A stretch of 64,000 bases of DNA, from the NCBI GenBank assembly GCA_963737265.1, contig CAVTRY010000017.1:32001-96000 (forward strand), written 5' to 3'. Position 1 is the first letter of the stretch, and every line of letters starts with the position of its first letter. The notes below the pieces were generated by a model. The model did not search any database. It was not told the DNA's origin and saw only the letters and a list, made by a program, of their open reading frames with translations. Origin of the DNA: an uncultured delta proteobacterium (lineage in GTDB: Bacteria; Myxococcota_A; Polyangia; Fen-1088). The position numbers and the translations under genes were made by a program. This document shows, in pieces, positions 1-64,000 of the stretch.

Positions 1-78
1 TTGCGGTCGGGGCGCTGTCGCTCACCACCGGCGCCCACACCGGCCCCGGCACATGGGCGCTTGCCATCCTGCCCGGGC
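1..78 (+). repeat. Exact copy of the 3' part of the DAK2-DegV gene (same as 6876-6953)
   Basis: ttgcggtcggggcgctgtcgctcaccaccgg...catcctgcccgggc occurs at both positions, and the sequences diverge after 78 bp. Confidence 0.9.
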
Positions 79-99
79 TGCGCCCTTGACCGCTGCCTT

Positions 100-375
100 G
101 CACCGGCTAGCGCCCCGAGCTCTACCGCCGACTTGCCCAAGCCGCCAACGAGGACGATGTGCGCCCCATCGGGGCCGAGCTCGAAGATCGCTACGGCCGT
201 CTGCCCGAGGAGGCGCGGCTCCTGCGCGAAGTCATGATCGACAAGACCCTCGTGCGCAAGATCGGCGCGCGCGCCTACGAGCTCGGCCCCGCGCGCATGG
301 TGATTTCCATTAGCGCCGATCCACGCCTGGATCCAGCCAAGGTGATGAAGCTCATCCAGCGCAAAGACAGTCGCT
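100..375 (+). pseudogene. mfd: Fragment of the Mfd C-terminal TRCF domain, with an in-frame stop
   Basis: Reads TG*RPELYRRLAQAANEDDVRPIGAELEDRYGRLPEE...KLIQRKDSR, resembling the TRCF motif RLxLYRRL...ELxDRYGxLP. Confidence 0.75.
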
Positions 376-588
376 GCGGCTGGGGAACGAAATATGCGTC
401 CGTATTTGCGCAAGGCACGGCAAGGGTGGTGGACGACGACCACCAGCGGCGCCATGGCATCGACGTGCTCATGGCCCACTACGAGCGGCTGTGGGGCGCC
501 CCCGAAGGCGTCGAGCCCGGCGTCGCCTTGCCCATCGACGAGAATCTACTCGGGTGCACGCAGGTGTTTTGCATGGACGTGGAACACC
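376..588 (+). pseudogene. C-terminal fragment of a pyridoxamine 5'-phosphate oxidase/NimA-like flavoprotein
   Basis: CGWGTKYASVFAQGTARVVDD...IDVLMAHY...VFCMDVEHL, cut off by the repeat element at 589. Confidence 0.6.
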
Positions 589-747
589 TGAAGAACTGTC
601 CAAAAATTGGACAGGTCATCAGCAGCCGAGCCAAGGGCTCGGCCGCAGGTGGGGTGAAGTCCGCGAATTTACTTCGCGGACGAGGGGAGGGCAGCGGCCC
701 TCCCTTCAAAAATCTTCAAGACGGGTCCATTTATGGACACGTCTTGA
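589..747. mobile_element. 159-bp multi-hairpin MITE-like element, copy 1
   Basis: Matches 33886-34044 except for 2 substitutions. Contains five hairpins and has palindromic ends. Confidence 0.8.
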
Positions 748-809
748 GCGCAAAGCGGAGGGCGTAAGAACGTGTGGTAGAAATCCCAGGTAGCCGGAGC
801 TTGTCGTCC

Positions 810-1919
810 ATGCCCACGAAGTCCAAAGTCGCGATCCTACGCACCCGCCCCGAAACCGTTCTTGCCGACTATCAACGTCTGTTCGAACTCGCCGGAGGAC
901 CGCAGGCGCTGGCGCCAAACATGCCCACGATTCTCAAGGACAACATCTCGTGGCACTTCCCGATGCCGAGCGCCAACACGACGCCGTGGCAACTCGAAGG
1001 GACAGTACTCGCGCTTCGCAAGGCAGGCTACACCGATCTGATCTGCGTGCAGAACAAGACGGTGGTCATCGACGTCTTCAAGGGCGAGGACCTCAACGGG
1101 TACCTGCCCATCTTCAAGCACTACGGGATCCCGGTGAAGTACAACTTCAAGCCGGAGGACATGAAGTGGATCCCCTTTCATCCAAAGGGCGAGCTGCTTG
1201 CCCTGCACAAGATCTTTCCCGAGGGGCTGCACATTCCAGACTTCTTCGCCGGTAAGAACATCGTCCATCTGCCCACGACCAAGTGCCACCTGTACACGAC
1301 CACAACGGGCGCGATGAAGAACGCCTTCGGGGGACTTCTCAACACCCACCGGCACTACACGCACACCTGGATTCACGAGACGCTCGTGGACCTGCTCACG
1401 ATCCAGAAGGAGATCCACACCGGACTCTTCGCGGTGATGGACGGCACGACCGCGGGCAACGGGCCCGGTCCCCGCACCATGCATCCGGAGGTCAAGAACG
1501 TCATATTAGCGTCGGCCGACCAGGTCGCTATCGATGCGATCGCAGCCAAGATCATGGGCATGGATCCCCTCAGCATCGCGTACATCCGACTCGCGCATGA
1601 GCGCGGCCTCGGTGTGGGCGACCCGCGCGATATCGAGATCGTGGGTGACGTCGACGCTGCCCAAGAGAACTGGGGCTTCAAGGTTGGTAGCAACTTCCAC
1701 GGGTTCCTCGCCTGGCTGGCCTGGTTCGGTCCGACCAAGTTCTTGCAACCGCTCATCATGCGAACCCCGCTGGTCAAGTTCCCGATCTTCGTGTCCGAGT
1801 TCAACCACGACTACGTCCAATGGCCTGCGCGATACAAGCGCATTGCCCAAGAATGGCAAGCTGGAACTCCCTGGGGCCAGCTTTTCACGTGCTATCAGAA
1901 AGAGGGCCATCTGGGCTAG
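810..1919 (+). CDS. DUF362 domain-containing protein
   Basis: ILKDNISWHFP, TTPWQLEG, LPTTKCH, GAMKNAFG and DQVAIDAIAAKIMG motifs. Confidence 0.8.
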   Translation: MPTKSKVAILRTRPETVLADYQRLFELAGGPQALAPNMPTILKDNISWHFPMPSANTTPWQLEGTVLALRKAGYTDLICVQNKTVVIDVFKGEDLNGYLPIFKHYGIPVKYNFKPEDMKWIPFHPKGELLALHKIFPEGLHIPDFFAGKNIVHLPTTKCHLYTTTTGAMKNAFGGLLNTHRHYTHTWIHETLVDLLTIQKEIHTGLFAVMDGTTAGNGPGPRTMHPEVKNVILASADQVAIDAIAAKIMGMDPLSIAYIRLAHERGLGVGDPRDIEIVGDVDAAQENWGFKVGSNFHGFLAWLAWFGPTKFLQPLIMRTPLVKFPIFVSEFNHDYVQWPARYKRIAQEWQAGTPWGQLFTCYQKEGHLG

Positions 1920-2006
1920 CAACCCTGTGGCACTCGCCTTCGATTTCCACCTGCCATTCGCGGTTCGCAAACGTGGCGGAGGTGTTGGCCGAAGGCATGG
2001 CGTTGT

Positions 2007-3953
2007 TCAGGGACTAGTATTCCCGGAAGGCCCCAGAATGCGTGCGAGATCCGGCCTGTCGATGGTTTCGTGTGCCAGCAGCTCGACGACCAGACTGTCC
2101 AGGGCCGAGCGATGGTCTGCGATGACCTTTCGAGCTTCCTCCTGGGCTTTCACCAAGATCTTGCGCGCTTCTTGCTCGATCATGTGAACGGTGGCGTCAC
2201 TCGTGCCGCCGTCCGCTGCGAGCGTCTGTCCAAGAAAGGGATGCTCCGTCCTGTGCTCGTAGAAAACCGGACCGACGCTCTCCGACATTCCGAAGTGCGC
2301 GACCATCTTGAGGGCGAGATCCGTGGCTGTCTTGAGGTCGCTTTCCGCTCCGGACGACGGAGTGCCAAAAACCACGGTCTCGGCTGCGTGGCCGCCCATG
2401 AGCACGCGCAGGCGCGCCTCGATCTCGGGAAGGGTCATGAGGTGCTTGTCCGCGGAAGGAGTCTGGTGCGTAACTCCGAGAGCCATTCCGCGTGGCAGGA
2501 TGCTGACTCGATCGAGCGGCTCAGCGTGCTCGGTGAAGTGGGCGAGCACCGCGTGCCCCGACTCGTGAACGGCAACCCGGCGTTTTTCCACGACGTCGAG
2601 CCGTGTCTCCCGAACGTCACCGAGTACGATTTTGTCGTAAGCTTCGGCAAAGTCATCGGCGCGAATCATCTCGGCGTGGCGCCTGGTTGCGGAAAGAGCG
2701 GCTTCGTTGACCAGATTGGCCAGGTCGGCACCCGAGAAACCGGGCGTATTGTCGGCCAGGGAGTCCAGATCGACATCGGCGGCGAGCGGCTTGTTACGAC
2801 CGTGAACGTCCAGGATGGCCCGCCGTGCGGCGCGCTCGGGTCGGTCGACGAGGACTCGGCGATCGAATCGCCCCGGACGCAGAAGCGCGGGATCGAGCAC
2901 GTCGGGGCGGTTGGTCGCCGCCAGCACGATGGTCAGCTCGTTGCGAACGAAGCCGTCCATCTCCGACAGTAGTTGGTTGAGGGTTTGTTCCCGCTCGTCG
3001 TGGCCTCCACCGAAGCCTGTTCCGCGCGAGCGGCCTACAGCGTCGATCTCGTCGATGAACACGATCGATGGCGCCACCTTCTTGGCCTCTTCAAAAAGCG
3101 AGCGCACACGCGATGCCCCTACGCCGACGAAAAGCTCGATAAATTCCGAGGCGCTGATAGAGAAGAATGGGACTCCAGCCTCGCCCGCCACGGCGCGCGC
3201 CAACATGGTCTTTCCCGTTCCGGGTGGCCCCACCAGCAGGACCCCGCGCGGCACTTTCACGCCGAGGCGCTGAAAGCGCTCCGGCTCCTTGAGAAACTCG
3301 ACGATCTCGCCAAGGTCCTGTTTCGCAGCCTTGAGTCCGGCGACATCGTCGAACCTGATGGCAACCTGAGCTTCTTTTTCGTAGCGGCGCATGCGCCCCT
3401 TGGTGATCGCCGCCAGCGGGCCCTTTGACAGCATGCCTTGGGCACGGCGCGAGATCCAAAACCATGCGCCAAGGATCATGATCCAGGGCAACGCCCCCAG
3501 CAGAAGCTGAACGGCCAGCGGCTGTTCTTCGCTCTGGACGGTGAGCCTCACACCTTTTTGGCGCAAGAGCGGCAGCAGGTCGCGATCTTCCTGGGAAGGT
3601 AGCACTGTCGCAAAGCCGGTGATGGACTTCCCTTCGACGGTCTCGCGACCCTTGAGCGTGCCGGTAAGGGCTTGCCCCTTGAGCGTGGCGTTCACAACCT
3701 TACCGTCCGAGACGAAACGGTAGAAGTCGGAGTAAGCGATGTTGGGGCGTTTCTCTTCCCGGGAAGAGAAGTACTGGACCCACATCAAACCGGCGAGAAT
3801 CACGAACGGAATGACCCAGCTTCTCCAGGACACTCCCGGCACCTTGGGACCGGTTGGGGTGCCTGATGGCGGTGATTCTGGCGGGCTAGGGTTCGCCATG
3901 TTCGCACCAACGATAGCCCGGGTTGTGGTCGGGATCATGTCCTTTCGGGTCAT
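2007..3953 (-). CDS. ftsH: ATP-dependent zinc metalloprotease FtsH
   Basis: Two TM segments, GPPGTGKT Walker A, DEIDA Walker B, RPGRFDR, and HESGH Zn motif. Start codon uncertain. Confidence 0.95.
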
Positions 3954-3992
3954 GAGGTCTTCCTGCCAGCGCCTGGCGGAAGCGTTCGAAGC

Positions 3993-5200
3993 TCAGAAGA
4001 AGCTCGAAAGAGCGAGGTAGTAAAGCCCACCCACAGAGCCGAATTCGCTGCGCAGATCGGGCGTGGCATCGACAAGGAGGATTCTGCCCAAGCCTTGGAA
4101 CGCCCCGAGCGAAAGCGCGGTCTCTTGTGCGATCTGGTAGGCTAAAGCACTGGCGAGCACCACGCTTGGATCCTGCAAATTTCCCAGCGTGGTGAACGAG
4201 AGCTGGAACAGCTCCGAAATCTTCCAGGCCGCGGCGGCACCGGCGTACCAGCGGCCGAGCAGGTAGCTCTCGCCGCGCGCGATCGCCGGCGACGTGGTGA
4301 GATGCGCGACGTAGTCCGAGGCGTGCCCTACGCCGGTCCCGTTGTAGCTCGCTTCCAAGGTCAGTGTGAGCTGGCCGTGCAGCCAGTCCGCTCCGATGGA
4401 GCCGCGCGGACGCAAGAGGTCGCGGCCGTCGAGGTCGTAAGGTCCGCGACCTCGGCGCGCAGCTTGAAGCTGCCAACGACGGCACCGGCTCCCCCGAAGG
4501 CAATAATCTCGCGCCACTGTTTGGTCAGGGCAAAGTAGACATCCACGGCGCGCAGGTAGGCGATGGCGCGCAGGCCGGCAGACAGATCCCCCAGCGTGCC
4601 CCGGTCGGCCACCACGCCCTCGAATTCGAGCGAGGACGAATGGGAGTAGAGAAGGCGAAGCGCATCGACGCCGCGCTTTTGCGAGGTATCGAGCTCGAAC
4701 GGGCTGAAGGTGGTCCACAGATCCGCGATGGGGAACAGCGAGGCGAAGCCCCAGGTGATGGCCTGGCGGCCCAGGCTAAGGTCGAAATTCCCTAGCTCGG
4801 CACGCATGGCCATGCGATCGATGTCGTGCTCGAGCAGCAGGCGATCCTCGTCGTAGGCCACCGAGCGGAGGTTGACCGTCCGCCGTGGCACGGCGCTGGC
4901 ACCGATGCCCAGCTTCTGGCCGCCGAGCACGAGCGCTTCGCTGCTGACACGCAAGAAGAGGCGTTGGTGGAGCTCAGCCGTGACGTGCTCGCCGATGTCT
5001 GCCTTCCATTCCAAACGCAGCAGGGTCTCGGAAAGCCCGAGATGATCGGGCGGGGCCGGCGACGGTGCACCAGGCCCGAGGTCGAACCTCAACTGTTGCA
5101 ACCCGCCGAGCGTGAACGCATACCCGCCGAGAGACAGCTCCGAACAGGCCGGGGTTCGCCTGGCGGACGGAACGCTCGAGCTGCGCTTGCCGGAAACCAT
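3993..5200 (-). pseudogene. Putative outer-membrane beta-barrel-like protein, frameshifted near 4410-4440
   Basis: ORF 4361-5200 (GRQAITWG...SPFELDTSQKRGVDALR) continues in the frame of ORF 3993-4718, which ends in aromatic residues (YYLALSSFF). Confidence 0.55.
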
Positions 5201-5236
5201 GCGACGCGCGCTTGGCTGTGCCCGCGATGGCGGCTG

Positions 5237-6970
5237 ATGACGGCTAAGGAGTTAACCGCCGGCGACTTGCGCGCAGCCTTGGTCGCCGGGTATGCGTGCA
5301 CGGCGGCCTGGGCGGAGCTGCTCGATCGCATCAACGTGTTTCTCGTCGCCGATGGGGACACGGGTCGAAACATGGTGATCAGCCTGGCGCCGCTTCGCGA
5401 TCGGGAGGCGAGTGGCGCCGTCGTCGCCGAACGCCTGTTGCTGTCGGCGCGGGGGAACTCGGGCAACATCGCCTGCGCTTTCGTGCGCGCCCTGCTCGAT
5501 GGTGGCGCCGGCGAGAGTCTGGCCGCGCGCTGTGTGCGCGGGGCTGACCTTGCTCGCCGGGCGGTCGCCGTTCCCCAACTCGGGACCATGCTTACCGTTC
5601 TCGGCGCGCTTGCGCAGGCGGCGGAAACGGGCTTGTCCCGCGATGGGTTGGAGGAGCACCTGTTGCGCCTGGCCGAGGTCGTGAGCGAGACCGTCCATGC
5701 GCAAGCTGCCTTACGGTCGTCCAACGTGGTGGACAGCGGTGCGCTCGGAATACTGGTTTTTCTCGACGGGATGTTGCGTCTGTACTTTGGCGTCGGCCAG
5801 GCTGGGGCCGTACTGGCCGAACGGTTCCGTTCCTTGATCTCGTTCGAGCGTGGTCGGACGCGAGACGAATCTGAAACCGGATTCTGCGTCGATGCAGTCG
5901 TGCGCGGCCCGCGTCCGCCGGACGCTGCGCTGTCCCACATTGGCGGCGAGGTCGTGGTCCTGCACGAGGGCGATCTGTGGAAAATCCATCTGCACGCGCC
6001 CGACGTCGACGTGGCTAGGGCGGCGCTTGGCGAGCTGGGAGAGATCGTGCGCTGGTCGTGGGACGACCTGCACGAGCAGATGTCGATCCGGCCGGCCGCG
6101 GGCAACGGCGACGATGTCCACATCATGACGGACGGTGCGGCATCGCTGTCCCGCCGCGACGCCGAGGCGCTCGGGATCACCCTGCTCGACAGCCACATCA
6201 ACCTGGGCGATCTGTCGCTGCCCGAGACACGCCTGGCGCCCGATGATTTGTACCACGCCATGCGACGTGGGGTGCGCGTGTCGACTTCGCAGGCGTCGAC
6301 CTTCGAACGTCACAAGCACTACGAACGGGTGACGTCCCAGTGGCCGAGCGCGCTCTATTTGTGCGTGGGATCGGTCTACACTGGAAACCACGCCGTGGCG
6401 CTCGATTGGCGATCGTCGCACCCCGCGGGCGCGCGCATGACCCTGCTCGACTCGGGGGCGGCGTCCGGCAAGCTGGCGGTGGTGGCGCGCGCCACGGCGC
6501 TGGCGGCCCGAGGTGGCAGGCCCGTCGCAGCGCTGGCCGAGCTCGCCCGGGCGGCGCTGGCGCGCGCCGAAGAGTACATCTTTCTCGATCGCCTCGAATA
6601 CCTGGCGCGGGGAGGTCGCATGTCCAAGGCCGGCGCGCTTTTCGGGGACGCCTTGCACTTGGCACCGGTTGTTTCGCCCATGCCCGACGGCGCTCGCAAG
6701 ATGGCGTTGCTGCGCAAACCGGAAGACAAGGTCGCTTTCGCGTGCGAGCGCGCTCGGCAAGCGCTTGAAGCAACGGCCGGTCGGGGCTACCTACTCGTCG
6801 AGCACTCCGACAACCGCCCGTGGGTTGCCGAAAACGTGTTGCCACGTCTGCGGGCGGCGCTGCCAGACGCGGAGATTGCGGTCGGGGCGCTGTCGCTCAC
6901 CACCGGCGCCCACACCGGCCCCGGCACATGGGCGCTTGCCATCCTGCCCGGGCCCCTGCAAGGCGCGTGA
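5237..6970 (+). CDS. DAK2 (FakA-like) - DegV (FakB-like) fusion protein
   Basis: INVFLVADGDTGRNM, ARGNSGNI and VVDSGALG in the N-half. STSQAS, LEYLARGGR and HTGPGT DegV motifs in the C-half. Confidence 0.85.
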   Translation: MTAKELTAGDLRAALVAGYACTAAWAELLDRINVFLVADGDTGRNMVISLAPLRDREASGAVVAERLLLSARGNSGNIACAFVRALLDGGAGESLAARCVRGADLARRAVAVPQLGTMLTVLGALAQAAETGLSRDGLEEHLLRLAEVVSETVHAQAALRSSNVVDSGALGILVFLDGMLRLYFGVGQAGAVLAERFRSLISFERGRTRDESETGFCVDAVVRGPRPPDAALSHIGGEVVVLHEGDLWKIHLHAPDVDVARAALGELGEIVRWSWDDLHEQMSIRPAAGNGDDVHIMTDGAASLSRRDAEALGITLLDSHINLGDLSLPETRLAPDDLYHAMRRGVRVSTSQASTFERHKHYERVTSQWPSALYLCVGSVYTGNHAVALDWRSSHPAGARMTLLDSGAASGKLAVVARATALAARGGRPVAALAELARAALARAEEYIFLDRLEYLARGGRMSKAGALFGDALHLAPVVSPMPDGARKMALLRKPEDKVAFACERARQALEATAGRGYLLVEHSDNRPWVAENVLPRLRAALPDAEIAVGALSLTTGAHTGPGTWALAILPGPLQGA

Positions 6971-7006
6971 CAGGGGCACCCAACCCCTGGCATTCTCGGC
7001 GGGCAC

Positions 7007-8242
7007 ATGACCAGAGGAAATCGCGTCGTGGTTACGGGAATGGGCCTGCGCTCGCCACTCGGGCACACGCCGGCAGCCCTGCGCGTGGGGTTGCTTGAAG
7101 GACGCAGCGGTGTGCGCGCCATGCCCGAATGGGCGGCGCTCGAAGGCCTGCGCACGCGCGTCGGCGCGGCCTGCGACGGCGTCGATGCCAACGAAATTCC
7201 CCGCAAGTTCAGCCGCACCATGGGGCGGGTCGGAATCTTGGCGGCGCTTTCCGTACGCGATGCCATCGCGGATGCAGGATTGCCAGCCGATCTAGTCGCA
7301 TCGCCCTCGTGCGGAGTTGCCTTCGGCTCGACCGCGGGCGGCTCTGCGGCCCAAGAGGATTTCCTGCGACCCATCCTTCAGGACAAGTCGATTCGCGGCC
7401 TTCTCGCCTCGTCCTACTTGCAGTTCATGAGCCATACCTGTGCGGCCAACATCGCCCTCATGTTCGGCTGCAAAGGGCCGGTCATCGCATCGTGCACGGC
7501 GTGCACATCGGGATCGCAGGGCATCGGTATAGGTTACGAACAGGTCCGCTTTGGCCGCGTGCCCGTCTGTGTCGCCGGCGGCGCGGAAGAGCTGCACATC
7601 CTTCACGCGGGGATCTTCGACATCATGCGGGCGACGTCGGCCGGCTTCACCGCGACCCCCGACCAAACCCCGCGACCGTTCGACCGCCGGCGCGATGGCT
7701 TGGTCGTCGGCGAAGGCGCGGGCTGCCTGGTGCTCGAGCAATACGAGCACGCGCGTCGTCGCGGTGCCGTCGTCCACGCCGAGATCATCGGCTACGGCTC
7801 GGGCTGCAACGGCACGCACCCGACCAATTCCGATCCGGAAGGGATCTGCATCGCGGTAAACGCAGCCCTGCGCGACGCCGAGCTGACAGCGACCGACGTT
7901 CAGCATATCAATGCGCACGCCACGGGGACCGACATCGGCGACGCCGCCGAGGCAGAAGCTATGCACCGCATCTTCGGCGCCAAGGTGCCGGTGAGCGCGC
8001 TCAAGGGTTACCTCGGCCACACCTTGGGCGCGAGTGGCGCGCTCGAGTCGATAGCGACGATCTTAATGATGAAGAACGGATTCATGGCGGTGTCGAAGAA
8101 CCTCACTGAACCGGATCCGCAATTGCCGCCGCTCGACCACGTGCTCGGCAGTCCCAGGCAGGCTGAGATCAAGATCGCCATGAACAACAACTTCGCGTTT
8201 GGCGGGATCAACACGTCTCTCGTCTTTCGCGCGCTTTCCTGA
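7007..8242 (+). CDS. Beta-ketoacyl-ACP synthase (FabF/FabB-like)
   Basis: TACTSG catalytic Cys, NAHATGT, KGYLGHTLGA and NNFAFGG motifs. Confidence 0.9.
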   Translation: MTRGNRVVVTGMGLRSPLGHTPAALRVGLLEGRSGVRAMPEWAALEGLRTRVGAACDGVDANEIPRKFSRTMGRVGILAALSVRDAIADAGLPADLVASPSCGVAFGSTAGGSAAQEDFLRPILQDKSIRGLLASSYLQFMSHTCAANIALMFGCKGPVIASCTACTSGSQGIGIGYEQVRFGRVPVCVAGGAEELHILHAGIFDIMRATSAGFTATPDQTPRPFDRRRDGLVVGEGAGCLVLEQYEHARRRGAVVHAEIIGYGSGCNGTHPTNSDPEGICIAVNAALRDAELTATDVQHINAHATGTDIGDAAEAEAMHRIFGAKVPVSALKGYLGHTLGASGALESIATILMMKNGFMAVSKNLTEPDPQLPPLDHVLGSPRQAEIKIAMNNNFAFGGINTSLVFRALS

Positions 8243-9048
8243 TGCCCACCCCGGCGCCTTCGTGGGACGTTCTGCGTGCTCGCTTCAACGACTGCGGGGC
8301 GCCGTTTGCGTTCGTGATCCCGGTCTACAATCACGCGCACAACGTTCGCTCCGTCGTTCTGGCGGCCGTCGCAAGCGGCGTGCCGGTGGTCGTCGTCGAC
8401 GATGGCTCGACCGACGGCACCGCGCAGGCGCTTGCCGAACCTACCGGCGCGCTGGTTGTGCGCCATGACAGCAATCACGGGAAAGGCGCCGCCATACTCT
8501 CCGGGTTGACCGCTGCCGCTTCGCCTCCCATAGGTGCGCGTTTCGCAGTGACTGTAGATGCCGACGGACAGCACCGTCCCGACGATGCCCGCGACTTGCT
8601 CGCGGCGATTGAAGCGGGCGCCGCACCCTGTCTCGTGCTCGGCTCACGCGTGGGTATGCGCGGGCGCGCGGTACCGTGGAGCAGCCGTTTCGGGCGCGGT
8701 TTTTCGGGCTTCTGGGTTTGGGCTTCGGGCGGACCGTCGGTGTCGGATTCGCAGACCGGCTTTCGCATCTACCCGTTGCCCGAAACGCTGGCACTGGCGA
8801 CGCGGGCGCGCCGATTCGAGTTTGAAGTCGAAGTGCTGGTGCTCGCCCATCGGGCTCGCATCCCGATCTACGAGGTACCGGTGGGCGTGGCCTACGATCC
8901 ACCCGGCGGCCGCGTGTCGCACTTTCGGCCGTGGCGCGATTTTGCCCGCAACGCCGCCACTTTCACGCGCCTGATAGCGACCAGATTTCTGCCCCGTTCG
9001 CTTCTTCGCTCGCCCGTGATGGGCAAGGATGACCGCCATGGCGCGTGA
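8242..9048 (+). CDS. Glycosyltransferase family 2
   Basis: IPVYN, VDDGSTD, GKGAA, DADGQH and DSQTGFRIY motifs. Confidence 0.9.
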   Translation: MPTPAPSWDVLRARFNDCGAPFAFVIPVYNHAHNVRSVVLAAVASGVPVVVVDDGSTDGTAQALAEPTGALVVRHDSNHGKGAAILSGLTAAASPPIGARFAVTVDADGQHRPDDARDLLAAIEAGAAPCLVLGSRVGMRGRAVPWSSRFGRGFSGFWVWASGGPSVSDSQTGFRIYPLPETLALATRARRFEFEVEVLVLAHRARIPIYEVPVGVAYDPPGGRVSHFRPWRDFARNAATFTRLIATRFLPRSLLRSPVMGKDDRHGA

Positions 9049-12000
9049 GGCGACCATCCGCTGGCCAGTGTTGATTGTCGCCTGCGTGGCGACCGGTTTT
9101 CTGGCGTGGGCTGGACAGTACCGTCTGCGCATCGACACCGACATCACGTCCGCGGTTCCGACCGGCAACATCGCCTTCGCCAGCGCTCGCCAGGTTCTCG
9201 CCCGCCATCCTTCGCTCGATCGTCTGGTGGTGAATCTGTCGTTTCGCGACGGTCACGCCGAGCCCGACGCCCTCATAGCGGCGGGCGACCTGGTGGTGGC
9301 CGAGCTCGATCGATCAGGGCTTTTTTCGAGCGTGGGCACGGCGGCGGCGGCGCGCGGGATCACCGCGATCTACGCCAATATGTCGGCGCAGTTGCCGCTG
9401 CTCTTCTCCCAGGCGGAGCTGGAACGCGACGTGGCACCCCGTCTAGAGCCCGCCGCCGTCAGCGCAAGGCTCGCGTCGCTCGCCGCGGATGTTTCGGATC
9501 TGGCGGGAATCGGGGGCGCCGCGCGCGCGGCCGAGGATCCGCTGGGCCTGGGCGAGATCGCTCTGGCGCGCCTGGCGGATCTGGTGCCGTCGCAGCAGGG
9601 CCGCATCGAGCGCGGACATATTCTCGACACCGAGGGCAAGAACCTTCTCGTCTCCGCTATCCCGCGCGCAGCCACCAGCGACACGCGTATTTCTCATGCC
9701 ATCGACGACGCGATTCGCGCCCTGGCCCAGCGTCTTAGCTCGGCCAAGGCGGGCGAGGTTGGCGCGGGCGTGGTGCTGACGTCGGTGGGAGGCTACCGCG
9801 CCGCCATCGACAACGAGAGCCTGGTCATGCGCGATGCCAATCTGGCCATGCTGGCGTCGACTATCGGCATTGCCCTCTTGCTGCTGGCCTGCTTTCCCCG
9901 CCCGTGGCTTGGCCTGTTCGCCTTGCTTCCGGCCCTGGCCGGCGGTTGCCTCGCGCTGTTCGTGTACAGCCTGTTCGAGTCCGACATCTCGGCCCTCGCT
10001 CTCGGCTTCGGCGGCGCGCTGGTATCCATCACAGTCGATCAGGGCGCGGTGTATCTGCTCTTCGTCGACCGTCAGAAAAAGACCGCCGGTCATCGCGCCG
10101 CGCACGAGGTGTTCTCGATTGGCTCGCTGTCGACGGTCATCAACATCGGCTCGTTCCTCTCGCTGCGACTGACCGGCTTCCACGTGCTCGGACAGATCGG
10201 TCTCTTCGCCGCGCTTGGCATCGCATTTTCCTACCTGTTCGTGCATCTCGTCTTCCCGCACATCTTTCCCACCGTGCCCGCGGCCTCGCGCCGGGCGTGG
10301 GTGCCGGTCGACAGCTGGCTGCGGCGGCTGACGGTCGGGCGAGGGTTCCGCGCCCTGACGGTCGGGGCCGTGCTCTTCGCCATCGCCCTGGTGTTCGCCC
10401 GCCCCACGTTTGTCGTGGATCTCGAGGCCATGAACACCATCCGAGCGGAAACCGCGCGCGACGAGGCGCATGTGCGCACCGTGTGGGGCGACATCTTTCA
10501 CCGTGTGTACGTGCTCATCGACGCCAAGAATGACGCCGATTTTCGCCGCCAATCCGATATTTGGCTGGCGCTGGTAGAACGGGAGAAATCCGCCGGCGTT
10601 CTCGCTCACGCCTTCTCCCCATCGGCGCTCAGTCCAGGACCGGCCGTGGCGGCCGAGCATGCGGCGGCGTGGACGCGGTTTTGGACTAACGAGCGCCTAG
10701 CGCAGGTATCGGCCGCCCTGCATCAAGGGGCCGCGCGGGTTGGTTTTGCCTCGGACGCCTTCGCGCCCTTTCTCGGTCGACTGTCGTCGCCGGCTGTCGC
10801 CGTGCCGGCAATATCCGATGGTATCCGCGCTCTTTACGGCGTGGGGCCCGGGCGCGATGGCCGCGGCGTCGTCTGGCTCGGTAGCGTGGTGCCCGGTCCG
10901 AAGTACTCTCCTTCGGCGTTCGCAGAGGAGATTCACGAAGCCGGGCTCTATGTTTTCGACGGCGGGAATTTCTCGCAGACCCTGGCGGACTTTCTCGCCC
11001 AGTCATTCCGCTCCATGTTCGTGGTGGTGGTTTGTTTCGTGGCCGGATCGGTGCTGCTGTTCTTCCTCGATATCCGCGTCGCCGCCATCGCACTCGCTCC
11101 CATGACCTTTTCCTTCGTGCTCACCATCGCGACCCTTCATCTCATCGGGCGGCCCATCGACATCGTTGGCCTCATTCTGTCCGTGCTCATCTTCGGCATG
11201 GGCGTCGACTATTCGTTTTCCTTCGTACGCGTCTACCAGCGCTGCCTCGACGAACACCATCCATCCCACGGCCCGGTGCGGACCAGCATCTTTCTTTCCG
11301 CCAGCGCGACCTTGGTTGGCATGGCGACCATGTCCACCGCCAAACACGCCGTGACTCGCAGCGCGGGCATCATGGCGACCCTGGCCATTGGCTACTGCGT
11401 GGCGGGGGCGTACCTGTTTCTGCCGCCGCTGCTTCGTCATATGTATTTGCCGCGGCCGCTGCCGCCGCCGGACCGGGCCCGTCCAGATCGTTGGGTGATG
11501 AAGCGCTTTCGTCGCCTCAGCGCCTATCCGCGTCTCTTCGCGTGGTTCAAGATGCGCCTGGATCCAATGTTTCCTCGCCTAGGCGACTTTCTGCCTGAAA
11601 CCGGCACGGTACTCGATATCGGCTGTGGCTTCGGCGTGGCCGCCGCGTGGATGTTGGCTCGCTCCGATGGGCTGCGCGTGGTAGCCGTCGAGCCGGATGA
11701 GGATCGCGTTGTCACCGCGCGTTTCGTGCTCGGCGACCGCGGCGTGGTGCACGAGGGCGCGGCGCCGGAAGGATTGCCGATGGTCGATGCCGCCGCGGTG
11801 GCTTGCCTCGACGTCATTCATCATCTCGACGACAGCAAGCTGGCGGCGACGCTGGCACATGTTCGCAAGTGCCTTTCGCCCGGAGGCCGGGTGATTCTGC
11901 GTACCACGTTGCCCGGGCCAGGGCGGATCCCGTTCCACCGCTGGTACGAAACTCGGCGACTCGCTATGGCAGGTCAAGCCGCGCACTACCGCGATCGAAG

Positions 12001-12130
12001 CTCGGTCGTAGAGGCCTTGGAAAGTGTAGGCATGGACGTTCTCGCCGTCGAGCCGACCGCGCCCGGCCGCGAAGAGACCTGGTTCATCGCCGCCGCTGTC
12101 GACGGCAAGGGCACCACCCGCGGAGCGTGA
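9029..12130 (+). CDS. MMPL/RND-type exporter fused to a C-terminal SAM methyltransferase
   Basis: Two multi-TM blocks (ITVDQG, GMGVDYS) followed by VLDIGCGFG and LDVIHH. Confidence 0.8.
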   Translation: MTAMAREATIRWPVLIVACVATGFLAWAGQYRLRIDTDITSAVPTGNIAFASARQVLARHPSLDRLVVNLSFRDGHAEPDALIAAGDLVVAELDRSGLFSSVGTAAAARGITAIYANMSAQLPLLFSQAELERDVAPRLEPAAVSARLASLAADVSDLAGIGGAARAAEDPLGLGEIALARLADLVPSQQGRIERGHILDTEGKNLLVSAIPRAATSDTRISHAIDDAIRALAQRLSSAKAGEVGAGVVLTSVGGYRAAIDNESLVMRDANLAMLASTIGIALLLLACFPRPWLGLFALLPALAGGCLALFVYSLFESDISALALGFGGALVSITVDQGAVYLLFVDRQKKTAGHRAAHEVFSIGSLSTVINIGSFLSLRLTGFHVLGQIGLFAALGIAFSYLFVHLVFPHIFPTVPAASRRAWVPVDSWLRRLTVGRGFRALTVGAVLFAIALVFARPTFVVDLEAMNTIRAETARDEAHVRTVWGDIFHRVYVLIDAKNDADFRRQSDIWLALVEREKSAGVLAHAFSPSALSPGPAVAAEHAAAWTRFWTNERLAQVSAALHQGAARVGFASDAFAPFLGRLSSPAVAVPAISDGIRALYGVGPGRDGRGVVWLGSVVPGPKYSPSAFAEEIHEAGLYVFDGGNFSQTLADFLAQSFRSMFVVVVCFVAGSVLLFFLDIRVAAIALAPMTFSFVLTIATLHLIGRPIDIVGLILSVLIFGMGVDYSFSFVRVYQRCLDEHHPSHGPVRTSIFLSASATLVGMATMSTAKHAVTRSAGIMATLAIGYCVAGAYLFLPPLLRHMYLPRPLPPPDRARPDRWVMKRFRRLSAYPRLFAWFKMRLDPMFPRLGDFLPETGTVLDIGCGFGVAAAWMLARSDGLRVVAVEPDEDRVVTARFVLGDRGVVHEGAAPEGLPMVDAAAVACLDVIHHLDDSKLAATLAHVRKCLSPGGRVILRTTLPGPGRIPFHRWYETRRLAMAGQAAHYRDRSSVVEALESVGMDVLAVEPTAPGREETWFIAAAVDGKGTTRGA

Positions 12131-12993
12131 GCGTGCTGTTCTACCGAGCCCTTGCCCAATTATCCCGCATGGTGGGGCTGTGGATCGTGAAAGTCGTCGC
12201 CGCTGTTATTGCCACGGGCTACTTTTTGTGTCTTCCCACGCGCCTCGGGCATAGCGTGCGTTTCTATCGTGCACTCTTCCCCGCGCGGTCATCGCTTCAT
12301 GCGCTCTGGCTGGCCTGGCGGCAGTACCAGGACTTCGCTCGCCTCTACAGCGAACGGCTCGAGATCGAACGCCGCCCGGACATCACTTTCGAGAACGAGG
12401 GCGACGAGCATGTCGGGCAAGCGCGCGATGCCGGCCGAGGTGCGATTCTGGTCATGTCTCACTTTGGCCGCTGGGAAATTGGGGCGCGTTTGCTCGCCGG
12501 CCGGCAAGAGAAGCTGACGCTGGTGATGGGCGGGCACGCCAGCGGTGGCGCCCGCGCAGGCGTGGACAACGATTTGCGCCACGCTGGCGTCGGCGTCGTC
12601 ACCATTCCGGACGGTCAGGGACATGCCTTCGACATCCTCGAAGCACTCCAAATCCTTCGCCAGGGCGGTATCGTCTCGCTCGCCGCGGATCGGGCCTGGG
12701 GCGACGCGCGCGTACTACGCCTGCCTTTCCTCGGTCACACCGTCGCCGTCGCGATGGCACCCTTCGCGCTAGCCCTCGTGAGCGGTGCTCCTCTTCTCAC
12801 CGTGTTTGCGCTGCGGATCGGCCGACGCCACTATCGCTTCGTCAGCGATCCTCCCGTCATCCTCGCTGCCGGGGGCCGTCGCGACCGCCAGACCGTCCTC
12901 GAACAGGCCGCCGCCGCGTATTTGCGGCGCCTGCAGGTCATGGCCGAGTCCCACCCCGAGCAATGGCAGACCTTCGGGCGGTTCTTTCAATAG
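12127..12993 (+). CDS. LpxL/LpxP-family (lysophospholipid) acyltransferase
   Basis: SHFGRWEI, SLAADR and HPEQW motifs. GTG start overlaps the upstream stop. Confidence 0.8.
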   Translation: MSVLFYRALAQLSRMVGLWIVKVVAAVIATGYFLCLPTRLGHSVRFYRALFPARSSLHALWLAWRQYQDFARLYSERLEIERRPDITFENEGDEHVGQARDAGRGAILVMSHFGRWEIGARLLAGRQEKLTLVMGGHASGGARAGVDNDLRHAGVGVVTIPDGQGHAFDILEALQILRQGGIVSLAADRAWGDARVLRLPFLGHTVAVAMAPFALALVSGAPLLTVFALRIGRRHYRFVSDPPVILAAGGRRDRQTVLEQAAAAYLRRLQVMAESHPEQWQTFGRFFQ

Positions 12994-13017
12994 TCACTCG
13001 GAGAGCGAAGTTCCAAG

Positions 13018-13821
13018 ATGCCCAAAATCAAAGTCAAAGACGCAAGGATTCATTATCAAGCTCACGGTCACGGCGAACCGGTCCTGCTTATTCCGGGGCT
13101 AGCCAGCGACCTTTCGACCTGGAAGAAGGCCGTGCCTCAACTTGGGAAACATCACAAGGTCATCGCCCTCGACAATCGCGGCGCGGGGCTGACCGAGGCG
13201 CCCGGGACGGCGTTCACGATGAAGATGCTAAGCGACGACGCCGTCGGGCTGCTCGACGCATTGGAAATCGGCCGGGCGCACGTTATCGGCTGGTCCATGG
13301 GTGGCAGCGTGGCGCAGGAGCTTGCCCTTCGCTACCCTGAACGGCTGGGCGCGCTCGTGCTCATGTCGACATTCATGAGGACACCCGACCGCTCGCGGGT
13401 TGCCATCGACGCCATGATTCACTCGGGTCGGGAGGGAGCAAGCGTCCATGCGTTTTTGGCCATGATGCAGACCTGGTGTTCGACCCACGCGGCGTTTAAA
13501 GGCAGAAGCCTGTTGCTGGGCGCCGAGGCAAGCGCCGATCTGCCTGCGTCGCACAGTCTTGCCATCGAGGGGTTTGCCCGTCAAAAGCACGCCCTGGACG
13601 GCTTCGACACGCGAAGCCGGGCGAAAGAACTGTCGTGTCCGACCCTGGTGGTCCACGGAACCCACGACATCATGGTTCCGCCGAGTTTTGGCCAAGAGCT
13701 CGCCGCGCAGATCCGGGGCGCGGAGTTTTGCTGGGTCGAAGGCGCGGGGCACTTCCTGCCATCGTCGGGTTGGCTGGCGCCGGTGCTCAGTTTCCTCGCC
13801 CGGCATCCCTTGCCGGTCTGA
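13018..13821 (+). CDS. Alpha/beta fold hydrolase
   Basis: DNRGAG, GWSMGG nucleophile elbow, HGTHD and GAGH. Confidence 0.9.
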   Translation: MPKIKVKDARIHYQAHGHGEPVLLIPGLASDLSTWKKAVPQLGKHHKVIALDNRGAGLTEAPGTAFTMKMLSDDAVGLLDALEIGRAHVIGWSMGGSVAQELALRYPERLGALVLMSTFMRTPDRSRVAIDAMIHSGREGASVHAFLAMMQTWCSTHAAFKGRSLLLGAEASADLPASHSLAIEGFARQKHALDGFDTRSRAKELSCPTLVVHGTHDIMVPPSFGQELAAQIRGAEFCWVEGAGHFLPSSGWLAPVLSFLARHPLPV

Positions 13822-13824
13822 GCG

Positions 13825-15462
13825 TCACGGTGCTTCTTCCGTCGCGTTGTCGGGCGCGTCGTTTTCCGCCGGCTTTTCCAGCACACCTTCTTCGTTGACG
13901 ACGGGTGCTGCCTTCTCGAATTTGAAGGCGAACGATAGCCCAAGGTTGACCTCGGTCAGCGCCATGAACGTGGGTGCGGTCGCGATCTCGTTGACGTCGA
14001 GGAACAGGCCCACGGTCCGGTTCAGGTGATAGATCGCGCCAGCGCCGATTAGGATGCCGACCGGGCCGCCGTGAATGGTGTCGCTGTGGGTGAGCACGCA
14101 ACTGTTGGTGTCGTTGCACTGCTTGGCGATGACAATGAGGAAGTTGTTGCCGCCACCTACGCCTGCCGAGGCATAGGTTTGCAGCGCGCCGCTAGTAAAG
14201 AACGTGTACCTAGCGCGCAAGTAGGCGGCAACGGCAGAAGTCAGCAGCGGCTTTCCGGTGTAACCGCTCGAGTCCGCCGTCGCATGCTGGTAGCGGCCCA
14301 TGGCCGACAGCGAAAGATTCGTGTCCCACTGGTAGCCAAGCTCGAACTCGAGTTGATAGGGCGTGGCCACGGTAAATCCCGACACCGAGTGGAGGCCGGA
14401 GTCGCCGTCGAGGGGCTCCGTGGTGTGGAAGCCGACGATGCCGCTGCCTCCGGCCAAGGAGAACCAGATGGCGCCGGGCTCGCGACGGTGGTTGCGACGG
14501 GCGTCCTCTTCATCCGCGGTCCTGGTCTTGAGGGTGTCGAGAATGTTCTCGTTGTCGGCCCTGGCCACGGTGTCGCCGCCCTTGATCATGAAGACGTTGG
14601 GCGAGTCCGAGCGCCCGAGCATCAGCGCCTCGCTTCCGCCGGGCAGGTGCGCCTCGATGTAGTACTCGAGCGACTTGCCCTTGATGGTGTCGCCTGGAAT
14701 GGAAGCCTGTAGCCAGCCCTTGATATTCCGCCGCATTGCCGCCGCGGTGAAATTCGCGCTCTTTCCGCCCTCGGGACGATAGTGGAGAACCGCGGTGGCC
14801 TTCTTTGGCTGCTTCTGCGTAACACAGCTAACGACGAGGTCCTGGCCGGGCGGAATCTCGAAGGGCAGGGGACAATAGAGCGGTGATGGCACCTTGGCCG
14901 GAAGGTCAGGATCGACGGCGTCGATCGCAATCTCGCGCGTGCCAAGGCCGCGTTCGCTGCTGGCGGATGATGGTTCAGTCGGTGAAGGCGCGGGCGCGTG
15001 CGCCGAAGCTGCCGAAGCGGTCATCTGTCGGCGCGCCAGCAGAAGGGCCGACTTGAGCGCCGGCGTCTCCACTTGTGGGGTGATGGCGATGTCGGGATCG
15101 ATCTTCAGGGCGAGCATGAACTGGCTCACGCCCTTGTCCCGATTCTTCTCGCCCGTCACGTACACCGCGGCGAGGTGAACATAGGTGCGCGCCATCATCT
15201 CGCCGCTTTCGATCTTGGCGTTCTTGGCCACCACCATCGCCTCGAGCAGGACATCCTTGGCCTCGCTGAACTTGCGTCCTCGGATGAGAGCGATGGCCTT
15301 CTGGTTGAGCTCGATCATCTGCGCCCACGCCTGGTCGCCTTGCTCGGCGTCCGCCTTGCCGGCTGCCAAGGTAACACGCGCCGGACCAAGGACCGCGCAC
15401 AAGGTGGTCGACGAGACAAGCAAGAACGTCAGCGAAAACTGGGACACCCGGGGCTGCTTCAT
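13825..15462 (-). CDS. Secreted TPR-containing hypothetical protein with a possible C-terminal beta-barrel
   Basis: Signal-like N-terminus, a TPR-like helix pair and a beta-rich C-terminus. Start uncertain. Confidence 0.6.
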   Translation of the reverse strand: MKQPRVSQFSLTFLLVSSTTLCAVLGPARVTLAAGKADAEQGDQAWAQMIELNQKAIALIRGRKFSEAKDVLLEAMVVAKNAKIESGEMMARTYVHLAAVYVTGEKNRDKGVSQFMLALKIDPDIAITPQVETPALKSALLLARRQMTASAASAHAPAPSPTEPSSASSERGLGTREIAIDAVDPDLPAKVPSPLYCPLPFEIPPGQDLVVSCVTQKQPKKATAVLHYRPEGGKSANFTAAAMRRNIKGWLQASIPGDTIKGKSLEYYIEAHLPGGSEALMLGRSDSPNVFMIKGGDTVARADNENILDTLKTRTADEEDARRNHRREPGAIWFSLAGGSGIVGFHTTEPLDGDSGLHSVSGFTVATPYQLEFELGYQWDTNLSLSAMGRYQHATADSSGYTGKPLLTSAVAAYLRARYTFFTSGALQTYASAGVGGGNNFLIVIAKQCNDTNSCVLTHSDTIHGGPVGILIGAGAIYHLNRTVGLFLDVNEIATAPTFMALTEVNLGLSFAFKFEKAAPVVNEEGVLEKPAENDAPDNATEEAP

Positions 15463-15669
15463 GATGGACGGATCCTCCGCGCGCAGTATAGTCGCTGCGT
15501 CCAATTTGGGGAGTCGTCTTGCACGATCCGCAGTCGAGACCATCGCGGTCAGGCCGGGCGTGGTGGAATTCGTTGCTCCTCGGTTACCTACGTCCAGGTT
15601 GCGCCCTCGTCGCGCCTCGCCGGCCGGGCGCCTCGGTGGCCGAAACATGGCCGCTCTTCTGCCGGGCTG

Positions 15670-17003
<1,334 letters not shown>

Positions 17004-17029
17004 GGGGGCGGATTTCTAATAACTGGACA

Positions 17030-19888
17030 TCAGTAGCTCGAGATCGGCGGGCACGCACAGATGAATTGGCGGTCGCCGAGGACATTGTCGAGGCGGCCCA
17101 CGGGCGGCCAGTATTTGTGCGTGCGCAGATAGGGCAGGGGATAGGCGGCGCGCTCGCGCGGGTAGGGATGGGGCCACTCGGCGGCGAGCAGCACCTCGGC
17201 GGTGTGGGGCGCATTCTTGAGCAGATTGCCCTCGCGCGGCTGCGCCTCGCTCTCGATCTCGCGGATCTCTTGCCGAATGGCGACCATGGCGTCGCAAAAA
17301 CGGTCGAGCTCGGTGCGCGATTCGCTTTCGGTCGGTTCGATCATCAGCGTCCCGGGAATGGGGAACGACATGGTCGGGGCGTGGAAGCCGTAGTCCATGA
17401 GCCGCTTGGCCACGTCTTCCGCCTCGATGCCGGCGGACTTCTTCAGCGGACGCAGATCGACAATGCACTCGTGGGCGACGCGGCCCTGCTTGCCGCGATA
17501 GACGACCGGGTAGTGTTCGTCCAAGCGCTCGGCGATGTAATTCGCGTTCAGAATAGCGATCTTGGTCGCCTGGGTCAGCCCAGCGGCGCCCATCATGCGG
17601 GTATATGCCCATGCGACGAGCAGGATGTTGGCATTGCCCCACGGCGCCGCCGACACCGCGCCGATGGCTTGTTCGGAGCCGACTTGGATCACGGGGTGAC
17701 CGGGCAGGAAGGGCACGAGGTGCTGAGCCACGGCGATGGGGCCGGCGCCGGGACCGCCACCGCCGTGGGGACTGGCGAAGGTCTTGTGCAGGTTGATGTG
17801 GCAGACGTCGGCGCCAAGCTCGGCCGGCCGGCACAGTCCGACCTGACCGTTCATGTTGGCGCCGTCCATGTACACCTGGCCGCCGTGCTCGTGGATGACC
17901 GCGCACAGCTTCTGCACGTCTTCCTCGAACACCCCGTGGGTCGACGGGTAGGTCAGCATCAAGGCCGCCAGGCGATCGGAATGCAGGGTGGCCTTGGCGG
18001 TGAGATCGGCCAGATCCACGTTGCCGCCGTCGTCGCACGCCACGACCACGACTTTGCATCCCGCCATCGTCGCCGAGGCCGGGTTGGTTCCGTGGGCCGA
18101 CGACGGAATCAAGCACACGTCGCGCTGGCCCTGGCCGAGGCTCGCCTGGTACTTGCGGATGACCAGCAAGCCGGCGTATTCGCCCTGCGAGCCGGCATTG
18201 GGCTGAAGCGAAACGCCGTCGAATCCGGTAATTTCGCCCAAGAACATTTCCAAGTCCGTCACGATGGCAACGTAGCCCTCGGCGTACTTGCACGGAACGA
18301 AGGGATGGATGCCGTTCCATTCGGGCCAGGTCAGCGGCAGCATTTCAGCCGCAGCGTTGAGCTTCATCGTACACGAGCCGAGGGGAATCATGGAGTCGGC
18401 AAGCGACAAATCCTTGGCCTGCAAGCGGTGCATGTAGCGCAACATCTCGGTTTCCGAGCGGTAGGCCGAAAAGATCGGGTGCTGCAAGAATGCGCTCGCG
18501 CGCGCGAACGCGGGCGGGATGGCCGGCGCGGCTTCGTCGAGCTTGGCCGAGGCCGCGTTGGCGGGCGCCACCACGCGCACGATGGCTTCGACCTCCGCGG
18601 GCGTGGTGGTTTCGTCAAGGGTGATGGTGAGCGCCGTGTGAGAAAGCTGGCGCAGGCAAATGCCCGAGGCTTCGGCGCGCGCGTGGCAGGCCGCGATGGC
18701 CGGGGCCGTCGCATCGACGCGAACGGTGTCGAAGAGCGACGTCGTCGCGATCCGGACGCCGGCACTGCTCAGCGCCTGTGCGAGGGTGGCCGCTCGGGTG
18801 GCAATCCTGGTCGCGATAGTCCGGATGCCCTCAGCGCCGTGGTAGATGGCGAACATGCTCGCCATGACGGCGGGTAGGACCTGCGAGGTGCAGATGTTGC
18901 TGGTGGCCTTCTCGCGCCGGATGTGTTGCTCCCGCGTTTGCAAGGCCAGACGGAAGGCGGTGCGACCGTGTGAATCGCGCGAGACGCCGACGAGGCGGCC
19001 GGGCATTTTGCGGGTGTATTCCTTGCGCGTGGCAAAGAACGCCGCGTGCGGACCGCCGTAGCCCGGTGGCAAGCCAAACCGCTGCACGCTGCCGAGCGCG
19101 ACGTCGGCGCCGAATTCTCCCGGCGGCACCAGCAGCGCGAGCGCGAGCAGATCGGCAGCCACGGCCACACGAGCACCCGCCGCGTGCGCATTGTCGCAGA
19201 ACCCGCGGTAATCGAACAGCTTGCCGTCGGTGGTCGGGTATTGCACTAGTGCCCCGAACACCTTGGCGGAAAATTCGGAAAACTCGAATGTGGCGTGGTC
19301 GCCGACCACGACTTCGATCCCGCACGATTGGGCGCGCGTGCGCACCACCGCGATGGTCTGCGGGTGGCACAGCTCCGAAATGAAAAAAGTGTTGGCCTCG
19401 TCGTGCTCCGCCAGTCCGGCGAACATGTGCATGGCCTCGGCGGCCGCCGTCGCTTCGTCGAGCAGCGAGGCACCTGCGACATCGAGCCCGCACAGACCCA
19501 TCACCATGGTTTGGAAGTTGAGCAGCGCCTCGAGGCGGCCTTGAGAGATCTCGGCCTGGTAGGGCGTGTAGGCGGTGTACCAGCCCGGATTCTCCAGGAT
19601 GTTGCGCTGGATCACCGGCGGCAGGATGGCGTCGGTGTAGCCCATGCCGATGTAGGCGCGCACGCGCCGGTTGCGGCTGCCGAGGCGGCGCAGTTCGGTA
19701 AGGGCTTCGTGCTCGGACAGGGCGGGCGGCAGGTCGAGCGGATGGCGTGTGCGAATCGACTCGGGCACGGCCTGCCCGATCATCTCGTCGAGCGAGGCGG
19801 CGCGCACCACGCGCAACATCTCGGCCAGATCCGCTGGTCTCGGGCCGATGTGGCGAAGGATGAACTCGTCCTGGGTTGTATCGGCCAT
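17030..19888 (-). CDS. gcvP: Glycine dehydrogenase (decarboxylating), P protein
   Basis: [33 protein letters not shown] and NLHKTF motifs, 952 aa. Confidence 0.97.
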
Positions 19889-19898
19889 CGTGCGGCTA

Positions 19899-20294
19899 TT
19901 AGTCCTCGTTCTCTTTGAGAAAGGCTTCGTAGGTCGTACTGTCCATGAGCTTTTTCAGCTCGTCGGGGTTGGACAGCTCGATCTGGATCATCCATCCGCC
20001 ATCGTAGGGATCTTCATTTACATACTCGGGCGAGTCCTGCAGGGTCGTGTTCGCCTTCACGACCTTGCCCGAGACGGGCGCAAAGAGATCCGACACTGCC
20101 TTGACCGACTCGACCGAACCAAAGGCGTCGTGCTGCTTGAGGATTTCGCCCTCGCGCGGAAGGTCGACCTGGGTTACGTCCCCGAGCTGTCCCACGGCGA
20201 ATTGCGAGACGCCCACGGTTACCAGGTTGCCTTCCAGGCGTGCCCACTCGTGGTCCTCCGTGTAGAGAAGATCGTTCGGATACGTGTCGCTCAT
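19899..20294 (-). CDS. gcvH: Glycine cleavage system H protein
   Basis: [16 protein letters not shown] (lipoyl-Lys) and NEDPY motifs. Confidence 0.97.
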
Positions 20295-20309
20295 GTTCGT
20301 TGCTGGCTC

Positions 20310-21434
20310 CTACGTGTTTTGCCGTCGGTAGAACGGCCCTTGGATGACTTCTGCTTGCGCGGGCTTGCCGCGACAGTCGATGACGATGCGCGTGCCGGGT
20401 TTGGAGTGGCTGGTAGGCAGGTAGCCCATGCCGATGTTCTTGCCGACCGTGGGGCCGACGGTGCCCGAGGTGACTTCGCCCAGGCGCGCACCGCTTTGCA
20501 CGTCGGTAATGGCATAGCCGTGTCGGGCGATGCCACGCTCGCGCATCTCGAATCCAACTAGTTTGCGCGCGAGCCCGGCGGCCTGTTGGCGCAGCAGCGC
20601 CGGCTTGCCGATGAAATCCCCAGCGTCGAACTTGACGACCCAGCCGAGCCCGGCCTCGAGCGGCGTCGTGGTGTCGGAGAGATCGTTGCCGTACAGGCTT
20701 AGCCGCGCTTCCAGGCGAAGGGTGTCGCGCGCGCCGAGGCCGACCGGGCGGCCACCGACGGATCCGGCGGCCGCGACGAGCGCGTCCCACAGAAACACCG
20801 CGTCGTCCGGCGAGCCGAAGATTTCAAAACCGTCCTCGCCGGTGTATCCCGTGCGTGCAATCCAAGAGGGTTTCCCCGCCACGTGCTTGCCGGTGACGAA
20901 GTAAAATGGGGGCAGCGCCGCGAGGTCGGCATCGGTCAGGCCCGCCAAGACCGCCGCGGCCTTGGGGCCTTGAAATGCAATGAGCGAGGTCGCGTCGGAC
21001 TCGTTGCTGATCTGGCAGACCGCACCGACATTGTCCACGAAATGCCTGTAGTCTTTGTCGATGTTGGAGGCGTTGACGACGATGAGGAAGTGGTCGTCGG
21101 CAACGCGGTAGACGATGAGGTCGTCCACGATGCCGCCCTCCGGATGGCAGGCGACTGCGTACATGGCGCGGCCGTCGCGCATGCTGCCGACGTTGTTGGT
21201 GACCAAGCGCTGCACCGCTTCAGCAGCGCGCTGGCCTCGAAAATGGATTTCGCCCATGTGGCAGACGTCGAAGACGCCGACCGCGGCGCGCGTGGCCTTG
21301 TGTTCGTCGATGATGCCGGCGGGGTAGTTGACCGGCATCAGCCACCCGCCGAAGTCGATCAGTTTTGCGCCGAGACGCTGATGAGCGCCGTAGAGCGGCG
21401 TTTTCCTAGCTGGACTGCTGCTGGGGGTCCCCAT
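20310..21434 (-). CDS. gcvT: Aminomethyltransferase, T protein
   Basis: FDVCHMGE, RTGYTGEDGFE and GLGARDTLRLEA motifs. Confidence 0.97.
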   Translation of the reverse strand: MGTPSSSPARKTPLYGAHQRLGAKLIDFGGWLMPVNYPAGIIDEHKATRAAVGVFDVCHMGEIHFRGQRAAEAVQRLVTNNVGSMRDGRAMYAVACHPEGGIVDDLIVYRVADDHFLIVVNASNIDKDYRHFVDNVGAVCQISNESDATSLIAFQGPKAAAVLAGLTDADLAALPPFYFVTGKHVAGKPSWIARTGYTGEDGFEIFGSPDDAVFLWDALVAAAGSVGGRPVGLGARDTLRLEARLSLYGNDLSDTTTPLEAGLGWVVKFDAGDFIGKPALLRQQAAGLARKLVGFEMRERGIARHGYAITDVQSGARLGEVTSGTVGPTVGKNIGMGYLPTSHSKPGTRIVIDCRGKPAQAEVIQGPFYRRQNT

Positions 21435-21644
21435 GGGCGGACGCGATCATGCGGAAAAGCGCCGCCAGGCACAAGCGAAAGTACAGGAAGTTGAAGAAAG
21501 TTGGGCGAGGCGCGCGATAACTTGCCAGTCGCGGTTGACGGCCGTTGGCGCGGCCCCTATTGTCAGGCAAAAGTTGATGGTTGCGGTGTCGAGGCTAGCC
21601 CTTAGTTGCTTAGGACCGTCATGCACGGAGGCTATGCGGAGGTA

Positions 21645-24626
21645 ATGATGACCGGCGAAGATCCCGAAAACCAGGCTGACCAGGCGCAGATGACCGCCGA
21701 AGAGTATCGGCAGGTGGGTCACGCGCTCGCGCGTGAAGGGAAGTGGGAGGATCTGGCCGCGCTGTTCATCGAACGCGCGGAAAGCTCAGGCAACGTCGGC
21801 GATCGCGTGCGCTACCTGGTGGACGCCGCCCAGGTGTTCGAGAAAAACCTGGGAGACACCGATCGTGCGTACATTACCTTGCTGGCTGCGTTCCAGGATG
21901 ATCCGTCGAGCGAGGAAGCCGCCACGGAGCTGGCGCGCGTGACCGCGGCGCTTGGCCGTTTTCCCGATCTGCTGGCGGATTGCATGGCGGTGGCGGCGCA
22001 GTTGTCGCCGTCCGAAAAGCAGGCGGCGATGTACGTCGTCATGGCCAACTGGTATCGGGACCACGTCGGTGACCCGGCTTCGTCCGAGCAGGCCATGGAG
22101 GCGGCGCTGGCGGCCGATCCGACCAATCTCGCCGCCTTGCGCTCGCTGGTTGATAGCCGCAAGCTGGCCGGCGACCACCCGCGCGCGGCGGCCTACCTGG
22201 CGAACGCAGCCGGCGCCATGCGCGATGTCGAGCTGCGCGTCCAGCTTGGGCTCGAAGCGGCGGAGATCTACCGTTCGCATCTTGCGGACCGCGACGCGGC
22301 CGGCGAACAGTACCGCCGCGTGCTGGAAGTGGCGCCGGAGAATCGCGCCGCCGCGGAAGCCCTGGGGGAAATCGGCTGGGAACGCAAGGACTGGTCGACG
22401 GTGCTTCCCCTGTTCGAGATGCTGGCGGTAAGTGGAGAGGGTGGGGCGCCAGCGGCGCGCATGTTCCAACGGGCAGGTTGGGCGGCGCAGATGCTGGGTG
22501 ACAACGAACGCGCACGTGCCAACTATCGCAACGCCCACGCGGCGGATGCCAGCTACCTGCCGGCGCTTCTTCGCTGGGCGGCGCTGGCCTTGGCTGAAAA
22601 GTGGTGGCAGGACGCGATCGTGGCGGTGCCGGCGGTTCTGGCCCGCTCGGATGCTGGTCTGACGGCGGAGGAACAAGTCGAGCACCTCGAAGGTCTCGGC
22701 CAGGCGCGGTTGGCGCTTGGCGATGCGGCGGCCGCCGCCGCGGCGTTCACTCAGGCGTTGGCCAGCGCGCCTGACAACACCGCGTGCCGGGAGGGCCTGG
22801 CGCACGCCCACGAGAGGCTCTCGGACGCCGGGCCGGACGCCGCCCGGGCCGTGATCGAACAGCAACGACTGCTGATCGAGGGCGCCGCCAAGCCGGAAGA
22901 GAAGCTCGAGATTCTGGCCGGGATCGCCCGCAGCCAACGCGATTCGCTCGGCGACGTGAACGCGGCGCTGCGGACCTACTTCGAGATGTTGGCGCTCAAG
23001 ACCGACGATCCGGTCACGTTGCACGAGGTGCTGGAGATCCACACCAACGCGCGCGAGTGGCCGCGGGCGGTGGAAATCTTGGAGCGCATGGTGCGCGTCG
23101 AAACCGGCAAGCCGAGGGCGCGCTATCTCGTGGCCATGGGCAACATCCTCAACTACGAGATGGGAGCCACCGAGCGAGCGATCGAGGTCTACAATCTTGT
23201 CCTCGACGAGGATCTGGACGACGAGCGTACCTTCGGGCGCATCGAGCGGCTTCTGACGGCGCAGAACGCCTGGCGCGAGCTGGCGCGCAACTACCGGCGC
23301 ATGATCAAGCGCTTGGGTGCAACGCCGCCGGCGGCGAAGAAAGCCCAGCTGCTCGCCTTGTGGCGGAAGCTCGGCGACGTCTGCCGGCGCCGGCTGCACG
23401 AGCGAGAGTCGGCCGTGGCTGCCTATGAGGTTTGCGCCCAACTGGACCCGGACGACCGCCGCTATCAAGAGGTCCTGGCGGAAACCTACGAGGTGCTGGG
23501 GGCGCCCAAGCTGAACCAGGCCATCAAGGCGCGCGAAGCGCTACTCGAGTCTTCGCCCGACTTCGAGGAAATGGCGAAGCACATCCGTGCGCTGGCGCGC
23601 CTGTTCGGCAAGCACAAGATGTACGACCGGCTGCACTGCACGAGCGCCGCCTTGGTGGCCATGGGGCATGCCATTCCCCAAGAGCAGGCGTTCTACGAGC
23701 GGACGGCAACGCCGGAGATTCCACACGCCTCGGTGCCGTTGGCCGAAAACATGTGGCAGCGTTTCGTGTCGAGCCCACGGCAAGAATGGTGCGTTTCTCA
23801 TGTGCTGGCCCTGGTCAGCGCCGGCGTGGCGATGGCGCGCGCCAAGGACGCGGCGACGCTCGGGCTTAACCCCGCCGAAAAAGTCGATCTGGCGAGCGAT
23901 CAGTCCTCGGTGGGAAAGCTGATAGGCTATGCCAGTCGATTGCTCGGCGTCGCGCTGCCGCCGGTGTACGTATCGTCCCAATTCCAGGGCGAGCTAGAGC
24001 TGCGCATCGTGCTGGAAGGGCAGCAGGTGGTGCCGTCATTCTTGCTTGGGCAGAATCTGCTGGCCGACCGCACGGAAAAGGATCTGGCCTTCTTCCTCGC
24101 CCGGCGCCTGGTTCGCCTGCGCGCCGACCAATTCCTGCTTTCGCCCGAAGCTGTACCGTCGCTCGAGGAGCTGCGCGTGATCGTCGCCGCCGCCGTACAG
24201 CTGGTTCACCCCGAATTCACGCTGGCGGGAACGGACGGGGCATCGGTACGACAATACGTCGGCTACCTTCGCCGGACGGTGCAGCCGCTGACCGTCGCGT
24301 CGGCGACGGCGGCCATCGAACAAATCGTGGTCGAGCCCGGTCGGGTCGATTTGCGCGCGTGGGCCGACGGCGCCAACCAAAGTGCCGACAGAGCCGCGCT
24401 TCTCCTGTGTGGCGACGTCGTCTCCGGGGTTCGAGAGCTGCTGCGTTCGGCGGACGTCCAGAGCCGGGATGTGGAATCGGCGGTCAAGGACCTCATCCGT
24501 TGGAGCGTGTCCGCCGATCACCTCGATCTGCGCGAACAGCTTGGCCTTTCGACCGAGGTGGGCGACGCCCCGCCGGTTCGGCAAGTCGAGCCATTTCCGC
24601 GTCGGCCGGTGCGGCCAGCGGAGTAG
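21645..24626 (+). CDS. Large tetratricopeptide-repeat protein
   Basis: About 1000 aa of TPR-like helical repeats, with a C-terminal ADRAALLLCGD motif and a GGAGGT RBS. Confidence 0.8.
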   Translation: MMTGEDPENQADQAQMTAEEYRQVGHALAREGKWEDLAALFIERAESSGNVGDRVRYLVDAAQVFEKNLGDTDRAYITLLAAFQDDPSSEEAATELARVTAALGRFPDLLADCMAVAAQLSPSEKQAAMYVVMANWYRDHVGDPASSEQAMEAALAADPTNLAALRSLVDSRKLAGDHPRAAAYLANAAGAMRDVELRVQLGLEAAEIYRSHLADRDAAGEQYRRVLEVAPENRAAAEALGEIGWERKDWSTVLPLFEMLAVSGEGGAPAARMFQRAGWAAQMLGDNERARANYRNAHAADASYLPALLRWAALALAEKWWQDAIVAVPAVLARSDAGLTAEEQVEHLEGLGQARLALGDAAAAAAAFTQALASAPDNTACREGLAHAHERLSDAGPDAARAVIEQQRLLIEGAAKPEEKLEILAGIARSQRDSLGDVNAALRTYFEMLALKTDDPVTLHEVLEIHTNAREWPRAVEILERMVRVETGKPRARYLVAMGNILNYEMGATERAIEVYNLVLDEDLDDERTFGRIERLLTAQNAWRELARNYRRMIKRLGATPPAAKKAQLLALWRKLGDVCRRRLHERESAVAAYEVCAQLDPDDRRYQEVLAETYEVLGAPKLNQAIKAREALLESSPDFEEMAKHIRALARLFGKHKMYDRLHCTSAALVAMGHAIPQEQAFYERTATPEIPHASVPLAENMWQRFVSSPRQEWCVSHVLALVSAGVAMARAKDAATLGLNPAEKVDLASDQSSVGKLIGYASRLLGVALPPVYVSSQFQGELELRIVLEGQQVVPSFLLGQNLLADRTEKDLAFFLARRLVRLRADQFLLSPEAVPSLEELRVIVAAAVQLVHPEFTLAGTDGASVRQYVGYLRRTVQPLTVASATAAIEQIVVEPGRVDLRAWADGANQSADRAALLLCGDVVSGVRELLRSADVQSRDVESAVKDLIRWSVSADHLDLREQLGLSTEVGDAPPVRQVEPFPRRPVRPAE

Positions 24627-24689
24627 TGGCAGTCGGTCTGGCGCGGGAAATGGACGCCGGCTCGTGCGGCGGCTAAGGTCGACGCTAAA

Positions 24690-26300
24690 GTGGCCGGCAC
24701 GCTCCGTTCATCCGCCAACGTCAGCTTGGCGATCCTCGCATCGCGGGTGCTCGGCGTTGCGCGCGATTCCATCTTCGCGCGCGTCTTCGGGGTGAGCGCC
24801 CTGACCGACGCGTACGTGGCGGCGTTTCGAATTCCCAACCTGCTGCGCGACTTGTTCGCGGAAGGAGCGCTGTCGAGCGCCTTCGTGCCGACCTTCAGCG
24901 ACGCCATGGCCAAGGGCGGGCGAGAGCGGGCCTATCGGCTCGGCAACCTCGTTTTGGGCGGTATCCTGCTGGTCACGGGGACGATCACTCTGGCCGGCTT
25001 GGTCTGGGCCGATGCCATCATCTCGCTCATTACGCGCGGCTTCGCTGGCAACGCCAGCCAAGTGGCGACGGGCGGCCTCCTAGCCCAGATCATGATGCCG
25101 ATCCTGACCTTCGTCAGCGTCAGCGCCGTGTGGATGGGCATGCTGAACGCCCAGCAGCGCTATCTCGCCCCGGCCTACGCGCCCGCCATGTTCAACGTCA
25201 CCAGCATCGCCTGCGGTGTGGTGCTGCTCGTTCTCCATTGCTCCGAGCGCACCGGAATCATCGTCTGGAGCTCTGGCACCGCGGTGGCGGGCCTGGTTCA
25301 AGCCGTGGTGCAACTTCCCAGCCTCCGCCGGCTCGGCTACCGCGTGCGGCCCACCTTGGCTGGGTTGCTACGCGACGTGGACGTCCGGCGCATCGTGCGC
25401 TTGATGGGTCCCGCCACGGTCGGCCTGGCCGCGATTCAGATCAATGTTTTCGTCAACACCCAGTACGCGGCGGCCCTGGGCAGCGGGCCGCTGACCTATT
25501 TGCAGAACGCTTTTCGTCTGTTCTATCTCCCCGTCGGCCTGTTTGGCGTCGCGCTCGCCACGGTGACGACGGCGCGGGCATCCGCCGAGGCGGCGCGTGG
25601 CGACCGTGAGGCATTGATCGACCGCGTGTCCGACGGCGCGCGCGGCGTGTGGCTTTTGGCTTTGCCCTCGGCGGTGGGGCTGGTGGTGCTTGCCAAGCCG
25701 GTCGTGCAGCTGCTTTTTCAAGGCGGCAAGTTTCTGCCCGTGCACACAGCGGCAACCGTGCCGATCGTTCAGGCCTACATGCTGGGGGTGTTGCCCTACA
25801 GCCTGGTGAAGGTTTTCGCGCCGGCTTTCTTCGCCGTCGACCGGCCGCGCATTCCCATGATCGCGTCGCTGTCGGCCGTCGTCGCCAATCTCATCTTCAA
25901 CAGCTTGACCTACCGCCTGCTGGGTGCGGCCGGGCTGGCGCTGGGCACAACCGTGGCCGCGCTGGTAAACCTTTGCATTTTGCGCTTGTGGTTTGGCCGC
26001 GTGCTGGGACGGCCGGGCAAGCCCGGGTGGCTGCGCGATATCGCGCTGATGGTTGTGGCAAACGCCGTGCTCGCGCTCGTGGCCCTGGGGGTGTGGGCAG
26101 GCGCCATGCGCGCGCTGGCGGCACTTCCCGTGGTTTGGCCGAGAGGCACCTTTCGCATCGTCCACGGCATCGTGCTGCTGGCCACGATTGGCATCGGTTT
26201 CTCGACCTACGTCGCCTGTCTTCGCCTCTTCCGGCTGCGCGGGGCGGATGAGCTGTGGAATCTGCCCCGCAAGGCGCTGCGGCGCCTCGTCTCTCGCTAG
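24690..26300 (+). CDS. murJ: Lipid II flippase MurJ
   Basis: SRVLGVARD and AFRIPNLLRDLFAEGALSSAFVP motifs, multi-TM. Confidence 0.95.
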   Translation: MAGTLRSSANVSLAILASRVLGVARDSIFARVFGVSALTDAYVAAFRIPNLLRDLFAEGALSSAFVPTFSDAMAKGGRERAYRLGNLVLGGILLVTGTITLAGLVWADAIISLITRGFAGNASQVATGGLLAQIMMPILTFVSVSAVWMGMLNAQQRYLAPAYAPAMFNVTSIACGVVLLVLHCSERTGIIVWSSGTAVAGLVQAVVQLPSLRRLGYRVRPTLAGLLRDVDVRRIVRLMGPATVGLAAIQINVFVNTQYAAALGSGPLTYLQNAFRLFYLPVGLFGVALATVTTARASAEAARGDREALIDRVSDGARGVWLLALPSAVGLVVLAKPVVQLLFQGGKFLPVHTAATVPIVQAYMLGVLPYSLVKVFAPAFFAVDRPRIPMIASLSAVVANLIFNSLTYRLLGAAGLALGTTVAALVNLCILRLWFGRVLGRPGKPGWLRDIALMVVANAVLALVALGVWAGAMRALAALPVVWPRGTFRIVHGIVLLATIGIGFSTYVACLRLFRLRGADELWNLPRKALRRLVSR

Positions 26301-26366
26301 CCGGTCTCCTCTCTCCCTGCGAACAGGGCGCCTGGTTGCCCAACTCGCAGCATCTCTGACGAGCCC

Positions 26367-27011
26367 TTACTTCCGCTTCTGGCGCGGTCCTGGCCGGGCA
26401 AAAAAGGCCACCTTTTCCAAGGCAACGGTCATGTCGATGTTTTCGATGTGAATTCTTTCGTGCATTCGTAAACAAACCGGGGCGAAATTCAAGATGCCGG
26501 TGACTCCCGCGGCGACCAGGTGCTCGGCCGCCTGCTGGGCCTGCTCCGCGGGCACCGTGATGATGGCGACGTCGATGCCCTTTTCCTCGATCACATCCGG
26601 CATCTGGCGAACCGAGTAGCAGTGCACGTCGCTGAAACTAAGACCAATTTTGTCCAGATCGACGTCGAACGCCGCCACGAGGTGGATCTTGGGCGAACGG
26701 TTGGCGAGGAAGGCCGCGATGGCGCGGCCGAGGTATCCCATGCCGACGATGGCGACCGCGCGGGCTTCTTGCGGATCGAGAAATGCCGCGAGGGAAGTCA
26801 GCAGCCGCTTGACGTCGTAGCCGCTGTTTGGGTTTCCGCTGTAGCCGATGGCCATCAGATCGCGGCGCACTTGCGCCGCCGTCAGCTGGCAAGCATGCGC
26901 AAGTTGATGAGAGAAGACACTTGGACCAAAGTCTTGTCGGCCCTGCAAAAGCGCGCGCCGGTAGATGCTCAGACGCTCGACACTGCGAGTGGAGATTCTT
27001 CGTTTCTTCAT
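26367..27011 (-). CDS. rex: Redox-sensing transcriptional repressor Rex
   Basis: RLSIY, QVRRDL..IG..G..GY, VGMGYLG and GILNFAP motifs. Confidence 0.93.
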   Translation of the reverse strand: MKKRRISTRSVERLSIYRRALLQGRQDFGPSVFSHQLAHACQLTAAQVRRDLMAIGYSGNPNSGYDVKRLLTSLAAFLDPQEARAVAIVGMGYLGRAIAAFLANRSPKIHLVAAFDVDLDKIGLSFSDVHCYSVRQMPDVIEEKGIDVAIITVPAEQAQQAAEHLVAAGVTGILNFAPVCLRMHERIHIENIDMTVALEKVAFFARPGPRQKRK

Positions 27012-27195
27012 CGTTCGAGTCGTGCCTCAAGACCCGCCGGATCAGGCGGAAAGTGACAGGGGATATATCGTACCTGGCTCCTCTGCTGAGCGACAATTAC
27101 ATCTCCCCAAAGACGACAGCTACGTCGCCCCGCTTTGAGGCGCGACGGTGACCGTGAGGTAGACCTCCAAGCCCGCAAGCGGGCAGGAGGCACCT

Positions 27196-28695
27196 TTGAA
27201 GCCGGTCACCGACGCCCAAGTGAGGCGTTTGATGGAAGAGATGAGCAAGATTGGAAAAGTAGGCCAGGCCGCCATGAAGGCGGGCATGGACCGGAAGACA
27301 GGGCGGCGATACATCGCCGCGGGCAAGCTACCGTCGGAGCTACGGCAGCCGCGGTGGTGGCGGACGCGCCCTGACGCGTTCGCCGAGGACTGGCCAGCCG
27401 TGGCCAAGTTGCTGGAGGAAACGCCTGGGCTGGAGGCTCAGACGGTGCTGGAGCTGCTGGAGGCGAAGCAGCCAGGGCGGTACAACGAGAGCCATCTTCG
27501 GACAATGCAGCGGCGAATCCGTCGCTGGCGGGCCGAGCATGGTCCTGCGCGTGAGATTTGGTTCACGCAGGCGCATCGGCCCGGTGAAGCCGCGCAAACC
27601 GACTTCACGTCGACGGCGGAGCTTGGTGTGACGATCGTGGGCCAGCTATTTGTGCACCTTTTGTGCGTGACGGTGCTGCCGTACTCGAACTGGCAATGGG
27701 CGACCGCGTGTCTGTCGGAGTCTCTGGCAGCGCTTCGGCGAGGGATCCAGTCGGCGCTGTTCCAGCTTGGGCGGGTGCCGCGATACCACCAAACCGACCA
27801 CTCGACGGCGGCGACACATCAGATCGCTCGCGATGCGGAAGATCGCACTTTCAACGATGAATACAAGGCGGTCATGCGGCACCTCGGAATGGAGCCACGA
27901 ACTACAGCCGTCGGGGCCAAGGAACAAAACGGCGATGTGGAGGCCAGCAACGGCGCGCTCAAGCGTCGGCTTGAACAAGCGTTGCTGGTGCGTGGCAGCC
28001 GCGACTTCGCGGACCAAGACGACTACGAACGCTTCGTAGCCAAGGTGGTCCGCAAAGCCAACGCTTCGCGAGGCCCGCGCGTCGCCGAGGAGATCGAAGC
28101 CATGCGGCCGCTGGTGGTGGAGCGTTTGCCGGAGTACGCAGAAATGACGGCACCTGTGGCGTCGACGAGCACCATCCGGGTCAAGTCGTGCGCCTACTCG
28201 GTGCCGTCGAGGCTGATCGGCGCACGGGTGAGAGTCCGCGTGTTCGAGCACCGAATCGAGGTGTACTACGCCGACAACTTGGAATTGGCCTGCGACAGGC
28301 TGCGAGGCAAGACCGCGCGCATCGACTACCGGCACGTCATCTGGTCTTTGGTGCGCAAGCCGGGCGCGTTTTCTCGCTACGTCTACCGAGAAGAGCTGTT
28401 TCCAAGCGTGACTTTCAGGCGGGCATACGACGCGATCCAGGCGACCAAGCCTGGAATCAAAGGCGACGTTGAATACCTGCGCATTCTTCACCTGGCCGCC
28501 AGCACGATGGAAGCCGATGTCGAGCAAGCGCTCACGACTCTGCTTGCCGATGGGACCATCTTGACGGCGGATGCAACCAAGAAGAGATGCACACAGGCGA
28601 CGGACAGTACCTATCCACCGAGCGTCCCCGCGCTCGAAGCACCGCTGGTCGATCTCGCGTCCTACGACCTGCTCCTCGAACAGGTGGCATCATGA
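27196..28695 (+). CDS. istA: IS21 transposase IstA
   Basis: QTDFT, QTDHS and NGDVEASN DDE motifs, YSVPSRLIG, DYRHVIWSLVRKPGAF. Confidence 0.95.
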   Translation: MKPVTDAQVRRLMEEMSKIGKVGQAAMKAGMDRKTGRRYIAAGKLPSELRQPRWWRTRPDAFAEDWPAVAKLLEETPGLEAQTVLELLEAKQPGRYNESHLRTMQRRIRRWRAEHGPAREIWFTQAHRPGEAAQTDFTSTAELGVTIVGQLFVHLLCVTVLPYSNWQWATACLSESLAALRRGIQSALFQLGRVPRYHQTDHSTAATHQIARDAEDRTFNDEYKAVMRHLGMEPRTTAVGAKEQNGDVEASNGALKRRLEQALLVRGSRDFADQDDYERFVAKVVRKANASRGPRVAEEIEAMRPLVVERLPEYAEMTAPVASTSTIRVKSCAYSVPSRLIGARVRVRVFEHRIEVYYADNLELACDRLRGKTARIDYRHVIWSLVRKPGAFSRYVYREELFPSVTFRRAYDAIQATKPGIKGDVEYLRILHLAASTMEADVEQALTTLLADGTILTADATKKRCTQATDSTYPPSVPALEAPLVDLASYDLLLEQVAS

Positions 28696-29540
28696 CCAAC
28701 GTCTCCGTAGACACGGTCAAGCCGAGCGCGCTCGACGCTCTGCTGGTGCTTCTGCGCGCGCTCAAGCTGCCTGCCTTCACCCGGCACGCCGAGGAGATCG
28801 CGATCAAGGCCAGCCGCGAGGGGTGGACCTTCAGCCAATACCTCCAGCACCTGGCCGAACTGGAAATCGAAGAGCGCCGAACCCGTCGCATCGATCGCGC
28901 GCTTCGCGATTCGGACCTTCCCACGGAGAAAACCCTGGCCACCCTGGAACGTGGTCGGCTGTCACCCAAGGTGATGAAGCAGATGGCGAGCCTGTGTGAG
29001 GGTGGCTTTGTCGAACGTGGGGAGAACCTGCTCGTCTTCGGACTGCCCGGCCGAGGCAAAAGTCACGTTGTGGCTGCCATCGGCCACGAACTCATCCGGC
29101 GCGGCTACCGGGTCCTCTTCACGCCGACCTTCGCGCTTGTCCAGAGGCTGCTGGCCGCCAAGCGCGACCTTCGCCTGGAACGAGAACTGGCCGCGCTCGA
29201 CATCTATCACGCCGTGATCCTCGACGACATCGGCTACGTCCAGCAGAGCCGCGATGAAATGGAGGTCCTTTTCACCTTCCTGGCCGAGCGGTACGAACGC
29301 AAGAGCGTCCTCATCACCAGCAACCTGGTCTTCAGCGATTGGATCCGCATTTTCAAGGATCCCATGACCACCGCCGCCGCCATCGACCGACTGGTCCACC
29401 ACGCGGTCATCCTTGAGATGACCGGCCCCAGCTACCGCAGCGAAGAAGCACGAAAGAGAGGCGTCACCACCCCAGCGACAACTACGACAACTACCGATCA
29501 ACCAACGACAACTACCCCCGACAACAATGGGGCGATGTAA
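28692..29540 (+). CDS. istB: IS21 helper ATPase IstB
   Basis: GLPGRGKSH, ILDDIGY and AAIDRLVHH motifs. ATGA overlap with istA. Confidence 0.95.
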   Translation: MTNVSVDTVKPSALDALLVLLRALKLPAFTRHAEEIAIKASREGWTFSQYLQHLAELEIEERRTRRIDRALRDSDLPTEKTLATLERGRLSPKVMKQMASLCEGGFVERGENLLVFGLPGRGKSHVVAAIGHELIRRGYRVLFTPTFALVQRLLAAKRDLRLERELAALDIYHAVILDDIGYVQQSRDEMEVLFTFLAERYERKSVLITSNLVFSDWIRIFKDPMTTAAAIDRLVHHAVILEMTGPSYRSEEARKRGVTTPATTTTTTDQPTTTTPDNNGAM

Positions 29541-29706
29541 TTGACGTCACCGGGTGAATGTAGTTGACGTCCAGCACTCCTCCGATTTTACAAAACCGGA
29601 AGACAGTTGCGGCCAGGTTAGGCGCCGCAAGCGTTCCCGCGCTGGGCCTCCGACACGACCGCTGGTGAAATCGTCGCGCTACGCGAAGAATCTCGGAAGC
29701 AGTAGA

Positions 29707-30300
29707 TCAGCGCCGCAGGCCGAGGAGGCGCGGAAGATCCGACAAAGCAGTCTCGAGGGTGACGGCTTCTTCGAATTCCCGCACCCGCAAGGCTTCGACG
29801 TCCTCGGTCCGGCTGGCTAGCAGGCGGGCCCTGTCCACGGCCTGGCGCATGGTGGAGTCGTCGATCCAGTTGCTCGGATCTCCGTCGAGCTGAATCGCAG
29901 CGGGCGTCTCGGCCAGAGCGGGCTCCGTGCGCGGCGCGGTCATTGGGACGCCGCTTACCGGGGTGAAGCGCGCCGGGGTCGCCTTGCGTCCTAGCAGCGT
30001 TTCGAGGGTGTTTCGGCATTCCGGGGCCACCTGAAGAAATTGCACGCCCATGCCGTGCGCGCGCTGAGGTTCCTCTGGATTGAACTCGCGGACCCACGTC
30101 ACCCGGCCGGTGCCCCACAGCAGCGGCGGTCCTTTGATGATGGCGATTTCGAAGCGGATGACTGCGCCGACCGCATGGGGATTGCGGCTGGAAAGGAAGA
30201 TTCCCCCGCGGGTCACGTTGGGGGCGAAGCGCTGGATGAAGGTGTCTTCATCGGGATAGCGAAGATGGATGCGGACGAGCGGGGCGTCTGGGGTCGACAC
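29707..30300 (-). CDS. TIGR02266-type PilZ-domain protein
   Basis: NVTRGGIFL, GRVTWVRE and GMGVQF motifs. Confidence 0.8.
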   Translation of the reverse strand: MSTPDAPLVRIHLRYPDEDTFIQRFAPNVTRGGIFLSSRNPHAVGAVIRFEIAIIKGPPLLWGTGRVTWVREFNPEEPQRAHGMGVQFLQVAPECRNTLETLLGRKATPARFTPVSGVPMTAPRTEPALAETPAAIQLDGDPSNWIDDSTMRQAVDRARLLASRTEDVEALRVREFEEAVTLETALSDLPRLLGLRR

Positions 30301-30850
30301 GGCGAGGGAGTATCGGACGGTCGGGGGCGTGGGTCAACCCACGACCGTGGCGCGGGTGCTTCCCTGAAATGGGGGCTGGGGCTTCACCTCGCCCCGCGCA
30401 GGTGGGATCGGAGGGAAAAACAGGGAGGAACGGAGGACCAGAGGGATCACGGGTTGGGTTGACGAGGCGGCGGAGACCCTCGCGAAGTACGGGGACGTGG
30501 AAATTGACGAGCAGGCCAACCGGCAGTCGTAGGAGCTTGAGATAGGTAATGACCTGTGCCAAGTGGACAGGAAGCAACTGCTCTACCGCCTTGACTTCGA
30601 CGACCAAACGGCCTTCCACCATGAGGTCGAGGCGATAGCCGCAGTCGAGGTCAATGCCTTTGTACTGCAGAGGAATCGCGACCTGACGTTGCGTGCGAAA
30701 TCCACGCAGGCCTAGCTCGCGCGCCAGGCAGTGCTCGTAGGCCGACTCAAGCAGCCCGGGACCGAGGTGACGGTGGACTTCGATGCAGGCGGCGATAATT
30801 TGCCCAGTAAAGTCATGCTGTCTCTGATTCTCCGTTCCTCGCTGTTCCAT
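30248..30850 (-). CDS. GxxExxY protein (PD-(D/E)XK nuclease-like)
   Basis: [38 protein letters not shown] and GLLVNF motifs. The frame reads through the TIR. Confidence 0.92.
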   Translation of the reverse strand: MEQRGTENQRQHDFTGQIIAACIEVHRHLGPGLLESAYEHCLARELGLRGFRTQRQVAIPLQYKGIDLDCGYRLDLMVEGRLVVEVKAVEQLLPVHLAQVITYLKLLRLPVGLLVNFHVPVLREGLRRLVNPTRDPSGPPFLPVFPSDPTCAGRGEAPAPISGKHPRHGRGLTHAPDRPILPRRVDPRRPARPHPSSLSR

Positions 30851-30931
30851 ATCTGCGTTTTCGGCGGCACTCCGCCAAAAGTTGCTACCTCACCGAGCCG
30901 CCGGCTGGGCCCCCGTTTCAGGGATGCACCC
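30354..30931 (-). mobile_element. TIR-bounded GxxExxY mini-element, copy 1
   Basis: TIRs GGGTGCTTCCCTGAAATGGGGGC and (rc) GGGTGCATCCCTGAAACGGGGGC match 21/23. Flanked by CCGTGGCGC at 30345-30353 and 30932-30940. Confidence 0.85.
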
Positions 30932-30940
30932 CCGTGGCGC

Positions 30941-31520
30941 GGGTGCTTCCCTGAAATGGGGGCTGGGGCTTCACCTCGCCCCGCGCAGGTGGGATCGGAG
31001 GGAAAAACAGGGAGGAACGGAGGACCAGAGGAATCACGGGTTGGGTTGACGAGGCGGCGGAGACCCTCGCGAAGTACGGGGACGTGGAAATTGACGAGCA
31101 GGCCCACCGGCAGTCGTAGGAGCTTGAGATAGGTAATGACCTGCGCCAAGTGGACAGGAAGCAACTGCTCTACCGCCTTGACTTCGACGACCAAACGGCC
31201 TTCCACCATGAGGTCGAGGCGATAGCCGCAGTCGAGGTCAATGCCTTTGTACTGCAGAGGAATCGCGACCCTGACGTTGCGTGCGAAATCCACGCAGGCC
31301 TAGCTCGCGCGCCAGGCAGTGCTCGTAGGCCGACTCAAGCAGCCCGGGACCGAGGTGACGGTGGACTTCGATGCAGGCGGCGATAATTTGCCCAGTAAAG
31401 TCATCCTGTCTCTGTTTCTCCGTTCCTCGCTGTTCCAGATCTGCGTTTTCGGCGGCACTCCGCCAGAAGTTGCTACCTCACCGAGCCCCCGGCTGGGGCC
31501 CCCGTTTCAGGGAGGCACCC
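30941..31520 (-). mobile_element. TIR-bounded GxxExxY mini-element, copy 2 (gene disabled)
   Basis: Near-identical to copy 1, with start ATG changed to CTG at 31438 and a 1-bp insertion near 31270. Followed by a third CCGTGGCGC at 31521-31529. Confidence 0.85.
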
Positions 31521-32313
31521 CCGTGGCGCTCGCGATGGACAGGCTGAAAAGGCGACGTGCGTTCGCCGTGGTCGCCTCGGCAGCGAGACTCGCAGGAATT
31601 CCTCGGACGTGTGCGAGGGTTTCGAGGGTGCTGACCACGAAGGCCGGTTCGTTGCGGCGGCCGCGATGGGGGACCGGCGCCAGATAGGGAGCGTCAGTTT
31701 CGACCAGGATGCGATCGAGAGGTGCATAGGCTGCCGCCGCCCGCAGGTCGTCCGATTTCTTGAATGTGAGCACGCCTGAAAAGGAGAGATACAGCCCCAG
31801 ATCGAGGTAGCGCTTGGCGTCATTGACGTTTCCGGAAAAACAATGGATGACGCCGCCAGCGTCGGGGATCGCGCCGGCGCCGAGGATGCCGATCGCGTCC
31901 TCATGGGCATCGCGCACGTGGCAGATCACGGGGCGCCCAACCGACGTCGAGAGCGCCAGGAAGCGCTGAAAAACCTCGCGCTGAACCTGGCGCGGCGAGT
32001 GGTCATAGAAGTAGTCGAGGCCGGTCTCGCCGATGCCGACCACGCGCGGATGCTGCGCCAGGGCCTTGAGGATGGTCCAAAACTCGGGAACGACTTTGTC
32101 GGCGTCGTGCGGGTGGATACCGATGGCGGCAAAGATGTCGGGTTCCCTGCTGGCCAAGGCGACCACCCGTTCAGCCGTGGCCAGATCCCCGCCCGAGCCC
32201 ACGCACACCATGGCCACGATGCCGGCGCCGCGGGCGCGCTCGATCACGGCCGGCAGGTCTTGGCGAAAGTCCTCGAAATCGAGATGGGTGTGGGAATCGA
32301 TGATGGCCAGCAC
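31507..32313 (-). CDS. tatD: TatD family hydrolase
   Basis: DSHTHLD, GIHPH, IGETGLDY, HCFSG and ETDAPYL motifs. GTG start with a GAGGA RBS. Confidence 0.93.
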   Translation of the reverse strand: MLAIIDSHTHLDFEDFRQDLPAVIERARGAGIVAMVCVGSGGDLATAERVVALASREPDIFAAIGIHPHDADKVVPEFWTILKALAQHPRVVGIGETGLDYFYDHSPRQVQREVFQRFLALSTSVGRPVICHVRDAHEDAIGILGAGAIPDAGGVIHCFSGNVNDAKRYLDLGLYLSFSGVLTFKKSDDLRAAAAYAPLDRILVETDAPYLAPVPHRGRRNEPAFVVSTLETLAHVRGIPASLAAEATTANARRLFSLSIASATGVPP

Positions 32314-32320
32314 GGATTCC

Positions 32321-33802
32321 TCACCCGGTGATCTCGATGCGGCTCGGAACTTTGTGCGGGGCCAAGCGTTTGGCACAGTGATCCAGCATCGCCTTGGGCC
32401 GGCAGCGGCCGCCGGGCGTAACCTGAACCACGATATGGGTCGAACCTTCGTCGTCGTACTCCACACGGGCCAGCGCCGCCTTTACGTTGGCCAGGCCCTC
32501 GAGACAACTCTCGATCTCGCCTAGCGCCACCGAGCGCCGGTCGACCTTCACGATGTCATCCTCGCGGTGGCACAGATGCAGCCGCAGGGAACGGTCGACG
32601 TGTCCGACGTCGCCGGTGCGCAGCCAGCCATCGAGCACGCCACGACCGACCGCGGTGTTCGCCGCGCGCACCGGGAGCGCGGGCAGGAATGTCGTCGAGA
32701 CGCCGGCGCCACGGATCCAAATGGGCCCGACGGTGCCAGGCGCAAGCAGGGCACCAGTGCTACTGGCGACTCGGATCGACACGCCCGCGAAAGGCACGCC
32801 CACCGAGGCTGGCGCAGATCCGTCGAGATCGATGGCAGCCGGACCGGTTTCGCTGCTGTGGTAACACGACAGCACCGGGATCCCGAAACGCTGGCGGAAT
32901 GTGTGCGCAACCTGGGCGGGCAGGGGAACGCCAGAGCAAACGAGATGGGCTGAATGCTTTTGCACGGGCTTGGCATTGGTCAGCCGGGCCAACGCGGCGA
33001 ATTCTCGCGGCGTGGCGGCAAAGAGACCAATGGCTTGGTCGAGAAGGGTTTTCGCCAACCGAGGCACCACCGCGCCGTCGTCGAGAAAAAGCGTGGCCCC
33101 CTGGAAGAGCGCGGCCAGAAGACCGAAATCAAAACCCTGGCAATCGAAAAGTGGCGCTGCGCAAAGCACCCGCGGCTGGGGCGACAGATCGAGGGTCTCT
33201 TCGAGCGCGGAAGCGATCCCGCGCAGCTGCGCCGGCCCGCGCACCACCGCCTTGGGGTCGCCGCCAGAGTCCAAGGTAAATAGCACGACCGCCGCGTCTT
33301 GTGCGGCGGGGAGGCTAGGTCGGGACCAAGGGTAAAGGGTACAGGACAGAAGAGTGCCCGAAATGCGATGGCGACTTTCCGCTGCCAGCCGCGACGTGGG
33401 CGCGTGCCCGTCCAGGCGAAGTGTTCCCAAGGGCGCCGCCAGCGGATCGATTGCGTTGGGCCGGGTCACGAGAGCGCGCAAGGGCGCGGCATCGATGGTC
33501 ATGTCGAGATCCCGCCCGCCGGTGGTGGGATCGATCAGTACCACCACGGCGTCGAGCTTGGATAGCGCGAGAGCAATCACGACGAACTCCGGATCGTTGC
33601 CAAGCATGAGCCCGACCCAATCGCGGGCTTGGATTCCCATCGCGGCGAATTCTTGTGCTCGACGTTCGACGCGATGGAGGAGTCCGCGCCAGGAGAGATA
33701 GGTGTCGCGGAAGATAACGGCATGGCCCGGAGCCGCTCCTGCGAGCCGCCGTTGCACTGCCTTTTCCAACCATTCAAACAGCAGCGACATGTTGCTTGTC
33801 AT
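32321..33802 (-). CDS. Class I adenylate-forming enzyme family protein (degenerate motifs)
   Basis: YHSSETG, WLRTGDVG and LGEIES present, but the P-loop reads LFTLDSGGDPKAV. Confidence 0.75.
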   Translation of the reverse strand: MTSNMSLLFEWLEKAVQRRLAGAAPGHAVIFRDTYLSWRGLLHRVERRAQEFAAMGIQARDWVGLMLGNDPEFVVIALALSKLDAVVVLIDPTTGGRDLDMTIDAAPLRALVTRPNAIDPLAAPLGTLRLDGHAPTSRLAAESRHRISGTLLSCTLYPWSRPSLPAAQDAAVVLFTLDSGGDPKAVVRGPAQLRGIASALEETLDLSPQPRVLCAAPLFDCQGFDFGLLAALFQGATLFLDDGAVVPRLAKTLLDQAIGLFAATPREFAALARLTNAKPVQKHSAHLVCSGVPLPAQVAHTFRQRFGIPVLSCYHSSETGPAAIDLDGSAPASVGVPFAGVSIRVASSTGALLAPGTVGPIWIRGAGVSTTFLPALPVRAANTAVGRGVLDGWLRTGDVGHVDRSLRLHLCHREDDIVKVDRRSVALGEIESCLEGLANVKAALARVEYDDEGSTHIVVQVTPGGRCRPKAMLDHCAKRLAPHKVPSRIEITG

Positions 33803-33885
33803 CCGAGCTGCGGATGAAACACTTCATCTGATCCGGTTGCTAACGTAACACGCTCCGGTGACCCGCGGCGAGGACCTTCGATCAG

Positions 33886-34044
33886 TGAAGAACTGTCCAA
33901 AAATTGGACAGTTCTTCAGCAGCCGAGCCAAGGGCTCGGCCGCAGGTGGGGTGAAGTCCGCGAATTTACTTCGCGGACGAGGGGAGGGCAGCGGCCCTCC
34001 CTTCAAAAATCTTCAAGACGGGTCCATTTATGGACACGTCTTGA
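33886..34044. mobile_element. 159-bp multi-hairpin MITE-like element, copy 2
   Basis: Copy of 589-747, flanked by direct repeat GATCAG at 33880-33885 and 34045-34050. Confidence 0.82.
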
Positions 34045-34046
34045 GA

Positions 34047-35321
34047 TCAGCGATGGGCGATGAGGTGCCCGTGTCGGACGGATCCCTCGCTCGCCAGGTA
34101 GTCAGCGACGATGTGGCGCGCTAACGCGTGGGCTTTGACCTGCCACCCCGCCGGGTTGCCGAGCAAGACCGCAAAGGCGATCTCGGGACTATCCACGGGA
34201 GCATAGCCGATGAACCAGCTATAGCCGAGCTGCCCACCATCCGGCAGTCCGGCGGTGCCGGGTGGGGCGGGATCGCGGGGACCACCGCGGTAGTTGAGCG
34301 TGCCGGTCTTGCCCGCCACTTCGATCGGCAAGAAGGGCTGGCCCTTGCGGTCGCGAAAGCTGTGGCGTGCCGTACCCATGGTGGTCGTGAGCTCCATCAT
34401 CCTGCCGACTTGTTCTGCGACGGCCGGGTCGAGAACGCGGCGGGATGCCACCTTGGGCATGAGGACGTGCGTGCCGCGCGCATCCACGGCCTTGGCGATG
34501 AGGTGGACGGCAGGCATCTCGCCATGGTTAGCGATGGTGGCAGCGATGAGAGCACCATGCATGACGGAAAGCGAGCTGTGCCAAAACCCGGCGGCGGCGC
34601 GCGCATATTCGAGCCCGTCGCGCGGGATCTCGATCTGCGAAGGCTCGACCGCGGCATCGAATGGCAGTACTTCCCCGAAGCCGAAGGACGCGGCGATGCG
34701 CTCTAGGCTTTCCGGGCGCAAGTTGCGCGACGCCAGCTTGGCGATGATCGCGTTTTGGGATTTTCCGATGGCGTATCCCAAGGTCGCGCAGGTACGATCG
34801 ATCGCGGGCAGGTCGACCAGATTGTCGCGCAGCACGGAAGAAACCCCACCGTGATAGCAAACACGACTTCCTGGATCGAGATGGGCTTCCTGCAAAAGCG
34901 CGGAAGCCGCCACGACCTTGAAAACCGAAGCCGCTGGTGCCCAGGGACGCAATGCAAGCGCGGCAACATCCAAGGAAGGGTCGGTTTTCGAGTAGCCAGC
35001 CAGGACCAGGACCTTTCCATCAGAAATGGAAATCACCGCGGCCGCGGCGAAGGGAAGGTGGTGCGCAGCCAGCGCGTCTTCAACCGACTTCTGCAGTGCC
35101 GGCTTCAGCGTGAGCTGGGCCAGCCCGCCACCTTCCAAGTCGGCCACGTAATGCGAGCCATGCAAACTCATGGTTTCCAACGCCACGAGCGGACCTGCGA
35201 CGCTTTCCGCTGGGGTCGGCTCGACGTCCTGCGCATGAGCGCTAGACGCGATAAGACCAACTGTGAGCGTGACGACAAACCCTCGAATAACCTCTGTCCG
35301 AGCGCTACGTGAAGGTTTCAT
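34047..35321 (-). CDS. Penicillin-binding transpeptidase domain protein
   Basis: SxxK (ASVFK), SxN (SQN) and KTGT motifs. Start approximate. Confidence 0.85.
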   Translation of the reverse strand: MKPSRSARTEVIRGFVVTLTVGLIASSAHAQDVEPTPAESVAGPLVALETMSLHGSHYVADLEGGGLAQLTLKPALQKSVEDALAAHHLPFAAAAVISISDGKVLVLAGYSKTDPSLDVAALALRPWAPAASVFKVVAASALLQEAHLDPGSRVCYHGGVSSVLRDNLVDLPAIDRTCATLGYAIGKSQNAIIAKLASRNLRPESLERIAASFGFGEVLPFDAAVEPSQIEIPRDGLEYARAAAGFWHSSLSVMHGALIAATIANHGEMPAVHLIAKAVDARGTHVLMPKVASRRVLDPAVAEQVGRMMELTTTMGTARHSFRDRKGQPFLPIEVAGKTGTLNYRGGPRDPAPPGTAGLPDGGQLGYSWFIGYAPVDSPEIAFAVLLGNPAGWQVKAHALARHIVADYLASEGSVRHGHLIAHR

Positions 35322-35410
35322 GTCTACAAAGTCATACATGTAGGATTGTGTGTCAAATAATCCTCCTCCTTTACGGCGCGCCGGTCGTGCCCTAACCTGG
35401 AGGACCTCCC

Positions 35411-36334
35411 GTGGCACGAACACCAACCAAACGCGACGACACCTCGCCGGATCTCGACCACGTTCGGGCCAAGACGGTTGTGACGAGCATCAATCGCATC
35501 ACCGAGAATGCTCCCACTAAGGAAGCGTGTTTGGTGGTCATCTACGGCTCCGATCTCGGCCGTAAGCACAACCTCGAAAGCTCTTCGGTCACGCTCGGAC
35601 GCTCTACGAAATGCGACATTCAGATCGATCAAGAATCCGTGTCGCGCGCCCATTCGAAGATCCTCAATACTGGTCGCTCCATTCGCATTCGCGATTTGGG
35701 ATCTACCAACGGGACCTACGTCAACGACGAGCTTGTCGAGGAGCGCACCCTCGTCGACGGGGATTTCATCAAGATCGGCCGGACGATTTTCAAGTTCTTG
35801 TCGGGTGGAAATATCGAGCGCGCCTACCACGAAGAAATCTACCGGCTGACGACCGTCGACGGCCTGACGCAGATTTACAACAAGCGCTATTTCGCCGAGG
35901 CGCTCAATCGCGAGATTGCACGGGCCAGCCGCTACCGACGCGAGCTGTCCCTTGTGATCTTCGACCTCGACCATTTCAAAGAAGTCAACGACACGCACGG
36001 CCACCTGGCCGGCGATTCGGTGCTCAAAACCCTGGCGCTGACCATCAAGTCGAAAATTCGCACCGAGGATGTTTTCGCGCGCTACGGCGGCGAGGAGTTC
36101 GCCATCATTTTGCCCGAAATCGACGGTCACAACGGCCACCAATTCGCCGAAAAGATCCGGCGCATTGTGGAGACGACGGAGTTTCACTTCGAAACCACGA
36201 AGATCCCCGTGACCATCTCCATGGGCGTGGCCACGCTCGATGCCGAGGAACCGACGGCTGCGGCGCTGATCAAACGAGCCGACGAACGCCTGTACGAGGC
36301 CAAGGGCGCGGGGCGCAACTGCGTCAAGGGCTAG
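35411..36334 (+). CDS. FHA + GGDEF diguanylate cyclase
   Basis: GRS..D....SVSRAH...DLGSTNGT (FHA), then DLDHFK and RYGGEEF. Confidence 0.93.
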
Positions 36335-36423
36335 ATCAGCCGAGTGTCTTTGACCACGACGGAATCCTTGCGGTACTCTTCGAGCGCCCCATCTGTCAGC
36401 GGGCACACCCAACAATCCATGGA

Positions 36424-37371
36424 ATGTCGATGAATCTAGGCAAACTGAAGCTCGCTCTCATCGCGTTCGTGGCGGTGACTCTGTTTGCCCTGGCGCCCGC
36501 CCGCGCACAAGCGCAAGGCCAAGCCGAGAAGAAACAGCAGGCGAAGGAGCACTACGAGAAGGCGTCGCGCCTTTTCGACGTAGGCAAGTACGGAGAGGCG
36601 ATTAGCGAATACGAGGCGGCCTACCTCCTCATCGAAGACGCGGCTTTCTTATTCAACATCGGGCAGGCATATCGACTTTGGGACAAGCCCGAGGACGCCA
36701 TTCGGGCGTACAAGAACTACCTGCGTCGGCGTCCCGAAGCTAGCAATCGCGCGGAGGTGGAAAGGAAGATCGCGGATCTGGAAAAATTGATGGAGGACCG
36801 AAGGGGAAACGTGGCCGCGCCCGCGCCGCCGATTGCTCCACCTTCGCCGCCCGCGCCGCCGATTGCTCCACCTTCGCCGCCCGTGCCAGCTGCGACTCCG
36901 CCTTCGCCTGAACCTGCGGCCGTCGCGCCGGCGCCAGTTGCGCCTGGGCCAACGTCACCGCCGGTCTCTCCGCAACCAGTTGGTGTTGCGTATGCAGAGC
37001 CGGTTTCCGCTGCGCCAGCTCCTCCTCCTGCTCCTGCTCCGCCTGGCACGAGCAACTGGCTTTCCTATACGTTGATCGGCGTGGGCGGCGCTTGCCTGGC
37101 TACCACCGTGATCGCGGCGGCCGTGGGCGCGAGCAAGGCGAAGAAACTTCAGGACGCCTCGCAAAACAACCAACCGTTCGATCCGGCGGTTCAGGCCAAT
37201 GGAAAGACAGCCAACGTGATTGCAATTGTCTCCGCCGTGGCAGGCGTTGCAACCGGGGGCGTTGGCGGCTACCTGCTGTGGCGTGGCGCTGGATCGACGC
37301 CGGCAACGGCTTCGGTTGCGCCAATCGTGACCCCGAGTTTCGCCGGCGGTTCGGCACAGCTAACATTTTAG
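36424..37371 (+). CDS. Signal-peptide TPR protein with a Pro-rich linker and C-terminal TM segments
   Basis: FNIGQAYR...AIRAYKNYL TPR motif, PPIAPPSPP repeats and hydrophobic C-terminal helices. Confidence 0.75.
   Translation: MSMNLGKLKLALIAFVAVTLFALAPARAQAQGQAEKKQQAKEHYEKASRLFDVGKYGEAISEYEAAYLLIEDAAFLFNIGQAYRLWDKPEDAIRAYKNYLRRRPEASNRAEVERKIADLEKLMEDRRGNVAAPAPPIAPPSPPAPPIAPPSPPVPAATPPSPEPAAVAPAPVAPGPTSPPVSPQPVGVAYAEPVSAAPAPPPAPAPPGTSNWLSYTLIGVGGACLATTVIAAAVGASKAKKLQDASQNNQPFDPAVQANGKTANVIAIVSAVAGVATGGVGGYLLWRGAGSTPATASVAPIVTPSFAGGSAQLTF
36818..36882 (+). repeat. 30-bp tandem duplication encoding the Pro-rich linker
   Basis: cgcccgcgccgccgattgctccaccttcgc occurs twice. Confidence 0.8.
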
Positions 37372-37372
37372 G

Positions 37373-38272
37373 ATGGAGCGGAGAATGACCAGGACGATTG
37401 GATTTGCGGTCGGGCTCCTGCTCCTGTTTTGTGGTTGCTTCAACACGAGCGGCATCACAAATGGCGGGCTGGTCTGCAACAGCGGTGCCGTCGCCTGTCC
37501 CGATGGTTTTGTCTGCAATTCTGGTAAGTGTTGGAAGAACGGAACCGGGCCCGACGCTGTGTGCACGCCCTCCACGCCACCCTACGGGCCGTTCGCGACC
37601 TGCAGCACGAGCGCGCCAAATCTGACCACCTGTGATCCCGTATGCCAGTCTGGTTGCGACTGTGGCAAGCGCTGCGTCTTCAACCTCGAAACCGGCAACT
37701 CGTTCACCTGCGAAACCACGGCGGAACCGGCAGGTTTCGCCTTCGTCGATCCCGTCGGCCAGTGCAATTCTCCCAACGACAATGCTTGTGCGCCAGGGTC
37801 GGTGTGCATCGGCGACGACGTGTGTGGAAACCTCTGCTACAAAACCTGTCGGGCCGCCGTCGATTGTGCCTCGAACAGTCGTTGCACCCGGGACCTCGTT
37901 TTGGACAGCGACGGAGTAACGCCAGTCGTGCCGAATGCATACCTTTGCTCGCCCCCGATTGAGGTGTGCAATCCAACGGGAAGCGCTGCCTGCGCGAACC
38001 CGCGCGCAGGGTTCAATTGCGTCTTCCTTGCCGGTCTCACCGGCCAGCAGGCGGTGGACACGACAACCTGCGACTGCGCTACACTTCATAGCGTGGCCAT
38101 CGGGGAAAAGTGCAGCACGATTCCCGACGACTGCCGACCCGGCGCGGCCTGCGTCAACGGCGTCTGCCGGCGGCTATGCAATCTCAAGGCAACCGCATCG
38201 CCTTGCCCGACCGCCAACGTTGTGTGCACGCCGATCTATGGATCCACCCAGTACGGTTACTGCACCCTATAG
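37373..38272 (+). CDS. Cys-rich putative lipoprotein
   Basis: Hydrophobic signal ending LFCGC, followed by many Cys repeats. Confidence 0.7.
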   Translation: MERRMTRTIGFAVGLLLLFCGCFNTSGITNGGLVCNSGAVACPDGFVCNSGKCWKNGTGPDAVCTPSTPPYGPFATCSTSAPNLTTCDPVCQSGCDCGKRCVFNLETGNSFTCETTAEPAGFAFVDPVGQCNSPNDNACAPGSVCIGDDVCGNLCYKTCRAAVDCASNSRCTRDLVLDSDGVTPVVPNAYLCSPPIEVCNPTGSAACANPRAGFNCVFLAGLTGQQAVDTTTCDCATLHSVAIGEKCSTIPDDCRPGAACVNGVCRRLCNLKATASPCPTANVVCTPIYGSTQYGYCTL

Positions 38273-38347
38273 CCCAGCCGCTGCCCTAAAGTTGTCGAAG
38301 GTCTACCCAGGGTAGAGACGTTGTTCCAATCTTATGCTATTCCGCAT

Positions 38348-39019
38348 ATGGACCCAATGAAGGACAAGGCCAACCACATCCACCACGATGCATCTCTGGC
38401 TCAGGAACAAGCATCCATCGCGGCGCCGGTCAGTGACGAAGTCCTTGTCGAGCGCGCCCGCGCCAAGGACGTTGTCGCATTCGAAGAACTCGTCGGACGC
38501 TACGAGGGCAAGCTCTATCGTCTGGCCATGCGTTTCGTGCGCAACGAAACCGACGCGCAAGAAATCCTTCAGGACGCATTTCTTTCCGCTTGGCGCAACC
38601 TGCCCGCGTTCGAGGGGAGAGCGCAATTCGGAAGCTGGATGTACCGGGTCACGGTCAACGCGGCACTCATGCTCCTGCGCAGCCGTAACCGGCACCCCGA
38701 GGTCACGGTCGACGATATCGAGCCCACGGTTCTGAACGACGCCGTCGCACAGAGTGGCCAGATCATGGGGACCAATCCGGATTGGTCGCAGCGGCCCGAC
38801 GACCAACTGCAATCCGAGGAGATGCGTCGCCACATTCAGGTTTCGGTCGATGCCCTGCCCGACGGACTGCGAACCGTCTTCCTTCTGCGCGATGTCGAGG
38901 AGCTGTCGACCGAGGACACCGCCGACATGCTCGGGCTGTCGGTGCCAGCCGTGAAAACCAGGCTGCACCGCGCGCGTCTTGCGCTGCGTGAGGCGATTGG
39001 CCGCTACTTCGCGCGTTGA
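38348..39019 (+). CDS. ECF sigma-70 factor
   Basis: DAQEILQDAF, FGSWMYRVTVN and AVKTRLHRAR motifs. Confidence 0.92.
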   Translation: MDPMKDKANHIHHDASLAQEQASIAAPVSDEVLVERARAKDVVAFEELVGRYEGKLYRLAMRFVRNETDAQEILQDAFLSAWRNLPAFEGRAQFGSWMYRVTVNAALMLLRSRNRHPEVTVDDIEPTVLNDAVAQSGQIMGTNPDWSQRPDDQLQSEEMRRHIQVSVDALPDGLRTVFLLRDVEELSTEDTADMLGLSVPAVKTRLHRARLALREAIGRYFAR

Positions 39020-39024
39020 CGTGA

Positions 39025-42000
39025 GTGATCCCGTCGATCGCCGAGGATTCCCAGTATACTTCTTCGATGATCGTCTGGCGGTCTTGTATCGGGGGCCGCC
39101 TGCTGGCGGTGCTGGTGGCTGTTTTCGGCCTGTCCCGCCTGGCCTGGGCGGCAGCCGATACCAGCGATCCCGTCGAGCACGCGCGCGAAGAGCTTCGCAG
39201 AAACCACGGCCGCCCCGAAGCGATAGCCGCGTTGTCCACGCTCGCGCGGAACGATGATTTCGCGGCCCCGGGGCGGTTTGAGCAAGTCTTGCGCGAGCTG
39301 GTCGATGGCAAATTGGGCGGCCCGCCCGACCCGCTGGTGCTGGCCCACGCTGCCTATCTCCTATCGCTGGAGGAGGACCGACGCGGTGATTTCGGAGCAG
39401 CGGAGAGCCGGCGGAAGGCGCTTGGTTTTTTGGGTGATTTCTGGGTGCTGGGTTCCTTCGACGCCCAGGGGCGCAGCGGCTTCGGCCGGGTCTTTCCGGT
39501 CGAGGAAGAGCGCCAGCCGCTCGATCCGCGGGCAAGCCAGCACTATCCCGGAAAGGAACGAGAAGTGTCGTGGCGACGCGCGCCCGCCGGGGCTTTCGTG
39601 CAGGGTGCGATTCTCGTCGATGCGCTTCTGCGTCCCGACAGCGACGCCGTCGCCTATCTACTAACCTACGTCACAAGCGACCGCGATCGATGGGCGGCGC
39701 TGCGGCTTGGTACTTCCGGGCCGGGCAAGGCCTGGCTTGGTGGGAGGGAGGTTTGGGCAAACGATGTGGTGAGGCCGGCGAGCCTCGACCAGGACGCCGC
39801 CCTGGTGCATCTGCGCCGAGGCGCCAATCCGCTCGTCATCAAGACCGTGATCACGCGTGGAAATTGGCGTCTCTTCGCGCGCCTGACGGATCCCGAGGGG
39901 CGCAATCTCATCGGCGTTGCCGCCAGCGCGAACGTTCCTGCTCGGCCGGCTCTTGCCATTCCAAATGAACGTCGCTCGCATCCCGTTCGCGACCTCGGCA
40001 AGATTCTTCGCGACCGCGCCGACCATGCGTCGGCCGTCGACTTGGCGCAGGCCTGGCTCGACGAGGCGCTCTATCTTGCTTGGGTGATGCCGGTGGACAG
40101 CGAGCTCAAGTCCATCGAGACGGCGGCGAACAAAGCTGTTCCAACTGCGAATACCGAACTGTCGTTGCCAGCTATCCAAGCGCTCCTGCTTTTGGGAAGC
40201 GCGGCACGCGAGGAGGACGATAGGCGAGCGGCCCTGGAACGCGCGCTGCCGGCGCTTGCGCGTTCCGACGAGCGGGCCCGGGTGCTGGCCGATCTCGGCC
40301 GACTGGCACGCCTGCAGCACCGCGAGGATGTGGCAATCGCCCGCTGGCGACAAGCCGTCGCGCTCGATCCCCGCTGCGTCCCGGCCGAATTGGCCCTGGC
40401 ACGCGAGGAGCAGCGTGCGGGCATGGCCTCGACCGCGCTCGGTCGGCTTTCCGCGCTGCCTGAATCAGCGCGGTTGTTGCCGCTCGTGCAGGATGCGCTG
40501 GCCGACATCCTGGCCTCGCTCGGGCGCCATCGAGAGGCCAATGCTCTGTACCAGTCGATCTACAGCACGCGCCGATCGGAAACCGGCGCTGCTCGCGACT
40601 TGGCCGCCGCTGCCCGCGCACGCGGGGACTTGGTCGAGGCGGCGCGAGTCTATGGTGAGGCGGCGCGCTGGCGCCCAGACCTGACCAGCTTCGTGTTCGA
40701 CCAGGCCGCCATGTTGGAGGGAGCGGGAGAGCAGCGTGCCGCCGAAGGCGTGTTGCGGGCGGCGCTTGCACGCCTGCCGGAAGATCCGGGCTTGCACGAG
40801 GAGCTGGGCAGGCTGCAGGCGCGTACGGGCGAGACCGTTGCCGCCGTCGTCAGCATGCGGCGCGCGCTGGAGCTGCGACCGCAAAACCCAAGCCTTCGTC
40901 GCTACCTGGAAGCCTTGGCAGCCGCGGCTCGGGAAAAGCGCGACCCTCGATCGGTGACCGATCTAGTGACCCACTATGGAGCGGACGGCGAGGCCTTGGC
41001 ACGCGAGGTCCTGTTCGGGCCGGCGCCCAGCGACGATGCGTCGGCGGAGGTCCTGCTCGACCGCAGCGTGGTGCGTGTGCACGCAAACGGCCTTTCCGAG
41101 CGTTTCGTGCAGCGCCTGGTCCATGTCCGCTCGGATCGTGCCGCGCGCGAGAACCAAGAAACCTGGGTCCGCTTCGAGCCCGGTCGGCAAGAGGTCGAGA
41201 TCCGCGAGGCACGCATCCTGCGGCGCGCGGCGGACGGCCGCATCGAGGTGTCCGAGGCGACCGGACGCGACGAAAGGGAGCTGTCCGAGCCGTGGTACGG
41301 CCTTTACTACGACGCGAGGGCCGAGATCGTCACGTTCGAGAACCTACGTGCCGGAGACGTGGTGGAGGTTCAATACACCGTCGCTGACGTGGCCAATGTC
41401 AACGAGCTTGCCGACTACTTCGGCGATTTTCAGATGATCGCGGAGACCTTGCCCACGCGGCGCTGGGACTACACCCTCATCGCGCCCAGACGGCGGACGT
41501 TTTACTTCAATCAGCCGCGCTTCGCCGGGCTCGTGCGCGAGACGGAGGAGAGCGGACCAGACACTATCTATCGTTTTGTGGCGGCGCCCGTGGCGCGCGT
41601 GGAAAGCGAGCCTTCGATGCCGGGGTTCGCGGAGGTCGCGCCCTACCTGCACGTCAGTACCTATCGGACGTGGGACGACGTCGGGCATTGGTACTGGAAC
41701 CTCGTGGTGGACCAGATGCAGGACGATGGTACGCTGAAAAAGGCCGCCGTCCAGGCCACTGCCGGCGTGACGGACACGCTCGACAAGGTCAAGGCGATTC
41801 ACCGTCTGGTTGTGGAAAACACCCGCTACGTGGGGCTGGAATTCGGCATCCACGGCTACAAACCCTACAAATCCACGCAGGTGCTGTTGCGCAGGTTTGG
41901 CGACTGCAAGGACAAGGCGACGTTGCTGGTGGCCTTGCTACGCACGCTCGGCGTCGATTCGGACTTGGTCTTGCTGCGCACGCGGCGGGGCGGGCGGATC

Positions 42001-42840
42001 GACGAGACGCCCGCCTCGTTAGCCGTATTCGACCATGCCATCGTCTACGTTCCGGCGTTCGATCTCTACGTCGACGGGACCGCGGAGTTCTCCGGTTTGT
42101 CGGAGCTACCCGCCGAGGACCAGGACACCATGGCGCTGCGGGTGTCTCCGCGCGGGATCAAGCTGGTGCGCACGCCGTTGCTTCCGGCCGCCAGCAATCT
42201 GGCGCGCAGGACTTGGACCGCCGACCTGCGTGGCGACGGGGCCGCGCATATCGCCGAGGAGCTTTCGGTCGCCGGTCAGGCGGCCCACGAATGGCGGGCG
42301 CACTACCAAACGCCTGGCGAGCGCATGGAGCGCTACGCGAAGGTGTGGAACGGCAGATTCGCAGGCGCCCAACTAGAAAAGGTGAGGATGGATCTCGATG
42401 ACCGCAACCAGCCGGTGCGCGTGACCGCTGTAGTGAACGTTCCGCATTTCGGTGAGTCGCGCGAACCAGGCACGATGGACCTGCCCATGAGCTCACGCGA
42501 AGCCGACTTCACGCGCACCTATGCCCGGCTGGGCGAGCGGCGTTGGCCCCTGGTGCTGGGCTACCCTTGGCACCATCAAGAACAAGTCACCTACCACTTG
42601 CCGCCCGGAGCGCGTATCGTGCGTGCGCCGAGCACGCATACCATCGCCAGTCCCTTCGGATCATTCACCTCGACGGTGGAAACCCCTGCGGATAGCGGCG
42701 GCATCACCATCAAATCGGAGATCGTGGTCGACCAGAGTCGCATTGCGCGCAACGACTATGCCGCCTTTCGCGCCTTCCTGCGCGACATCGACGCCGCCCT
42801 TTCCGAACGGGTGGTAGTCGACCTCGGGAGAGCGTCGTGA
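39025..42840 (+). CDS. TPR + DUF3857 + transglutaminase-like protein
   Basis: RYVGLEFGIHGY, GDCKDKA and FDHAI..V...D motifs (Cys-His-Asp triad). Confidence 0.85.
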   Translation: MIPSIAEDSQYTSSMIVWRSCIGGRLLAVLVAVFGLSRLAWAAADTSDPVEHAREELRRNHGRPEAIAALSTLARNDDFAAPGRFEQVLRELVDGKLGGPPDPLVLAHAAYLLSLEEDRRGDFGAAESRRKALGFLGDFWVLGSFDAQGRSGFGRVFPVEEERQPLDPRASQHYPGKEREVSWRRAPAGAFVQGAILVDALLRPDSDAVAYLLTYVTSDRDRWAALRLGTSGPGKAWLGGREVWANDVVRPASLDQDAALVHLRRGANPLVIKTVITRGNWRLFARLTDPEGRNLIGVAASANVPARPALAIPNERRSHPVRDLGKILRDRADHASAVDLAQAWLDEALYLAWVMPVDSELKSIETAANKAVPTANTELSLPAIQALLLLGSAAREEDDRRAALERALPALARSDERARVLADLGRLARLQHREDVAIARWRQAVALDPRCVPAELALAREEQRAGMASTALGRLSALPESARLLPLVQDALADILASLGRHREANALYQSIYSTRRSETGAARDLAAAARARGDLVEAARVYGEAARWRPDLTSFVFDQAAMLEGAGEQRAAEGVLRAALARLPEDPGLHEELGRLQARTGETVAAVVSMRRALELRPQNPSLRRYLEALAAAAREKRDPRSVTDLVTHYGADGEALAREVLFGPAPSDDASAEVLLDRSVVRVHANGLSERFVQRLVHVRSDRAARENQETWVRFEPGRQEVEIREARILRRAADGRIEVSEATGRDERELSEPWYGLYYDARAEIVTFENLRAGDVVEVQYTVADVANVNELADYFGDFQMIAETLPTRRWDYTLIAPRRRTFYFNQPRFAGLVRETEESGPDTIYRFVAAPVARVESEPSMPGFAEVAPYLHVSTYRTWDDVGHWYWNLVVDQMQDDGTLKKAAVQATAGVTDTLDKVKAIHRLVVENTRYVGLEFGIHGYKPYKSTQVLLRRFGDCKDKATLLVALLRTLGVDSDLVLLRTRRGGRIDETPASLAVFDHAIVYVPAFDLYVDGTAEFSGLSELPAEDQDTMALRVSPRGIKLVRTPLLPAASNLARRTWTADLRGDGAAHIAEELSVAGQAAHEWRAHYQTPGERMERYAKVWNGRFAGAQLEKVRMDLDDRNQPVRVTAVVNVPHFGESREPGTMDLPMSSREADFTRTYARLGERRWPLVLGYPWHHQEQVTYHLPPGARIVRAPSTHTIASPFGSFTSTVETPADSGGITIKSEIVVDQSRIARNDYAAFRAFLRDIDAALSERVVVDLGRAS

Positions 42841-45800
42841 AGGGTCGGGGATCGTTGAGAGGATCGTCGAGAGGATGGCTGAGCCTGCGCTGGCTGCCGC
42901 TGCTGCTGGTCGGCGCGGCCGGTTGCGCGACAGCGTTGCACGGGCGGCGCTTGCTTGACCCGGGATCCGCCAGCGGCCAGGGCTGGCGGGCCTTGCTTGG
43001 CGGCCAAGCGGCCGTCGCGGACGCGGATTTTTCTCGTGCGCTCGCCCTCGATCCTGCCGATCCGGCGGCGCTTTTCGCGACAGCGAATCTCGCCTACGAA
43101 CGCGGAGACGACGCGACCGCGCTTACGCACTCACTCGCGTTGCTCCGGTCGGCGAGTCTCGGACAGGACCGTCTTGCGGTTGCGCTTTCGACCGCCACGT
43201 TGTCGCGCATTCCGCGTCTCCTGTCCGAAATCCCGGATCGCCGCTCGGCCGAGGACAAGCTCATTGCCCTGGAGCCGGAACGCCTGCCGTGGCAGGCCCA
43301 ATACGCGCTCGCCTTGACCGTCATCGACGTGGCCCGCAGACGCGCGGACGGAAGCCTGCTGGCCCAGGAATCGACCCGCGCCGGTTGCGTCTCGGCTGTT
43401 TCCTATGTGGGAGTCGGTGGGCGGCTGCCCTATCTCGACCTCGGCGGGGAAAGCCAGCTTGCCGAAATTCCGCCGCGCTCGCTGGAGCCGGCGGGCTGTC
43501 AGTTCCAACTAAACGCCGCCGACAACCGGGCCGCGGTCAGAATCCTGCGCTCCGAGGTTGAGCTTCGTCAAGGACGCTACGACATCGTGCTCGACTACGC
43601 TGGGCCGGCTCGCGTGCGCGTCGATCGCGGGCCGTGGCACCAGCATGGCGGCTCGTCCGATGTCTACGGTCCCCGTTGGTCGGCGCAACGGCTCGACGTC
43701 CCGGCGGGCAAACACGTGATCGAGCTGCGACTTGGGACCTATGGACCGACCGCCGGTGTGGCGCTGCTGGTAGTGCCGGCGGTCGAGGCAAGGATCGACA
43801 ATGCGATGGATCCGGCGGAGGCCGCCTTGGCGGACTTATCCGCTGCCCTCGTCGCCAATCTGACCGGCGAGGTCGATGGCCTTCTCACCCACATTGCACG
43901 CCTGTCGGCCAGCTCGCACTTCGCGCTTGGGTTGGCGGCCGCCGCGCGACTCGGCGAAGCGGATCCGACCCGTCCGGCGGACATCCTGCACGACGAATCT
44001 CGCCACCTGTGGCAGCAGGCTCTGGCGGTCGACCCGCACCTGGCCAGGGTTTGGCTCGATCTCGCCAACCTGGAAACGCAGAGCGATCGGCCGCGCGAGG
44101 CGGCCGAAAACGCCGAGCGCGCGCGGCAAGCGGCACCGGGGTGGTGGCCGGCGCATCAGGCTGTGGCCGCGGCTTTGCGAACGCAGGGGTTCGAGGCACC
44201 GGCCGACAGCGCGCTGGCCGCAGGACTGGCGCTGGTCGAGAGCGGGCAGGGCGGATGCCAGTTGCTCGAACGCGGCTTCCAGCGCGCCCTGGAGCGCGAG
44301 GAGCAAAGCTTGGCTGAGCATTTCGCGGACCTGCTCGCTCGCTGCGACGCCCAGAACGACAGCCCGCGCTATTGGGCTCACAGGCACGGCGATCTCGCCA
44401 AGGTCGAATCGCTGCTGCGGCGCGCGCTCGCTACCAGCGCAGAGCCACTCTGGGCGCGCGGAGAAATCGCCGACCTGCGGCTGGCCCAGGGGGACGCTGG
44501 CAGTGCGCAGCAGGAGCTGGCGGCGCTGGTCGATCGGGCGCCCCGCGACGCACATCTTCGCATCCGTCTGGCGGACGCCCAAATGGCGGCGGGCGCTCCG
44601 AATCAGGCGCGCGCGACGATCGTTGAGGCGCTCCAGCTCTTTCCCGGCCGCCAAGACGTAAGGCAGGTAGCGCGCCTGGCGGGTCTGCCGCTGCCGCTCG
44701 ATGACTTTCGTCTCGACGGTGCGGCGGTCATCCGCGAATACCTGGCGTCGGGCCGAAGGTACCAGGCCCCCGCCGTGGTCGTGCTCGACCGCGCCGTCGA
44801 GCGGGTGTTTTTCGACGGCACGCGACTCGTTCTCACCCATTCCATCACCCAGGTTCTGAGCAAGGACGCCATCGAGAACGTCGGTGAAGTTCAGGTGCCA
44901 AGTGGAGCAGAAATCCTCGCGCTGCGCACCCGCAAGGCGGACGGGACCCTGCGCGAGGCCGAGGAGATCGCCGGCAAGGCAAGCGTTTCAGTTCCCGATC
45001 TCGGGGTCGGCGACTTTGTCGAATCGGAAACCCTAGAGGTCAAGGAGCCACGCGAGGCGTTTGCGCCTGGCTTTATCGGCGAGCGCTTCTTCTTTCGCTC
45101 GCCCGAGGCTCCGCTCGATCGCAGCGAGTACCTTCTCGTCGCGCCCAAGGCCATGCCTCTCGACGTGAATCGGCGCGCCGACGCGCCGGCGCCGGTCGAG
45201 TCGGCCGGACCGGACGAAACGCGCGTCCTCAAGTTCGTCGTGCGTGAATCGCCGCAAATTTTTCCCGAGCGCTCCGCGGTCACTGCGTCCGAGTGGGTTC
45301 CTTCGGTGCGCGTATCGAGCGGCGTGACGCTGGAAGCGTGGTCGAGGTTTCTCGCCGATCGCTTGGCACGTGTCTCCCGCGCTTCGCCCGAGGTGCGCAG
45401 AGTAGCGGTGGACGTCGCGCGGCGATCGGGAGCAGATCGCAGCCGACTTCCGGAAGCCATCGTGGCTTGGGTCCGCGAGCATATCGAGCCCGAGGCCGAT
45501 ATCTGGGAGCCCGCCACGGTCACCCTGGCGCGCAACCGCGGCAACCGCGCCGGACTGATCGTCGCGCTGGCGCGCAGCCTAAACGTTCCCGCCGACCTGG
45601 TGATGGCGCGGTCGCTGCTATTTGCCGAGGCGGACGCTCCAACATCGATGCAGGAGCTGGACGACTTTCACGACTTGCTCGTGCGCTTTCGCCTGCCTGA
45701 CGGGGATCGTTTTGTGGATCCGCGGCTGCGGCGCGCCCCCTTCGCCTATCTTCTGCCCGGGCTCGATGGCGCCCCGGCTGTCGTGGTTGGGACGAGCGAG

Positions 45801-46490
45801 AAGGTAAAAGTGGCGGCGGGCGTGAAAGACAGCCGCGAGGTGACCCTGCGCGCGCGGCTGTCATCGGACGGCGGAGCCACCGTCGCCGTGACCGAACAGC
45901 TTTCCGGCTGGCCGGCGGTCGAGTGGACGGAAATGCTCGATCACGCGGGCAGGGATCGGACAAAGTTGCGCCAAGAGTTCGAGCAGCACTGGCTTGGGCA
46001 ACATTTCCCGGGGGCGCAGCTCGGCGAGCTCTTGGTCGAGCCGGGCGAAGGCAGCGCCGGCACGCGCGTGAGCTACACCTTCAAGGCAGCGCGCATGGCT
46101 GCCCGGCAGGGCGGCGTGCTGCGCTTGCGCCCGGCATTTTTTCAATCCCAACCCGGTCGGCGTTTCGGCACCGAGCCCAACCGCAAAACCGCGCTCATGC
46201 TGGGCTTCGATGTTCCGCTGGACCTTGACGCCGAAATCGAGCTGCCACTCGGTGCAAAGGTTCTGGAGCTAGGGCAGGGGGTCGACGTGGTCGCTGGCGG
46301 CGCTCGCTTTTCCGAACAGCGGCGAGTGAGCTCCGTGGGCGAGGCAGCGGTGAGCATCACCTTGCACCGCCAGTCGCACCTCCCCATCATGCGCGTGCTG
46401 CCCGGCGAATATCAGGACTTCGCCACCAAGTTGCGCGCGGTTGATCCAATCGAACAAGCCGAAATCCGCATCGCGGTGCCAGGAAAGTAG
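42837..46490 (+). CDS. TPR + DUF3857-like protein with a probably inactive transglutaminase fold
   Basis: Same layout as the upstream gene, but RGNRAG stands where GDCKDK occurs there. Lipobox-like AAGC. Confidence 0.7.
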   Translation: MKGRGSLRGSSRGWLSLRWLPLLLVGAAGCATALHGRRLLDPGSASGQGWRALLGGQAAVADADFSRALALDPADPAALFATANLAYERGDDATALTHSLALLRSASLGQDRLAVALSTATLSRIPRLLSEIPDRRSAEDKLIALEPERLPWQAQYALALTVIDVARRRADGSLLAQESTRAGCVSAVSYVGVGGRLPYLDLGGESQLAEIPPRSLEPAGCQFQLNAADNRAAVRILRSEVELRQGRYDIVLDYAGPARVRVDRGPWHQHGGSSDVYGPRWSAQRLDVPAGKHVIELRLGTYGPTAGVALLVVPAVEARIDNAMDPAEAALADLSAALVANLTGEVDGLLTHIARLSASSHFALGLAAAARLGEADPTRPADILHDESRHLWQQALAVDPHLARVWLDLANLETQSDRPREAAENAERARQAAPGWWPAHQAVAAALRTQGFEAPADSALAAGLALVESGQGGCQLLERGFQRALEREEQSLAEHFADLLARCDAQNDSPRYWAHRHGDLAKVESLLRRALATSAEPLWARGEIADLRLAQGDAGSAQQELAALVDRAPRDAHLRIRLADAQMAAGAPNQARATIVEALQLFPGRQDVRQVARLAGLPLPLDDFRLDGAAVIREYLASGRRYQAPAVVVLDRAVERVFFDGTRLVLTHSITQVLSKDAIENVGEVQVPSGAEILALRTRKADGTLREAEEIAGKASVSVPDLGVGDFVESETLEVKEPREAFAPGFIGERFFFRSPEAPLDRSEYLLVAPKAMPLDVNRRADAPAPVESAGPDETRVLKFVVRESPQIFPERSAVTASEWVPSVRVSSGVTLEAWSRFLADRLARVSRASPEVRRVAVDVARRSGADRSRLPEAIVAWVREHIEPEADIWEPATVTLARNRGNRAGLIVALARSLNVPADLVMARSLLFAEADAPTSMQELDDFHDLLVRFRLPDGDRFVDPRLRRAPFAYLLPGLDGAPAVVVGTSEKVKVAAGVKDSREVTLRARLSSDGGATVAVTEQLSGWPAVEWTEMLDHAGRDRTKLRQEFEQHWLGQHFPGAQLGELLVEPGEGSAGTRVSYTFKAARMAARQGGVLRLRPAFFQSQPGRRFGTEPNRKTALMLGFDVPLDLDAEIELPLGAKVLELGQGVDVVAGGARFSEQRRVSSVGEAAVSITLHRQSHLPIMRVLPGEYQDFATKLRAVDPIEQAEIRIAVPGK

Positions 46491-46745
46491 GCCGCGCTCT
46501 TCCACAAAGTTCCACAGGGCTGCGTCTGTTTGCCACCAGACAGCCCACGCTGAATGGCGGCGTGGCGGCGATAGGGTACTTGACAAAATCTGGCCCAGAG
46601 ACAATATCGCATCGCAAACGTAACACCCCAATGGAAGCTGCGTCGTCTGGCCTCGTGTGGTGCGCGCATTGTGAGGCGGCTGGCGGCGCAATCACCGGTT
46701 ATTGCCGCATTCCAGGCGACGCTGGTGCCGAAGGCTGAGGCCCAT

Positions 46746-48185
46746 ATGGCGACGTGCGGTAAAGTGGCTTCCTGGCTATCTTCCGTGCGTCGGTGGGGCA
46801 CCGCCGACTGGCTCGCGGTGCTCGTGAACGCATTGGGCCTAGCACTGCGCGTTGAGCATGCCTGCACGTTCGACAGCGTAGAGCATGGCGCCGACTACCT
46901 TCGCCACATGGAGGGCGTCAACTGGATGATGCACCACTGGCGCCCTTTCGACTTCACGCCCGACATCAGCTGGACAACCAGCTATCAGGGCCCGCTCTGG
47001 TACGCCGTGGGCGGGGTCATCAAGCTGATATTCCAAAGCGATCGCGCGCTGGCGAGCATTGCGGTGCTGGGTTGGGTCGTGCGTCAGTTCGTGCTGAGCC
47101 GTTTCATGGCGCACACCATTCCACGGAAAAAATGGGCGACACTAATCGTGCTCACCTTCGGCGCGTTCCTACCCATCAGCGTCGAGACCGACGGCACCAT
47201 CAACCCCGAAACCTTGCACAGCACGATGTTCGCCGTCGGGGCGTTCTGGCTCTGGCGAATGGAACTCGAAGCGCGACGGCCGACGGGGATCCGCACCAGT
47301 ACGGCGCTGATTTTCGGCGTGTCTGCCGGCTTTGCGGTCTTGACCAAGGCGACCTCGGGGACCCTTCCTCTGGCTGCGGCGTTACTCGTGGCTTGGCAGA
47401 CTTTCGATGCGCGTGCGCGCGGGGAGAGCTTTCGCACGACCTGGCAGCGGCTGTTGCGCCCGAACGTACTCGCGGGTCTCGCGTGGTGCGTCGTGGCAGG
47501 CGGCTGGGTCGGCCCGAATCTACTAAAATATCATCACCCGTTCCCACACGCCTGGGATCTTCACCCGCACATGCTCGATGACATTCCTGAGGCGCAGTTC
47601 CCGTTTCTGTATCGCAGACCGCTCGGGTGGGCACTGCCGTTCGATTGGCATCCTTGGCTCGAAGAGCCGCTGCAGCAATCGTATCTCGTGCCCCGACCCA
47701 ACGCTTGGGCCCAATTCATCACTGGCACGTGGGCGGATTTGATCAACCGCGGCTTCTGTCGCCTTCATGGTGGCGGCGTGACGACCAAGTTTTTCGACGG
47801 TTGGCCGGTGAGCGGCCGCTGCGTTCAAGTGATGTCCGTACTCGCCCACGTCGGTCTTTTCATGAGCGTGGTCGTGGTGTTCTTTTTGCTACGCAATGCC
47901 GTGAAGTCCCTGCGTAGCGCACGACAAGAGGGCACGCTCGCGCTGCCCCTCGTTGCGATGCTCTGCTTTGGGTTCACGTTCCTCTTTACCCTGAAGTATC
48001 CGGTCGACGGGATGGTGTCGACCAATGCACGCTACATTTTGCCAATCTCAATCCCGCTGATGGCATCGCTCGGTATCGGTCTGTCCGATATCAGGCGCAA
48101 TCGCTTGCGATGCGTGGCGCTTTCATTGCTTGGTGTCATCGCGACGCTGGTCGCCGTATTGGTGACCTACGAGCGTTGGGGGTGA
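46746..48185 (+). CDS. Multi-TM protein, probably a GT-C/ArnT-PMT-like glycosyltransferase
   Basis: YQGPLWY, AVLTKAT and ARYILP motifs, about 11 TM segments. Confidence 0.6.
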   Translation: MATCGKVASWLSSVRRWGTADWLAVLVNALGLALRVEHACTFDSVEHGADYLRHMEGVNWMMHHWRPFDFTPDISWTTSYQGPLWYAVGGVIKLIFQSDRALASIAVLGWVVRQFVLSRFMAHTIPRKKWATLIVLTFGAFLPISVETDGTINPETLHSTMFAVGAFWLWRMELEARRPTGIRTSTALIFGVSAGFAVLTKATSGTLPLAAALLVAWQTFDARARGESFRTTWQRLLRPNVLAGLAWCVVAGGWVGPNLLKYHHPFPHAWDLHPHMLDDIPEAQFPFLYRRPLGWALPFDWHPWLEEPLQQSYLVPRPNAWAQFITGTWADLINRGFCRLHGGGVTTKFFDGWPVSGRCVQVMSVLAHVGLFMSVVVVFFLLRNAVKSLRSARQEGTLALPLVAMLCFGFTFLFTLKYPVDGMVSTNARYILPISIPLMASLGIGLSDIRRNRLRCVALSLLGVIATLVAVLVTYERWG

Positions 48186-48209
48186 GCTGGCGAGGATGCT
48201 GACAGTTCT

Positions 48210-51200
48210 TCAGGTCTTGAGATCCCCCTCGCTCTCCGTCTCGCCTTCCTCGCCCGCTTCCTCGTCATCGGCGGCCACGCCGCCTTTGCGGATCAGGTCG
48301 AGAAGATCGTCGCCGTCCAGGCGGGCGGCGATGTCGGCGCCGTCGAGGATGCTGGCGGCGAGCTGGCGTTTCTCTTCGTGCAGGGACAGCACGGCCTCCT
48401 CGATGGTGCCGCGTGCGACCATGCGGATCACGGTGACCGGGCGCTCTTGGCCGATGCGGTGGGCGCGGTCGGTGGCCTGATCTTCAACGGCGGGGTTCCA
48501 CCACGGGTCGAGGTGGATGACGTAGGTGGCTGCGGTCAGGTTCAGGCCGGTGCCGCCCGCGCGCAGCGAGAGCAAAAAGGCGTCGGCGGTGCCGGCCTGG
48601 AAGGCACGTACGCGCTCTTCGCGCTCTGCTGCCGGCGTAGAGCCGTCGAGCGTGAGCGTGCGCAGCCCCGCCTGGGTCAGCAGCGGGCGAGCCAGATCCA
48701 AGAAACTGGTGAACTGGCTGAATACCAGGGCGCGATGGCCTTCGTCGCGCAGCTCGGCAATCAGCTCGACCAGCGCGGCCAGCTTGGACGAGCCGGCGGT
48801 GCTGTCCTTGACCACCAGGCGCGGGTGGCAGCACAGCAAGCGCAACCGGGTGAGCGCGGCCAGGATCTTGATCCGTTGCCTGGCATCGTCGCCAACGCCG
48901 GCAGCAGAGCTCTTGGCCAGACTCTCCAGCGCTTCGATGCGCGCGGCTTCGTAGAGCCGGCGCTCGATCGGGCCAAGCTCGATGGTTTGGTTCATCTCGG
49001 TGCGCGAGGGAAGCTCGGGCGCGACCTCGACCTTGGTCCGCCGCAGAAGAAACGGCCGCACCACGCGCGCCAATCCCAACTGTCGGGCGCGGTCGTGATG
49101 GCGTTCGATGGGCACGGCGAAGCGCTGGCGGAACTGATCCCACGAACCGAGCAGGCCGGGAGTGACCAGACGGAAGATGGCCCACAGCTCGCCGAGGTGG
49201 TTTTCGATGGGTGTGCCAGTAAGCGCCAGGCGAAAGTCCGCCTGTAGATCGCGTACCGCGCGGAACCTGTGCGTCAGCGCGTTTTTCACCGACTGCGCCT
49301 CATCGATGATCAGGGTTGAAAACGAAATCGCGCCCAGCGCCTCGGCATCCCGTACCGCGATAGCGTAGCTCGTGATGAGCAGTCCGCCCTTGCCGAGATC
49401 GTCGAGCAAGGGCGCGCGGTCTCGGCCTCGATAGACGCGCGGCAAGAGACCGGGTGCGAACTTCGCGCACTCCGCCGCCCAGTTGGCCACCACCGAGGTG
49501 GGCGCGATGACCAGGGCCGGTCCGAGGGCAGCCCGCTGCAAGAGCAGCGCGAGCGCCTGCAGGGTTTTCCCCAAGCCCATGTCGTCGGCCAAACACGCGC
49601 CGAGACCCCAGCCGGCGAGCCGAGCCAGCCACTCGAAACCATCGCGCTGGTAGTGGCGCAGCGTCGCTCGCAGGCCGTCGGGCAGCACCGCCGTCTCGGT
49701 TCGCGCTACCTCCAGCCGGCCGAGCACGGCGCGGAACGCGGGCACCATATCGAGCTGACTCCGATCCTCTACCAGCTCGGCCAGCACCGGTGCCGCCAGA
49801 AGACCGAGCTCGATCGCGCCCTGGTTGTCGAAGACCACGTCGTCGAGCGCGGCCAGCCGCTCGCGCAGGTCGTTCTCCAGGGTGGCGAAGCGGTGGGCGT
49901 TCAGCCTGACATAGCGCCGGCCCGTGCGCGCCGCGGCCAGAAGCTCGGACAGCGGTACGCGTGCGCCGTCGATCTCGATCCCACCCTCCACGCCGAACCA
50001 GTCGCGCCGGCGCTGGACCTGCACCTTCAGCGATGCCCGCACGACACGATCCACGCGGATTTCTCCCGCCGGCCATTCCACCTCCGCCAGCTCGGGCAAG
50101 TCGCGCAGCTTGCCCAGTACATCGAGCGCGATGTCGTCGTCAGGCACGTCCCAGCGCCAGGTGCCATTCGCGGTCGCATCGTCTAGACCGAGCACGCGCG
50201 CCAAGTGTACCGCGCGCTCGCGCTCGGCGCCGAGCGTGCGCAGAGCGTGCAAGTGGCGCCCATCGCGTGCGTGTAACACCTCGGGCGGACCTTCGCCGGG
50301 CGGAAACAGTGGACCGCTCGTGATGGGCCGTACCGCCATGTCCAGGCGCACGCCGGACTCGGGCAGCGGTTCCAGCCGGCACAACGTGGTGGTGGGCGGC
50401 TCCACGCGCTCGCCGCGCACGGCTTCCGGCAAATGGACATCGAGCGAGCCCTGCATCCGGGGTAACCGCCCCACCAACTCTGCCAGCGCCTCGGCCGGCA
50501 GCTCGACAGGAAAGCTGGCCATCGCCCTCAGCAGCGCGATCGTCTCGGGCTCCAGCAAGGTGAGGAGGCAGCGGCTGTGCTCGAGGTCCAGCCACACCAC
50601 ATGGCGGCCGTCGGTGGCCGCGTTGAGCAGGACGGCTGGCTCGAAATCGGATGGACCCAAGGCGAGCCGCAGCCGGAAGCCGCCTTGGGGACCACCTTCG
50701 CTGGACTCGACCCTCAGCGCGGGCCGCACCTTGCGTACCGCGATGGGCACGGCGCGCGCCGAATCGGCGAACACGCGTGTCGACCCCGCCAGCGCGGCGA
50801 GCGCGCGCCAAACCTGGCGCGGCGTCTGTTCGTTTCTTGGATAGTAACCCGCGTGGGTGTCGCGCGAGTACATCAGTCCTTCAAACGCGCCGCGATCCGC
50901 GGGATCGCGCAGAAGCTCGGTTTTACGCTCGAGCTCATCCAAGCGCAGGCGCTGGCCGCGGCCCCAGGCTCCGCGCTTGCCCAGCGCCTGACGGACCGGG
51001 TAGACGGCCAGTCTGCTGTTTTTCTGGACGAGGTCCCAGACCAGGCGCTGGCCCCCGTCCGCGATCGTTGCGATCTGGCCTAGCCCCACGTCCAGACGGT
51101 CGAGCAAGCGCGACCAACCTGGCACGCGTAGCACCGGCGCCACCTCCCTCGCCAGCGGATCCGCAGGATCGCGCAAGACCTCCAGCAACTCGTGGAGCGC

Positions 51201-52289
51201 GGACAGTCGGTGCGGGCAAGCCTGCGGGTCGCGGCAGCGCTTGCACTCCAGGCGCAGGTTGCCACCGTCCCAGGCCGAAAGGTCGACAACCACCGTCGGC
51301 TCGCCTTCTCTGTCGGGCGTCCTCCCGTCGTGGACGTTCCATTCCCGGTAGGTAAGGCTAGGCAGATCGGTGGCCAGAGAGATCCTCCCGGGTAAGAAGG
51401 TGCCCGCCGGGCGCGGTTTGGCCCCCGTCGCCAGTCGATCATATTGTTGATGGATCAGTGCCTCTAACCGCACTACGAAGGGATCGTCGACCGGGCGGGC
51501 ACTTGCGTCACGCTCGATCTGCCGACGTTTCACGATGGCCAGCGCCTGCGCCGCGCGGTGCAGGTAAGCTTTGGCCATTCCCACGATCTGAAGGGTCAGG
51601 TCAGCTCGGTAGTGCCGCGGAGCCACCAGGCTGACCGGTTTCGCAAGCACAGCCTCACCAATGGTGGCGGGCAGCCCATTGGGGGTGAAGCCGTAGTTCG
51701 AGGTGCGCAGGTATTCGAGGTCCATCCGGTCGGCCAGTCGTTCCTTCACCCCATACCTCTCGGCCCATCGATCGAGCGCCTCGCCAACTTGCGGCGGCGC
51801 CTCGACGGCGGGCAAAATCTCGCGCGCCTGCTGTGTCGTCGCTGGGCGTTGAGTCTTGAGGTCGGGGAGTGTGACCCTCTTACCGGTGAAGATGTCGTCG
51901 TCGTCATCGCCGTCGTCGTTATCGTCGTCGTCGGCACCGGCATCGGCGTCGATAGCGGCGTTGACAGCCTGGCCCGACACGCCTGCCGCTTCCACCGGGT
52001 GCGAACCGGCCCCGGCGTCATTGGAGGTCAGCCAGCTCCACAGGTGGTCGCGCACCTGCCTCGCGATATCCGGTGCGGCTCGGTTTCCGAGCAACCCTTC
52101 GGCCTCGCTGGTGCACAGATTGCTGACCCGTTCGATCCTGAGAATCATGGCCGCGATCTCCACCGCGCGCGCCACCTGGCGGGGTAGCCTGTTCGAGCGG
52201 AGGAAGTCCTCGATGCGGAGGTCGAGCATTGCCACAGCCCGAGTGGTTTTCAAGGCGGCGGGGATGCCTGCGAGTGTGGTCGGTGTCAT
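48210..52289 (-). CDS. SNF2-family helicase with a SWIM-like zinc finger
   Basis: CKRC..CPH, LADDMGLGKT, DEAQ, TGTPIEN, GGTGLNL and QATDRAHRIGQ motifs. Confidence 0.92.
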   Translation of the reverse strand: MTPTTLAGIPAALKTTRAVAMLDLRIEDFLRSNRLPRQVARAVEIAAMILRIERVSNLCTSEAEGLLGNRAAPDIARQVRDHLWSWLTSNDAGAGSHPVEAAGVSGQAVNAAIDADAGADDDDNDDGDDDDDIFTGKRVTLPDLKTQRPATTQQAREILPAVEAPPQVGEALDRWAERYGVKERLADRMDLEYLRTSNYGFTPNGLPATIGEAVLAKPVSLVAPRHYRADLTLQIVGMAKAYLHRAAQALAIVKRRQIERDASARPVDDPFVVRLEALIHQQYDRLATGAKPRPAGTFLPGRISLATDLPSLTYREWNVHDGRTPDREGEPTVVVDLSAWDGGNLRLECKRCRDPQACPHRLSALHELLEVLRDPADPLAREVAPVLRVPGWSRLLDRLDVGLGQIATIADGGQRLVWDLVQKNSRLAVYPVRQALGKRGAWGRGQRLRLDELERKTELLRDPADRGAFEGLMYSRDTHAGYYPRNEQTPRQVWRALAALAGSTRVFADSARAVPIAVRKVRPALRVESSEGGPQGGFRLRLALGPSDFEPAVLLNAATDGRHVVWLDLEHSRCLLTLLEPETIALLRAMASFPVELPAEALAELVGRLPRMQGSLDVHLPEAVRGERVEPPTTTLCRLEPLPESGVRLDMAVRPITSGPLFPPGEGPPEVLHARDGRHLHALRTLGAERERAVHLARVLGLDDATANGTWRWDVPDDDIALDVLGKLRDLPELAEVEWPAGEIRVDRVVRASLKVQVQRRRDWFGVEGGIEIDGARVPLSELLAAARTGRRYVRLNAHRFATLENDLRERLAALDDVVFDNQGAIELGLLAAPVLAELVEDRSQLDMVPAFRAVLGRLEVARTETAVLPDGLRATLRHYQRDGFEWLARLAGWGLGACLADDMGLGKTLQALALLLQRAALGPALVIAPTSVVANWAAECAKFAPGLLPRVYRGRDRAPLLDDLGKGGLLITSYAIAVRDAEALGAISFSTLIIDEAQSVKNALTHRFRAVRDLQADFRLALTGTPIENHLGELWAIFRLVTPGLLGSWDQFRQRFAVPIERHHDRARQLGLARVVRPFLLRRTKVEVAPELPSRTEMNQTIELGPIERRLYEAARIEALESLAKSSAAGVGDDARQRIKILAALTRLRLLCCHPRLVVKDSTAGSSKLAALVELIAELRDEGHRALVFSQFTSFLDLARPLLTQAGLRTLTLDGSTPAAEREERVRAFQAGTADAFLLSLRAGGTGLNLTAATYVIHLDPWWNPAVEDQATDRAHRIGQERPVTVIRMVARGTIEEAVLSLHEEKRQLAASILDGADIAARLDGDDLLDLIRKGGVAADDEEAGEEGETESEGDLKT

Positions 52290-52426
52290 GAGGATATCCG
52301 TAGCGGGCGGCAAGCACTCAAGTTGTGCCCGTGCCACGACAAACGGCTATCACATCTAGCCTCCCCTGGGGTTGATTCTCAGGATCCGTAATCCCGCGAT
52401 AAGGCGCAGAAGGTCGTGGTCCTGGC

Positions 52427-52467
52427 CGTGGCCGTGGCCGGGGCGATCTTCGTCGGCCACGGCCACG
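52427..52467. repeat. Intergenic 14-bp perfect inverted repeat within short hexamer-like repeats
   Basis: cgtggccgtggccg ... cggccacggccacg, followed by gtttacgacc twice. Confidence 0.6.
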
Positions 52468-52642
52468 TTTACGACCGCGTTTACGACCACCATTCATCGC
52501 TCCAACTGGGTGGCGCGTCCATCCTGGAAAGGCGACCTTTTCGGCCGCCCTCCGCGGCGTCGCTGCGCTTGTCGCGGGATTACGCGCTCTCGGCGCTCTA
52601 GCCGTTCCGGGCGATGCGCGCTAGTCTGCGTGTTCCACCATC

Positions 52643-54175
52643 ATGGCCAATTTCATTCCCGACCGAGCCAAGTTTCTGGACCTTGCCCGCCAAGGCCGCC
52701 TTTGCTTCGTCTATCGCGAGTGGTTGGCCGATGCCGATACGCCGGTGTCCGTGTTCGCCAAGCTTGGCCGTGGTCCGTACTCGTTCCTGCTTGAGAGCGT
52801 GGTGGGCGGGGAAAAATGGGCGGCGTACAGCTTCGCTGGCGTGCGCCCGCGCGCCGTGATCCGCGCCAAGGGCAAGGACATCGAGGTGCTCAAGCCCGAC
52901 GGCGCTGGCTTCGCCGTCGCCGAGCGCTTGCGCTCCGAGAACCCGATGGCGTACGTCTCCGACGCGCTGGCGGGGATGCCAGCCGCGGTGCCCCCCGGCT
53001 TGCCGCGGTTTTTTGGTGGTGCCGTGGGGTGGTTGGGTTACGACGTGGTTCGCCACTTCGAACGCCTGCCCGAGCGCGCGCCCGACGAGCTCGGCCTGCC
53101 GGACATGTGCTTCGCCCTCACCGACACCGTGGTGGTTTTCGACAACCTGCGCGGAACGCTCAAGGTTGTCGCGTCGGTCGACGTGGCCGGCAAGGATCCC
53201 GGCAAGGCCTACGACGAAGCGTGCGCCAAAGTGGAAGAAATCTGTGCGCGCCTGACCTTGCCCGCGCCGGCGCTAGCACCGCTCGATCTGGGCGGCGGCC
53301 TCATGCCGGCGAGCGCGGTCGCGCCCGCGTCTCGCACCAGCAGGGCCGACTACATGGCCGGCGTGGACAAGATCAAGCAATACATCCTGGCCGGCGATGC
53401 CTTCCAGGTCGTGCTTTCCCAGCGCTTCGACGTGCCTCGCGGCGGCGTGGATCCCTTCGACGTCTACCGCGTGCTGCGCGTGACCAACCCGTCGCCCTAC
53501 ATGTTTCACCTGGAATTTCCCGAGGCCGTGGTGACGGGAGCCTCGCCCGAAGTCCTGGTGCGCATGGACGGCCGCAAAGTGGAAGTGCGGCCCATCGCCG
53601 GCACGCGACGACGCGGGGCCAATCCAGCCGAAGACCTGGCCCTCGAACGGGAGTTGCTCGCCGACCCCAAGGAGCGGGCGGAGCACGTCATGCTCATCGA
53701 CCTCGGCCGCAATGACATAGGTCGCGTGTCCGTGCCTGGTTCGGTCCATCTCGACGAAAGCATGGTGGTCGAGCGCTACTCGCACGTCATGCACCTGGTG
53801 TCGAACGTCAGCGGCGTGCTAGCCAACGGGCTTTCCGCCAAGGATGTGGTGAAGGCGGCTTTCCCGGCCGGGACCCTGTCCGGCGCGCCCAAGATCCGCG
53901 CCATGCAAATCATCGAAGAGCTGGAACCTTCCCGCCGCGGGGTCTACGGCGGCGCGGTGGGATATCTTTCGTACACGGGCAACATGGATCTGGCCATCGC
54001 CATTCGCACGCTGGTCACGACTGGCGACACCATCCACGTGCAGGCCGGTGCCGGCATCGTGGCGGACAGTCAGCCCGCGGCCGAACACGAGGAATGCGTG
54101 AACAAGGCGCGCGCCGTGATGACGGCGGTGGAGCTGGTCCGGCAATCGAAACGCGCAGTCAGCGGGGGTGGCTAG
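52643..54175 (+). CDS. trpE: Anthranilate synthase component I
   Basis: FLLESV, NPSPYM, PIAGTR, KERAEH and [11 protein letters not shown] motifs. Confidence 0.95.
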
Positions 54176-54177
54176 CC

Positions 54178-54753
54178 ATGCTTCTCGTCATCGATAACTA
54201 CGATTCGTTCACCTACAATCTGGTGCAATACCTGGCCGAGCTCGGGCAGGACGTGAAGGTCGTGCGCAACGATGAAGTAACGGTTGATGATATTTCCAGT
54301 ATGTCACCGGAACGTATCGTCATTTCGCCAGGTCCATGTACGCCAAATGAGGCAGGAATTTCGCTCGAAGTGTTGCACAAGCTGGCCGGCAAGATGCCCA
54401 TCCTCGGCGTGTGCCTCGGCCACCAGGCCATCGGCCAAGCTTTCGGCGGCAAGGTCATTCGCGCGAAGGAGGTCGTGCACGGCAAGACGTCGCGCGTGTT
54501 TCACGACGAGCGCGGACTGTTCGCCGGTCTCACCAATCCGTTCGAGGCGACCCGCTACCACTCGCTGGTCATCGAAAGGCAGAGCATTCCCGATTGCTTG
54601 GAAATCACCGCCAAGACCTGGGACGACGAAATCATGGGCGTGCGCCACAAGACCCTCCCGGTCGAAGGCGTGCAGTTCCACCCCGAGTCGTTCCTCACCA
54701 CCGTGGGCAAGGACATCTTGCGCAACTTCATCGCCATGGGGAAACCGGCGTGA
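54178..54753 (+). CDS. trpG: Anthranilate synthase component II (glutamine amidotransferase)
   Basis: [21 protein letters not shown] and QFHPES motifs. Confidence 0.95.
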
Positions 54754-55790
54754 CCGCAGATGCCGGCCCTAGCATTCGCGAAGCCCTGGCCGCGTTGGTC
54801 GAAGGCATGAGCCTTTCGGCCGGGGCCATGACCGCAGTGGTCGGGCAAATCATGGACGGCGCCGCGACGCCCGCCCAAGTCGGCGCGCTGCTCGCGGCCC
54901 TGCGCATGAAGGGCGAGACCGTCGACGAGGTCGTGGGTGCGGCCCAGGCCATGCGCCAGCGCATGCTTCGCGTGGACACCGACATGCCCGTGCTGCTCGA
55001 TACCTGCGGCACCGGTGGCGACGGCTCGGGTTCGGTGAATGTTTCGACCCTGGCGGCGTTCATTCTCGCCGCCTGCGGGGTCAAGGTCGCCAAACACGGC
55101 AATCGGGCGCTGTCCTCGCGTTCTGGCTCGCACGATGTTCTCGAGGCGCTCGGCATCGATCCCGCGCCCGGGCCGGAAGCCGCGCGACGATGTTTACAGC
55201 AGCTCGGCGTGTGCTTCATGTTCGCTCCCGCCTACCACGCTGCCACCAAACACGCGGCCGGTCCGCGGCGCGAGGTCGGCTTCCGCACGCTGTTCAACTT
55301 GCTCGGCCCTCTCACCAATCCGGCGGGCACGCGCTATCACGTCAACGGCGTCTTTGCGCGCGAGCGCTGCGAATTTCTGGCCCAGGCCCACGAACAAATG
55401 GGCTCGCTGCGTGCCATGGTGGTCCACGGCGCTGGCGGGCTGGACGAGTTCGCACCCGCGGGCGCGACTTTCGTGGCCGAGCTGCGTGACGGCAAGGTGC
55501 GCTGCTACGACGTCAGCCCGGCGGACTTCGGCCTGGCCGAAGCCAGCGATGAGCTCAAAGGCGGCGAGCCCGCGAAAAATGCGCACATGCTGCTGGACTC
55601 GCTGCGCGGAAAGAACGGAGCCGGGCGGGTGGCCGCGCTCATGACCGCGGCGGCGGGACTCGTCGTGACCGGCGGCGCCGCCGACTTTCGCGCAGGCGCC
55701 GTCCTGGCCTCCGCCGCGCTCGACAGCGGCCGGGCACTTGTCGTTCTAGAGCGCCTGCGCGAGCTATCCCCGGCACCCGGCAAGTCATGA
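54750..55790 (+). CDS. trpD: Anthranilate phosphoribosyltransferase
   Basis: [18 protein letters not shown] and GPLTNPA motifs. Confidence 0.95.
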
Positions 55791-56566
55791 TCCTCGACGA
55801 GATCCTGGACGAGAAGAAACGAACGGTCGGTTACAGCCGCTTTCGCATGCCACTCGCCGATGTGGAAAAGCAAGCCGCGGCGGCAGTCTCACCACGCAGC
55901 TTCGGCCTGGCCCTGCGCTCGGCCAAGGGCGTGGCGTGCATCGCTGAATTCAAGCGGCGGTCACCGTCCAAGGGTTGGATCTGTCGCGATGCCGACGTGG
56001 CGGCCGTCGCAACGGCCTATGAAGATGCGGGGGCGGCGGCGCTGTCGGTGCTGACCGATACGCCGTTTTTCGGTGGCAGCCTCGACGATCTTCGCCAAGC
56101 GCGCGACGCCGCTTGGCTGCCCATCCTGCGCAAGGATTTCATCATCGACGCATACCAAATCGCCGAGGCGCGCGCGGCGGGCGCGGATGCCGTGCTGCTC
56201 ATCGTGGCGGCCCTGCGCGACGAGGATCTGCGCGAGCTGCTGGTCGAAACCGAACACTGGGGCATGGAAGCCCTGGTCGAAACCCACGATACCGGCGAGG
56301 TCGAGCGCGCCGTGGCCGCCGGCGCGCGAATCATCGGCGTCAACCATCGCGATCTGCGCACGTTCGAGATGAACATGGAGCTGGCGACGGCCATGCGTCC
56401 CCTGATTCCATCCGACCGTCTGGTCGTGGCCGAATCGGGAATTCGCACGGCCGCGGATGTTCGGCGCCTGCGCGCGGCGGGCGTGGACGCGATTTTGGTG
56501 GGCGAAACGCTCATGCAGTCGCCCGATCCAGGGGCCGCCTTGCGGGCGTTGCTGGCAGAGCCATGA
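55787..56566 (+). CDS. trpC: Indole-3-glycerol phosphate synthase
   Basis: IAEFKRRSPSKG, LSVLTD, LRKDF and AESGI motifs. Confidence 0.95.
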   Translation: MILDEILDEKKRTVGYSRFRMPLADVEKQAAAAVSPRSFGLALRSAKGVACIAEFKRRSPSKGWICRDADVAAVATAYEDAGAAALSVLTDTPFFGGSLDDLRQARDAAWLPILRKDFIIDAYQIAEARAAGADAVLLIVAALRDEDLRELLVETEHWGMEALVETHDTGEVERAVAAGARIIGVNHRDLRTFEMNMELATAMRPLIPSDRLVVAESGIRTAADVRRLRAAGVDAILVGETLMQSPDPGAALRALLAEP

Positions 56567-57201
56567 GCTTTCTCGTCAAGATTTGCGGCATCACGCGTCC
56601 GGAGGACGCGGCGCTGGCGTGTCGCGAAGGCGCGGACGCCATCGGCGTGAATTTCTGGCGCGGCTCGAAGCGCTTCGTTGAAGATGGCCAAGTGCGGGAA
56701 ATTCTCGCCGCGGTGTCGCCGGGCGTGCTCAAGATTGGTGTTTTCGTCAATCCACACCCGCTCGCAGTTTCGGAAAGCCTGGCCGAGCTCGGCCTCGACA
56801 TGATCCAGTTCCACGGCGACGAGCAGCCACAGGCTTGGTCGTCTCTGCCTGGCAAACAGGTGGTTCGCGCCATTCGCGTGCTCGACGAGGGATCCTTTGC
56901 CGCAGCCGTGGGCTGGAATCCCCGCTACTTCCTCTACGATTCGTTCGGCGACGGCTATGGTGGCACCGGCAAGCAAGCTCCTTGGCCATTCTTGGCCGCG
57001 GGCGCACGCAGGCCGTTCCTGCTGGCGGGCGGGCTTGACCCCGGCAACGTAGCCGCCGCCATCGCGGCCACGCATCCCGACGGCGTTGACGTTGCCAGCG
57101 GCGTCGAAGGTTCTACCGGCATCAAGGATCGCGCCCTCGTGACCGCGTTCATCGCCAATGCCCGCGCGGCGGCCGGGCAGCTCGGTTCGGCTATCCGATG
57201 A
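56563..57201 (+). CDS. trpF: Phosphoribosylanthranilate isomerase
   Basis: KICGIT, QFHGDE, GGTG, LAGGL and DVASGVE motifs. Confidence 0.95.
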   Translation: MSFLVKICGITRPEDAALACREGADAIGVNFWRGSKRFVEDGQVREILAAVSPGVLKIGVFVNPHPLAVSESLAELGLDMIQFHGDEQPQAWSSLPGKQVVRAIRVLDEGSFAAAVGWNPRYFLYDSFGDGYGGTGKQAPWPFLAAGARRPFLLAGGLDPGNVAAAIAATHPDGVDVASGVEGSTGIKDRALVTAFIANARAAAGQLGSAIR

Positions 57202-57826
57202 GCTTGTTCGACGGGCCGCGGCCCTCGCGCACCACCGTGATCCAGTCGCCGGCCAAGCTGACCACCGTCGACGGCGGCCCGGAAAGCGTGCCGGCATCGA
57301 TGATGAGGTCGAGACTCTTGCCGTACTCGCGTTGAATTTCGAGGGCCGAGGTGAGCGTGTCGCCCGACAGCGACTTCGCGGTGGCCGAGAGCAGGGGTTT
57401 GCCCAAAGCCCACAGGATCTTTTCGCACAGGGCGGTGCCGGGAATGCGAATCCCGATGGTGCGGCGGTCTTCGTGGACGAAGGGCGTGGGGACGCCTGGA
57501 CCGGCCAGCAATTCCGCGCAGTACGGACCCGGAAAGATCTTACGGAGCACGTTGTACGAAGAGTCCGTGACCAGCGCATAGCGCGGCACCTCGCCGAGAT
57601 CGGGCAGAAGAAAGGTCAGCGGCCGCTGGGCGGCGTCGAACCCGCGCATGGTCTGGATGCGCTTGATGGCTTCGTCTTCGCCGAACATGCAGCCGATGCC
57701 ATAGAGAGTGTCGGTCGGGAACGCGACCACACCGCCCTTTTTGAAAACGTCGACGGCTCTTTGCAGGACGTCGTCATCAGGCCGCGATGGGGCAACCGCG
57801 ATAATGGGTGCGAATGATGGAGGCAT
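57191..57826 (-). CDS. Sua5/YciO/YrdC-family threonylcarbamoyl-AMP synthase
   Basis: AFPTDTLYGIG, PGPY, TIGIRIP and PSTVV motifs. Confidence 0.88.
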   Translation of the reverse strand: MPPSFAPIIAVAPSRPDDDVLQRAVDVFKKGGVVAFPTDTLYGIGCMFGEDEAIKRIQTMRGFDAAQRPLTFLLPDLGEVPRYALVTDSSYNVLRKIFPGPYCAELLAGPGVPTPFVHEDRRTIGIRIPGTALCEKILWALGKPLLSATAKSLSGDTLTSALEIQREYGKSLDLIIDAGTLSGPPSTVVSLAGDWITVVREGRGPSNKLIG

Positions 57827-57912
57827 AGGTTAGCCACATACGGGTAGCGCGGGATCGACCGAGAAGCAAGTCATGGTCGCCGGATTCTGATCTACACTCG
57901 ACAACCAACAAG

Positions 57913-59996
57913 ATGCACGCCTGGTTGCCGCTGCTCTTTTTCTTTCCACGCCCGCAAGCGCCGCACCGCCGCAGCACAAGGTCGATATGCGCATCGCGGG
58001 TCCTTTGGCGATGGTCGAGGTCTGGCGTAGCGTGGACGCACGATCATCAGCGGGGGATCGGCCGAGCGAAACCGTCCTCGATCTCGCCTTGCCCGAAGGC
58101 GCTGCCCTTCTCGACTGGGAGGTCGTCGAGCGCGGCCGGCACACCTGGCTGTCAAAGCAGAGCCCCGGCCGGGTCAGCGCGGGTCTGACAGCAGCGTTGC
58201 GACTGCGCCAGTTGTCGCTCGCGACCACACCCATCGAGGAAGGCACCGACTACCGCGTGCACGTGGCGCCGATTGCCGATGGGGGAACGGCCGTCTTGCA
58301 CTATCGCTACTCGGCCGTCGTCGGCTGTGGCGAGGGCCGGCTGGTCTTGCGCATGCCGGGCAACCTGGAGGCCAATCCTGTCCCGGCCGAGGTGACAGTT
58401 CGCTTCGACCCGCTGCCGGATGGTCGCGCGATTGCCGAGGCCAGCGTGGCTTCTACGGCTGTTCCGCTTCGCCGTCCCGAACGCCGTTTGCTCGCGCGCG
58501 GGATCGCGCCCGCACGGGATGGGTGGGAAATCGCGTGGCGCTACGCCGGGACGCTCGGGAGCTTCCCCGGTCACGTGCTGGCCGCGGCAGGCAACGGTTC
58601 GTCGCGGGCGTCTTTCGCCACGGTCGGGGCCGTGTGCCGAGCCGATCGCGCGGCGAAACTGGAAGCTCCCGCGCACGTGATCTTGCTGGTGGATCGCTCG
58701 CGCAGCGTCGGGCCGGGCGGGATGTCGGCGGAGCGTGCGCTTGCCCGCGCACTCATGGAGGCGCTGCCGCCGTCGGTGGCGTTCAACGCGGTTCTCTTCG
58801 GTAGCACCGCCGCGCCGGTGTTCGCCTTGCCCAGACTGGCCACGCGGGAGGCGCTCGACGCTTTCACCGCCGCGGCAGATCCCCATGGGCTGGAAAATGG
58901 AACAGATGTCACGCTTGCCCTCGCGCGCGCCCGAACCATGATCGATGCCGAGCAGAACGAAAGCGCCGGCCGCACCTGGGTCGTGCTGATCACCGACGGA
59001 GCCTTGCCCGCCAGCCAGACCTTCGAGCGCATGCGCGGCGCGCTTGCCGGCACCCACGACGAGCGGGTGAAGGTGCTCGTGCTATTTGCGCGCCAGCATG
59101 GGGACGACGAAGTTCCCGCGCCAGCCGTGGCGGAATACGCCGCGTTCGTGCGAAAGTTCGGCGGTATGGTGCACGCCATTCCTGCGGGCGACGCGGCGGA
59201 AAGCGCGCGCGCCATCGTGGATGCGATGGGCAGGGGAGGGGATCTGCTGGATGTCCGCTTGGGGAGCGCCAGGCTGGCCGACGTCTTGTTGCCCGGCCAG
59301 GGTGCACATATCTGGTTCGCCGGTTCAGCTCGTCCACCACGTCGGGTGCGCTTTGTCGCCCGCGGTGTCGACGGAGACGTGCACGCCGAGTCCATCCCCG
59401 TGATGGTCGATCGCCAATGGATAGCGCCGATCTTCGAAGACTATTCGCACGGAGCGTGGTCCGGCGCCACATCGAGCCTGGCTGTCGCGATCTTGCCGGT
59501 CAGGCCTGGCTTGCCCGCCGCCAAGAACGCCGCCGACGTCGTCCACGGCCAGATGGATCCCACCGTGCTGCGCAACACCCTGGCGCTCGCCTTCATGCCA
59601 CGTGCGCGCGCCTGCTACCTTTCGCGCCGGGTCGCGCGGGCCGGCGATGCCTATCTGCGCGGTCGCATGCGTTTGCAACTAACCTTGGAGCGTGGCGAGC
59701 TTCACGATGCGGTGATTCGCCAGTCGACGCTCGACAATCCGACGGTCGAGACCTGCGTGCGCGACGCTGCCTTCGCCATCGAGTATCCGCGGCCGGAACA
59801 TCGCGACGCTCCGACAGTCGCCAACCTGAATCTGGTGTTTCGGCCGCACACCGCAGAGGAGACAGCGCCGGACGCTTCGGCCCAGAATCGCGAGATTGAC
59901 CGCGAGCTTGATGTGATTCTGGGTCCGGTGACCTATCCCGCAGATGCCAAGGATCTCATTCCCGACGACGCCCCAAACAAATCGCCCGGTCCATGA
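57913..59996 (+). CDS. Secreted VIT-like/vWA-domain protein with a TonB/AgmX-like C-terminal domain, apparent frameshift at 57937-57941
   Basis: DRSRSV MIDAS and LITDG motifs. Signal peptide MHAWLPLLFF lies one frame off the main ORF (57987-59996). Confidence 0.7.
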
Positions 59997-60063
59997 GCCC
60001 TGCAGCTTGACCTTCGCGTCGCACCCGACTATAAACCCACGTCTTTCAAGAGGTTCGCACACC

Positions 60064-60804
60064 ATGTCACAGAAGATGGGCCTGATCGGCCGCAAGTTGG
60101 GGATGACTCGCTACTTTCACGACGACGGCTCGTCGCTCGGTTGCACCGTGCTTGAGATCGGTCCTTGTGTCGTTACCGGACAGCGTACCGTGGAAAAGCA
60201 CGGCTATTCGGCGCTGCAGCTCGGTTTCGAGGAGCAGAACACGCGTAGTATGACCCGTCCCCAGGCGGGCTACTTCAAGAAGGCCGGCATCGAGAAGGTG
60301 TCGGCGGTCGTGCGCGAAATTCGCCTCGATGACGGCAAGGACGTCGCAAAGCACGATGTGGGCAAGGTCCTCACCGCCGCCGAGTGCTTCAAGGCCGGCG
60401 ATGTCGTCGACGTGTCGGGCGTGACCAAGGGCAAGGGCTACCAAGGCGTCATGAAGCTGCACAAGATGGCAGGCGACACCGACACCCACGGTACGCACGA
60501 GTTCTTCCGCCACGGCGGTTCCATCGGTTGCCGGCTTACGCCCGGCCGCGTGCACAAGGGCAAGCGCATGTCCGCGCGCATGGGCACCAACAACTACACC
60601 TCGTCCGACCTGGTGGTTGTGAAGATCCTCGAAGACAAGAACGTCGTCATCGTGAAGGGCTCGGTTCCGGGGCCCATCAACGGCATCGTCGTGCTCAAGG
60701 GCAGCACCAAGAACGTACGCAAGTATATCGTGCCGGTCATTCAGCGCGAGGTCGAGGCCAAGAACCCGATGAAGGCCTCCAAGAAGGCCGCCGCTGGCAA
60801 GTAG
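60064..60804 (+). CDS. rplC: 50S ribosomal protein L3
   Basis: GRKLGMT, GYSALQLGF, VDVSGVTKGKGYQG, GSIG and VKGSVPG motifs. Confidence 0.95.
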   Translation: MSQKMGLIGRKLGMTRYFHDDGSSLGCTVLEIGPCVVTGQRTVEKHGYSALQLGFEEQNTRSMTRPQAGYFKKAGIEKVSAVVREIRLDDGKDVAKHDVGKVLTAAECFKAGDVVDVSGVTKGKGYQGVMKLHKMAGDTDTHGTHEFFRHGGSIGCRLTPGRVHKGKRMSARMGTNNYTSSDLVVVKILEDKNVVIVKGSVPGPINGIVVLKGSTKNVRKYIVPVIQREVEAKNPMKASKKAAAGK

Positions 60805-60838
60805 CCGGCAACTCGTCGGAAAGTAGCAGCGTCCTGGC

Positions 60839-61447
60839 TTGAGCCGCCAGCTTCGCGATCGCAGCGCACGCCACGACGCCTTTTTCCGCAAGGCGCGCAA
60901 CGAGGGCTTCGCGGCGCGTGCGGTGTACAAGCTGGAGGACATCGACAAGCGCATGAGCGTGCTACGCGCTGGCGCGCGCGTGCTCGACCTGGGCTGCCGG
61001 CCGGGTTCGTGGATGCAGTACGCGTGCAAGGTCGTCGGCCCCCACGGCAAGGTGGTGGGCGTCGACCGGTTGCCGTTGCCCGCGCCCGTGCCCGGCGCCC
61101 ACGTGATCTTGGCCGACATCTACACGCTCTCCGACGAAGAGCTGCTGTGCGGCTTGGCGGCCTACGATGTCGTTCTTTCCGACATGGCACCCGACACCAC
61201 CGGGATTCGCGCCACCGACCAGGCGCGCTCCGCAAATCTCGTCGAGGAAGCCCTCAAGCGCGCCGAGCGCCTACTGGCGCCGCTCGGTTGCTTAGTGGCG
61301 AAGATCTTCCAGAGCCCCGACGTCGAGAAGCTGCGCAAACAAATGTCCGTGCGATTCGGCGAAGTCCGCTTGCTGAAGCCCGAAGGCTCGCGCAGTCAGA
61401 GCACCGAGCTGTATCTCGTCGGCAAAGGCTTCGGGCCACCGAGATAG
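60839..61447 (+). CDS. rlmE: RlmE/FtsJ 23S rRNA methyltransferase
   Basis: [24 protein letters not shown] and [13 protein letters not shown] motifs. Confidence 0.9.
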
Positions 61448-61517
61448 CTGGAAGCGTGGGCCGTGCCGGCGACAGCGGCGACCCCGGCCGGCACGATATT
61501 CGCAGAGCTTGCCGGCC

Positions 61518-62588
61518 ATGCAGCCTCGTATCCAAAACGGCGGCCAGGGAGCCAGGATCATTCCTTTCGTCCGACCGAATTTCCGACCGAATCTCCGACC
61601 GAATCCCGGCCGACCGGCCGAGATTCCGACCAACCCACCGCGCCTTCTCGACCAAGTCCGAGCAAGCCTGCGAGCCCGGCACTACAGCCGGCGCACCGAG
61701 AAGGCGTACGTCGCATGGATTCGCCGATTCATCCTGTTCCACGGCAAGCGCCATCCTGAAGAGATGGGCGGGGTCGAAGTTGGCGCGTACCTTTCCAGCC
61801 TGGCCAGCGAAGCAAAAGTCAGCGCTTCGACGCAAAACCAGGCGCTGGCGGCGCTGCTATTCCTTTATCAGCAAGTGCTGGGGCGCGAGCTGGAATGGCT
61901 GGGAGAACTGGTTCACGCCAAAGGTCCGGTGCGCGTACCCGTCGTGCTGGGACGTGACGAAGCGCGATCTTTGCTCACGCATTTGCAGGGCCCGGCGTGG
62001 CTGATTTGCGCGCTTCTCTACGGCAGCGGCATGCGCTTACTCGAGGTGCTGCAGTTGCGCGTCAAGGACATCGACCTGAATCGCCGCGAAATCACCGTTC
62101 GCAGAGGCAAGGGCCAGAAAGACCGCCGAACTGTTCTACCCGGCACGCTGGTCGAACCCCTGCGCGCCCACCTGGCGGCCGTCAAGACGCAGCACGATGC
62201 GGATATCAACCTGGGTGCCGGCGCCGTGGTTCTGCCTGATGCCATCGGTCGCAAGTACCCGAGCGCCCCGCAAGAATGGATCTGGCAGTGGGTCTTTCCC
62301 GCAACCCGCACGTACACCGATCTCGCAAGTCGGGAAGTTCGTCGCCACCACCTGCACGAATCCGTCATCCAGCGCGCCGTTCGCCGCGCCGCCGTGGCCG
62401 CGCGCATTCCCAAGCTGGTCAGCCCCCACACCCTGCGTCATTCCTTCGCCACCCACCTGCTGGAAGACGGCTACGACATCCGCACCATTCAGGAGTTGCT
62501 AGGCCACAAAGACGTGGCCACGACCATGGTCTACACCCACGTCCTGAACCGCGGCGCTGGCGGAGTCCGAAGCCCTCTCGACCACTGA
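61518..62588 (+). CDS. intI: Integron integrase (tyrosine recombinase)
   Basis: [22 protein letters not shown], IntI-specific insert [10 protein letters not shown]...[18 protein letters not shown] and TMVYTHV. Confidence 0.95.
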
Positions 62589-62744
62589 CAACGGGCGCAA
62601 AGAACGTGGCTCCCATATTTATCCGGCCGCCGCGCCGTTATTATCCGGCAGGCCGGCTGGTCGCCTCGCATGAAGCAGACGCATCCAAGTCCGCGAAATG
62701 ACTGGAACGGCACCCCCGCTTTCAGCCATCACGGCGTGCATCCA

Positions 62745-62791
62745 GCGTTGGGATATTGATTATTTTTCGTGGGATAATGGTAGTTCGACGG
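62745..62791 (+). promoter_or_regulatory. Putative attI site with crossover G/TTCGAC at 62783
   Basis: AT-rich patch ending in GTTCGACGG, the exact reverse complement of CCGTCGAAC at the start of the downstream attC. Confidence 0.6.
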
Positions 62792-63017
62792 TCAAACGAC
62801 TGGCAAGGCGACGGGTATCGGAGGGCCCGGACGGAACAATATCTCAGGTCGGCGTGCGACTGGGCGTCGCCGGCCGTACCACTTGCGGCGGCGATCGGTG
62901 CTCGCGACGGCAATCACGGCAGGTCGGCGAACCTTGGCGCTGGCATCGGCAGCGAAGATGTTTGATCTCACAGGATCCCAAGGACGAGGGTTCGCCGTCG
63001 AACAAGCCGTTGCAGCG
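62784..63017 (+). mobile_element. First integron cassette (short, no clear ORF) ending in a truncated attC (62995-63017)
   Basis: CCGTCGAAC-AAGCC-GTTGCAGCG resembles the R''-spacer-L'' arm of attC, then the sequence switches abruptly. Confidence 0.65.
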
Positions 63018-63231
63018 CTCGTAGGCAGTGCAAGTAAAAAGAACAGGGAGTGATTCGGGTCGTCTGGGCACACGAGATCCGTTCCGCGGTCAGGAAGATG
63101 CGGTGGAAAGGATCAGGTGCGCGAAGAAGATTTGAGCGGGCGAGAGATCGGGAGGCAATCGGCCTGGTAATCGAAACGCTCCAGTAGGATGTCCGCGAGG
63201 GCCGGCATCGAGTCAGCTTGCAACGGAGATT

Positions 63232-63507
63232 GGGTCAGGTCGATGGATCCTCAGGGTGCCTCGAAACAGACAGCGCTCTTGCACAAGGCAGAGATGAGCT
63301 TCAACAGGAGGTCACCCGTCGGATATCTCACACGTTCAAGGAATTGGTTTGCTTTGGTTGTTTGCTCCTTTTCTGCAAGTGGGTCTGACCAAGATGGACA
63401 GGGTCAGATCAAAAATCCTCAGGGTGCCTCAAGACAGACGGCGCTCTTGCACATGGCAGAGATACGCTGCAACAGAAGGTCACCCTTCGGAAATCTAGAA
63501 TGTTCAA
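63232..63507 (-). ncRNA. Putative bridge/seekRNA with two tandem target-binding-loop units (63232-63339 and 63401-63507)
   Basis: ~108-nt imperfect direct repeat with conserved stems and varying loop segments. The segment at 63465-63473 reads GTTGCAGCG on the minus strand, identical to the flank at 63009-63017. Confidence 0.65.
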
Positions 63508-63533
63508 CATGGGTCGTCCCCATACCAGCATGG

Positions 63534-64000
63534 CTACACCGTCACCTGCAGACGGCGGGTGTCGAAGAGCTTGCTGCTATCAAAGGTGCCACCGCGACCG
63601 ACGTGGTACAGCCCCTTGGCCAGCTTGCGCATCAGCGCGACGGCAGCTCGCGAGGCTCGGCCGCCGTCTCGTTGCTTTTTGCGCTGGTACCAGGCGTTGG
63701 CGATGGGATCATCCTGAATCCAGCGGAAGATGGCGAGCCAGAGTAGCTGGCGTACGCGGGATGGACCACGCTTGGTGATCTTGATCTGACCGTGCATGGT
63801 ACCGCTGCTTTTCTCCTTGAGGTTGAGGCCCATGGCTTTGAGGAAAGCGCGTGTACACGAGTACGATCGTGCATCACCGACCTCGGCGAAGATGGCGGCA
63901 GCGGTGGTGCGGCCGACGACGGGGGCAAGCGCGGCGGCGGGCGTGGTGGCGGCGAGTTTTTCGACTTTCGTCTTGGCCGTGCTGAAGGCCCGGTGGGCGT
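63534..64000 (-). CDS. IS110-family recombinase/transposase, C-terminal part
   Basis: Open frame from the window edge: VGRTTAAAIFAEVGD...AMGLNLKEKSSG...ITKRGPSRVR...AAVALMRKL (Transposase_20 domain with catalytic SG). Confidence 0.9.
   Translation of the reverse strand, partial: AHRAFSTAKTKVEKLAATTPAAALAPVVGRTTAAAIFAEVGDARSYSCTRAFLKAMGLNLKEKSSGTMHGQIKITKRGPSRVRQLLWLAIFRWIQDDPIANAWYQRKKQRDGGRASRAAVALMRKLAKGLYHVGRGGTFDSSKLFDTRRLQVTV

Follow-up and report, generated by a model that had tools for sequence, protein, structure and literature searches.

A probable mobile insertion cassette with ISKra4-type ends carries a GxxExxY gene and stands twice in the 3' end of tatD

The window, a stretch of 64,000 nucleotides, holds two similar copies of a short repeat-bounded element between a PilZ-domain gene and tatD. 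The features of this locus are the following.

29707..30300, minus strand: PilZ-domain gene, downstream of the targeted promoter
30248..30850, minus strand: GxxExxY open reading frame (ORF) of copy 1, 200 aa as read, with the family domain at 30464-30811
30309..30337, minus strand: sigma-70-type promoter-like site TTGACC-17-GATACT for the PilZ-domain gene, from an independent promoter scan
30345..30353, no strand: direct repeat copy 1 (CCGTGGCGC), the target-site duplication on the promoter side
30354..30931, plus strand: cassette copy 1, 578 bp, promoter-proximal, with older-subfamily variants, probably the later insertion
30354..30376, plus strand: left terminal inverted repeat of copy 1, GGGTGCTTCCCTGAAATGGGGGC
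30419..30443, minus strand: inner inverted-repeat arm just past the GxxExxY domain, partner of 30822..30846
30822..30846, minus strand: inner inverted-repeat arm in codons 2-10 of the ORF, at its 5' end, pairing with 30419-30443
30909..30931, minus strand: right terminal inverted repeat of copy 1, 21/23 against the left one
30932..30940, no strand: direct repeat copy 2 (CCGTGGCGC), separating the abutted right and left ends
30941..31520, plus strand: cassette copy 2, 580 bp, a member of the young main lineage and probably the earlier insertion
31051..31438, minus strand: GxxExxY pseudogene of copy 2, with CTG in place of the ATG start (31436-31438), plus a private +1 C near 31269-31271
31507..32466, minus strand: tatD in its present reading, with its final four codons plus stop (GVPP*) from the right end of copy 2
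31521..31529, no strand: direct repeat copy 3 (CCGTGGCGC)

The arrangement of repeat, element, repeat, element, repeat in the 3' end of tatD, proposed in a preliminary description of this DNA, is present as claimed, and the 23-bp terminal inverted repeats match at 21 of 23 positions in each copy. The two copies are ~98% alike, with a start-to-start spacing of 587-588. Without the elements, the flanks read ...VVG* with TGA at 30334-30336, as that description had it. The empty tatD allele is seen in sister species, where an uninterrupted tatD ends alike (...PPVG* TGA ccc...) and the same PilZ-type gene comes next. Here tatD stays whole, since four codons and then a stop are contributed by the right end of copy 2. 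Its ending ...SATGVPP* lies inside that end, and a profile search finds the TatD domain complete despite the insertion, at positions 1-253 of the 253 in PF01026. The protein also scores 267.8 bits on TIGR00010 (cut-off 206).

The 579-bp element is a family in this 6.55-Mb genome, the assembly of which comprises 25 contigs and is 99.5% complete by marker genes. There are 31 full copies and 8 partial or interrupted ones with 93-100% identity. A perfect 9-bp duplication flanks the element at 28 of 30 sites, each site being different, and the exceptions are one of 10 bp and one of 7/9. Two copies match the consensus sequence exactly and four others differ from it by a single base, which points to recent activity. 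The cassette contains no transposase gene, and GxxExxY/PF13366 is the sole family match inside it. The 579-bp unit is a real mobile element, beyond chance. The genome-wide survey bears out the earlier claims of a transposase-less element of ~580 bp (578 and 580 bp here), of further copies with the same ends and with duplications, and of a GxxExxY gene that moves as a unit, found at ~39 loci with duplications at the sites examined. A search of the assembly for the left end with up to 5 mismatches gave 74 matches, 73 of them within cassette copies, and besides the cassettes it returned no element with exactly matching ends; a resident insertion sequence (IS) on contig C20, described below, differs from this query at 6 positions and thus lies beyond the limit. 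An exact-end scan of the species-genome collection found one solitary end and no partner for it.

The GxxExxY protein scores 141.3 bits on TIGR04256 (cut-off 35) and 139.3 bits on PF13366 (cut-off 22), and the eponymous motif is readable in the ORF as G32-L-L-E35-S-A-Y38. PF13366 (PDDEXK_3) belongs to the PD-(D/E)XK superfamily, in agreement with the preliminary description, and D75 and E85-x-K87 form a putative nuclease core. A comparison with solved structures gave no sequence match at E up to 1. The element itself contains no stop codon for this gene, so the frame leaves it across the left end and continues in flanking DNA; in copy 1 it crosses that end, then the duplication and promoter, and reaches the start of the PilZ gene. 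A GxxExxY gene had been assigned to each of the two elements, which holds for the intact ORF of copy 1 and fails for copy 2, a pseudogene by its CTG start and its extra C. In the family as a whole, the domain is uninterrupted in 16 of 31 copies and the ORF is intact in all six of the youngest, a 201C deletion frameshift is common to 8 copies, and a 111C deletion is common to 5. Substitutions within the family number 35 in 387 coding positions and 18 in the 192 elsewhere, and 22 of those in the ORF are nonsynonymous and 13 synonymous; the ORF drifts about neutrally within the family. Between species, the dN/dS of GxxExxY is 0.13-0.39, which represents purifying selection, and its product is probably an active nuclease of the PD-(D/E)XK type.

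Homologous cassettes in the genomes G005 and G009, at 81-91% identity, have stop codons of their own and no outer ends. The outer ends are missing from all three related sister-species cassettes and from the second GxxExxY gene of this genome. Two inner 25-nt arms enclose the ORF, are paired in the predicted fold, and bracket the same cassette that the relatives carry without outer ends. Relics consisting of arms only are present in sister genomes, and in this genome the inner arms alone show no sign of mobility. The moving unit is bounded by the outer IS ends and the 9-bp duplication, not by the inner arms.

The outer ends recur around transposase genes. A metagenome scan for the end sequence gave 16 stretches on 12 contigs. 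In four of these contigs, inverted 23-bp ends identical to those of the cassette lie 2.0-2.15 kb apart round a 463-aa ORF, which scores 241.7 bits (locus L054) on the ISKra4-family profile NF033572 (cut-off 205). These ISs with a DDE transposase carry no GxxExxY. The first ~50 nt of the left end of copy 1 are homologous to the transposase-distal end of the metagenomic ISKra4-family ISs, and positions 1-54 of the cassette are 93% identical to that end of one of them. Another metagenome contig (L064) holds a gene-less pair of the same ends of 179 bp. The two metagenomic ISs that could be tested have no duplication, which counts against movement by an ISKra4-family transposase in trans; they may be chimeric assemblies.

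In a tblastn search with the metagenomic transposase, the genome of the window gave one full-length match (C20:67126-68523, 73% identical). It lies in the IS G000:C20:66979-69098, which is 2120 bp long, has a perfect 9-bp duplication (GGAAAGCGG), and shares its contig with cassette copies. Its intact 466-aa ORF scores 256.9 bits on NF033572 (cut-off 205), and a 141-aa ORF2 goes with it. Its 23-bp inverted repeats, 5'-GGG...CCC-3', fit the published ISKra4 ranges, as does the duplication, and match the cassette ends at 19 of 23 positions, differing at the other 4. An autonomous IS with the same ends had been envisaged in the preliminary description, and it exists with identical ends in the metagenomes and as this 19/23 relative in the genome. 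A second candidate, a 10-copy ISKra4-like IS of 1782 bp with 9-bp duplications and ends starting GGGTGGGTTGCACGGG, was rejected; its ends agree with those of the cassette in the first five bases only, and its protein shares 29.5% identity with the transposase that the end-matching ISs encode. Possibly, though on balance doubtfully, the mobiliser is not the C20 IS but one whose ends match exactly and which is unassembled, lies on a lost replicon, or has itself already disappeared. The ends of the metagenomic ISs are identical to those of the cassette while the resident IS reaches 19/23 only, and an assembly in 25 contigs leaves room for such an element. Against it, the consensus-identical copies imply very recent movement, the near-complete assembly yields a single close homologue by tblastn, and the resident IS is intact and stands on a contig that also bears cassette copies.

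The insertion sites provide a further link to this transposase group. The available text of PMC3942029 describes a transposase superfamily with inverted repeats of 18-39 bp (terminal C) and direct repeats of 8-9 bp. Insertion, also in part of the ISKra4 group, occurs 15-17 nt upstream of the -35 box, most often with 16 bp between it and the right inverted repeat, and ISKra4-group elements with near-perfect inverted repeats had promoters on both sides. In the cassette family, TTGAC occurs exactly 16 nt outside the left end at 6 of 30 sites, and the remaining 59 offsets on that side have none. The right flanks have it once at offset 16 and once at offset 32. The bias towards one end is ~6 to 1, unlike in those published elements, which counts against the same transposase mechanism here. 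At 24 of the 30 sites there is no exact in-register TTGAC, and 5 of these match TTGACA at 4 of 6 positions; most insertions are not at recognisable promoters, which likewise counts against it. The trinucleotide TCA is in register at 8 of 30 sites (P = 1e-9, for a motif noticed post hoc). Its recurrence 18-20 nt left of the element was at one time read as host stop codons, that is, as insertion at gene ends, and an open frame of at least 100 codons ends there only at tatD; this reading was replaced by that of the reverse complement of a -35 box. The sites carry the published signature of the promoter-targeting subgroup of the ISKra4 transposase group, as given in the available text.

At tatD, the scan of 30150-31650 returned a single promoter-like site (0.1 expected), and its GATACT box is conserved in four sister species. 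Its -35 hexamer, which starts 16 nt away from the left end on the outer side, shares bases with the stop codon that tatD formerly had (30334-30336), and this overlap places the insertion point in the last tatD codons.

Common ends, an equal duplication length, and the -35 register together suggest that the cassette is mobilised in trans by a cognate transposase. Very probably, the element is a mobile insertion cassette (MIC), which is a miniature inverted-repeat transposable element (MITE) with a gene on board, moved in trans by an ISKra4-group transposase with GxxExxY as passenger; elements of this kind are already known. In this reading, it combines the two 23-bp ends of an ISKra4-family IS with ~50 nt from one of the subterminal regions of that IS, and the hairpin-armed GxxExxY gene cassette occupies the place of the transposase. 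A Mutator-like DDE transposase of the ISKra4 group would cut and insert it in trans, making 9-bp duplications and preferring, in a fixed orientation, sites 16 nt upstream of a sigma-70-type -35 box. The likeliest source of the enzyme would be the intact C20 IS, or else an exact-end relative outside the assembly. At tatD, it would have aimed at the promoter of the PilZ-domain gene, and two sublineages would have inserted independently at the same 9 bp to give the present arrangement. The preliminary description had left a choice between cargo mobilised in trans and a gene involved in its own mobility. The ISKra4-family ends, the resident relative, and the -35 register favour the former and not the latter, and GxxExxY is, as far as sequence can tell, a passenger that is not needed for the movement of the cassette.

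A quite unlikely variant is that of a composite of two selfish elements. Here, an independently mobile or self-maintaining GxxExxY hairpin cassette would have entered IS-derived shells at least twice in the genus (in this family and in a sister-species MITE family with GGGCAGCCCTTTCAAGGTG ends), with its nuclease or its long-range hairpin aiding proliferation. Such aid, if real, would account for 39 cassette copies against a single parent IS.

The tandem most plausibly consists of two independent insertions from different sublineages, with copy 2 first. The earlier remark that the copies differ at several positions is borne out by 9 substitutions and 2 indels between them; copy 1 has six variants common to the older subfamily and can be told apart by 166A, 469G, and 479A, and copy 2 has young-lineage variants and private lesions. 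We consider it very unlikely that the tandem is an assembly artefact, or a single inserted copy that was duplicated and then diversified by gene conversion. Unequal exchange between the 9-bp repeats could have caused the duplication, as could a circle that re-integrated together with a 9-bp flank. In the available text of PMC3942029, transposases of the superfamily make circles in which the ends are separated by 6-10 bp of flank, and the junction of right end, 9 bp, and left end seen here has that form. No contig of four public runs spans the tandem; these contigs are short and end at the element boundaries, with loose ends that match other insertion sites. On the opposite side, the differences between the copies are diagnostic of different sublineages, and the middle repeat has exactly the sequence of the duplication at this site, an identity that a chimeric join would not produce. 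Repeated use of the same 9 bp is what promoter-distance targeting at the PilZ promoter predicts, and such targeting would explain two independent insertions there.

That the GxxExxY protein with its PD-(D/E)XK fold moves the element itself, as a new kind of transposase, is extremely improbable: it is the only ORF in the element, with an uninterrupted domain in about half of the full copies and intact ORFs in the six youngest, it is under purifying selection between species, and the assembly has no transposase-bearing element with exactly these ends, but the same 23-bp ends bound ISKra4-family ISs elsewhere, a close ISKra4-family relative with a 9-bp duplication is resident, the -35 register is the signature that the available text reports for that group, frameshifted lineages multiplied (8 and 5 copies) with the ORF neutral within the family, and the related cassettes and the second GxxExxY gene lack the ends. 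This hydrolytic nuclease fold is also not known to have any strand-transfer chemistry.

GxxExxY is a large orphan family, and hitch-hiking in an IS-derived cassette provides one clear route for its spread within a genome. It also gives cause for caution, as repeat-flanked GxxExxY genes need not all be self-mobile. The promoter seeking of ISKra4/ISLre2/TnGBS transposases is extended to a non-autonomous, high-copy derivative. As a side effect, a promoter that overlaps the end of the upstream gene brings the element into the last codons of that gene, and the same 9 bp can be hit twice. With ~39 near-identical copies and a stop-less ORF facing a downstream promoter or gene, the cassette may affect the expression of many host genes.

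Among known systems, PD-(D/E)XK proteins tied to transposition include TnsA of Tn7 and YhgA/Rpn 'Transposase_31', which share the same broad nuclease fold class with GxxExxY. A DDE transposase covers all of the mobility features here, and nothing in the data points to an action of GxxExxY on the element ends. The available text of the literature on GxxExxY or PDDEXK_3 contains nothing about mobility. Compared with the ISKra4 elements in the available text of PMC3942029, the cassette is alike in its 23-bp inverted repeats ending in C, its 9-bp duplications, and its position 16 nt upstream of -35 boxes. It differs in having no transposase, and its orientation bias is stronger than that of the ISKra4 elements with near-perfect repeats. 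Titles and abstracts linking ISKra4 with MITE include no non-autonomous ISKra4 derivative, and the supplementary tables of PMC3942029 could list a closer relative. The term mobile insertion cassette is used as defined in the available text of PMC3129680. The cassette resembles MITEs in being short and high-copy, with inverted-repeat ends, duplications, and movement in trans, and the protein-coding gene on board makes it a MIC rather than a MITE. A mobile insertion cassette derived from IS231 in the Bacillus cereus group, MIC231, was reportedly described by De Palmenaer et al. in 2004. MICs of the MIC231 type likewise have IS ends, no transposase, one passenger gene, a duplication of the same length as that of the parent IS (9 bp for both the cassette and the C20 IS here), and dependence on a cognate transposase elsewhere in the genome. 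In contrast to the IS4-family parent of MIC231, the parent of the present cassette is an ISKra4-family (Mutator-like) IS. The cassette also differs from MICs of that type in its ~39 copies against one parent IS, and in a passenger that is itself repeat-armed and has lost the stop of its ORF, with the frame leaving the element.

In the genome to which the window belongs (6.55 Mb, 25 contigs), BLAST with the unit as query identifies 31 full-length copies, including the tandem pair, and 8 truncated or interrupted ones, at 93–100% identity. The matches end precisely at the inverted repeats in every case and leave the 9-bp repeat outside. At 28 of the 30 independent sites the target-site duplication is a perfect 9 bp, with a different sequence at each; the two exceptions are one 10-bp duplication and one 7/9 match around an old copy. 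The 579-bp unit is a transposable element, and the movement proposed in the preliminary description extends well beyond the tatD locus. The consensus (579 bp) is matched exactly by two copies and differs by one base in four, while an older subfamily of four copies shows 31–40 differences from it.

Some copies have been altered further. Those at G000:C23:162554-164571 and G000:C20:14118-16133 (contigs of the window's genome) are each split near the cassette ends by the same 1435-bp IS4-family IS, with duplications of 10–11 bp. The copies at G000:C14:364347-365200 and 367115-367967 have an identical left flank, the second being truncated at position 559; a ~2.8-kb segmental duplication therefore took a cassette copy along.

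At tatD, the arrangement described earlier (three direct repeats, two tandem elements, terminal repeats and an intact host gene) is reproduced. The repeat CCGTGGCGC is found at 30345, 30932 and 31521 and delimits two units (578 and 580 bp, ~98% alike), each starting with GGGTGCTTCCCTGAAATGGGGGC and ending in its inverted complement (21/23). The gene retains a complete TatD domain and ends in ...SATGVPP*, its TGA lying within the right end of the second unit:
31507-32466, minus strand: tatD as now read
Without the units, tatD ends in ...VVG* with its stop at 30334-30336, as claimed. Uninterrupted alleles exist in relatives, because in sister species tatD ends in ...PPVG* (TGA, then ccc...) and next to it come a conserved GATACT box and the same PilZ-type gene, at only ~75% DNA identity. 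Copy 1 carries six variants common to the older subfamily, and copy 2 carries the common young-lineage variant, a second variant that two other copies also have, and two changes private to it; by these variants, the two copies are assigned to different sublineages. In four public soil runs, the contigs all break at the element boundaries of the tandem.

Two neighbouring features were also observed. In one sister genome (L072, G009:C251), a gene-less hairpin lies directly after the tatD stop and the PilZ gene is not a neighbour; its arms are made up of CACAGAG/GACACGGAG/AACACAGAG words, inverted and ~130 nt apart, and are of the type of another GxxExxY cassette family. In the window, a 2.5-kb IS21-family IS (27077-29587; G000:C17:59077-61587) with istA of 499 aa and istB of 317 aa, present in ~22 genome copies, lies just upstream of the PilZ gene.

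The outer ends have relatives elsewhere. When the genome was searched for the 23-bp end at up to 5 mismatches, no hit fell outside the cassettes, and the species-genome collection gave one solitary end. This end is exact and lies at the 3' end of a 177-aa gene (L011, 4563-4585, on G018:C51 from another genus of the family, and L017); no partner end occurs within 7 kb on G018:C51. The metagenome collection gave 16 stretches on 12 contigs, four of which hold the anticipated IS with the same ends: identical inverted ends 2.0–2.15 kb apart surround a 463-aa ORF, which scores 241.7 bits on the curated model for ISKra4-family transposases (cut-off 205), together with a second ORF of 142 aa. GxxExxY is absent from these ISs. 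Only cassette positions 1-54 and 556-579 match them, positions 1-54 being 93% identical to one of these ISs at its transposase-distal end.

When the metagenomic transposase was compared with the window's genome by tblastn, one full-length match was obtained (73% identical, C20:67126-68523), within the following element:
C20:66979-69098: resident ISKra4-family IS, 2120 bp, with a 466-aa transposase and a 141-aa ORF2
It is flanked by the perfect 9-bp duplication GGAAAGCGG, its transposase is an open frame scoring 256.9 bits on the ISKra4 model, and contig C20 also bears cassette copies. The expected autonomous partner in the same genome is thus found as to family but not as to exact ends, since GGGTGCCTAACCGAAACGGGGGA and GGGTGCCTACCTAAACCGGGGGT are each only 19/23 identical to the cassette right end. 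The mobiliser may be the C20 transposase, tolerating 4 mismatches in 23, or an exact-end IS missing from the assembly.

The second ORF of these ISs (141–142 aa) is conserved 3' of the transposase (G000:C20:68536-68961, or L082:1837-2262; L054:1671-2099) and matches no Pfam or NCBIfam family. The genome as a whole is very rich in ISs, with multi-copy families present:
IS3-family: ~1450 bp, ~23 copies
ISL3: ~1508 bp, multi-copy
ISAs1: ~1295 bp, multi-copy
IS4: ~1435 bp, multi-copy
IS1634: ~2054 bp, multi-copy
Second ISKra4-like IS: 1782 bp, 10 full copies, 99.7–100% identity, 9-bp duplications

The middle of the element has a different affinity. Homologous GxxExxY cassettes in sister genomes (one locus in G005, 91%; two loci in G009, 81–84%) correspond to element positions ~57-539, carry stop codons of their own and do not have the outer ends. 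Because the ends match ISKra4-family ISs and the middle matches these cassettes without such ends, the 579-bp element is, at the level of sequence, a chimera in which IS ends enclose a GxxExxY cassette. Inverted arms of 25 nt (30419-30443 and 30822-30846, 88% complementary) flank the inner cassette on either side and pair in both predicted folds of the transcript strand, minimum-energy and centroid (z = -2.9).

A second MITE family of 214–380 bp, with ends GGGCAGCCCTTTCAAGGTG, occurs in G003, G004 and G009 (L005, L012, L013, L028, L029, L033, L039, L043, L044 and L047). Its target is always the palindromic GGAACCCT-N5-AGGGTTCC, with an apparent 5-bp duplication. The interiors are unrelated, several being internally deleted GxxExxY cassettes of which the arms alone are left, and these assemblies, which are fragmented, showed no partner with a transposase. 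Residual interest lies in the two different inverted-repeat shells that GxxExxY cassettes or arm-only relics occupy in the genus, and in the cassette to parent IS copy ratio of ~39 to 1.

The sole recognisable ORF of the cassette encodes the GxxExxY protein (TIGR04256, 141 bits; PF13366, 139 bits), and with a single exception the 43 genome matches to it fall within cassette copies. The consensus ORF has no stop within the element and its frame leaves through the left end into the local flank, so that each copy has a different protein tail. The domain is uninterrupted in 16 of the 31 copies, frameshifted in ten, and has lost its start or gained an early stop in five; copy 2 of the tandem is dead, its ATG being replaced by CTG, and also has a private +1 C. 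Broken copies have multiplied, because a 201C deletion is common to 8 copies and a 111C deletion to 5. Within the family, substitutions are equally dense in coding (35/387) and outside positions (18/192), and those in the ORF comprise 22 nonsynonymous and 13 synonymous events; between species, the same gene gives dN/dS of 0.13–0.39. On these comparisons GxxExxY is useful to something, yet it is not visibly of use in the spread of the cassette here. The few papers naming the family give its function as unknown, and no solved structure is related to it by sequence. The one match outside the cassettes (C22:198377-198724, L014) is a 156-aa open frame of 141.5 bits without cassette ends, with arm-encoded termini of the TTECTEG/SVSSASS type.

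According to Guerillot et al. (2014, PMC3942029), prokaryotic Mutator-like transposases including ISKra4 have inverted repeats of 18–39 bp and duplications of 8–9 bp; insertion 15–17 nt upstream of a sigma-A promoter's -35 box is reported there for TnGBS, for ISLre2 and for part of the ISKra4 group, the distance peaking at 16 bp from the right inverted repeat. Around the cassette, 6 of 30 left flanks contain an exact TTGAC, in each case with 16 nt between end and hexamer; the other 59 offsets have none, and five further left flanks have in-register 4/6 matches. The right flanks have one exact TTGAC at offset 16 and one at offset 32. TCA, which read outward is part of TTGAC, lies 18–20 nt left of the element at 8/30 sites (binomial P 1e-9 against genome frequency, the motif having been spotted post hoc). 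Its reading as the stop codon of long ORFs is ruled out at every site but tatD.

The tatD site has a TTGACC hexamer, 17 nt and then GATACT, just upstream of the PilZ-domain gene and overlapping the old tatD stop; it is the sole promoter-like site in an independent scan of 30150-31650 (0.1 expected). A transposase measuring 16 nt from the -35 box would cut the same 9 bp each time, which would explain why two insertions left a single duplication in three copies. Of the two elements, copy 1 probably arrived later, because a second hit at the promoter-proximal duplication would put the newcomer beside the promoter.

In the second ISKra4-like IS (1782 bp), TGGACA, read by eye, lies exactly 16 nt beyond the right end in two of ~8 copies, which suggests that it also seeks -35 boxes:
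G000:C23:239150: right flank with TGGACA
G000:C16:231273: right flank with TGGACA

On every feature tested here, the 579-bp element is a mobile insertion cassette whose parent is an ISKra4-family IS. A GxxExxY passenger was not found described in the literature searched, nor, in titles and abstracts, of a non-autonomous ISKra4 derivative; the mobile insertion cassette category and promoter targeting are already in print. In its insertion behaviour the cassette resembles the promoter-seeking members of the ISKra4 group. The end of the cassette nearer the promoter is homologous to the IS end that lies away from the transposase, and PMC3942029 reports the same orientation.

Follow-up and report, generated by a model that had tools for sequence, protein, structure and literature searches.

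A candidate bridge RNA with tandem target-binding loops in an attC-targeting IS110-family insertion sequence

The window (the whole 64-kb stretch of DNA analysed here) contains an insertion sequence of the IS110 family lodged in an integron attC site. The non-coding region 3' of its transposase gene carries two diverged tandem units, each with the features of a target-binding loop (TBL), followed by a single predicted donor-binding loop (DBL). Comparison with relatives from other genomes and metagenomes supports a conserved bridge RNA with a multiplied TBL, to judge from stems, guides and element ends. The arrangement of two TBLs and one DBL is, in our estimation, highly probable. The fuller reading, in which the second TBL also acts as a guide, has about even chances; the evidence for and against it is weighed below.

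The element and its attC site

An integron integrase gene, intI, occupies positions 61509 to 62588 on the + strand (TIGR02249, 455.7 bits against a cutoff of 265; Pfam Phage_integrase and Phage_int_SAM_4) and lies 430 bp upstream of the insertion site. The left half of the interrupted attC was recognised by reading the sequence at 62996–63017 (+ strand); it comprises an R'' box CGTCGAAC (62996–63003), the spacer AAGCC, an L'' box GTTGCAGC (63009–63016) and the junction base G at 63017. When the copies were compared at their boundaries, R''-spacer-L'' was present before every genomic copy of the element. The L'/R' half belonging to the window copy, GCTTAAC..GTTCGACGG, was found past the far end of the element at 3925–3955 of L001, the contig read beyond the window, whose coordinates equal the window coordinate minus 61000.

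BLAST of the locus revealed five copies of the element in the genome (G000). Three are on C17, the contig that contains the window at 32001–96000, and one of these is interrupted and runs into the contig end; C11 has a copy that is 100% identical and C13 one that is 98.6% identical. A truncated copy, 86% identical, is also present at C11 1196706–1198843, with about 1 kb of foreign DNA replacing the non-coding region. On the + strand each of the five copies starts directly after R''-AAGCC-GTTGCAGC(G/T) of an attC, and all five full copies in G000 occupy GTTGCAG sites. BLAST boundaries of the five copies place the right end (RE) and its subterminal inverted repeat at 63018–63045 (− strand); the repeat shared with the left end is imperfect, with 19 matches over 28 columns. 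In the four copies possessing a left end, the terminus ..AGCTGACT is followed by GAC and then by variable attC sequence. The five genomic copies and the relatives are all inserted in one orientation, after the L'' box of attC, as in the IS1111-attC group (ISPa21, ISKpn4, ISPst6), where insertion is likewise orientation-specific at one attC end.

The sequence-only reading of this DNA had predicted that the far flank would begin GACGGCGC and complete the attC hairpin. The far flank of the window copy, which lies outside the window from L001 3887 onward, reads GACGACCACC. The other attC half does follow the far end, and the predicted 8-nt sequence holds for four nucleotides only (GACG), since the sense-strand (C/T)GTC is the sole left-side sequence that the four left-end copies share. 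Every left junction has GTC-AG, right junctions have CG or AG, and one similar empty site has TG; judged from the five copies and this empty site, the first position of the core seems to be free (sense strand NG).

The 3' part of the transposase gene runs from 63534 to 64000 on the − strand and leaves the window, the whole gene spanning 63534–64802 (L001 2534–3802). Its product, P0001, is a protein of 422 aa that matches PF02371 (the Tnp domain) with 54.3 bits against a cutoff of 21.3. Matches to PF01548 (the N-terminal DEDD domain; 27 bits, cutoff 29) and to NF033542 (IS110 family RNA-guided transposase; 112 bits, cutoff 140) fall below their cutoffs, the latter aligning residues 30–405 to model positions 2–341 of 343. 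The G-x-P-x4-S/T-G motif of the C-terminal Tnp domain, as defined in the available part of PMC11187229, corresponds to GLNLKEKSSG at residues 325–334, with L replacing P. P0001 is distantly similar to the IS621 and ISCro4 recombinase chains (E ~1e-3), and tblastn against 72,556 plasmid records revealed no close relative, the best matches reaching at most 30% coverage and at most 39% identity. A transposase of 422 aa without close kin among plasmid-borne IS1111-type elements suggests that the IS1111-like layout here belongs to a separate clade.

The non-coding region that follows the transposase stop codon is 515 nt long and ends at 63018. The element had been taken for an IS110-family insertion into attC, and the PF02371 match together with attC halves at both ends bears this out. 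Thus, on the strength of the attC junctions, the protein domains, the 3' non-coding region and the subterminal inverted repeats, the insertion sequence is an attC-targeting member of the IS110 family with an IS1111-type layout.

Tandem candidate target-binding loops and a predicted donor-binding loop

A repeat search detected a direct repeat of 93 nt (63247–63339 and 63415–63507; 85% identity, spacing 168) in the 3' non-coding end of the IS110 gene, which agrees with the two units 168 bp apart noticed earlier. The stem pattern GGGTGACCT-N44-53-GAGGCACCC has two exact matches in the 64-kb window, both on the minus strand, and none in 100 shuffles. The transposase-proximal unit, TBL-1, lies at 63414–63493 (− strand; core 63422–63485) and was delimited by this pattern, with guides GTTGCAGCG and CGCCGTCTG. 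The distal unit, TBL-2, at 63246–63325 (− strand; core 63254–63317), was delimited by the pattern, its structure being supported by an alignment of units (A1), with guides GTTGAAGCT and CGCTGTCTG. Each unit has a 64-nt stem/internal-loop/stem core and reads on the transposase strand as a 3-bp outermost helix, a 9-bp helix with a bulged A, segment 1, an inner hairpin and segment 2; the inner stem is CTCTGCC..GCAAGAG in both. The previously described order of outer stem, segment 1, inner stem, segment 2 and outer stem was therefore recovered in both units. Between them, an AAAGGAGC motif at 63364–63371 (− strand) is identical in 20 of 20 aligned non-coding regions, although the TBL spacer is otherwise variable.

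Alignment A1 comprises 61 distinct units from this genome and its relatives. In it, 97.2% of cells form standard pairs, compared with 29–53% when the partners are slid, and changes on both sides were observed in 9 of 17 pairs, including all five inner-helix and all three outermost-helix pairs. The 9-bp helix is nearly invariant, partly by construction because the pattern used for metagenome retrieval demanded exact outer stems in at least one unit. Folding of single sequences did recover the outer and inner stems, as had been expected of the units, but the fold energies were no better than those of shuffles (z of −1.33, +0.11 and −1.28), and the structural argument therefore rests on covariation. 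A search of Rfam 15 with E up to 10 returned two weak unrelated matches and no family that fits the region.

The sequence GTTGCAGCG has just two occurrences in the window, one within the attC flank (63009–63017, + strand) and the other within the TBL-1 loop (63465–63473, − strand), so that the identity with the flank reported earlier is exact. Two or more occurrences of a 9-mer were found in 53 of 100 shuffles; it is the placement of GTTGCAGCG that matters, not the number. Since segment 1 of TBL-1 equals the + strand flank, its pairing partner would be the sense strand. Segment 2 (CGCCGTC-TG) carries the sense sequence of the opposite target half (..CGTC and core), so this segment would pair with the other strand, over about 4–6 nt only (CGTC and core) and not over the 8–10 nt previously envisaged. 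As had been proposed, the two loop sides of each unit match opposite strands of the attC L'' region, a geometry that in the case of TBL-1 covaries with the target. Each unit is thus a predicted target-binding loop of a 3'-encoded bridge/seek RNA.

A further structure is located downstream of both units at 63170–63232 (− strand) and was identified as the DBL from its left-end match, covariation and conservation. It had escaped the sequence-only reading. Its parts are a 5' side GTTGCAAGCTGACTC (63210–63224), an inner stem-loop (63188–63209) and a 3' side CTACTGGAGCG (63177–63187). Within the 5' side, AGCTGACTC is the reverse complement of GAGTCAGCT at the left end, a sequence composed of the last RE base, the AG core and the first six left-end bases. 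The match between the 3' side and the RE is broken by 2 nt (CCTAC-TG-GAG versus CCTACGAG). The DBL follows the last TBL after 20–24 nt in each of the 32 distinct sequences, which extend to 36% transposase identity. It is the most conserved part of 20 aligned two-unit non-coding regions, where it lies 23–24 nt past the distal unit, and its 3' side is 100% identical in 15 non-redundant elements.

Where the left end has changed, the loop has generally changed with it. Compensated pairs were found in L071 (left end AGTAACTA, DBL loop TAGTTACT), L080 (TCGACT and AGTCGA) and L115 (TCTGCC and GGCAGA); in L100 the pairing holds at five of six positions, and L123 shows one uncompensated change. Across the 32 sequences, six of the seven inner-stem pairs show compensatory changes. 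RNAalifold recovered the inner stem only, the outer helices being seen by eye. Since it matches the left end, covaries with it and possesses a compensatory inner stem, we take the downstream structure to be the DBL. The layout is tnp, TBL-1, TBL-2, DBL and right end, and the region is a putative bridge RNA in the known order of target loop and then donor loop, with the target loop doubled.

Two similarly built internal loops in target-then-donor order are what the available part of PMC11208160 describes, and the two units might on that account be the target loop and donor loop of one ordinary bridge RNA. We regard this as hardly credible, given that the element ends are matched by a separate downstream structure, which also covaries with them, and that a TBL and a DBL are already present together in single-unit relatives. 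The distal unit was also considered as a donor loop in its own right and rejected, its guides being attC-like and without a match to the element ends.

Guides, insertion sites and the age of the duplication

The guides were compared with insertion sites by setting the first nine flank bases against segment 1 of each unit in 20 multi-unit insertions that are in register; many of these come from few genomes and are not independent. L003, L009, L018 and L025 were dropped from the counts on account of an indel beside the right end that shifts the register of the flank 9-mer (once put in register, the flank of L018 is identical to its TBL-1 guide). The closer guide was TBL-1 in 14 insertions and TBL-2 in one (L114), with five ties. 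Over 13 element types, the mean distance of the TBL-1 guide to its own flank was 0.71, against 1.65 when permuted, and none of 20,000 permutations gave a value as low. The TBL-2 guides of the same number of types showed no association with their own flanks (1.91 against 1.82 permuted; fraction 0.81), in a permutation test of little power since eight of the 13 types carry the GTTGAAGCT guide. In seven single-unit relatives the guide-flank distances were 1, 0, 1, 0, 0, 0 and 3. Guide and flank are identical in, for example, L010 (ATTGCAGCG), L072 (GATGAAGC) and L085 (CTTGCAC). We conclude from this covariation with flanks that TBL-1 is a working guide. The sequence-only reading had expected guides to covary with insertion sites, and had held that a distal unit failing to do so would count against its idea of a guide array; covariation was found for TBL-1 (0 of 20,000) and not for TBL-2 (0.81), and the latter result counts against the idea accordingly.

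Some sites nevertheless bring TBL-2 into consideration. The flank of L114 is GTTGAAGCT, identical to its TBL-2 guide and one mismatch away from TBL-1. Copy c2, one of the ties, sits in a hybrid site that fits TBL-2 at two positions, the first of the core and the base preceding GTC, and TBL-1 at a single distal one (L'' position 5), so that TBL-2 is arguably its better fit. Remnants of right ends were detected at GTTGAAGCG and GTTGAAGCT attC sites, the GTTGAAGCT remnant being at C13 450500. G000 offers no perfect target for TBL-2, as its GTTGAAGCT attC sites precede GTC or TAA and not GAC; its commonest empty attC type is GTTGCAGCT-GACA, a hybrid of both guides. In genome G001, none of five insertions resembles the TBL-2 guide, GTTGTGGCT. 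Copy c5 bears a point change in its TBL-1 guide (GTTGAAGCG) though it sits in a GTTGCAGCG site, which indicates that guides drift among near-identical copies. In all variants seen, segment 1 of TBL-2 is attC-like, with GTTG or GTTC followed by variable positions 5–9.

Unit number was counted over distinct elements for which a transposase C-terminus, at least one unit and a DBL could all be located. It had been suggested that this number might vary among homologues, and relatives indeed carry one to three: among the matches listed, 25 elements have one TBL, 11 have two and one has three. Multi-TBL elements among these matches all have attC-type guides and span 54–100% transposase identity, and the listed relatives with non-attC targets are all single-unit. 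Every listed match with at least 82% identity to P0001 has two or three units except L104, whose contig stops 163 nt past its unit, and L006, in which no unit was chained by the script. Two-unit elements were also found at 81% (L111), 79.5% (L072) and 54% (L085) transposase identity. In L011 (62% identity), no recognisable unit follows the gene.

The exact tandem pattern was present in five MAGs labelled delta proteobacterium or Myxococcales and in at least 13 metagenome contigs, and was absent from 400 other genomes sampled from the phylum. The tandem design is thus sporadic among the genomes searched. A pattern scan of metagenomes gave at least 120 stretches, and 38 of those listed also encode a relative of the transposase; 26 of the 38 carry a unit of the CTCTGC/CAAGAG type, half of them (13 of 26) with two or more. 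The other listed stretches appear to be chance or unrelated matches, including a recurrent motif class beside a non-IS110 ORF. A search for right ends in the genomes of five relatives gave three extra sites, none with units upstream.

Position points to which unit is the older. The unit of single-unit elements lies 229–238 nt from the RE (313 nt in L093), and multi-unit elements have their last unit equally far from it; here TBL-2 is about 234 nt from the RE and about 23 nt from the DBL. As these distances match those of the only unit in single-unit relatives, TBL-2 appears to hold the ancestral TBL position and TBL-1 to have been added. In a FastTree of the units, made from sequences of about 90 nt and without support values, the TBL-2 copies of elements with 100–105-nt spacing group together and most TBL-1 copies form another group, which indicates that the duplication is older than the divergence of these elements. 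Unit spacings of 40, 84–89 and 100–110 nt among elements point to more than one duplication event.

The same spacings, suggestive of repeated duplication, would also be expected were the second unit a neutral by-product of local tandem expansion, without function and with its decay still to come. A decaying duplicate is what the sequence-only reading had feared in the distal unit, and the data are otherwise. Among 15 non-redundant elements, mean pairwise identity is 0.92–0.99 in the stems of both units, 0.73–0.82 in the guide segments, those of TBL-2 having 0.75–0.82, and 0.64 in the inter-TBL spacer, from which we conclude that TBL-2 is not decaying; this contrast of stems and spacer is maintained across transposases that differ by up to about 20%. 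Furthermore, the two units are 85% identical, compared with at least 95% for the IS110-associated repeats of a recent preprint (bioRxiv 10.64898/2026.08.14.744561, discussed below), the TBL-2 copies of different elements cluster on the tree, and a change of A to G in a TBL-2 stem of G001 retains pairing as G-U. A functionless second unit is, on this evidence, improbable.

A more serious alternative is that TBL-2 has been kept but is no working guide: it would be the ancestral, DBL-attached loop, from which the choice of target has passed wholly to TBL-1. It sits where the TBL of single-unit relatives sits (229–238 nt to the RE and 20–24 nt to the DBL), its guide is near-constant (GTTGAAGCT in eight of 13 types) while that of TBL-1 varies, covariation with flanks is lacking, and in 19 of 20 insertions TBL-1 fits at least as well. 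TBL-2 might then be needed for the RNA that bears the DBL to fold, to be processed or to be loaded onto the transposase, or it might act in regulation. This leaves unexplained, however, why segment 1 is attC-like in every variant seen, and why L114 and c2 are better fitted by TBL-2. Additionally, according to the available part of PMC11208158, IS621 recombination takes place in vitro with its TBL and DBL on separate RNAs, and each complex draws its two loops from different RNA molecules; a DBL should therefore work without a TBL in cis. We consider a TBL-2 without guide function less likely than not.

Proposed mechanism, known systems and meaning

In the mechanism that we propose, the 5' loop side of a TBL would bind the right target half on its sense strand, that is, the core and the complement of the attC L'' box, and the 3' loop side, which has the left-half sequence (CGTC and core), would pair with the other strand. 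The DBL would pair with the element's own ends at the circle junction. As in the related families, the region would be co-transcribed with the transposase gene from a promoter at the junction of the circularised element. Promoter and terminator prediction gave none inside the region. Joining of the ends creates TTGCAC-17 nt-TAAAGG here; in relatives it creates TTGACA with TATAGT or TATAAC. The transcript would presumably be cut into short RNAs, some with a TBL only and some with TBL and DBL; processing of the transcript to short RNAs is described for IS1111-type elements (PMC11187229, Discussion, available part). By likeness to IS621, any TBL RNA may act in trans with the DBL. TBL-1 would direct nearly all of the insertions seen, and TBL-2 may be a second guide, less used or held in reserve, for GTTGAAGCT-type attC sites, this last being the weakest step.

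It is plausible that two TBLs widen targeting. Taken as a whole, the reading of the region as a two-TBL and DBL bridge RNA in which TBL-2 also has a guide role is one to which we give even chances. The broader proposal of a natural multi-guide bridge RNA, with two or three specificities arising through TBL duplication and each acting in trans with a single DBL, is tentative, and we place it somewhat short of even.

Among characterised elements, those most similar in design are ISKpn4, ISPst6 and ISPa25, attC-targeting members of IS1111 that have one seekRNA of 82–86 nt (Siddiquee et al. 2024, PMC11187229, available part). The same part of that report describes a transposase gene followed by a non-coding region, a short RNA with overlapping matches to the top and bottom attC strands of which the top-strand match is 5', and subterminal inverted repeats without target duplication, all of which resemble the present element. 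In contrast to their one seekRNA, there are two tandem guide loops here and one to three in relatives, and the transposase has 422 aa against about 330–350 in the IS1111 group, the comparison with ISKpn4 being by description only.

The candidate RNA also resembles the IS621/IS110 bridge RNA as presented in the available parts of Durrant et al. 2024 (PMC11208160) and Hiraizumi et al. 2024 (PMC11208158), with the TBL 5' of the DBL and internal loops that pair with opposite strands around a core dinucleotide. Whereas IS621 is described there with one TBL, encoded 5' of the gene, two TBLs and one DBL are found here 3' of the gene, and, unlike in IS621, the core appears to be unconstrained at its first position (sense strand NG). 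Two-loop bridge RNAs have been predicted in the right end of IS1111-group elements (PMC11208160, available part).

Two further systems carry additional material beside an IS110-family transposase gene. The preprint mentioned above reports, in its available part, tandem non-coding repeats of at least 95% identity next to such genes. The units described here share that setting, but the preprint's repeats are read there as local expansion via donor half-matches and not as guide loops of differing specificity. ISPpu9, an IS110-family element with a hitch-hiking Ssr9 / MITEPpu9 module (PMC12288879, available part), similarly has, 3' of its transposase gene, an additional module for a small RNA, and it recombines at an AG dinucleotide. 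Ssr9 is reported in that part to have its own copies of the element ends around it, to be self-moving and to be dispensable for transposition; the extra TBL here, by contrast, has no flanking end copies and is a paralogue of a guide loop.

In the main article texts covered, no account was found of a donor loop that is served by several diverged target loops. Neither 'tandem' nor 'two copies' appears in the available part of PMC11187229, whose Supplementary Figs 6 and 7 (long seekRNAs, ISPa25) could bear on the point. The single attC seekRNA of IS1111 elements is known already and their right-end bridge RNAs were predicted earlier; diverged TBLs on one DBL are seemingly undescribed.

Bridge and seek RNAs have been described as one target loop and one donor loop, and the present elements have two or three target loops. 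Should TBL-2 prove to be no guide, its strict conservation would point to a novel role of a target-type loop in the function of the donor RNA. If the multi-guide reading is true, TBL-2 would be a conserved anchor guide and TBL-1 a fast-changing guide fitted to the host; the element could spread over variable integron attC sites and acquire new targets by duplication and divergence without losing mobility. The multi-TBL design may thus show how a target can be changed or widened without a non-mobile intermediate, and would be a natural template for multiplexed guides of bridge recombinases. As the targets are attC sites, the finding is also relevant to the ways in which insertion sequences colonise integron arrays in chromosomes and disrupt them.

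Sequence drift and damage among copies of the element

The attC-targeting insertion sequence is present in several copies in the source genome (G000), and one of these, on contig C13, is 98.6% identical to the element in the window. The guide of its transposase-proximal target-binding loop (TBL-1; C13 376294-376357) carries a single change, reading GTTGAAGCG and not GTTGCAGCG, while the site at which this copy is inserted is GTTGCAGCG. An attC with GTTGAAGCG is found elsewhere in the genome, at C7 296253, adjoined by a right-end remnant of the element.

A degraded relative on contig C11 (1196706-1198843; 86% nucleotide identity) likewise sits at an attC, GTTGCAGCT. Its transposase gene is frameshifted and 5'-truncated, and its guide region has been replaced by approximately 1 kb of unrelated DNA. 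A 1.37-kb insertion encoding a 389-aa DDE_Tnp_1 transposase splits the element's third copy, close to the 3' end of that copy's own transposase gene. This insertion lies outside the window, at 16776-18143 of L001 (the locus read onward into the contig, numbered as window coordinate minus 61000). An ORF of equal length occupies L001 13663-14832, and a recurring string suggests that the DDE_Tnp_1 insertion is present many times in G000.

Motifs in and beyond the guide region

The spacer between TBL-1 and the distal loop, TBL-2, contains the motif AAAGGAGC (window 63364-63371, minus strand), which is identical in 20/20 aligned non-coding regions, though the surrounding spacer varies. In sequence the motif looks like a ribosome-binding site; no start codon occurs within the 10 nt that follow it. 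In the donor loop region, 22 nt on the 3' side (window 63172-63193) show 73% complementarity to L001 3809-3830, the stretch immediately upstream of the transposase start codon that includes the ribosome-binding site. This complementarity could be due to chance or could reflect translational control.

The matches listed in the metagenome pattern scan included a recurrent conserved motif class of 65-70 nt beginning GGGTGACCTCTT(C)TGTCGACC, found at loci L027, L040, L049, L077, L084, L095, L127 and L132. No relative of the element's transposase was found alongside the motif at these loci; at L049, it comes after a 515-aa ORF of a different kind.

The integron integrase and a maturase gene at attC

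The integron integrase gene lies upstream of the attC sites on the same strand (window 61509-63017 for the gene and the interrupted attC together), a layout that differs from the usual divergent arrangement. An 'inverted integrase' group of integrons exists.

Directly after an intact attC, and outside the window, lies a gene for a 457-aa group II intron reverse transcriptase/maturase with RVT_1 and GIIM domains (L001 4266-6100; window coordinates 65266-67100). The DNA past the attC that precedes this gene starts with GTGCG, and near-identical stretches are also found behind attC sites on C14, C13, C7 and C11. The maturase locus looks like a group II intron that is associated with attC sites and has several copies in G000.
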